DNA of 25,224 bases from Candidatus Hodarchaeum mangrovi (GTDB lineage Archaea > Asgardarchaeota > Heimdallarchaeia > Hodarchaeales > Hodarchaeaceae), in NCBI GenBank assembly GCA_016839515.1, contig JAEOUE010000242.1:1-25224 (forward strand), read 5' to 3'. Shown piece after piece: positions 1-25,224 of this stretch (within the stretch, counting starts at the first letter, position 1; the number at the start of each line of letters is the position of its first letter). The notes under the pieces are model-generated. The model did not search any database. It saw nothing but the letters and a program-made list of their open reading frames with translations, and was not told the origin of the DNA. Position numbers and translations under genes: made by a program.

Positions 1-621
1 GGATTATTTCAAGATCTTATTGGCTTCTTAACCTCTTGGAAGAGCAAATATGAACCAACTCAAGAAACAAATAACAATTTACGACAGATTGGGGATTTTA
101 TTACAGGAGTTAGTATTATTGCGTCAACATTCATTGGTATAAATGTTGCTCTTGGTGAGATTGAAAATATAAAAATTGCGTTTGGAATCTTTTCTCAACA
201 ACCGTGGGCCGTCTTAAGCCCATCCGTATTTCTATTTACACTAATTCCCTTATTATTCTATTGGGGAGGAATTGAAAATTTATTCAATTGGGATAAATTT
301 GTTTTAATTGACATTGTATTCTGGATAAGACTTTTTATTCTAATCTTTGCTATTATTTTAGTTTTCTACATCCCACGTGCCTGGTGTCGTTGGTTCTGCC
401 CTGTCGGTATAATTACTGGCCTTCTAGGAAAGCATTCAATGTTAGGTGTAGGAAGAAATATCTCAAAATGTACACACTGTGGTCTATGTGAGGATGTCTG
501 CCCCATGGGTGTTAGAATCCTCTCCCACCCACCAGAGAAGGTAAGAAGCGAACATTGTATAAATTGTCTAGATTGTGTTGGCGTATGTCCAGATGACGCA
601 ATGGAATTACGGTTTCTTTAA
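1..621 (+). CDS. Membrane-bound 4Fe-4S binding protein (NapH/MauN-like polyferredoxin), 5'-truncated by the window edge
   Basis: Frame 1 is open from base 1 (GLFQDLIGFL...) through hydrophobic segments to RAWCRWFCPVG (CxxxCP), then two ferredoxin motifs, CTHCGLCEDVCP and CINCLDCVGVCP. The 60-aa ORF in the track is only its C-terminus. Confidence 0.85.
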   Translation, partial: GLFQDLIGFLTSWKSKYEPTQETNNNLRQIGDFITGVSIIASTFIGINVALGEIENIKIAFGIFSQQPWAVLSPSVFLFTLIPLLFYWGGIENLFNWDKFVLIDIVFWIRLFILIFAIILVFYIPRAWCRWFCPVGIITGLLGKHSMLGVGRNISKCTHCGLCEDVCPMGVRILSHPPEKVRSEHCINCLDCVGVCPDDAMELRFL

Positions 622-673
622 TCTCCATTCTTTATACTAATTCTTTGATTTTAGGATTTTAAAAAGAGGAAAC

Positions 674-901
674 TTAACCACTCCACCTTAAACTTTCAAT
701 TTTACGATCCTTTTTCAACTTTTTTTTAATTTTACGATAATGATCAGTACAAAGGTGTACTCTAGTCACTTTATCCTTTATAGAAAGACTCAAGTTAGCT
801 TCCTTAATTGTACTGCCAGCTTTTTCTCTCGAAACAGTCTTTTTATATTCGTTAGGACATCCTTCAACGTCACAATTCTTTTTTTTTGAAATAAATGTCA
901 C
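674..901 (-). CDS. Small basic C2CH zinc-finger protein (archaeal hypothetical)
   Basis: 75 aa, GTG start. CDVEGC-x35-CTDH followed by a Lys/Arg-rich helix. Lies 9 nt downstream of the RecA-fold gene on the same strand. Confidence 0.7.
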   Translation of the reverse strand: MTFISKKKNCDVEGCPNEYKKTVSREKAGSTIKEANLSLSIKDKVTRVHLCTDHYRKIKKKLKKDRKIESLRWSG

Positions 902-910
902 ATCCCATCT

Positions 911-1666
911 TTAAATTAATGGTGTAAGCTCAATATGCCCAGGAATTGGCTTAAATACGAAATCTGTATTCTCAACTTCTCTCATAGTCATACCAGGAAC
1001 TTTTCTAATTTGTAAAAACTCAACTAATCCACCTTCCTTTTCTTCTAGTTCTTTATGTGTAATTTTTATTACACTATCACAATAGTGTTCAACAGCTGTG
1101 ACAATTCTAGGATCATGCACATCACAATGTAGTGTTAGAATACTAACTATACCCATTTCTTTATCTGTAGCGATTTTATGCTGTAAAAAAGCCATAGGAG
1201 GTTTCAAGGTGTCTGAAACTAGTAATAGAGTTGTTAATGAATCCAAAACACCACGGACAGGTTGAGATCTAACATGAAGTAAAGATCGTCTAATTTGGTC
1301 AGTAACCTGGCGAGGCTGGGTTATATCACGAATAACATTTTCTCCTAAAGCACTAGGTCTTCCTTCAGAATAACCAAAAGGATTGGAAAAAGCATCTAAG
1401 AAGATTAGTCTTTTCGTTTCAAAGGTAACCTCAGAAATATTGTACGGTACAAATAAAGGCGAATAATGAGAGAATAAATGCTCAGTCGATAGAATATAGC
1501 CATATTCACCTGTTCGTAGACCTTCAGAGAGAAATTGGATTAATATATGCTCTGTGTTTATCCCCACCTCATCTTCAACTAGGATTATTGATCCTCGTGG
1601 GACACCCCCACCCAAAGCATCATCTAGAAGGGGGATCCCAAATTTTGCTCTGTCTTCCATTGTCAT
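911..1666 (-). CDS. RecA/KaiC(RAD55)-superfamily protein with degenerate Walker A (probably inactive ATPase; Elp4-like features)
   Basis: N-terminal GIPLLDDALGGGVPRGSIILV, then QFLSEGLRTGE and Walker B-like VLDSLT. The P-loop position reads EDEVGINTE (no GKT) and the KMRG Arg-finger position reads KVPG. Confidence 0.8.
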   Translation of the reverse strand: MTMEDRAKFGIPLLDDALGGGVPRGSIILVEDEVGINTEHILIQFLSEGLRTGEYGYILSTEHLFSHYSPLFVPYNISEVTFETKRLIFLDAFSNPFGYSEGRPSALGENVIRDITQPRQVTDQIRRSLLHVRSQPVRGVLDSLTTLLLVSDTLKPPMAFLQHKIATDKEMGIVSILTLHCDVHDPRIVTAVEHYCDSVIKITHKELEEKEGGLVEFLQIRKVPGMTMREVENTDFVFKPIPGHIELTPLI

Positions 1667-1873
1667 CTTAATTACTCCGTAATATTTTATCCAGTTGTTC
1701 CATTTAATGTTTTTAAGGTAATTATTTCAAGTTTTGGAATTGAATAACATTTTCTTATGACAAATATTAAAGTTAAGCTTAAAAGCTTGCCTATTTCAAT
1801 AAACTTTGTTTTTACTTTTCTTACTAAATATTTAATGTTTCAATTAATACTCCTTTATTCAGGTTGACCCCAA

Positions 1874-2698
1874 ATGAAAATGGAATTTTTTGCAATAAAA
1901 ACTCCATTAATTACTGACAGCCAAACTAGTGTTGCAGAAATTCTTTTAGAATCTGTAAACACCCAAGGAATTCAATTAATGGATTTTGATGTTTTTATAA
2001 TAGCTAGTAAAATTATTTCGGTATGTGAAGGATTAAAAATCCCAATAAATGACATCAATGATATTAGAAAAGAAGCATTTATTCTTGCAGAAAGAGCTCA
2101 TATGAAAGCAGAAGTTGTAGAAATGGTTTTTCGTGAGGCAGATCTCGTGATAGGGGCAGTTCCAGGAGCTATTCTTGCTTTAAAAGATGGCGTTTTACAA
2201 GCAAATGCTGGTGTAGATCAAAGTAATGCTGGAGGAGAAGGATTTTTAATTTTACTTCCTAGGAATCCTATTCAAACAGCAAGGCAAATTAGAAAAGAAT
2301 TAAATACTCTAACAGGAAAAAAGTTTGGAGTAATAATAGCAGATTCAAAAACACATCCATTAAGAAGAGGAACATCGGGTTTTGCTCTAGGGGTTTCTGG
2401 TTTTACACCTGTTATTGATGATAGAGGAACTTTTGACTTATATAAGCGTCAAATGCGTATAACAACTCGTGCTATCGCAGATAACCTAGTTTGCGGGGCT
2501 CAAATTTTAATGGGAGAGTCTAACCAAAGCATTCCACTTGTAATTGCAAGAGGATGTGAAAAAAAAATTTTTACGGATGATATTAACCAGATTGAGCTCA
2601 ATAGCTTAATGAAAATGAACCCTGAAGATTGTATTTACATAGGTCCATTTTGGCCTTTAATTGACAAGTTATTAGACAAATATAAAAAAATTGAATAA
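1874..2698 (+). CDS. cofE: CofE-family gamma-glutamyl ligase (F420-0:L-glutamate ligase-like)
   Basis: Motifs IASKIISVCEG, ANAGVDQSN, LLPRNP, GVIIADS, PLRRGTSG, DDRGTFDLY and MGESNQSIP are typical of CofE. Confidence 0.85.
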   Translation: MKMEFFAIKTPLITDSQTSVAEILLESVNTQGIQLMDFDVFIIASKIISVCEGLKIPINDINDIRKEAFILAERAHMKAEVVEMVFREADLVIGAVPGAILALKDGVLQANAGVDQSNAGGEGFLILLPRNPIQTARQIRKELNTLTGKKFGVIIADSKTHPLRRGTSGFALGVSGFTPVIDDRGTFDLYKRQMRITTRAIADNLVCGAQILMGESNQSIPLVIARGCEKKIFTDDINQIELNSLMKMNPEDCIYIGPFWPLIDKLLDKYKKIE

Positions 2699-2713
2699 GG
2701 AAAGTTAGAGTTA

Positions 2714-3580
2714 ATGATAACTGGAAATTTAGGTGGTGTAAAGATTGGTGATAATGTAAATCCTCTAATCATGGGAATAATAAATCTTTCTCCCACATCA
2801 TTTTACAAGAAAAGTATTCTACATTCGAGAGAAGAGATTATAAGTCACCTTATTCAAATGGAAAAACATAAAGCTAATTTTGTTGATGTTGGCGCTACAT
2901 CAAGTGCACCAACTCATTTATATGAAAATAGAGCATCAATCTCCTTAGAAAGAGAAATCGAAATTTTAAAAACTTTTTTTGATGCTCTAAAAGAAATTAA
3001 TCTTAAAATACCTATTTCAATTGATACGCAATCTTCAAAAACAGCTGATTTTGCATTATCACATGGTGCATCTATTATTAATGATATTTCGGGATTTAAA
3101 TATGACTCAAATATGCCTTCAGTAATTTCAGAATACAATGCCTCTACAATTATCATGGCGTGTATGAATAATCCAGGTGATGTGTTTAATATTGAAGAAA
3201 TCAAATTAGCACTGAAAAACAGTATTTCTTTAGGAATTGATGCTAATATCGATAAAAACAAAATTATAATTGATCCTGGAATCGGAGGCTGGATTCCTGA
3301 AAGAAATCATATTCACGACTGCAATATTCTATGGAATCTACCAGAATTTCGCTGTCTAAATCAAGGTATTCTTGTTGGTATATCACGAAAATCATTTATT
3401 GGAAAAATTTTAGGAGTAACTCCAGAATATAGACTGTGGGGTTCACTAGCAGCTACTACAATTGCAATATTGAAAGGTTCTCATGTTATACGAACTCATG
3501 ATGTCCAAGAAACTAGAGATGTAAGCTTAGTTTCAGATTTTTTCAAGTGCAGATTTGAAAAAGAAGGTTTAAATATATAA
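2714..3580 (+). CDS. folP: Dihydropteroate synthase
   Basis: Motifs IMGIINLSPTSF, VDVGATS, ISIDT, IINDISG, IIIDPGIG, LVGISRKSFIG and IRTHDV. Confidence 0.9.
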   Translation: MITGNLGGVKIGDNVNPLIMGIINLSPTSFYKKSILHSREEIISHLIQMEKHKANFVDVGATSSAPTHLYENRASISLEREIEILKTFFDALKEINLKIPISIDTQSSKTADFALSHGASIINDISGFKYDSNMPSVISEYNASTIIMACMNNPGDVFNIEEIKLALKNSISLGIDANIDKNKIIIDPGIGGWIPERNHIHDCNILWNLPEFRCLNQGILVGISRKSFIGKILGVTPEYRLWGSLAATTIAILKGSHVIRTHDVQETRDVSLVSDFFKCRFEKEGLNI

Positions 3581-3744
3581 TATAAATCAAATATTAATTA
3601 GAGAATTTAAACAATGAGATTTGATCTATTAATTCCTTGAAGCTGATTTAAAACAGGATTGAATAAAATCCTTCTAAATATAATTAAATTTATTAGTTTA
3701 AAAGGAATTTTCGTTTAAGATTATAATATTAGTAGGTTAGTAAC

Positions 3745-4374
3745 TTGACAAATTTAGATGAATTTTTTGGAGATGAAAGGTCAAAAAATATTGATACTCT
3801 TGTTGAAGTAACGAAAAAGTTCTTTATCTTTGTTTCACAACTCGCAGAGATAGTTGATGAACTAGAAAGAAATTTTGCAGAACTAAATCTCAAAGTGGAT
3901 CAATTACTTCAAGGAAGAACAGCAGCACCATCAAAGAGTTCGATACAATTTTCAACGCCAGTCCCACCTTCAAGTTCACAACCGTCTCCTCCCTCAGTTT
4001 CACAACCTTCAGCATTTCCAACCCCACCATCACCAGTACAGGCTTCCCCTCGGACTCCACCATCACCATCATCATTTACACCACCTTCACCATCGATTAC
4101 CACAGCCTCCCCTCCAAGTCTACCTCCTCTACCTGGACAAGTTCCATCATCAACTCCCCCAGTTTTTGGAGCACCACCATCACCATCAAATCCAGCTGAA
4201 TTTGGCCAACTTCCACCTCCTAGTCCTGGATTTGACTCACAGGGACCCCCAGGTACTCCTGGTTTAGGTGTTGCACCACCACGTCCATCCCCAATGAGTT
4301 TGAAAGCTCAAATGAATATGGAACTTAAAGAAGCCTTTTCACGTATTCGAAAGGGTTGGGATGAGGAAGGATAA
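3745..4374 (+). CDS. Proline/serine-rich protein with N-terminal coiled coil and C-terminal amphipathic helix plus W-acidic tail
   Basis: 209 aa, TTG start. Residues ~15-57 are heptad-like helical, ~60-183 are Pro/Ser-rich low complexity, and the C-terminus is MSLKAQMNMELKEAFSRIRKGWDEEG. It fills the gap between folP and the Get3-like gene. Confidence 0.8.
   Translation: MTNLDEFFGDERSKNIDTLVEVTKKFFIFVSQLAEIVDELERNFAELNLKVDQLLQGRTAAPSKSSIQFSTPVPPSSSQPSPPSVSQPSAFPTPPSPVQASPRTPPSPSSFTPPSPSITTASPPSLPPLPGQVPSSTPPVFGAPPSPSNPAEFGQLPPPSPGFDSQGPPGTPGLGVAPPRPSPMSLKAQMNMELKEAFSRIRKGWDEEG
4021..4188 (+). repeat. Imperfect coding repeats encoding (T/A)PPSP(S)
   Basis: ccacc(a/t)tcacca cores within units starting near 4021, 4054, 4078 and 4171 (peptides TPPSP, TPPSPS, TPPSPS, APPSPS). 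Confidence 0.6.
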
Positions 4375-4386
4375 TTCTTCTAAATT

Positions 4387-5346
4387 TCACTGTTCTTTTG
4401 CATATAGGAGTTCTGATAGCTCTCTTAATTTAAGTACTCCCCTTATTTCATGCACGAACATTGGAATTTCGATTAGATCGTACTCTGAATATAACTCGTG
4501 AATCCGTTCCAAGTTACCCTTTTGGCTTTCAAATCGTGCAGAACAATATTCACAATTAGGATTTTCTGGCTGAACTTGATTAATAAAGATTTGGGAAACA
4601 GGAAATGCAACTTCATATAATGCCCTAATTAGTCTCTCAGTTTCCCAAATAGCCATAACAGTAGGAATCGTAACAGGAATGAATTCGGTTTCTTTCTTAT
4701 CTTCTAAATGGATACGAGCAATCTCGACTTGATCTTTTAATTCTTCAAGCTTTTTGAATGCTTCATCTTCATTTGGGATAGTACTACCTCCAAATAATGT
4801 TTTGAATCCAGACATTAAACCTCCTAACCTTTTTCTCATTTTTATAAGGCGATAAAGCCAACCCTGTGTTAATTCAGGAAGTTGAAGAAGCTTAAGAGTA
4901 TGACCTGTTGGAGCTGTATCAAAAACGACTATATCATATTCTGGATTTTGAATGAACTCTAAAAGCTGTATAAAAGCTACTGTTTCATCAGTTCCTGGAG
5001 CTGAAAGTGAGGACGGATCATCACCTCCTAGAAATTCTGTTAATGTTCCTGTTGGATCTTGTTGACTCATCATTTCAGAATAAGTCCTCATTGTATCAGA
5101 TGTACTTAATTCCACAGCCCAGAGATTTTTTACACCTTCTACTAAATAATGGTTATCTCCTCCAATTTGCTGGTTTAAGCTATCGGAAATTGAATGGGCA
5201 GGATCGGTTGATACTAGTAGTGTTCGGTATCCCAGATCAGCTGCTTTAATAGCGGTAGCAGTAGCCATTGTTGTCTTACCTACACCTCCCTTTCCCCCAA
5301 AAAAGACAAATTTTTTATTAAATATAGAATTAGACATATTTGACAA
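4387..5346 (-). CDS. get3: Get3/TRC40/ArsA-family ATPase (single-domain, Get3-type)
   Basis: Deviant Walker A GGKGGVGKTT, switch I STDPAHS, switch II DTAPTGH, hydrophobic insert LYRLIKMRKRLGGLMSGFKTLFG and C-terminal CEYC (CxxC). An ATG at 5337 is an alternative start. Confidence 0.88.
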   Translation of the reverse strand: MSNMSNSIFNKKFVFFGGKGGVGKTTMATATAIKAADLGYRTLLVSTDPAHSISDSLNQQIGGDNHYLVEGVKNLWAVELSTSDTMRTYSEMMSQQDPTGTLTEFLGGDDPSSLSAPGTDETVAFIQLLEFIQNPEYDIVVFDTAPTGHTLKLLQLPELTQGWLYRLIKMRKRLGGLMSGFKTLFGGSTIPNEDEAFKKLEELKDQVEIARIHLEDKKETEFIPVTIPTVMAIWETERLIRALYEVAFPVSQIFINQVQPENPNCEYCSARFESQKGNLERIHELYSEYDLIEIPMFVHEIRGVLKLRELSELLYAKEQ

Positions 5347-5441
5347 TGATTAAATCTTAAAAAATGAACCTTTTGCTTAAAGAACAAAAATAAAATCGCT
5401 TAAAAAATACTGGTAAATTAATTATTTATGGAGCTCTATCA

Positions 5442-6053
5442 ATGAAGCAAGGAAGGAAAATCCTCCTAATAGCTTTTATTTTAGCTATTTGCATATCATC
5501 CATTAATTTATGTTCTATTGGGATTTTTTCATCACAAGCAGACCCTAATTACAACATACGAAGTATAAATACAGATTATCCACGTTTATTAGTTACAAAA
5601 GTTGTTGATAAATCAGAAATTGTTCTTGGTAATAGTTTTACCGTAACTATTACTATTTATAATTTTGGTAATAAAACAGCATATAACGTAACCTTCATTG
5701 ACCAAATTAGTAATCCTTGGATCTTTAATATCTCTGGTCTTACTCAATTGTCTTACGGTCAAATTAATCCAAATGATACTCGTCAATTTAGCTATTTAGT
5801 ACAAGTAAAATTAGTTGGAAAATACACTTTGTATTCTGCGAAAGTTGAATACTACTCTTCAGAGATAGAATCCTCAAAATTTCAATCATTTAGTAATGAA
5901 GTGGATATAGAGGTAATAGAACCACCAGCTGATTTTTCTTTAAGTAATTACAATGTTGTTATTACCTTTCTAATTATCCTATTTATTCTAGATTCATTAT
6001 TGATAATTCGATTAATAACCCCTATTCTAAATCGTAGATTAAAACAGGAATAA
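5442..6053 (+). CDS. Translocon-associated protein beta (TRAP-beta/SSR2)-like or DUF11/BatD Ig-fold membrane protein
   Basis: N-terminal signal/anchor, an Ig-like domain (RLLVTKVV...TITIYNFGNKTAYNVTFID...FNISG...QINP...VGKYTLYSAKVEY) resembling the TRAP-beta lumenal domain, and a single C-terminal TM helix with a basic tail. Confidence 0.7.
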   Translation: MKQGRKILLIAFILAICISSINLCSIGIFSSQADPNYNIRSINTDYPRLLVTKVVDKSEIVLGNSFTVTITIYNFGNKTAYNVTFIDQISNPWIFNISGLTQLSYGQINPNDTRQFSYLVQVKLVGKYTLYSAKVEYYSSEIESSKFQSFSNEVDIEVIEPPADFSLSNYNVVITFLIILFILDSLLIIRLITPILNRRLKQE

Positions 6054-6071
6054 GGGTGTGTAATACACTAT

Positions 6072-6620
6072 ATGGAAGCTTTAATACCCGCCTACCTTGT
6101 CAATAAACAGGTAATTATATGGAATTCAGATCAAGGAAGATATATCTATCAACAAGGTTATTTCGGCAAACCTGTAGGTATAAGAAAACCTAAATCAGCA
6201 TTTTTCGATCGTCCTTTAGAACTAACGTTATTAGAAGCTGCTTTTTTACAAGAAACAGGAATGATTATTATTTATGAACAGAATCATATTTTAGATGTCC
6301 AGACATTTCAGGAAAAATGCAAGAAGAGATTTACAAAATTTGAAGATCTTTTCTCAGTTTATAAGGACTTAAGAAATAAAAGATATATAGTTCGTCCTGG
6401 TTTAAAGTTTGGTACAGATTTTGCGGTGTATCGAAGAGGACCGGGGATAGATCATTCCCCTTTTTTAGTTTCAATCTTTCCAAGGGAAACTCGTATCGAA
6501 CCTATTGATTTGGTACGAGCTGGTAGACTTGCGACATCTGTTCGGAAAAGATATGTAATTGCTACAGTCCTTTCAGACCAACAAATTCGATATTATGTTT
6601 TTCAATGGAACCGTCCATAA
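6072..6620 (+). CDS. endA: tRNA-splicing endonuclease, catalytic subunit
   Basis: VYKDLRNKRYIVRPGLKFGTDFAVY (catalytic Tyr), GPGIDHS (His), RLATSVRK (Lys), and N-terminal LELTLLEA. Confidence 0.93.
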   Translation: MEALIPAYLVNKQVIIWNSDQGRYIYQQGYFGKPVGIRKPKSAFFDRPLELTLLEAAFLQETGMIIIYEQNHILDVQTFQEKCKKRFTKFEDLFSVYKDLRNKRYIVRPGLKFGTDFAVYRRGPGIDHSPFLVSIFPRETRIEPIDLVRAGRLATSVRKRYVIATVLSDQQIRYYVFQWNRP

Positions 6621-6639
6621 TTAGAAATTATTGATTTCT

Positions 6640-7314
6640 TCAATCGAAAATATAAGAATAAACTTCACTCCGTGGTTCAAAAAATTCTCCATCATCTCTG
6701 AGTTCTTTTATTGCTTCCTCGATTTGAGCTAGATCAACTTTTGGTAATCTCTTTTTTATCTGTTTTAATGTTACCCCAAATCCTTCATCAAGCTCTTGAA
6801 CAATATCTTTTAATTTTTGTTTCAAATCCTCAAAAGAAACAATACCGTCTCCTAATTCAATCCCACCAATTTTTGCTTTCTCAACATTAAATTCTTTCTG
6901 AGTTCTTCGTATCTGTTGAGCAATTTTCAGAGAATGATAGATTAACCAATTATCATCTTTTATCTTTTTAACTATTTCGGGATAAATATAGACTTCTATT
7001 GTATCTTCCTGCTCTGAGACCTGTATTCTTCCTAAAACTTCAATAAAATCCCATTGATTGAGTTCAGAAAGAGATCCATCCCATGATTTTACCGTTATAA
7101 CACCAGTTCCATCTTCTACAGTAATTCCGGTGTAGTTATTCTCTCCCTTGATAAGATAAGTTATAAAACCTAGGATCCAAACTCGGGAAAGATTTTCTCC
7201 TAAAGATGTAATCACCTGCCATCTTTCATCTTCATTAACTTTAGTTAACTCAGATCTGTTGATTTTTTCTATCATAAGTCTCTGATATGGTCTTCTCCTT
7301 CTCATATCGTTCAC
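6640..7314 (-). CDS. Replication protein A subunit RPA32/Rpa2-like (OB fold + C-terminal winged helix)
   Basis: OB-fold signature RVWILG...ITVEDGTGVITVKSW, linker helix, and winged-helix-type C-terminus IEEAIKELRDDGEFFEPR. Confidence 0.78.
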   Translation of the reverse strand: MNDMRRRRPYQRLMIEKINRSELTKVNEDERWQVITSLGENLSRVWILGFITYLIKGENNYTGITVEDGTGVITVKSWDGSLSELNQWDFIEVLGRIQVSEQEDTIEVYIYPEIVKKIKDDNWLIYHSLKIAQQIRRTQKEFNVEKAKIGGIELGDGIVSFEDLKQKLKDIVQELDEGFGVTLKQIKKRLPKVDLAQIEEAIKELRDDGEFFEPRSEVYSYIFD

Positions 7315-7328
7315 ATTATTGTTATTAT

Positions 7329-7787
7329 TTATTTAATCCAAGTTTTATTTATCAATTCATATTCGACAAATTCATTTTCATTAAATAAAATGTTCAATTC
7401 ATATTCCGCTCTTTTAGGAGCATCAGAAGTATGAACAATATTTTTAGTAAGATTAGCTCCATAATCGCCTCTTATTGTTCCTGGATTGGCTTCCGGAGCA
7501 TTTGTTGCGCCTGCTAATAATCTCACGATTTTAACAGCATTTTCTCCCTGAATTGCTATTGCAATAACTGGACCTGATCCTATAAATTTCTTAAGCTCGA
7601 GATAAAAGCTTTTTCCAATATGTATGTCATAGAGTTGATCGATTTCCTCCTCAGAGAGCTTCATCATCTTTAAACCTATAATTTTGAGACCTTTTCTTTC
7701 AATCCGTGAAATTAATTCACCTATTAAAGAACGCTGGATAGCATCAGGTTTTATCATCATTAAACTCGTTTCAACCAATAATATCAC
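7329..7787 (-). CDS. ndk: Nucleoside diphosphate kinase
   Basis: MIKPDA, PGTIRGDYG and NIVHTSD (catalytic His). The true start is probably TTG at 7778, downstream of an SD-like GGTGA. Confidence 0.96.
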   Translation of the reverse strand: MILLVETSLMMIKPDAIQRSLIGELISRIERKGLKIIGLKMMKLSEEEIDQLYDIHIGKSFYLELKKFIGSGPVIAIAIQGENAVKIVRLLAGATNAPEANPGTIRGDYGANLTKNIVHTSDAPKRAEYELNILFNENEFVEYELINKTWIK

Positions 7788-7884
7788 CAGATATAGAGAC
7801 GGAATTAATACTTATCATTTATATAATACTATAATCGTATATGATAAAGGTTTTAGTTTTTAATTAAATATTCTTTTTTTTCAC

Positions 7885-7907
7885 CTTTAAATCCTGAGGA
7901 TTTAAAG
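7885..7907. promoter_or_regulatory. Perfect inverted repeat in the ndk/hppA divergent intergenic region (candidate operator)
   Basis: CTTTAAATCCT-G-AGGATTTAAAG: 11-bp arms with a 1-nt spacer. Confidence 0.4.
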
Positions 7908-8063
7908 CAATTTTCAGATTTAGTAAATTTAATAGAAGTTTTAAATAGGTTAGGGAATTTTTCCTAAATTCTATGATTGTTTGGATTTTGATATATTTTT
8001 TTGATACTTAATTCAAATCCCTTTTTATTAAAAAAAAAGTTAATAGTCTTGCACAAAAATTGG

Positions 8064-8080
8064 TATTCACCCAGTGAATA
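8064..8080. promoter_or_regulatory. Palindromic candidate transcription-factor site upstream of hppA
   Basis: TATTCAC-CCA-GTGAATA, ending 73 nt upstream of the hppA ATG. Confidence 0.35.
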
Positions 8081-8153
8081 ATAAATTCTCTGTCATAGTT
8101 AAAGGAATTTAAACTATATAGATTATTATAATTGGAAAGGAAAAGTGTAAATT

Positions 8154-10565
8154 ATGTTTCGAACCTTTACTTCATTAGAACCTCATGAACAGTTAACCCT
8201 CATTCTTGTTATCGTAGTTGCCATTATTTCCTTTATTTACTCTTTATGGCTACGTAAAGACGTACTCAGTCATGATACTGGTACTAAACAGATGCAACAA
8301 GTATGGGAAGCTATCAATGAAGGAGCAAACGCCTATTTGGGTCGACAGCTTAGAACAATCCTTCCAATCGTATTAATTCTTACGATTGCTTTATTTTTCA
8401 GCGTTTATTTGGTCGAACCTACAGCAGGAGCTGAAAGAGAATTCGTTGATTTTGATCCTGTTTTAGTTGTCGCTATTGGTCGAACTCTTGCTTTCATCAT
8501 GGGTGCTTCATTTTCCATGATGGTTGGTCAATTTGGAATGCGAATTGCAGTTCAAGGTAATTTAAGAGTTGCAGCTACGGCAGCAAAATCAATTGATGAA
8601 AATGGTAACCTGCTGGATGTGAATAAAAGATACAATAAAGCACTGTCTGTTGCATATCATGCTGGTACTGTAACAGGTATGTTAACCGATGGATTTGGAT
8701 TGCTAGGAGGCACAGTAATCTTTATAATCTTTGGTCAAGCTGCACCTGATGCACTTCTTGGATTTGGGTTTGGTGGAACTATTTTAGCTTTATTTATGCG
8801 AGTAGGTGGTGGTATTTATACTAAAGCAGCTGACGTTGGCGCAGATCTTGTTGGAAAAGTTGAAAAAGATGTTCCTGAAGATGACCCAAGGAATGCGGGA
8901 GTAATTGCAGATCTAGTTGGGGATAATGTTGGGGATTGTGCTGGTATGGCCGCAGATATTTTTGAATCCTATGAGGTAACTATTGTTTCTGCTTTGATTC
9001 TGGGGCTTGTCCTTTATGGAATTGAAGAAAATATTATTTGGATTATGTTTCCTTTGATCGTTAGAGCAATTGGTGTTATAAGTTCGATCGTTGGAACCTA
9101 TGCTGTTGCCCTTTGGAAAACTCCTGACGCAGAAAAAGCGATGTTTCAGTCTTATGAGATTTCAAGTGTAATAACCATCACAATATCAACTTTAGTTGCT
9201 ACTTTTTATGCAGGTGACTGGAGGTTAGGTCTTCTTATTGCCATTGGAGTATTATTGGCAGTTTCCTTTAATCCAATAACTGCTCGTTTTACTTCGAAGG
9301 CTGGTGGGCCTGTAGTCGAAGTTTTCGAATCAACAAAAGGTGGCCCTGCAACTACAATCTTGAGTGGCATATCTCTTGGTTACGAAAGTAGTGTTTGGGC
9401 ACTTATAGCGATATGTATTTCATTTAGTCTAGCAATTGTAACTTATACAATTTTACCAGGGAATGAGATTATTCCTATAATAAATAATTTTTCACACAAT
9501 ATTGAGATTTCATCAGAACATATTGGGGAAACCATTCTCTATGGAATTGCATTAATTGGAATTGGTATGCTCTCGCATACTGGAAACAATGTTGCAATGG
9601 ACTCCTTTGGTCCTATCAGTGATAACGCTCAAGGTATTGCTGAAATGACTGGAATGGATAAAGAATCAAGACGTGTACTGGAAGAATTAGATGCTGTTGG
9701 TAATACAACAAAAGCTATCACAAAGGGTGTAGCCATTGCCTCAGCAGTTATTGCATCCGTGAGCTTATTTGCCTCTTTTGTAACTGATGTCAGTATTGTT
9801 GCACGCAATATAGGCGTTGAAAACCCCCTTGCATTTGGTCTTCGTATTAACATTCCTGCAGTTTTTATAGGCCTTTTGATTGGAGCTGCACTTCCCTGGA
9901 TATTTTCTGCTTTCAACATCAGAGCTGTTAATCGAGCTGCAGGTCAAACAATTGAAGAGGTTCGTCGTCAATTTAAAATTCCCGGGATCATGGAGGGTAC
10001 AAAAAAACCAGAATATGGCAGAGTGGTGAAAATTGTTACTGCTGCAGCGCAAAAAGAACTTATTAGCCTAACAGTTATCGCTGTTAGTGTCCCTATATTT
10101 ATGGCTATATTTTTCTCCCTTGCGCTACACTCTGTAAATCTTCCTGAATATATAGGGTCAGGAGTTGAAGTACTTGGTGGTTTTCAAGCTGGAATAATTG
10201 TTAGTGGACAACTGCTTGCTGTATACATGTCAAATGCTGGAGGAGCTTGGGATAATGCAAAGAAAACGATAGAAGATGAACCAAGGAACTTAGAACAGAA
10301 TACTGGAAAAGGATCAGAACGACATAAAGCTGGAGTTGTTGGTGATACGGTTGGTGATCCATTAAAGGACACCGCAGGTCCAGCATTGAATCCAATGATC
10401 AAAGTTATTAACTTGATAAGTTTAATCATTGCTCCGTTATTAGTTCAGTCCTATAAGAGCCCAATATTGCAGATTATCTTAGCTATTGTGGGAGCTTTTC
10501 TATTTTTAGCCTTCTTATGGGCTTATCGTAGAAGCTCCCGAAAATCGGCACTCAAACTGGAATAA
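8154..10565 (+). CDS. hppA: Membrane-bound ion-translocating pyrophosphatase, K+-independent-type signature
   Basis: [53 protein letters not shown] (Lys form), GGAWDNAKK and [10 protein letters not shown], with many TM helices. Confidence 0.96.
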
Positions 10566-10604
10566 AGAAGAATTAAAACAAGAGGGATTATTTCTTTATT
10601 CCGA

Positions 10605-10617
10605 TTTTTTCTTTTTT
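10605..10617 (+). terminator. Oligo-T archaeal-type terminator candidate after hppA
   Basis: TTTTTTCTTTTTT starting 40 nt after the hppA stop. Confidence 0.4.
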
Positions 10618-10745
10618 ACTTTGTTATAGAATTAAACACCTTTTTATTAGGTAGGGAAATACTCAATAGTCTTGTTGATAAGCCCCTCATTGATCTGTTT
10701 TTCATTAGTATCTACTAGATATTTCGAATTGAGGATTTATGAATA

Positions 10746-11291
10746 ATGTATTTTCTTACACGCATCCATGAAACCATCCGTGTACCCCCAAACAGATTTG
10801 GAGACTCCATTGAGAATGTAATCTTAGACATCACACGATCAAAAAACGAAACGACTATTGGTAGTGATGTGGGGATGATCGTCGCAATTTTAACTGTGAA
10901 TGAAATCTCCCCAGGTCGAATCGTTCCTGGTGATGGAGCTACTTTTCATGATGTTGAATATGAGGCGATAACTTTCCGTCCTTTAGATGATGAAGTAACT
11001 GAAGGAGAGGTAGTAGAAACAACTAAATTTGGTTTCTTCATGCGAATTGGCTGTACGGATGCTCTCGCCCATATCAGCCAAATTGCTGATGAATATTTCC
11101 AAATGTCATCGAGGTCTTCTGGAGTGCTTGTTGGAAAAGAAACAGGTCGTACTATAAGACCTGGTGACCTTGTTCGGGGTAGGATAATAACAGCAACTGT
11201 TGACCATGTTAGTATGAAAATTGCAGTCACAATGAAAGGAGAAGGATTAGGCCTTATCAATTGGCTTCAAGACACAAAGGAGAAAAAATAG
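10746..11291 (+). CDS. rpoE1: DNA-directed RNA polymerase subunit Rpo7 (E')
   Basis: IRVPPNRFG, GRIVPGDGATF, and S1 domain EGEVVETTKFGFFMRIG..DALAHISQI; head of the conserved rpoE1 cluster. Confidence 0.95.
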   Translation: MYFLTRIHETIRVPPNRFGDSIENVILDITRSKNETTIGSDVGMIVAILTVNEISPGRIVPGDGATFHDVEYEAITFRPLDDEVTEGEVVETTKFGFFMRIGCTDALAHISQIADEYFQMSSRSSGVLVGKETGRTIRPGDLVRGRIITATVDHVSMKIAVTMKGEGLGLINWLQDTKEKK

Positions 11292-11486
11292 ATGGTTAAA
11301 CTGAAGGCATGCAAAAAATGCAATAGCATTGTCCATGGAGAAGATGTCTGTCCTATCTGTAAAACACATAATCATCTATCTAAGAATTTTTCTGGAATGG
11401 TGATTATAAGTGATATTAAAACAAGTAGAATCGCTAAGAAATTAAACATCACCCGTCCAGGAACTTATGCTATTAAAGTTCGTTAG
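11292..11486 (+). CDS. spt4: Transcription elongation factor Spt4 (RpoE'')
   Basis: KACKKC...CPIC zinc ribbon, FSGMVII, SRIAKKLNI.RPGTYAIKVR. Confidence 0.95.
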   Translation: MVKLKACKKCNSIVHGEDVCPICKTHNHLSKNFSGMVIISDIKTSRIAKKLNITRPGTYAIKVR

Positions 11487-11496
11487 GCGAATCTAA

Positions 11497-12072
11497 TTGG
11501 GTTACAAACTTCCTCACTCCCTAAGGGAGTCTTTAAGAACTCCAATTGGAAAAATATTTAGCGGTTCTCCTTTGGAAACGACTCAAAAGGTGATAGATTA
11601 TATAGAGGGATATAATAATCCGATTGTAACATCCATTGGTGATTTTTGTACTAAATACCTTCTTGATAAGAATTTTTATCCTAATATCATCATTTATGAT
11701 GGAAAAACAAGAAGAAATGATTCTCTTAACTTAAATCTCGGTAAATATCAATTGATAGATGTTGTTAATCCACCTGAATGGATTACCAATGATAGTTGGA
11801 ATATTATTAAAAACACGATATCTTTTTGTACTTCAAACAAATGCCGTGTAGCTATAAGGATTCAAGGAGAAGAGGATCTTCTGGTAATCCCGACTTTGTT
11901 ATTATCACCTATAGGTAGTTTAATCGTATATGGTCAACCTCCATTCGATAAAAAAGAAACTGGAGGAATAGTTGTTATATTTGTAAATTTAAAAGCAAAA
12001 AACGACGTAAAATCAATGTTTAAGAGGTTTAAATATTACGAGGAAGTAAAGAATGGAAATAACAATAACTGA
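11497..12072 (+). CDS. GTP-dependent dephospho-CoA kinase (DUF359 family)
   Basis: LRTPIG, IGD, IYDGKTRR, VVNPP, IQGEEDLLVIP and VYGQP; conserved position between spt4 and rps24e. Confidence 0.9.
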   Translation: MGYKLPHSLRESLRTPIGKIFSGSPLETTQKVIDYIEGYNNPIVTSIGDFCTKYLLDKNFYPNIIIYDGKTRRNDSLNLNLGKYQLIDVVNPPEWITNDSWNIIKNTISFCTSNKCRVAIRIQGEEDLLVIPTLLLSPIGSLIVYGQPPFDKKETGGIVVIFVNLKAKNDVKSMFKRFKYYEEVKNGNNNN

Positions 12073-12355
12073 AGAAATTTATAATCCGTTAATTGGTAGA
12101 AAAGAAATTCAAGCCATAATAACTCATTTAGGAGAGGTTACTCCCACCAGAGATATTGTTCGGTCAAAAGTTGCTGCCCAACTCAACATGGATAAAAACC
12201 AAGTAATAATCCAAAAAATCCTCGGAAATTTCGGTGAACCCCGATCTAAAGTTACCGTGCATTGTTATGATGATCCTAACGACGTTTTTGCTATTGAACC
12301 TAAATATTTACTAAAAAGGAACTCATTGATAAAAGAAAATGCTGAAGAGGGTTAA
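12053..12355 (+). CDS. rps24e: 30S ribosomal protein S24e
   Basis: NPLIGRKE, TPTR, FG and EPKYLLKRN motifs; synteny. Confidence 0.93.
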   Translation: MEITITEEIYNPLIGRKEIQAIITHLGEVTPTRDIVRSKVAAQLNMDKNQVIIQKILGNFGEPRSKVTVHCYDDPNDVFAIEPKYLLKRNSLIKENAEEG

Positions 12356-12359
12356 ATAA

Positions 12360-12524
12360 ATGACTACCAGAAGAAAATCAGCTAATTCTTATTATGAAGT
12401 TGATTATAAAAAAGGAAGTATTAAACGTACCCATAAATTCTGTCCTCGTTGTAAAGGTACTTTTCTGGCGAAACATAAACAGAGATCATCTTGTGGATTA
12501 TGTGGTTATGCTGAATTTTCATAA
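12360..12524 (+). CDS. rps27ae: 30S ribosomal protein S27ae (eS31), absent from the ORF track
   Basis: Manual translation: [54 protein letters not shown] (54 aa). CPRC...CGLC zinc ribbon; follows rps24e. Confidence 0.93.
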
Positions 12525-12544
12525 ATTTCTATCCTGATAGTCTT

Positions 12545-13543
12545 ATGTCAAACCAAAAACCTCCTATTATACTTGGTATTGAGGGAACAGCCCATACAGC
12601 AGGAATTGCTGTAATTCAAGGTAAAAATATTCTTCTCAATAAAGCAATAACTTATACTCCATCCCAAGGGGGAATTCATCCCAGAGAAGCTTCTGAGTTT
12701 TTAGGAAAAACGTTTCCAGAGCTTCTCAAAGAAGTTAAATCTGAATTATCACTAAATTTTAGTATGCTAGATGCAATAGCATTCTCACGAGGGCCAGGAC
12801 TAGGACCATGCCTTCGCACAACAGCTACTGTGGCTAGATCGCTTGCTTTACTCCTTAATATCCCTTTAATTGGAGTTAATCATTGTATAGCGCATGTAGA
12901 ATTAGGAAAATCCCTTCTTCAAACATGTGATCCTTTAGTTTTATATGTAAGCGGAGGAAACACACAACTAATCACTTATTTGAACGAAAAGTATCGAGTC
13001 TTAGGAGAAACCCTTGATATAGCAATTGGAAATGCACTGGATAGTTTAGGACGAGAACTTGGTCTCCCACATCCTGGAGGTCCACAAATCGAACAGATAG
13101 CTTTGAAAGGTGAAAAACTACTTAATCTCCCATATGTTATTAAGGGAATGTCATTTTCATTTTCGGGGGTAGTAACTGCAGCAAAACGATTCATTAAATC
13201 TCATTCAATTACAGATATCTGTTATTCCTTTCAAGAATTTACATTTTCAGCGCTTGCAGAAGCTACGGAACGAGCAATAGCTTGTACTAAGAAATCTTCA
13301 CTTCTTCTTACTGGTGGAGTCGCTGCTAACCAAAGACTCCAAGATATGATAAAAGAAGTAGCTCTAGAGCAAGAAGTAGAATGTTTTGTAGTCCCAAAAA
13401 ACCTTTCAGGAGATAATGGTGCAATGATTGCACTAGCAGGTTTAAATATGTTCCAAGTAAAGGATTTTATTACTGTTGATCAGAGTAGAGTAAAACCTCG
13501 CTGGAGAACGGACCAGGTTGATGTCAGTTGGATTCATTCATGA
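12545..13543 (+). CDS. kae1: tRNA N6-threonylcarbamoyltransferase Kae1 (KEOPS)
   Basis: LGIEGTAHT, GGIHPREA, GPGLGPCL, VNHCIAH, LYVSGGNTQ, GETLDIAIGN, GGVAAN, DNGAMIA and RWRTDQV. Confidence 0.96.
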   Translation: MSNQKPPIILGIEGTAHTAGIAVIQGKNILLNKAITYTPSQGGIHPREASEFLGKTFPELLKEVKSELSLNFSMLDAIAFSRGPGLGPCLRTTATVARSLALLLNIPLIGVNHCIAHVELGKSLLQTCDPLVLYVSGGNTQLITYLNEKYRVLGETLDIAIGNALDSLGRELGLPHPGGPQIEQIALKGEKLLNLPYVIKGMSFSFSGVVTAAKRFIKSHSITDICYSFQEFTFSALAEATERAIACTKKSSLLLTGGVAANQRLQDMIKEVALEQEVECFVVPKNLSGDNGAMIALAGLNMFQVKDFITVDQSRVKPRWRTDQVDVSWIHS

Positions 13544-14190
13544 TTTTTAATAACAATAAAATCGCTAAAGGGGCTGAAGCAATCATTTTTAGCGGAAAAT
13601 ATTTAGATTATTCAATTATCATTAAACATCGTCTTCCTAAGAAGTACAGAATTCCAGAAATCGATAATATTATCAGGATGCAACGTTTAAGAGCAGAAGC
13701 AAGAATTACTGCTTTTGCTTGGAAGATAGGGGGTCAAGTTCCTACAATCTTTGCTCTCGATCCTTTTAAAAATCTGTTGATAATGGAAAAGATAGATGGT
13801 AAACTATTATTTAAATCCCTTTCATTTGAAGACCAGACCCTGAAACAGAATTTATTTTATAAAACTGGTAATCAAATTGGATTACTTCATCAAAATGAGA
13901 TTATTCATGGAGATTTAACAGTTTTTAATGTAATAATTACTCCAAGTGAAAAAACATTCATAATAGATTTTGGGTTAGCTCAAATCTCAAACGAAGTCGA
14001 AAAAAAAGCAGAGGATTTGCTAACATTTAGAAATACACTAAAAGCGATTTCAAAAGATTACAAAAAGCTATTTCAGTCCTTTAGAAAAGGTTATTTAGAT
14101 ATTTATAGGGAAGGAAAGAATGCACTAGAACATATGAAGAAAATTGAAAGTAGAGCTCGCTATATCGCACGAGAAGAAAGGTATGAATAA
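13540..14190 (+). CDS. bud32: KEOPS kinase/ATPase Bud32
   Basis: KGAEA, KHRLPKKYR, HGDLT..N, IDFGL and C-terminal RARY. The ATG at 13540 overlaps the kae1 stop (ATGA). Confidence 0.93.
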   Translation: MIFNNNKIAKGAEAIIFSGKYLDYSIIIKHRLPKKYRIPEIDNIIRMQRLRAEARITAFAWKIGGQVPTIFALDPFKNLLIMEKIDGKLLFKSLSFEDQTLKQNLFYKTGNQIGLLHQNEIIHGDLTVFNVIITPSEKTFIIDFGLAQISNEVEKKAEDLLTFRNTLKAISKDYKKLFQSFRKGYLDIYREGKNALEHMKKIESRARYIAREERYE

Positions 14191-14214
14191 ATATTGAAAA
14201 TGAGATGTATTTAA

Positions 14215-14967
14215 ATGAAATTTAAAATTTTCAAAGAAGAACCTGAGATTCTTGATAATTGTAGAGTATTTATTGGTGGATGGCATGGATTGGGAGAAAT
14301 TGGCTATATCTGTGTATCACATCTTGTTCAGGAAATGAAACTAATAAGAGTAGCCACAATCATGTCAAGTGGAGCACCACCTTTTATATCAGTCCAAGAA
14401 AACCAATTAAGGCTACCTTTCGAGATTTATTCAAAGCAAAATTCCGATATTGCAGTTTTCATCCCACATTTACAGCCTTATCGACATGTCCAGATTGAAT
14501 TTTCAGAAAAACTTTCAGAATGGATACTAAGTCACAAAACATTCGAGGTAGCTTATTTCATTGGAGGAGTTGATTCAAGATTGAAGGTTTCTGATCAATC
14601 TTTGCAATATATACCTAGCAGAATGTTCAAATCATATACTGGTGTCTCAGAGAAATTTCGAAATGAAATTGCTACTAATTTACTAGATCAAGGATTATTT
14701 GTTGCAGGACCACTTGCTATAATGCTTGGATACCTTGACATGAACCTCTTTCCTGCAATTGGTCTCCTTGCATATGCTGAAAGAGAACGACCTGATCCTT
14801 TAGGTGCTGTTGCTGCAGTTGAAAAACTAAATAACATACTTAATTTATCAATTGGGACAGAAGAATTGATTAAAAATGCACAACTGATTGAAGAGGAGAT
14901 AAAAAGACAATTAGCTCCGATTGAAGAAACAAATAGAGATTCTCAGACACGACGTATTTATACCTAG
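14215..14967 (+). CDS. PAC2-family proteasome assembly chaperone/activator homolog (PbaA/PbaB-like)
   Basis: GWHGLGEIGYI..HLV, PFEIY, IGG, GPLA, PDPLGA and ELIKNAQLIEEEI; C-terminus ends in IYT. Confidence 0.85.
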   Translation: MKFKIFKEEPEILDNCRVFIGGWHGLGEIGYICVSHLVQEMKLIRVATIMSSGAPPFISVQENQLRLPFEIYSKQNSDIAVFIPHLQPYRHVQIEFSEKLSEWILSHKTFEVAYFIGGVDSRLKVSDQSLQYIPSRMFKSYTGVSEKFRNEIATNLLDQGLFVAGPLAIMLGYLDMNLFPAIGLLAYAERERPDPLGAVAAVEKLNNILNLSIGTEELIKNAQLIEEEIKRQLAPIEETNRDSQTRRIYT

Positions 14968-14984
14968 ATTTTAGGACTTAGAAA

Positions 14985-15770
14985 TCACTTACCAAATCTC
15001 CTTTGTCTTGATTGGTACGTACGAATAGCACGCCAAAGGTCTATCTTTCTAAATCCTGGAAAGTAAACATCTGCAAAATAAAGCTCACTATACGCACTTT
15101 GCCAGGTCAAAAAACCTGAGAGTCTTTCTTCTCCAGATGTCCTAATTATTAAATCCGGATCTGGAATACCATTTGTGTACAAATGTCGACCCACAACCAC
15201 CTCATTAATATCAGCAGAGGTCATTGTACCGTTTTCAATTTTCTTCGCTATTGATTTGATTGCATCAATCATTTCAGCACGACCTCCATAACCAACCGCT
15301 ATAATCAAGGTGGGCCCATCGTTATAAATTGCAGTATTTGTTTCAGCCATTTGAATAGCATTTTGAACGGATTGGGGTAAGAGATGAGTTCTTCCTATAA
15401 CTTTTATACGAACTTTACGTTTTTTGATTTCGGGGTGTTCAATAATTTCTTTAAAGCTTTTTTCAAAAAGGGTCATTAATTCTTTAACTTCTTCTTCGTT
15501 CCTGTTAAAATTTTCAGTTGAAAAAGCATAAAGAGTGACATACTTTATCTGCAGATCATAAAACCACTTTAAAATTTCTTTTAGCTTTTGTTGACCTAAT
15601 TGGTGTCCTAAGTGGCTTGGAAGGTTTTTAGCACGCGCATAACGACGATTTCCATCCATAATCAAAGCAACATGCTGTGGATGAACCCCTTCTTTTATTC
15701 CATCTTTAATCTGGGACCATAATTTTTTTTCATAAATTCGATAAAGGAAGGAATCCAAAGCAATCTTCAA
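14985..15770 (-). CDS. uppS: cis-prenyltransferase (polyprenyl diphosphate synthase)
   Basis: HVALIMDGNRRYA, YAFSTENFNR, YGGRAE, PDPDLIIRTSGEERLSGFL.WQ and C-terminal RRFG. TTG start with GAGGGT SD-like motif. Confidence 0.96.
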   Translation of the reverse strand: MKIALDSFLYRIYEKKLWSQIKDGIKEGVHPQHVALIMDGNRRYARAKNLPSHLGHQLGQQKLKEILKWFYDLQIKYVTLYAFSTENFNRNEEEVKELMTLFEKSFKEIIEHPEIKKRKVRIKVIGRTHLLPQSVQNAIQMAETNTAIYNDGPTLIIAVGYGGRAEMIDAIKSIAKKIENGTMTSADINEVVVGRHLYTNGIPDPDLIIRTSGEERLSGFLTWQSAYSELYFADVYFPGFRKIDLWRAIRTYQSRQRRFGK

Positions 15771-15991
15771 TTTTTACCCTCAAATCAGCCATAAATAAGT
15801 TAAATTATTATTATTATTATTGATAAAAAGAATATCCGAATCATTTTTCCACAAGGTTCATTTTTCTTTTAAGTTAATAGATGTTTAGTTAGAAGAAGTA
15901 ATGAAGATGGAAAGGAAAATTTCAAACCATCCAAATGAACATTAAATCCTTCTTATTCTTTATTTTTATGAACTTCCCTCCTTTGAAATCA

Positions 15992-16076
15992 TGCGGGGGA
16001 TGAGATTTGAACTCACGAACGCCTACGCGACTAGGACCTCAACCTAGCTCCTTTGACCTGGCTGGGAAACCCCCGC
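15992..16076 (-). tRNA. tRNA-Leu (anticodon GAG), intron-less, CCA not encoded
   Basis: Minus strand GCGGGGGTTTCCCAGCCAGGTCAAAGGAGCTAGGTTGAGGTCCTAGTCGCGTAGGCGTTCGTGAGTTCAAATCTCATCCCCCGCA: 7-bp acceptor stem, anticodon arm CTAGG-TTGAGGT-CCTAG, long variable arm and TTCAAAT T-loop. Confidence 0.96.
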
Positions 16077-16123
16077 ATTTGTCACAATATTCTTTTTTGG
16101 AAATTTTTATTTTAATTTCGGTT

Positions 16124-16486
16124 TTATTTAAGAATTATTTTAAAATCCTTCAAAACTGGTTGAATCTCCTTTATCTCCGATGTCGTATAAATTCTTAAAA
16201 TTAAACCTCCTGCAGAGAAAGAATAGACATTTTCATCACCTACAGGTCTGGTTCTAAAGCTAATAGCATTATAAACAAGATGAGCGTCAGAGTATTCTTG
16301 TGAGCTTTTTTTCTTATCTTGGGGAATTATTTCAATGGTAAATTCTTTAAATTCCTCCATTGGGATTAAACCAAGTGGGACTTCAATTCTCCCTCGTAAG
16401 CTCTTTGCCTCATCACGAAAGTCTACTAACCACATATTATTATCTGAATCTTCTTCTAGACGCATTCTTTCTGCATTTATAATCAT
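16124..16486 (-). CDS. rpo8: RNA polymerase subunit Rpo8 (RpoG / Rpb8-like)
   Basis: 120-aa beta-rich protein with C-terminal YSFSAGGLILRI, matching the Rpb8 SxGGLL signature; directly downstream of SmAP3. Confidence 0.7.
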   Translation of the reverse strand: MIINAERMRLEEDSDNNMWLVDFRDEAKSLRGRIEVPLGLIPMEEFKEFTIEIIPQDKKKSSQEYSDAHLVYNAISFRTRPVGDENVYSFSAGGLILRIYTTSEIKEIQPVLKDFKIILK

Positions 16487-16496
16487 AAGATTTCAC

Positions 16497-16940
16497 TTAT
16501 TCCTCTGATGATTGTGTTTGAGCATAGCGGTTGAAAATAGCTCGAACTCGATCAGCAACAGGACCTGAACCTTCCACACCGGTTTCCGACACTTTCACCC
16601 TTTCCAAGACTACAATCAATCCAGCTTCATCATAAACCTTTACATCTCCAGGCCTTCTGAAGATTTGCTCTAGTTCTTCTTTTAATCCTAGTAAATCAAA
16701 TGGAGCTTCTTCTAAGTATATTTCAGATATTAAATCTCCATTTAACGCAATTCTATGAATTTCTTTTAGGTCTTGATCCTTCCGGGCTTTTACAAGAACA
16801 CAAGTTAAAGTCTCAGGACTGACTCCTTTCATTTCACCAACATATTTTGTTCCATTTTTAAGGACTACAGCTACTCTTTTATTAGTAAATGCAGAGATTT
16901 CCTTTTGATAAGACCTTTTTGCCACTCCAATTAAGCTCAT
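16497..16940 (-). CDS. Sm-like archaeal protein SmAP3 (Lsm domain + C-terminal extension domain)
   Basis: Sm1 motif KRVAVVLKNGTKYVGEMKG and C-terminal VKVSETGVEGSGPVADRVRAIF typical of the SmAP3 augmented domain; GGAGG SD upstream. Confidence 0.88.
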   Translation of the reverse strand: MSLIGVAKRSYQKEISAFTNKRVAVVLKNGTKYVGEMKGVSPETLTCVLVKARKDQDLKEIHRIALNGDLISEIYLEEAPFDLLGLKEELEQIFRRPGDVKVYDEAGLIVVLERVKVSETGVEGSGPVADRVRAIFNRYAQTQSSEE

Positions 16941-17251
16941 ACTAATTCCTCCAATAATTCTGTAAATTTAAGAATTCCCACACTTCGGTGAAGTTGGGTT
17001 ATTATTATAATGTTTGTATTAAATGTAGAATTCTTAAAATCAGTATTGAGTGATTATAAGTTTCTATTATGTTTACAAACTATTAATCATAAAGTTAAAG
17101 CCAATAAGATAAATTTTTCATGCATTCCTAGCTTATTGCTTCAATTCTTTGCTACAAATTGATATTATGATAAATTTATTCCCAATCCTCTCCGGAATTC
17201 CTAGATGTTGAGGAATTTTTTAGATTAAATTCGATTATACTAAAGGATAAA

Positions 17252-17560
17252 CTATTTAGATACTTCCTCCTTCATTTTATAATATAAATCCCAGTCTAAA
17301 TTAGTTTTTAAGAGTTTTTTTACTTTTATTCCTGATTCTTGAATCTCTCCAAATAGAAATGCTATATCACCTTCTTTAAAATCCTTGACATCATCATTAC
17401 GAATTTCTATCTCAAGTTCTTCGTGATTATCAGTAATCCGAATCATTTCTATTGTTATTTCAATTATTCTTACAAGACATCGGAATTTTGTATCAGTAGT
17501 TAAACTTGTCAATGAAAGAAGAGTTGTTTCGCCATAAGGCATATTTGACTTTCTTTTCAT
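17252..17560 (-). CDS. Small OB-fold protein, RPA14/Rpa3-like
   Basis: 102 aa with OB pattern KFRCLVRII...IRITD...EGDIAFLFGEI and C-terminal helix NLDWDLYYKM resembling the RPA14 trimerisation helix; AGGAGA SD. Confidence 0.6.
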   Translation of the reverse strand: MKRKSNMPYGETTLLSLTSLTTDTKFRCLVRIIEITIEMIRITDNHEELEIEIRNDDVKDFKEGDIAFLFGEIQESGIKVKKLLKTNLDWDLYYKMKEEVSK

Positions 17561-17789
17561 TTAGATCTCCTTTACCAACTTTAATCGATCTATTACACCA
17601 TTTAAAAATTCTTTAGAATGATATTAATCCATAATTAATTCAGACTAGTATTTTATTTTGTCTTTTAACAATATTATGCAGAATGAATTTAGTTATAAAA
17701 TTCCAAAAATATTTAGTATTGGTTTATTTAAGGTTCATTCGAATTAAAAAATCTACTTCGCTAATAATACAAACATTGGGTTGATCTTG

Positions 17790-18134
17790 ATGAGCTTTTG
17801 TAGCTGTGGTGCATTGATGGTTCCAAAGAAAACAGAAAATGGTTTAGTTCATATGCATTGCCCCTCATGTGGCAAAATTTTAGCACCTGGAGTTAAAAAT
17901 AACTCAAAATTATTTGAAATTAAGCATACTATTAGACATAACGAACTTGAGAAGACAGTTATCATCGAAAATCCAAATGAAGTGGAAACGATGCCTTTTA
18001 CTAATGTTACATGTAAAAAATGTGGTAATAACGAAGCTGTTTATTGGCAAGTACAAACCCGAAGTGCAGATGAAGCCCCAACAACATTTTATCGGTGTAA
18101 AAAATGTGGAAATACATGGAGAGATTATGGTTAA
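17790..18134 (+). CDS. tfs: Transcription factor S (TFS/RpoM)
   Basis: Two zinc ribbons (CSCG..M.P..CPSC and CKKC...CKKC) with the QTRSADE acidic hairpin. ATG at 17790 is preferred over TTG at 17781. Confidence 0.95.
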   Translation: MSFCSCGALMVPKKTENGLVHMHCPSCGKILAPGVKNNSKLFEIKHTIRHNELEKTVIIENPNEVETMPFTNVTCKKCGNNEAVYWQVQTRSADEAPTTFYRCKKCGNTWRDYG

Positions 18135-18147
18135 ATTGAATGACCAT

Positions 18148-18828
18148 TTAAGGCATTTTAATTACAACCACTGCATGTTTTTTCTCATAAGGTTCAATGG
18201 TTTTATATTCTATTATTTCAAGACCAAAATCTTCTTCTAGCTCTTTTATTTGATTAGAAAAGACTTTTTCTGGTTCTAAAGAAACATCAATACTTTGTGA
18301 TTTTATTGCTATTAAACCAAAACCTCCTGACTTCAAAAATTCAAGAGCATTCCTACCAAATATTGTTGCTTGATCAGGTTGAGCTACATCTTGATAAATT
18401 AGATCAGCTTCTAAGACAAAGGAAGAGTATTCCTCAGGTCTTCTTGCATCAGCTAATATTGGGATTAAATTGGATCTTTGCTCTGAAAGCCTAAAAAACT
18501 TTCTCATTACTTTTGAAGAAAATTCTACCCCAAAAATGATTCCATGGGTATTAATATCAGAGAAATGAGAAGCGGTAGTCCCTGTTGAAACACCTAGATA
18601 TAAGATTGATTTCTCTTTAATTTGGGGGAGTGATTTCATACCTGATAAATATGCTGCAGCAAATTTTGAACGATAAGGATCCCAATATCGATATTCTTTT
18701 CCCTCAAACATAAAAAGATCCTCATCATAAACTGTTTTACCAATCGTAGCATTAATTGTTGCTAAACGAGCTTTTTCTTTATCATCAACCTTATATAAAC
18801 CCTGAATGTATGTCTCAGAGACTTTCAT
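18148..18828 (-). CDS. flpA: Fibrillarin-like rRNA/tRNA 2'-O-methyltransferase
   Basis: EYRYWDPYRSKFAA, LYLGVSTGTTASHFSD, GVEFS, PILADAR and YQDVAQPDQ; its start overlaps the nop5 stop. Confidence 0.96.
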   Translation of the reverse strand: MKVSETYIQGLYKVDDKEKARLATINATIGKTVYDEDLFMFEGKEYRYWDPYRSKFAAAYLSGMKSLPQIKEKSILYLGVSTGTTASHFSDINTHGIIFGVEFSSKVMRKFFRLSEQRSNLIPILADARRPEEYSSFVLEADLIYQDVAQPDQATIFGRNALEFLKSGGFGLIAIKSQSIDVSLEPEKVFSNQIKELEEDFGLEIIEYKTIEPYEKKHAVVVIKMP

Positions 18829-20102
18829 TTATTTTGACCTCTTTGTTTCTCTTCTCTTCGTTTTCTTCTTTCAGATCTTGGTTTTGACCGTTTTCCCTTT
18901 TGCCATGGTTGTTTTACCCTTGGTTTCCGTTTCTTAAGTTTCTGTTCCAGTTGCCGTGCTGAAGGCTCAGGATATGTATCTGTAATGTCCTTAATTCTTT
19001 CTTCAAGATCATTTAGGAGAGTATCACCAATAAATTCACCACTAAAATAATCTACTCTAGCTGCTATTGATAATTTTCCTGCCAACGCACGAGCAATTTT
19101 TCCACGAATGTGCTTTTTTGCAGAATGAATATAAGGAGATTGAAAAAGTACACCATGTTTAGGAGGATCTTCACCTGATCTTAAATGCCGAAATAACGCT
19201 TTTTCTGCCCCTAAAACTTGTATAGTCCCAGAAGAAACTTTAGCTAGATTTTCTAAGCTTCCTGCAAGAGCAATTAATCTTGCACCAAGCAAACTTCCAA
19301 CCAATTTTTGAATATTTGGAGCAACTTCTTTCATGCTTTCATCAATATAAGATTCCAAGCTTTCTTTAACCTTGAGAATTTCAACTCCGAAATTAGCAAA
19401 ATCACCTATAGGTTTCATGTCATAAGGGGAAATTTCAGACCCTAAAGACTGTAATGCTGCATTTAAAATGTGTTCTCGTCTTTTATCAGAAAGATGGCTA
19501 ATACTATTCTCAGTGAGTTCTGAACGAATTGCAGCATTAGTTTTAGAAATCAATTGAATATACTGATCATTATCTCTTACTAATTCCTGAAGTTCAGGGA
19601 AATGAATTCCATACCATTCTGATAATCTGGCATAAATTAGATTTAATATCGCATTTATATCGTCAATACTATTTATTGCTTGAGCCATATAGATATCACG
19701 AGCTTCTACCTTTTCCTTAAGCAAAGATCTTGTATAATCCATTGCATTGTCTCTTATCATAGTACTTATCTTTGAAATGCTCTCTTTTTCGAATTTTGTT
19801 TTTAAGAATTCATTAACTTTTCCGCGAAGGGATTTAAGCTCACCTGATACAGCAAACCTTACAGAATTAAATCCAAGCGTACGTAAATTGTTAACTAACT
19901 TAGAATTATCTGAAACAACTTCCTCTTCTTTATCTTTTAAAGATTCAAATAACTTAGATTTGTTTGCATTTATAAATTTTGAAATTTCAGCCTCTAAAAA
20001 GCTTGATTTATCTTTAAATGGTATAAAATCATAAATAATTGGATTAGAATCCTCAATACCACCAATAAAAAATCCAAAACTGGTTAAAAGAATATATTTC
20101 AA
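18825..20102 (-). CDS. nop5: C/D box sRNP protein Nop5 (Nop56/58)
   Basis: RLSEWYGIHFPEL, APNI..LVG..LGARLI..AGSL, TIQVLGAEKALFRHL, PPKHG, GKIARALAGK and a basic tail. Confidence 0.96.
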   Translation of the reverse strand: MKYILLTSFGFFIGGIEDSNPIIYDFIPFKDKSSFLEAEISKFINANKSKLFESLKDKEEEVVSDNSKLVNNLRTLGFNSVRFAVSGELKSLRGKVNEFLKTKFEKESISKISTMIRDNAMDYTRSLLKEKVEARDIYMAQAINSIDDINAILNLIYARLSEWYGIHFPELQELVRDNDQYIQLISKTNAAIRSELTENSISHLSDKRREHILNAALQSLGSEISPYDMKPIGDFANFGVEILKVKESLESYIDESMKEVAPNIQKLVGSLLGARLIALAGSLENLAKVSSGTIQVLGAEKALFRHLRSGEDPPKHGVLFQSPYIHSAKKHIRGKIARALAGKLSIAARVDYFSGEFIGDTLLNDLEERIKDITDTYPEPSARQLEQKLKKRKPRVKQPWQKGKRSKPRSERRKRREEKQRGQNK

Positions 20103-20267
20103 TTTTTAAACCCCTAAATTTATAATTTAAGCTAACTTTATTAATATCAAAAAAGTTATTTATTTTTCTTAATTTTGTATAAACCTGTTTAGACTAGGTT
20201 AGAATGCTTAAAAATACTATCAAGACGTTAGAATATAGTTTAAGATATTTAAAAGGCAAAAAAACGT

Positions 20268-20465
20268 GTGAAATCAATAATGACCAAGCAAAAACCAATC
20301 AGTATCAAAATTCCGTCAAAAGTTTTAATATTAATAGATAATCTTGTTAGATTAGGACAATATGAATCACGTTCTCACTTTTTACGAATAGCTATCGAAG
20401 AATTATTAAAAAATGAGCTTGATACTTGGGATAAATTAGTAAATCAGATCTCAGAAAAGAGATAG
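20268..20465 (+). CDS. Ribbon-helix-helix (CopG/Arc/MetJ) transcriptional regulator
   Basis: KPISIKIP..VL..IDNLVRLGQYESRSHFLRIAIEELL. An ATG at 20280 is a possible start. Confidence 0.88.
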   Translation: MKSIMTKQKPISIKIPSKVLILIDNLVRLGQYESRSHFLRIAIEELLKNELDTWDKLVNQISEKR

Positions 20466-20487
20466 CTTTTGAAATGGTGTAATTTAT

Positions 20488-21090
20488 ATGTTCTCTCTGA
20501 CAAAAAGAGAAACAACTGGACTAATTATTGGTACTATTGTTTTTGTAGTTGTTGAAATATCTACCTTTTGGCAAGATTTTAATCTCTTAGAACTAATAAT
20601 ATTAGTAATATTGATTTCCCCTTTATTCCTTCTTCATGAATTAGGCCATAAATACACTGCAATATATAATGATATGACCTCTGAGTTTTATTTAGATCAA
20701 AATGCAGCATTATTGTCTCTTTTTTCTGTATTTCTACCGTTAAAAATTATTGCACCTGGTGTAGTGTTAAGTTCAGGTTATCATACACCAAAAATTGAAG
20801 CACGTATTGCAATGATAGGCCCATTGATTAATACTTTCCTCAGTGGGTTTCTACTAATTATTTCTTCGTTTATCATAGATGATTGGAGAATAATTCTTTC
20901 TATAGTTAGCAAAGCATCATCAGATATTGCTCTTTTTAACATTCTTCCTTTTTTTGTTCTTGATGGGGCTAAAGTTTATCGTTGGAATAAATTAGTTTTT
21001 TGGACAATCTTTCTAATTGTAATTATCATTTGGAGCTTTCACCCATTAGGATTAGGTATTAGAATATTGGAGAGTGTTTTTTATGGATGA
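20488..21090 (+). CDS. Site-2 protease (M50 family intramembrane metalloprotease)
   Basis: HELGH zinc motif within a TM segment, IAMIGP..N and FNILPFFVLDG (NxxPxxxxDG). Confidence 0.9.
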   Translation: MFSLTKRETTGLIIGTIVFVVVEISTFWQDFNLLELIILVILISPLFLLHELGHKYTAIYNDMTSEFYLDQNAALLSLFSVFLPLKIIAPGVVLSSGYHTPKIEARIAMIGPLINTFLSGFLLIISSFIIDDWRIILSIVSKASSDIALFNILPFFVLDGAKVYRWNKLVFWTIFLIVIIIWSFHPLGLGIRILESVFYG

Positions 21091-21502
21091 ACTTTCTGAT
21101 CAAGAGAAAATAATTATAATAATATCCATAATTTTGACTCTGATTGGATTATTTCAATTGTTTTTTTTCCCCAATCAGGATTATTCAATTAATTGGCTGA
21201 TTTTTGGAGTAACTGCAACCATTAGTTCTTTTATTTTAATATATTATTTTGTTATTAAACAATCTCAACCAAGAAAGAAATCTTATCCGATCCATCGGAG
21301 TAGAATGTCTGATAGAAGATCATTTACTAATCTAGAAGTAATCCCTCCCTCCAAATTACAGAAAAAAACCAAAATCGAAGGAAAATGTTATTATTGTAAT
21401 TCTTTCGCTTCATTTGGATTTACCTGCAGTTTTTGTGGAGGATACTTTTGTTCTGACCATAGAATTCCTGAAAAACACCATTGTGTTGGATTAAGAAGAT
21501 AG
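21083..21502 (+). CDS. Membrane-anchored AN1-type zinc-finger protein
   Basis: Two N-terminal TM helices, a basic linker and C-terminal CYYC...FTCSFCGGYFCSDHRIPEKHHC (AN1 pattern). The start overlaps the end of the M50 gene. Confidence 0.85.
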   Translation: MDELSDQEKIIIIISIILTLIGLFQLFFFPNQDYSINWLIFGVTATISSFILIYYFVIKQSQPRKKSYPIHRSRMSDRRSFTNLEVIPPSKLQKKTKIEGKCYYCNSFASFGFTCSFCGGYFCSDHRIPEKHHCVGLRR

Positions 21503-22990
21503 ATAATTTGAAAATGCATGGAAAAATTCCGAAATGACCATATTCAAGAGAGAACAAGTGATAAATAAGTAATAAAAAGCTTGAACATAAAAACCAACTC
21601 CTAATTGAAAAGCATGAAAAGAAGCTAATCCTAAAATACAGATATAAAAGATTTCTACAAATAAAATCCAATCAATTGGTATAGGTTCTTTGATTATTAA
21701 TTTCTGTGCATTTTCATTTTTTAGATTGAATTTAGGAGTTCTTACAAATGTCCCACCATAACTGATCAATCCTGAGATCGATCCTATACTCATTCTTATT
21801 ACTAGTCCTGCTCCCCAAAATAGAAAACACGGAATGAAAAAAACTTGGAATAAACCACGCTTTGCTCTTAAAACCGCAATAATATATGACATTATTCCAC
21901 ATATCGTTAATACAAAATAAATTAAACCAAAACATGAAAATATTAAAGAAAAATTAGCTGGGTAAAAAAGAAGTAGAGCTCCTGAGACTGTATTCGTAAC
22001 TATAAGTAATGGAGCCAAATATTGAGTTAAATGAAGTATACCCTGAATTTTGGACTTTTTCGTTCGATTATATATGAAATTTTTAAAATTCTTTCTTATA
22101 TTCTGTGAAAATCCTTTAGACCATCGGCTTTGTTGAATGATCCAACTTCGGAGAGTTGGGGGAATCTCCTGATAATTCGTTTTTTGAGCAAGATAGATTA
22201 TCTCATAACCTAGGATTTGAGCACGATATGCTAGGTCCAAGTCTTCTGCTAGAGTTTGAGACGACCAACCTCCGCTTTTTTCGATAACACTTTTTCGCCA
22301 AATTCCACCTGTTCCATTAAATCCAATGAACGCATTTTTTCTTTTTCGACCAGGTTTCTCAACTAAAAAGTGTCCATCCAATCCTATTGACATAGCGCGA
22401 GTAAAAATAGAATATTTCAAGTTCCGATGATCCCAGCGTGTTTGGAGAGCACCAAGATTAGGATTATCTTTAAAGTAGTGAATTGTATCCATTAAAAAAT
22501 TGGGATCTACCTGAAAATCTGCATCAAACATCGCAATATATTCTGAAGTTATCTTTTTTATCCCGTTAGATAGCGCACCAGCTTTAAACCCCTCCCTATT
22601 GCTCCTCTTAATTATTTGGATATTATATCCTTTTTCAAATAGAGTTTTAGTTGATTTGTTAATAATTTCAGATGTTTCATCTGTTGAATCGTCTAGGAAT
22701 TGAATTGTTATCTTTTGAGGAGTATAGATCATATTAGCTAAGTTTTTAATAGTTTCATTAATAATATTTGATTCATTATAGATTGGAATTTGAACAGTGA
22801 CATTGGGTAACTCATCAGAAGAAAAGTAATTATAAGGGACTGGATCTTCCCATTTTAGTGAGGAAATTGCAAGGAAAAGAAGGTTTAATGGGTATGGTAC
22901 GAGTAAAATTCCACTCATTACATTCAAATTAACTAAAAAAATAAATATAAAATCCAAGGTTAATCTGCCCACTAAACTTTTTATCATCAT
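21491..22990 (-). CDS. Processive GT2 glycosyltransferase (cellulose synthase-like)
   Basis: VTVQIPIYNE, LDDSTD, GFKAGAL, FDADF, FNGTGGIWR, TLAEDLDL and QQSRW (D,D,D,QxxRW), with multiple C-terminal TM helices. Confidence 0.92.
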   Translation of the reverse strand: MMIKSLVGRLTLDFIFIFLVNLNVMSGILLVPYPLNLLFLAISSLKWEDPVPYNYFSSDELPNVTVQIPIYNESNIINETIKNLANMIYTPQKITIQFLDDSTDETSEIINKSTKTLFEKGYNIQIIKRSNREGFKAGALSNGIKKITSEYIAMFDADFQVDPNFLMDTIHYFKDNPNLGALQTRWDHRNLKYSIFTRAMSIGLDGHFLVEKPGRKRKNAFIGFNGTGGIWRKSVIEKSGGWSSQTLAEDLDLAYRAQILGYEIIYLAQKTNYQEIPPTLRSWIIQQSRWSKGFSQNIRKNFKNFIYNRTKKSKIQGILHLTQYLAPLLIVTNTVSGALLLFYPANFSLIFSCFGLIYFVLTICGIMSYIIAVLRAKRGLFQVFFIPCFLFWGAGLVIRMSIGSISGLISYGGTFVRTPKFNLKNENAQKLIIKEPIPIDWILFVEIFYICILGLASFHAFQLGVGFYVQAFYYLFITCSLLNMVISEFFHAFSNYLSS

Positions 22991-23117
22991 TTAATTTGAA
23001 TAGTTATTGGTAAGATGCTATTTGGAGTGCTTGTTATTCAAAATTGTTTTATAAAAAATCCCAATAGACTCTTCGGGGTGAATAAATCTGGACACAGAAA
23101 AAATTTCAATTTTAGAT

Positions 23118-24599
23118 ATGAGTATCGCTGATGTCAATTCCGAATATCTGGGGGTAGAGAGAGTTTTACTTATGGAAAATGCAGGAAAAGGTATAGCTGA
23201 GTTTATCGAAACCCTGAATCAAGAAAAAACCATTAAAAAAGTAAAAATTTTTGCAGGTAGGGGGGGAAATGGAGGAGATGGGATGGTAGCTGTTCGTCAT
23301 CTGTCACAAATCAACAATGTAGAGCTGTTCCTTTTGGGTTCTTCGTCTTCGATTATTAAAAAGTCAACAATAAAGAATTGGAAGATTTTGAACCGTCTTT
23401 CTAATGAAATTCACATTAAAGAACTCCAAAATTCTGAGGATATTAAGGAACTGAATTTTGAACCTGATTCACTAATTATAGATGCTATTGTAGGGACAGG
23501 AATTCGTGGTCAGATAAAAAATCCATTAAATTATTTATTAGAAAAACTAAATCAATGGCAAAAAAAGGGAAACATTATTATCAGTGTAGATACTCCTACT
23601 GGTATTAATCCTGATACTGGTGCTTTATCAAATGTTTATCTAACTCCCAATTGGACAATATGTCTTCATAAACAAAAATTAGGTCTTAATCAAGTAAATT
23701 CAGGAACAATTGTTGTGAAAAAAATTGGAATTACAAGAGAAGCAGAAGAGTTAATAGGTCCAGGTGATTTCTTAGCTTTAAAAAAAAGAGACCCATGGTC
23801 TAAAAAAGGGGATAATGGGAGAATTTTAGTTATTGGAGGAAATTCAATCTATTCAGGTGCCCCTAGTCTAGCAGCTCAAGCTGCAATTCAAGCAGGAGCA
23901 GATCTAGTTACAATTTTATGCCCTAAAAGCATTTCTACAGCGATTAGAGCACATTCGTTCGAATTTATCGTTTACGAATATCCAGAATCCCATTTAAATA
24001 TGAAATCAATAGATGAAACCTTAATCAAGGAAAATGATGTTATCCTTTTAGGACCAGGATTAGGAAGAAAAGATGAAACTCGCGAAGCTGTTTTGAAAGT
24101 TCAATCTCTAGCTAAAACTTTTGATAAATTCATTGTTTATGATGCTGATGCTCTTAAATTGCTTGATGTAAAAAACTTGACACCAAATTCAATATTAACT
24201 CCACACTTAGGTGAATTTTTAAGCTTAACAGGGCAAAAACTCCCACAATCACAGGAAGAATTTCAGGAACGAAAAGAAATATTTTATAGAATAATTAGTC
24301 AATATTCAGGTATTTGGGTTCTAAAAGGACATTGGGATATTGTTTCAGATACAGATTCTATGAAGATTAATAAAACAGGAATCGTGAAAATGACAAGAGG
24401 GGGAACAGGAGACATTCTTGCTGGGATTACTTCGGGATTAATTGTCCAGTCTGTTTCTCCTTTCTATGCAGCATGTATGGCGACATATATTAATGGAAAG
24501 GCAAGTGAATTAATTGAAAAAAATTTTTCCCTTCTCAACTTATTAAACTGTATCCCAAAAGTTATTTCTCATTCCCTAGACTTTATTGCTTCTGATTAA
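23118..24599 (+). CDS. nnr: Bifunctional NAD(P)HX epimerase/dehydratase
   Basis: YjeF-N (LMENAG, GRGGNGGDG, IDAIVGTG, SVDTPTG) fused to a carbohydrate-kinase domain (KGDNGRILVIGG, GPGLG, DADA, LTPHLGEF, GGTGDILAG). The start may lie upstream at CTG 23088. Confidence 0.94.
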   Translation: MSIADVNSEYLGVERVLLMENAGKGIAEFIETLNQEKTIKKVKIFAGRGGNGGDGMVAVRHLSQINNVELFLLGSSSSIIKKSTIKNWKILNRLSNEIHIKELQNSEDIKELNFEPDSLIIDAIVGTGIRGQIKNPLNYLLEKLNQWQKKGNIIISVDTPTGINPDTGALSNVYLTPNWTICLHKQKLGLNQVNSGTIVVKKIGITREAEELIGPGDFLALKKRDPWSKKGDNGRILVIGGNSIYSGAPSLAAQAAIQAGADLVTILCPKSISTAIRAHSFEFIVYEYPESHLNMKSIDETLIKENDVILLGPGLGRKDETREAVLKVQSLAKTFDKFIVYDADALKLLDVKNLTPNSILTPHLGEFLSLTGQKLPQSQEEFQERKEIFYRIISQYSGIWVLKGHWDIVSDTDSMKINKTGIVKMTRGGTGDILAGITSGLIVQSVSPFYAACMATYINGKASELIEKNFSLLNLLNCIPKVISHSLDFIASD

Positions 24600-25201
24600 A
24601 ACTCTAATCCAGTTACCTCAAAAGCATCAATTTCTTCTAAAATAGAATAAATCTTTTCAATCGATTGATAAACGTAATCCTCTTTTTTGGCACCTGTACA
24701 AACCAATTTCCCAGACTGAAATAATAGTAATACTACTTTTGGTTCTTGCATCCTGTAGATTAATCCAGGAAACTGTTCTGGTTCATACATTGAATGTTCT
24801 AGGAGGAGTGCTGCTAATTCAAGATTGATTCTTTTTCCAAGAGTTCCAGAAGCCACAATATTTTGAACTGTAATAGTAGCTTCATGCTTCACATTATGTC
24901 CAGCATTTCGTAATAACTCTGAAATCACCTCAACCGCCTCTTCAATCATCTCTACTGATTTTGCACCAGTAACTACAAGTTTTCCTGAAGAAAAAACTAA
25001 TATAGATACTTTTGGTTTTTTTATTTTAACAACAACTCCAGGAAATTGTTCGGGAATATAAGAAACTTGAACATCACCAGGGAGACGAGAAGCTGCACGT
25101 TCTAATTTAATTTTACATCTTAGATCCACTGAAGCAACTACATTTTGTACTTCAGCGAACAAATCAGCTTTTTCTGAACTACTTGACACGTATCTCACCA
25201 T
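24596..25201 (-). CDS. tbp: TATA-box binding protein
   Basis: Two direct repeats (VQNVVAS...YIPEQFPG...LVFSSGKLVVTGAKS and VQNIVAS...YEPEQFPGLIYR...LLFQSGKLVCTGAK) and an acidic C-tail. Confidence 0.97.
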   Translation of the reverse strand: MVRYVSSSSEKADLFAEVQNVVASVDLRCKIKLERAASRLPGDVQVSYIPEQFPGVVVKIKKPKVSILVFSSGKLVVTGAKSVEMIEEAVEVISELLRNAGHNVKHEATITVQNIVASGTLGKRINLELAALLLEHSMYEPEQFPGLIYRMQEPKVVLLLFQSGKLVCTGAKKEDYVYQSIEKIYSILEEIDAFEVTGLEF

Positions 25202-25224
25202 AAATAAATGATTATAAGTGATAA

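Follow-up and report, generated by a model that had tools for sequence, protein, structure and literature searches.

A small coiled-coil protein with a proline-rich linker and a conserved C-terminal helix, encoded across Asgard archaea: a tentative candidate for an actin-linked factor

The X gene and the layout of its product

The window, that is, the entire 25,224-nucleotide stretch of the Candidatus Hodarchaeum mangrovi assembly that was analysed (contig JAEOUE010000242.1), carries a gene for a protein, here called X, whose features are collected in Table 1. The open reading frame lies where the preliminary description of this DNA had placed it, and the homologues of X start at the same N-L-D-E-F-F position. 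All the strings quoted in that description, namely FVSQLAEIVDELERNFAELNLKVDQLL, LPPLPG (126-131), LPPPSP, GPPGTPG, APPRP, KAQMNMELKEAFSRIRKG and the terminal WDEEG, are found in X, and its caution that no proline run exceeds three residues is accurate as well. At the sequence level, the gene is confirmed as real: 37 homologues reach E<=0.01, with near-invariant termini and a drifting linker, a pattern that exceeds chance.

Table 1. Coordinates of X and of its elements in the window
Feature	Position	Strand	Details
Protein X coding sequence	3745..4374	+	TTG start, TAA stop; 209 aa, stop within the span
Acidic-aromatic N-terminal cap NLDEFF, residues 3-8	3751..3768	+	D5, F7 and F8 invariant in alignment A2
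Predicted coiled-coil helix, residues 12-57	3778..3915	+	AlphaFold2, heptads, hhalign to the Heimdallarchaeaceae family
Pro/Ser-rich disordered linker (predicted), residues 58-185	3916..4299	+	Composition, AlphaFold2
FPTPP motif, residues 91-95	4015..4029	+	P92 and P95 invariant in genus alignment A1
LPPLPG motif, residues 126-131	4120..4137	+	LPPLPG in 32/35 and LPxLP in 35/35 sequences of genus alignment A1
Basic amphipathic C-terminal helix (predicted) MSLKAQMNMELKEAFSRIRKGWD, residues 184-206	4294..4362	+	AlphaFold2 helix 186-206; genus-invariant
Trp-acidic end WDEEG, residues 205-209	4357..4371	+	35/35 genus sequences have KGW and then acidic residues

In an AlphaFold2 model built on a 35-sequence alignment, a short helix at residues 3-7 precedes a long one at residues 12-57, in which the 10-residue blocks over positions 21-50 score pLDDT values of 93-94. 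Residues 58-185 are modelled without structure (pLDDT of about 50), and a further helix spans residues 186-206, with pLDDT values of 76, 88 and 66 for the final three 10-residue blocks. The best-fitting heptad register places L, I, V, M or F at 11 of the 13 a/d positions of the long helix, and the 128 residues of the linker include 42 prolines and 28 serines. The succession of an N-terminal coil, Pro/Ser-rich disorder and a C-terminal helix, as originally proposed, matches the structural model, the composition and the conservation among the homologues, and this layout of three parts is genuine and maintained by selection.

A family without a name across Asgard archaea

X had been labelled an orphan; the label has to be dropped because a profile derived from diverse members matches 322 of 400 Asgard genomes (about 80% of the sample). 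Within the order of X, the family is present in all 24 genomes, and the named relatives are all from Asgard archaea, each annotated "hypothetical protein". By sequence comparison, X is the Hodarchaeales member of a family without a name that spans the Asgard archaea and whose proteins are small (about 100-235 aa; the member in L. ossiferum has about 150 aa and an ELKELFAKRK-like end), and the predicted parts that the family conserves are the N-terminal coil, an LPxLP or poly-Pro track, and the C-terminal basic helix. The last two can be immediate neighbours: in the largest family searched (f20), ...GGPPGGPPPPPGG... directly precedes the C-terminal ...SLRGAIMGELKELFAKRK.

The literature search returned no description of the X family, although supplementary tables, which were outside its reach, may hold one. 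No significant Pfam family was obtained for X, for 17 members of the Heimdallarchaeaceae sister family or for 21 diverse members, the matches of family members being sub-threshold and to short oligomeric coiled-coil families. At E<=10, hmmscan runs with the whole of X, its N-terminal 61 residues and its C-terminal 34 residues produced no match to the WH2, WH1 or VASP_tetra families of Pfam, and WH2 was likewise unmatched in the 17 sister-family and 21 diverse members. Two profile searches of the PDB gave nothing significant, with weak coiled-coil or low-complexity matches at best E values of 0.56 and 0.014, and two peptide searches gave no matches at E<=10. The ESM Atlas contributed Asgard clusters without names, all scoring below 0.9. 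Longer, fused forms of X did not appear in the search, which is weak evidence against their existence.

The family profile also retrieves bacterial YbgF/CpoB proteins as weak matches (E values of 1e-5 to 1e-3). Among 10 longer matches that were scanned, five combine TolA_bind_tri with TPR, a sixth has just TPR/YfiO and another is a kinase; the YbgF/CpoB-like and kinase matches of the deep search were treated as false positives caused by the coil and low complexity. A weak match in one genome (G038), a 298-aa protein with a coil, a Pro/Thr-rich region and, by eye, a putative membrane-spanning stretch, was likewise set aside as coil and low-complexity noise.

Conservation along the protein

The conservation of X is concentrated in its termini. 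In the cap, F8 is conserved in at least 90% of the sequences of the broad alignment (A6). The linker varies in length and sequence across the homologues and carries two conserved motifs: the pattern [FL]P[TSAN][PL]P is present in 35/35 genus sequences (A1), and LPPLPG corresponds to LPPPP[GS] in the two sister-family members compared, with P130 invariant in the broad alignment and PPPP present in 20 of its 35 rows. The predicted C-terminal helix is the best-conserved element of the family. Across the 35 rows, E-L is found in all, F in 33 and each of two basic positions in 34, and the hydrophobic positions are L/I/V in 33 and L/I/M/V in 34. The terminal motif is unique in the source genome, where we found no second copy. 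The widely conserved short linear motifs on disordered linkers that the family appears to possess represent a style of protein organisation that is usually regarded as eukaryotic.

A basic, amphipathic helix with conserved hydrophobic positions could be a membrane-targeting sequence, which would make X a membrane-tethered coiled-coil spacer. This is improbable given that the hydrophobic moment is unexceptional (11.6% of shuffled sequences reach it), that the helix contains an invariant Glu, and that an acidic tail follows it in the genus and in many relatives; the 26 residues at the end of X have a net charge of 0. The terminal helix may resemble the basic block with which Ena/VASP binds F-actin, as well as the WH2 helix. 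We take the spacings of the terminal motifs to be incompatible with RPEL, PIP-box, FFAT and IQ elements, and these readings were dropped.

The WH2 domain is characterised by an L-K-K-T/V-type motif a few residues past an amphipathic helix. X, which ends in ...SRIRKGWDEEG, has no such motif after its helix, and a WH2 domain is not recovered by Pfam at E<=10 either. In a further reading, X would be a nucleation-promoting factor of the WASP/WAVE type, in which the terminal helix and the Trp-acidic tail would form a compact VCA and activate a complex of the Arp2/3 kind. The strict conservation of the Trp-acidic end in the genus fits this proposal, as does an ARPC4-like ORF in the source genome that scores 30.7 bits, above the Pfam cut-off. 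The Trp, however, is absent from both sister-family members compared (0/2) and, in the broad alignment, is found in 5/35 rows, all five from the genus of X, being replaced elsewhere by L, I, M or other residues. The confinement of this end to the genus undercuts the WASP/WAVE-Arp2/3 interpretation, and so does the lack of a WH2 match in X. Furthermore, a single actin-family gene was found in the source genome, which is 91% complete, so that no Arp2 or Arp3 paralogues are evident. Taken with this evidence, activation of an Arp2/3-like complex by X is highly improbable.

Relatives with additional helices in Heimdallarchaeaceae

The Heimdallarchaeaceae sister family consists of proteins of 264-314 aa that are annotated 'hypothetical protein' and possess four C-terminal helices. 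Their N-terminus is homologous to that of X (hhalign over 55 columns, Prob 91%, E 1e-6), and the C-terminus of X aligns best to one of the internal helices (E 1.1e-3). One of the helices in this family is 10 residues long, has G at its end and leads into L-[TK]-K-V in extended form; in the resulting G-L-[TK]-K-V, the G, L and K are invariant, and the LKKV version occurs in 3/17 members. By eye, this element appears WH2-like. Among the individual relatives, P0122 contains ...TLKKAP... and ...LARRRQK..., and in P0119 such helices are repeated.

Genomic neighbourhoods and candidate partners

In a tblastn search with queries from the source genome (actin, four gelsolin-domain ORFs, one ARPC4-like ORF and three profilin-like ORFs), no actin, gelsolin, ARPC4-like or profilin genes were detected near X family members in 40 loci (541 kb) or in the window, which counts against a link of X to actin. 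Genes for Vps4 and/or ESCRT-III, the former called as MIT-AAA-Vps4_C by Pfam, are located 4-7 kb from the X homologue in 9 of the 40 loci (3/3 in family f9, 2/4 in f11, 2/2 in f26 and 2/4 in f27). X might then be an ESCRT-linked adaptor, an oligomer whose LPxLP motif and basic terminal helix are offered to parts of the ESCRT machinery such as the Vps4 MIT domain, as the tails of ESCRT-III and ligands of the IST1 and Vfa1 types are, and that recruits or regulates this machinery. The tails of the Asgard ESCRT-III proteins in the same genomes are compatible with this possibility: they consist of LPxxP followed by a terminal K/E-rich helix of the form E-L-x3-hydrophobic-x-K-hydrophobic-K, a spacing that, by eye, is shared with X.

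The synteny, however, is loose. In the nine loci, unrelated genes stand between X and the ESCRT genes, and these intervening genes differ among f9, f11, f26 and f27; no ESCRT gene is present in the window or in the remaining 31 loci, which come from 10 additional families and from short f11 and f27 contigs, and the two Snf7 genes of the source genome are on a different contig from X. The same regions also retain other unrelated genes, namely, those for a VTT-domain protein and, judged from sequence only, two clusters, OB-fold-like and roadblock-like, so that the ESCRT-proximal block may be residual ancestral synteny. In family f25, Snf7 is missing (0/5 genomes), as is X at E<=1e-3 (0/5), and actin is present in 5/5, but this apparent co-loss was downgraded because a divergent 156-aa candidate (coil and terminal ...DLRDELISLLKNTR) turned up there.

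The profile comparisons point away from ESCRT-III. With an HMM of 35 X-family C-termini, only X was found among the 15,686 ORFs of the source genome, the ESCRT-III ORFs being outside the top 25; with an HMM of 12 ESCRT-III tails, the best X-family C-terminus ranked 91st and X itself was unlisted. Neither direction of profile comparison thus supports mimicry of ESCRT-III tails by X, and the idea was rejected at that level. Pfam detects no Snf7 core in X, nor in the 21 diverse members, and a paper on ESCRT neighbourhoods (PMC11188069), in the part available to us, does not mention an X-like protein. The ESCRT-type adaptor, which the preliminary description had kept as a fallback, has thus gained the synteny in 9/40 loci and failed the profile tests both ways, and we consider it unlikely. 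Should X nevertheless bind Vps4 or ESCRT proteins, the machinery by which archaea remodel membranes would gain a new accessory.

Given that the tests single out neither actin nor ESCRT, X may instead be an adaptor or spacer with the same architecture and a different ligand, serving membrane-protein biogenesis (as the GET, TRAP and VTT neighbours would suggest), proteasome assembly (PAC2), a ubiquitin-like system or a partner that is not yet recognisable. The X gene is convergent to Get3/ArsA in 11/11 genus loci, in nine of which a TRAP-beta-like gene is next, and a VTT-domain membrane protein is encoded at most about 0.8 kb from the homologue in five loci of four families, directly adjoining it in four. 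One genus genome encodes a PAC2 protein that has the X-type terminal motif at its end. In f25, the X profile gives a weak coiled-coil match directly upstream of a PAC2-like gene and the divergent 156-aa candidate adjoins an E1/ThiF-type-like gene, both by eye. None of these associations is general, however: the Get3 arrangement is convergent, hence not a single transcript, and the sister family has lost it, and the X homologues have no phylum-wide shared neighbour. A local rearrangement or a misassembly seems to lie behind the PAC2 case; in that genome, an N-terminal fragment of X lies 1.3 kb away on the opposite strand, and the PAC2 orthologue of the source genome ends in a different, Tyr-containing tail. 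A role in one of these machines is a possibility that we regard with some doubt.

A possible connection to the actin system

The most that can be said of the partner of X is a tentative best single guess, suggested by motif resemblance: the actin system or profilin, engaged in an Ena/VASP-like manner. The source genome encodes one actin (380 aa), an ARPC4-like gene and six gelsolin-domain matches (five above the cut-off). An orthologue of the genus profilin was not found in the source assembly; there is a profilin-like ORF with 28% identity to the genus profilin, and weak Pfam profilin matches (E<=1) occur in 19/21 genus genomes. As originally framed, the actin proposal depended on the conservation of the C-terminal motif and on the presence of actin in the lineages concerned. 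It is not overturned outright because the architecture and the C-terminal helix are conserved, the relatives are all Asgard and the genome has an actin system; the part that did not hold is the Trp-acidic end, with its conservation limited to the genus.

The published observations on Asgard profilins are mixed. The Heimdall LC3 profilin binds a poly-Pro peptide of VASP that contains PPLP (PMC8410842), and the Loki and Odin profilins were reported to lack poly-Pro binding (as summarised in the same paper). In the portion of that source at hand, Asgard proteins carrying poly-Pro motifs are listed, none of them assayed there as a profilin ligand. The Asgard actin regulators cited in the accessible parts of two further sources are gelsolins and profilins only, with formins and Ena/VASP assigned to the more complex machinery of metazoans and amoebozoans (10.1101/2025.11.30.690169; PMC13716822). 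The proteins that the main text of a Lokiactin co-immunoprecipitation study names as enriched are a profilin, five gelsolins and one ARF GTPase; no X-like protein is among them.

Under the actin scheme, the 45-residue N-terminal heptad helix would assemble X into a parallel oligomer, from which each chain, going by its composition and predicted disorder, would extend a long, stiff Pro-rich tether. The tether would bear the LPxLP/poly-Pro track and end in the conserved basic amphipathic helix, for which a docking role can be proposed because of its conservation. This architectural part of the mechanism, that is, coil, tether and terminal helix, is probably correct. The more conjectural part assigns the recruitment of profilin or profilin-actin to the poly-Pro/LPPLPG track and the contact with actin to the terminal helix, so that the X oligomer would act as a minimal assembly or tethering factor resembling the EVH2 region of Ena/VASP rather than as an Arp2/3 activator of the WASP/WAVE type.

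Extended to the entire family, this scheme would describe a factor for actin-filament assembly that is pan-Asgard and pre-eukaryotic. In this coiled-coil oligomer, the poly-Pro/LPPLPG tracks would be what Asgard profilins naturally bind, and the terminal helices (tandem and WH2-like in Heimdallarchaeia) would deliver or hold actin; in other words, it would be a polymerase of the Ena/VASP or tandem-WH2 type predating formins, Ena/VASP and WASP. Such a generalisation is conceivable and doubtful at the same time. X, with its putative oligomerising coil, poly-Pro tracks and near-invariant putative docking helix, is a candidate for the missing layer of Asgard actin regulation beyond profilins and gelsolins.

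Comparison with known systems

The predicted layout of X has partial counterparts in several systems. Bacterial YbgF/CpoB, with a TolA-binding trimeric coil and TPR, shares the short oligomeric N-terminal coil followed by an Ala/Pro-rich linker, but the terminal helix is present in none of the 10 matches scanned. The Heimdallarchaeaceae family has the homologous cap and coil, a disordered linker and a related C-terminal E-L-[KR]-x-A-F helix; it differs from X in that the linker consists of Ala/Pro/Asn-rich APNLSA repeats instead of Pro/Ser-rich sequence, that there are four helical motifs, including G-L-[TK]-K-V-D-P-D-E-H-R-K-E-R, and that LPPLPG and the Trp are missing.

The tails of ESCRT-III and other MIT ligands (MIM2 and MIM1; IST1 and Vfa1 type) resemble X in the combination of an LPxxP-type element with a terminal basic helix after disorder. 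X, unlike ESCRT-III, has no Snf7 core, its motifs do not adjoin but are separated by 25-66 residues, and there is no profile likeness in either direction. With WASP/WAVE proteins and their VCA region, X has in common a helical region for assembly at the N-terminus, a middle rich in Pro and a helix at the C-terminus, and the Trp of the acidic end is shared by the genus of X only; set against this are the lack of Trp conservation beyond the genus, of an LKKT/V motif, of a WH2 match and of detectable Arp2/Arp3 paralogues.

Compared to Ena/VASP, the order of the parts is inverted, the only coil of X being N-terminal, X has a single terminal helix, and neither an EVH1/WH1 domain nor a Pfam match to VASP_tetra or WH2 is present. 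The components themselves are similar to those of EVH2, namely, an oligomerising coiled coil, a Pro-rich region of the profilin type, short basic amphipathic helices and flexible linkers, and at the position of the G-actin-binding motif of Ena/VASP, relatives of X carry a helix with the L-[TK]-K-V element.

Architecture and conservation of the 209-aa protein

The protein analyzed here (hereafter X) is the product of a real gene under strong constraint, and consists of an N-terminal cap, a coil, a Pro-rich tether and a terminal basic helix; the coil is likely to mediate oligomerization and the terminal helix would serve for docking. All the sequence strings cited in the preliminary description are present in the X frame (see the table for coordinates). 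In the AlphaFold2 prediction from a 35-sequence alignment, residues 3-7 form a short helix and residues 12-57 a single long one (pLDDT 93-94 over 21-50), residues 58-185 have no structure, and residues 186-206 are again helical. When the long helix is set in its best heptad register, L/I/V/M/F occupy 11 of its 13 a/d positions; the 128-residue linker includes 42 Pro and 28 Ser. Short minus-strand ORFs overlapping X have no support and were regarded as shadows of the Pro/Ser-rich frame.

A word-indexed search detected 37 homologues of X at E<=0.01; all 11 with organism names come from Hodarchaeales, Hodarchaeota or Heimdallarchaeota and are annotated as 'hypothetical protein'. As a single query against whole genomes, X matched 24 of 41, including all 21 other genomes of the genus and one of the two from a sister family in the same order, with almost nothing beyond; a profile of the genus set yielded matches in all 24 genomes of the order. 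The homologue alignment is invariant or nearly so along the first 55 positions, in the FPTPP and LPPLPG motifs of the linker and along the last 27 positions; the remainder of the linker varies in length and sequence. Within the genus set, every sequence has LPxLP and the full terminal motif (35/35 each); 32/35 carry LPPLPG, and only 4/35 contain four consecutive Pro residues. Two proteins from the sister family of the same order retain the L-D-x-F-F cap, the coil and a terminal helix (...SLRSQMMSELHGMLKKFRDR...), as well as two LPPPP[GS] motifs; both lack the Trp found at the end of X.

Features of the window and of related genomic loci
Feature	Location	Strand	Remarks
X CDS	window 3745-4374	+	open frame, 209 aa, TTG start
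Get3/ArsA ATPase	window 4387-5346	-	E 2e-84
TRAP-beta-like membrane protein	window 5442-6053	+	E 3e-14
224-aa ORF	window 6640-7314	-	RMI2 (RecQ-mediated genome instability protein 2) match below the cut-off (23.6 vs 29.4 bits), E 4.8e-5
ARPC4-like ORF	G000 (genome of the window), C263:4263-4541	+	155-aa frame, 30.7 bits, over Pfam cut-off
Profilin-like ORF	G000, C75:4108-4506		28% identity to profilin of the genus
PAC2-family protein	L043 (G018:C162) 752-1447	+	ends in X-type motif (...NAFSRIRKGWDEEKE)
X fragment	L043 2763-2909	-	48-aa N-terminal fragment of second X copy

A phylum-wide Asgard family

X belongs to a new protein family that spans the Asgard phylum. The earlier view of X as an orphan is untenable: besides the 37 homologues, at E<=1e-3 the profile of an alignment of 21 diverse members (A6) has matches in 322 of the 400 Asgard genomes searched, covering 79/90 high-quality genomes and 71/85 genera. 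A merged profile searched against 1.84 billion representative proteins produced 99 matches at E<=1e-3, of which 19 reached E<=1e-10. The end-to-end matches (104-264 aa) share the plan of X, namely an acidic-aromatic cap followed by a coil, by Pro tracks (GLPPLPG or PPPPPG, for example) and by a terminal helix of the type ...L-Q-A-Q-L-K-N-E-L-A-E-A-F-K-K-I-R-x-x-L-D-E-E. Names were available for 10 of the 20 clusters looked up, and all 10 are Asgard 'hypothetical proteins' (Hodarchaeales, Heimdallarchaeota, Promethearchaeota, Njordarchaeota, Helarchaeota, Freyarchaeota and Kariarchaeaceae); the ESM Atlas returned only unnamed Asgard clusters with scores <0.9. Longer merged-profile matches, to bacterial YbgF/CpoB-like proteins or a kinase, were treated as false positives.

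X, whole or in parts, has no Pfam match even at E<=10, and the recurrent sub-threshold matches among its relatives are to short oligomeric coiled-coil families (DUF1664, NPV_P10, HSBP1, LPP). PDB profile searches gave nothing better than weak coiled-coil or low-complexity matches, and no fused forms of the family were found, which is weak evidence. In the largest taxonomic family searched (f20), members are about 150-175 aa long, and ...GGPPGGPPPPPGG... immediately precedes ...SLRGAIMGELKELFAKRK at the C-terminus. In a long superfamily member, P0119 (452 aa, named Kariarchaeaceae), ...SQMQELKNAFSGGGDQSHL... occurs twice, accompanied by a ...DLQSALSGLKAP... element and by a helix reading ...QSEIMGVLSRRRDRKEEE...; this looks like a tandem expansion of terminal modules.

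Three Heimdallarchaeia families have low A6 counts (8/31, 4/12 and 3/12), which probably reflect a divergent sister-family form. Weak profile matches from beyond the order led, via two contig-truncated ORFs, to a Heimdallarchaeaceae family of 60 proteins (loci L082 and L083; P0038-P0097; full-length members 264-314 aa), whose N-terminal cap and coil are homologous to those of X, with 55 columns aligned by hhalign (Prob 91%, E 1e-6). The linker of these proteins carries APNLSA-type repeats and is followed by four predicted short C-terminal helices, among which the terminal helix of X aligns best with the third (E 1.1e-3) and next with the fourth (E 0.023). One 10-residue, Gly-ended helix precedes an extended L-[TK]-K-V-D-P-D-E-H-R-K-E-R segment; in the alignment of this family (A4), G, L and K of the helix-G-L-[TK]-K-V motif are invariant, and LKKV occurs in 3/17 members. 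By eye, the helix with G-L-K-K-V appears WH2/thymosin-like; the motif has no match in Pfam or, in a peptide search, in the PDB.

The preliminary description included a helix with a Trp-acidic end, and only the helix is a family trait. Among 35 diverse C-termini, its E-L is invariant (35/35), F is found in 33/35 and each of two basic positions in 34/35, whereas W occupies its position in only 5/35, all from the genus, with L/I/M or other residues elsewhere; this marks the Trp-acidic end as a local feature of the genus rather than a signature of the family. In one genome of the genus (locus L043), a PAC2-family protein ends in the X-type motif, and a RagA/Gtr1-like GTPase gene separates its gene from a fragment of a second X copy on the opposite strand; the PAC2 orthologue of G000 (C139) has a different, Tyr-containing tail. 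This case reflects either genuine transfer of the motif or a rearrangement or misassembly.

Genomic neighborhoods and a possible ESCRT link

The gene order of the genus, CofE-like, DHPS, X, Get3/ArsA (convergent) and TRAP-beta-like, is kept in relatives' loci, which extend only 1.5 kb to each side (CofE, DHPS and Get3 in 11/11, TRAP-beta in 9/11), and is lost in the sister family of the same order; the remaining window content is housekeeping genes. The adjacency of Get3/ArsA and TRAP-beta-like genes brings together two eukaryote-type ER-targeting and translocon components. Among 40 loci of family members (14 families, 541 kb), there is no neighbor common to the whole phylum. In five loci (L110, L111, L112, L116, L121), which represent four families, a VTT-domain (DedA/VMP1-type) membrane protein is encoded no more than about 0.8 kb from the X homologue, directly adjoining it in four.

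In 9 of the 40 loci, the X homologue has a Vps4 gene (MIT-AAA-Vps4_C), ESCRT-III genes or both at a distance of 4-7 kb (f9 3/3, f11 2/4, f26 2/2, f27 2/4), with intervening genes that differ from family to family. An ESCRT-linked partner of X is nevertheless improbable: such genes are missing from the other 31 loci and from the window (the ESCRT cluster of G000 is on another contig), and the ESCRT-proximal regions also keep the VTT-domain gene and two clusters judged, by sequence only, to be OB-fold and roadblock-like, so that residual ancestral synteny is an alternative to functional linkage. Asgard ESCRT-III tails, in which a terminal K/E-rich helix comes after LPxxP, resemble X by eye, but profile tests of this likeness were negative whichever side supplied the profile. 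Among the 15,686 ORFs of G000, only X (42.8 bits) was scored by an HMM built from 35 C-termini of the X family, with the ESCRT-III ORFs outside the top 25, and an HMM of 12 ESCRT-III tails placed the best X-family C-terminus no higher than rank 91, X itself being unlisted. In f25 (G292-G296, 75-83% complete), which may be an ESCRT-poor lineage, neither Snf7 nor, at E<=1e-3, X was matched in any of five genomes; actin is present in all five, and the Vps4_C matches are in Cdc48-sized frames (about 750 aa) except for one of 414 aa. This apparent co-absence is unreliable, since f25 has a divergent 156-aa candidate that combines a coil with a terminal helix of related type.

The actin/profilin system as a candidate partner

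The combination of a coil, poly-Pro and a basic helix, together with WH2-like modules in relatives, makes the actin/profilin system a tentative candidate partner, at the level of motifs. G000 encodes one actin, its only actin-family gene, and has six gelsolin-domain matches and an ARPC4-like ORF. Pfam-detectable profilins are present in 19/21 genomes of the genus; an orthologue of the genus profilin was not found in the 91% complete G000 assembly, which contains only a profilin-like ORF with 28% identity to it. Tblastn with the G000 actin, four gelsolin-domain, one ARPC4-like and three profilin-like ORFs detected no match in any of the 40 loci or elsewhere in the window, although divergent profilins or other-class gelsolins could escape this search. 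Taken singly, actin/profilin is the likeliest partner yet less likely than not, and a partner of some other kind is only slightly less probable. Given that the family is so widespread and the constructs are small, a bench test is worthwhile.

In the available text on a Lokiactin co-immunoprecipitation, profilin, five gelsolins and an ARF GTPase are named as enriched. Heimdall LC3 profilin binds a PPLP-containing VASP peptide with sub-millimolar to millimolar affinity, and Asgard proteins carrying poly-Pro motifs are only listed in the available part of that report (PMC8410842). X had been likened to WASP, WAVE and VASP together; if actin/profilin is its partner, X would be Ena/VASP-like rather than WASP/WAVE-like. 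In the available text of two recent accounts, the actin regulators treated for Asgard archaea are gelsolins and profilins, and formins and Ena/VASP appear solely as parts of the metazoan and amoebozoan machinery (10.1101/2025.11.30.690169; PMC13716822).
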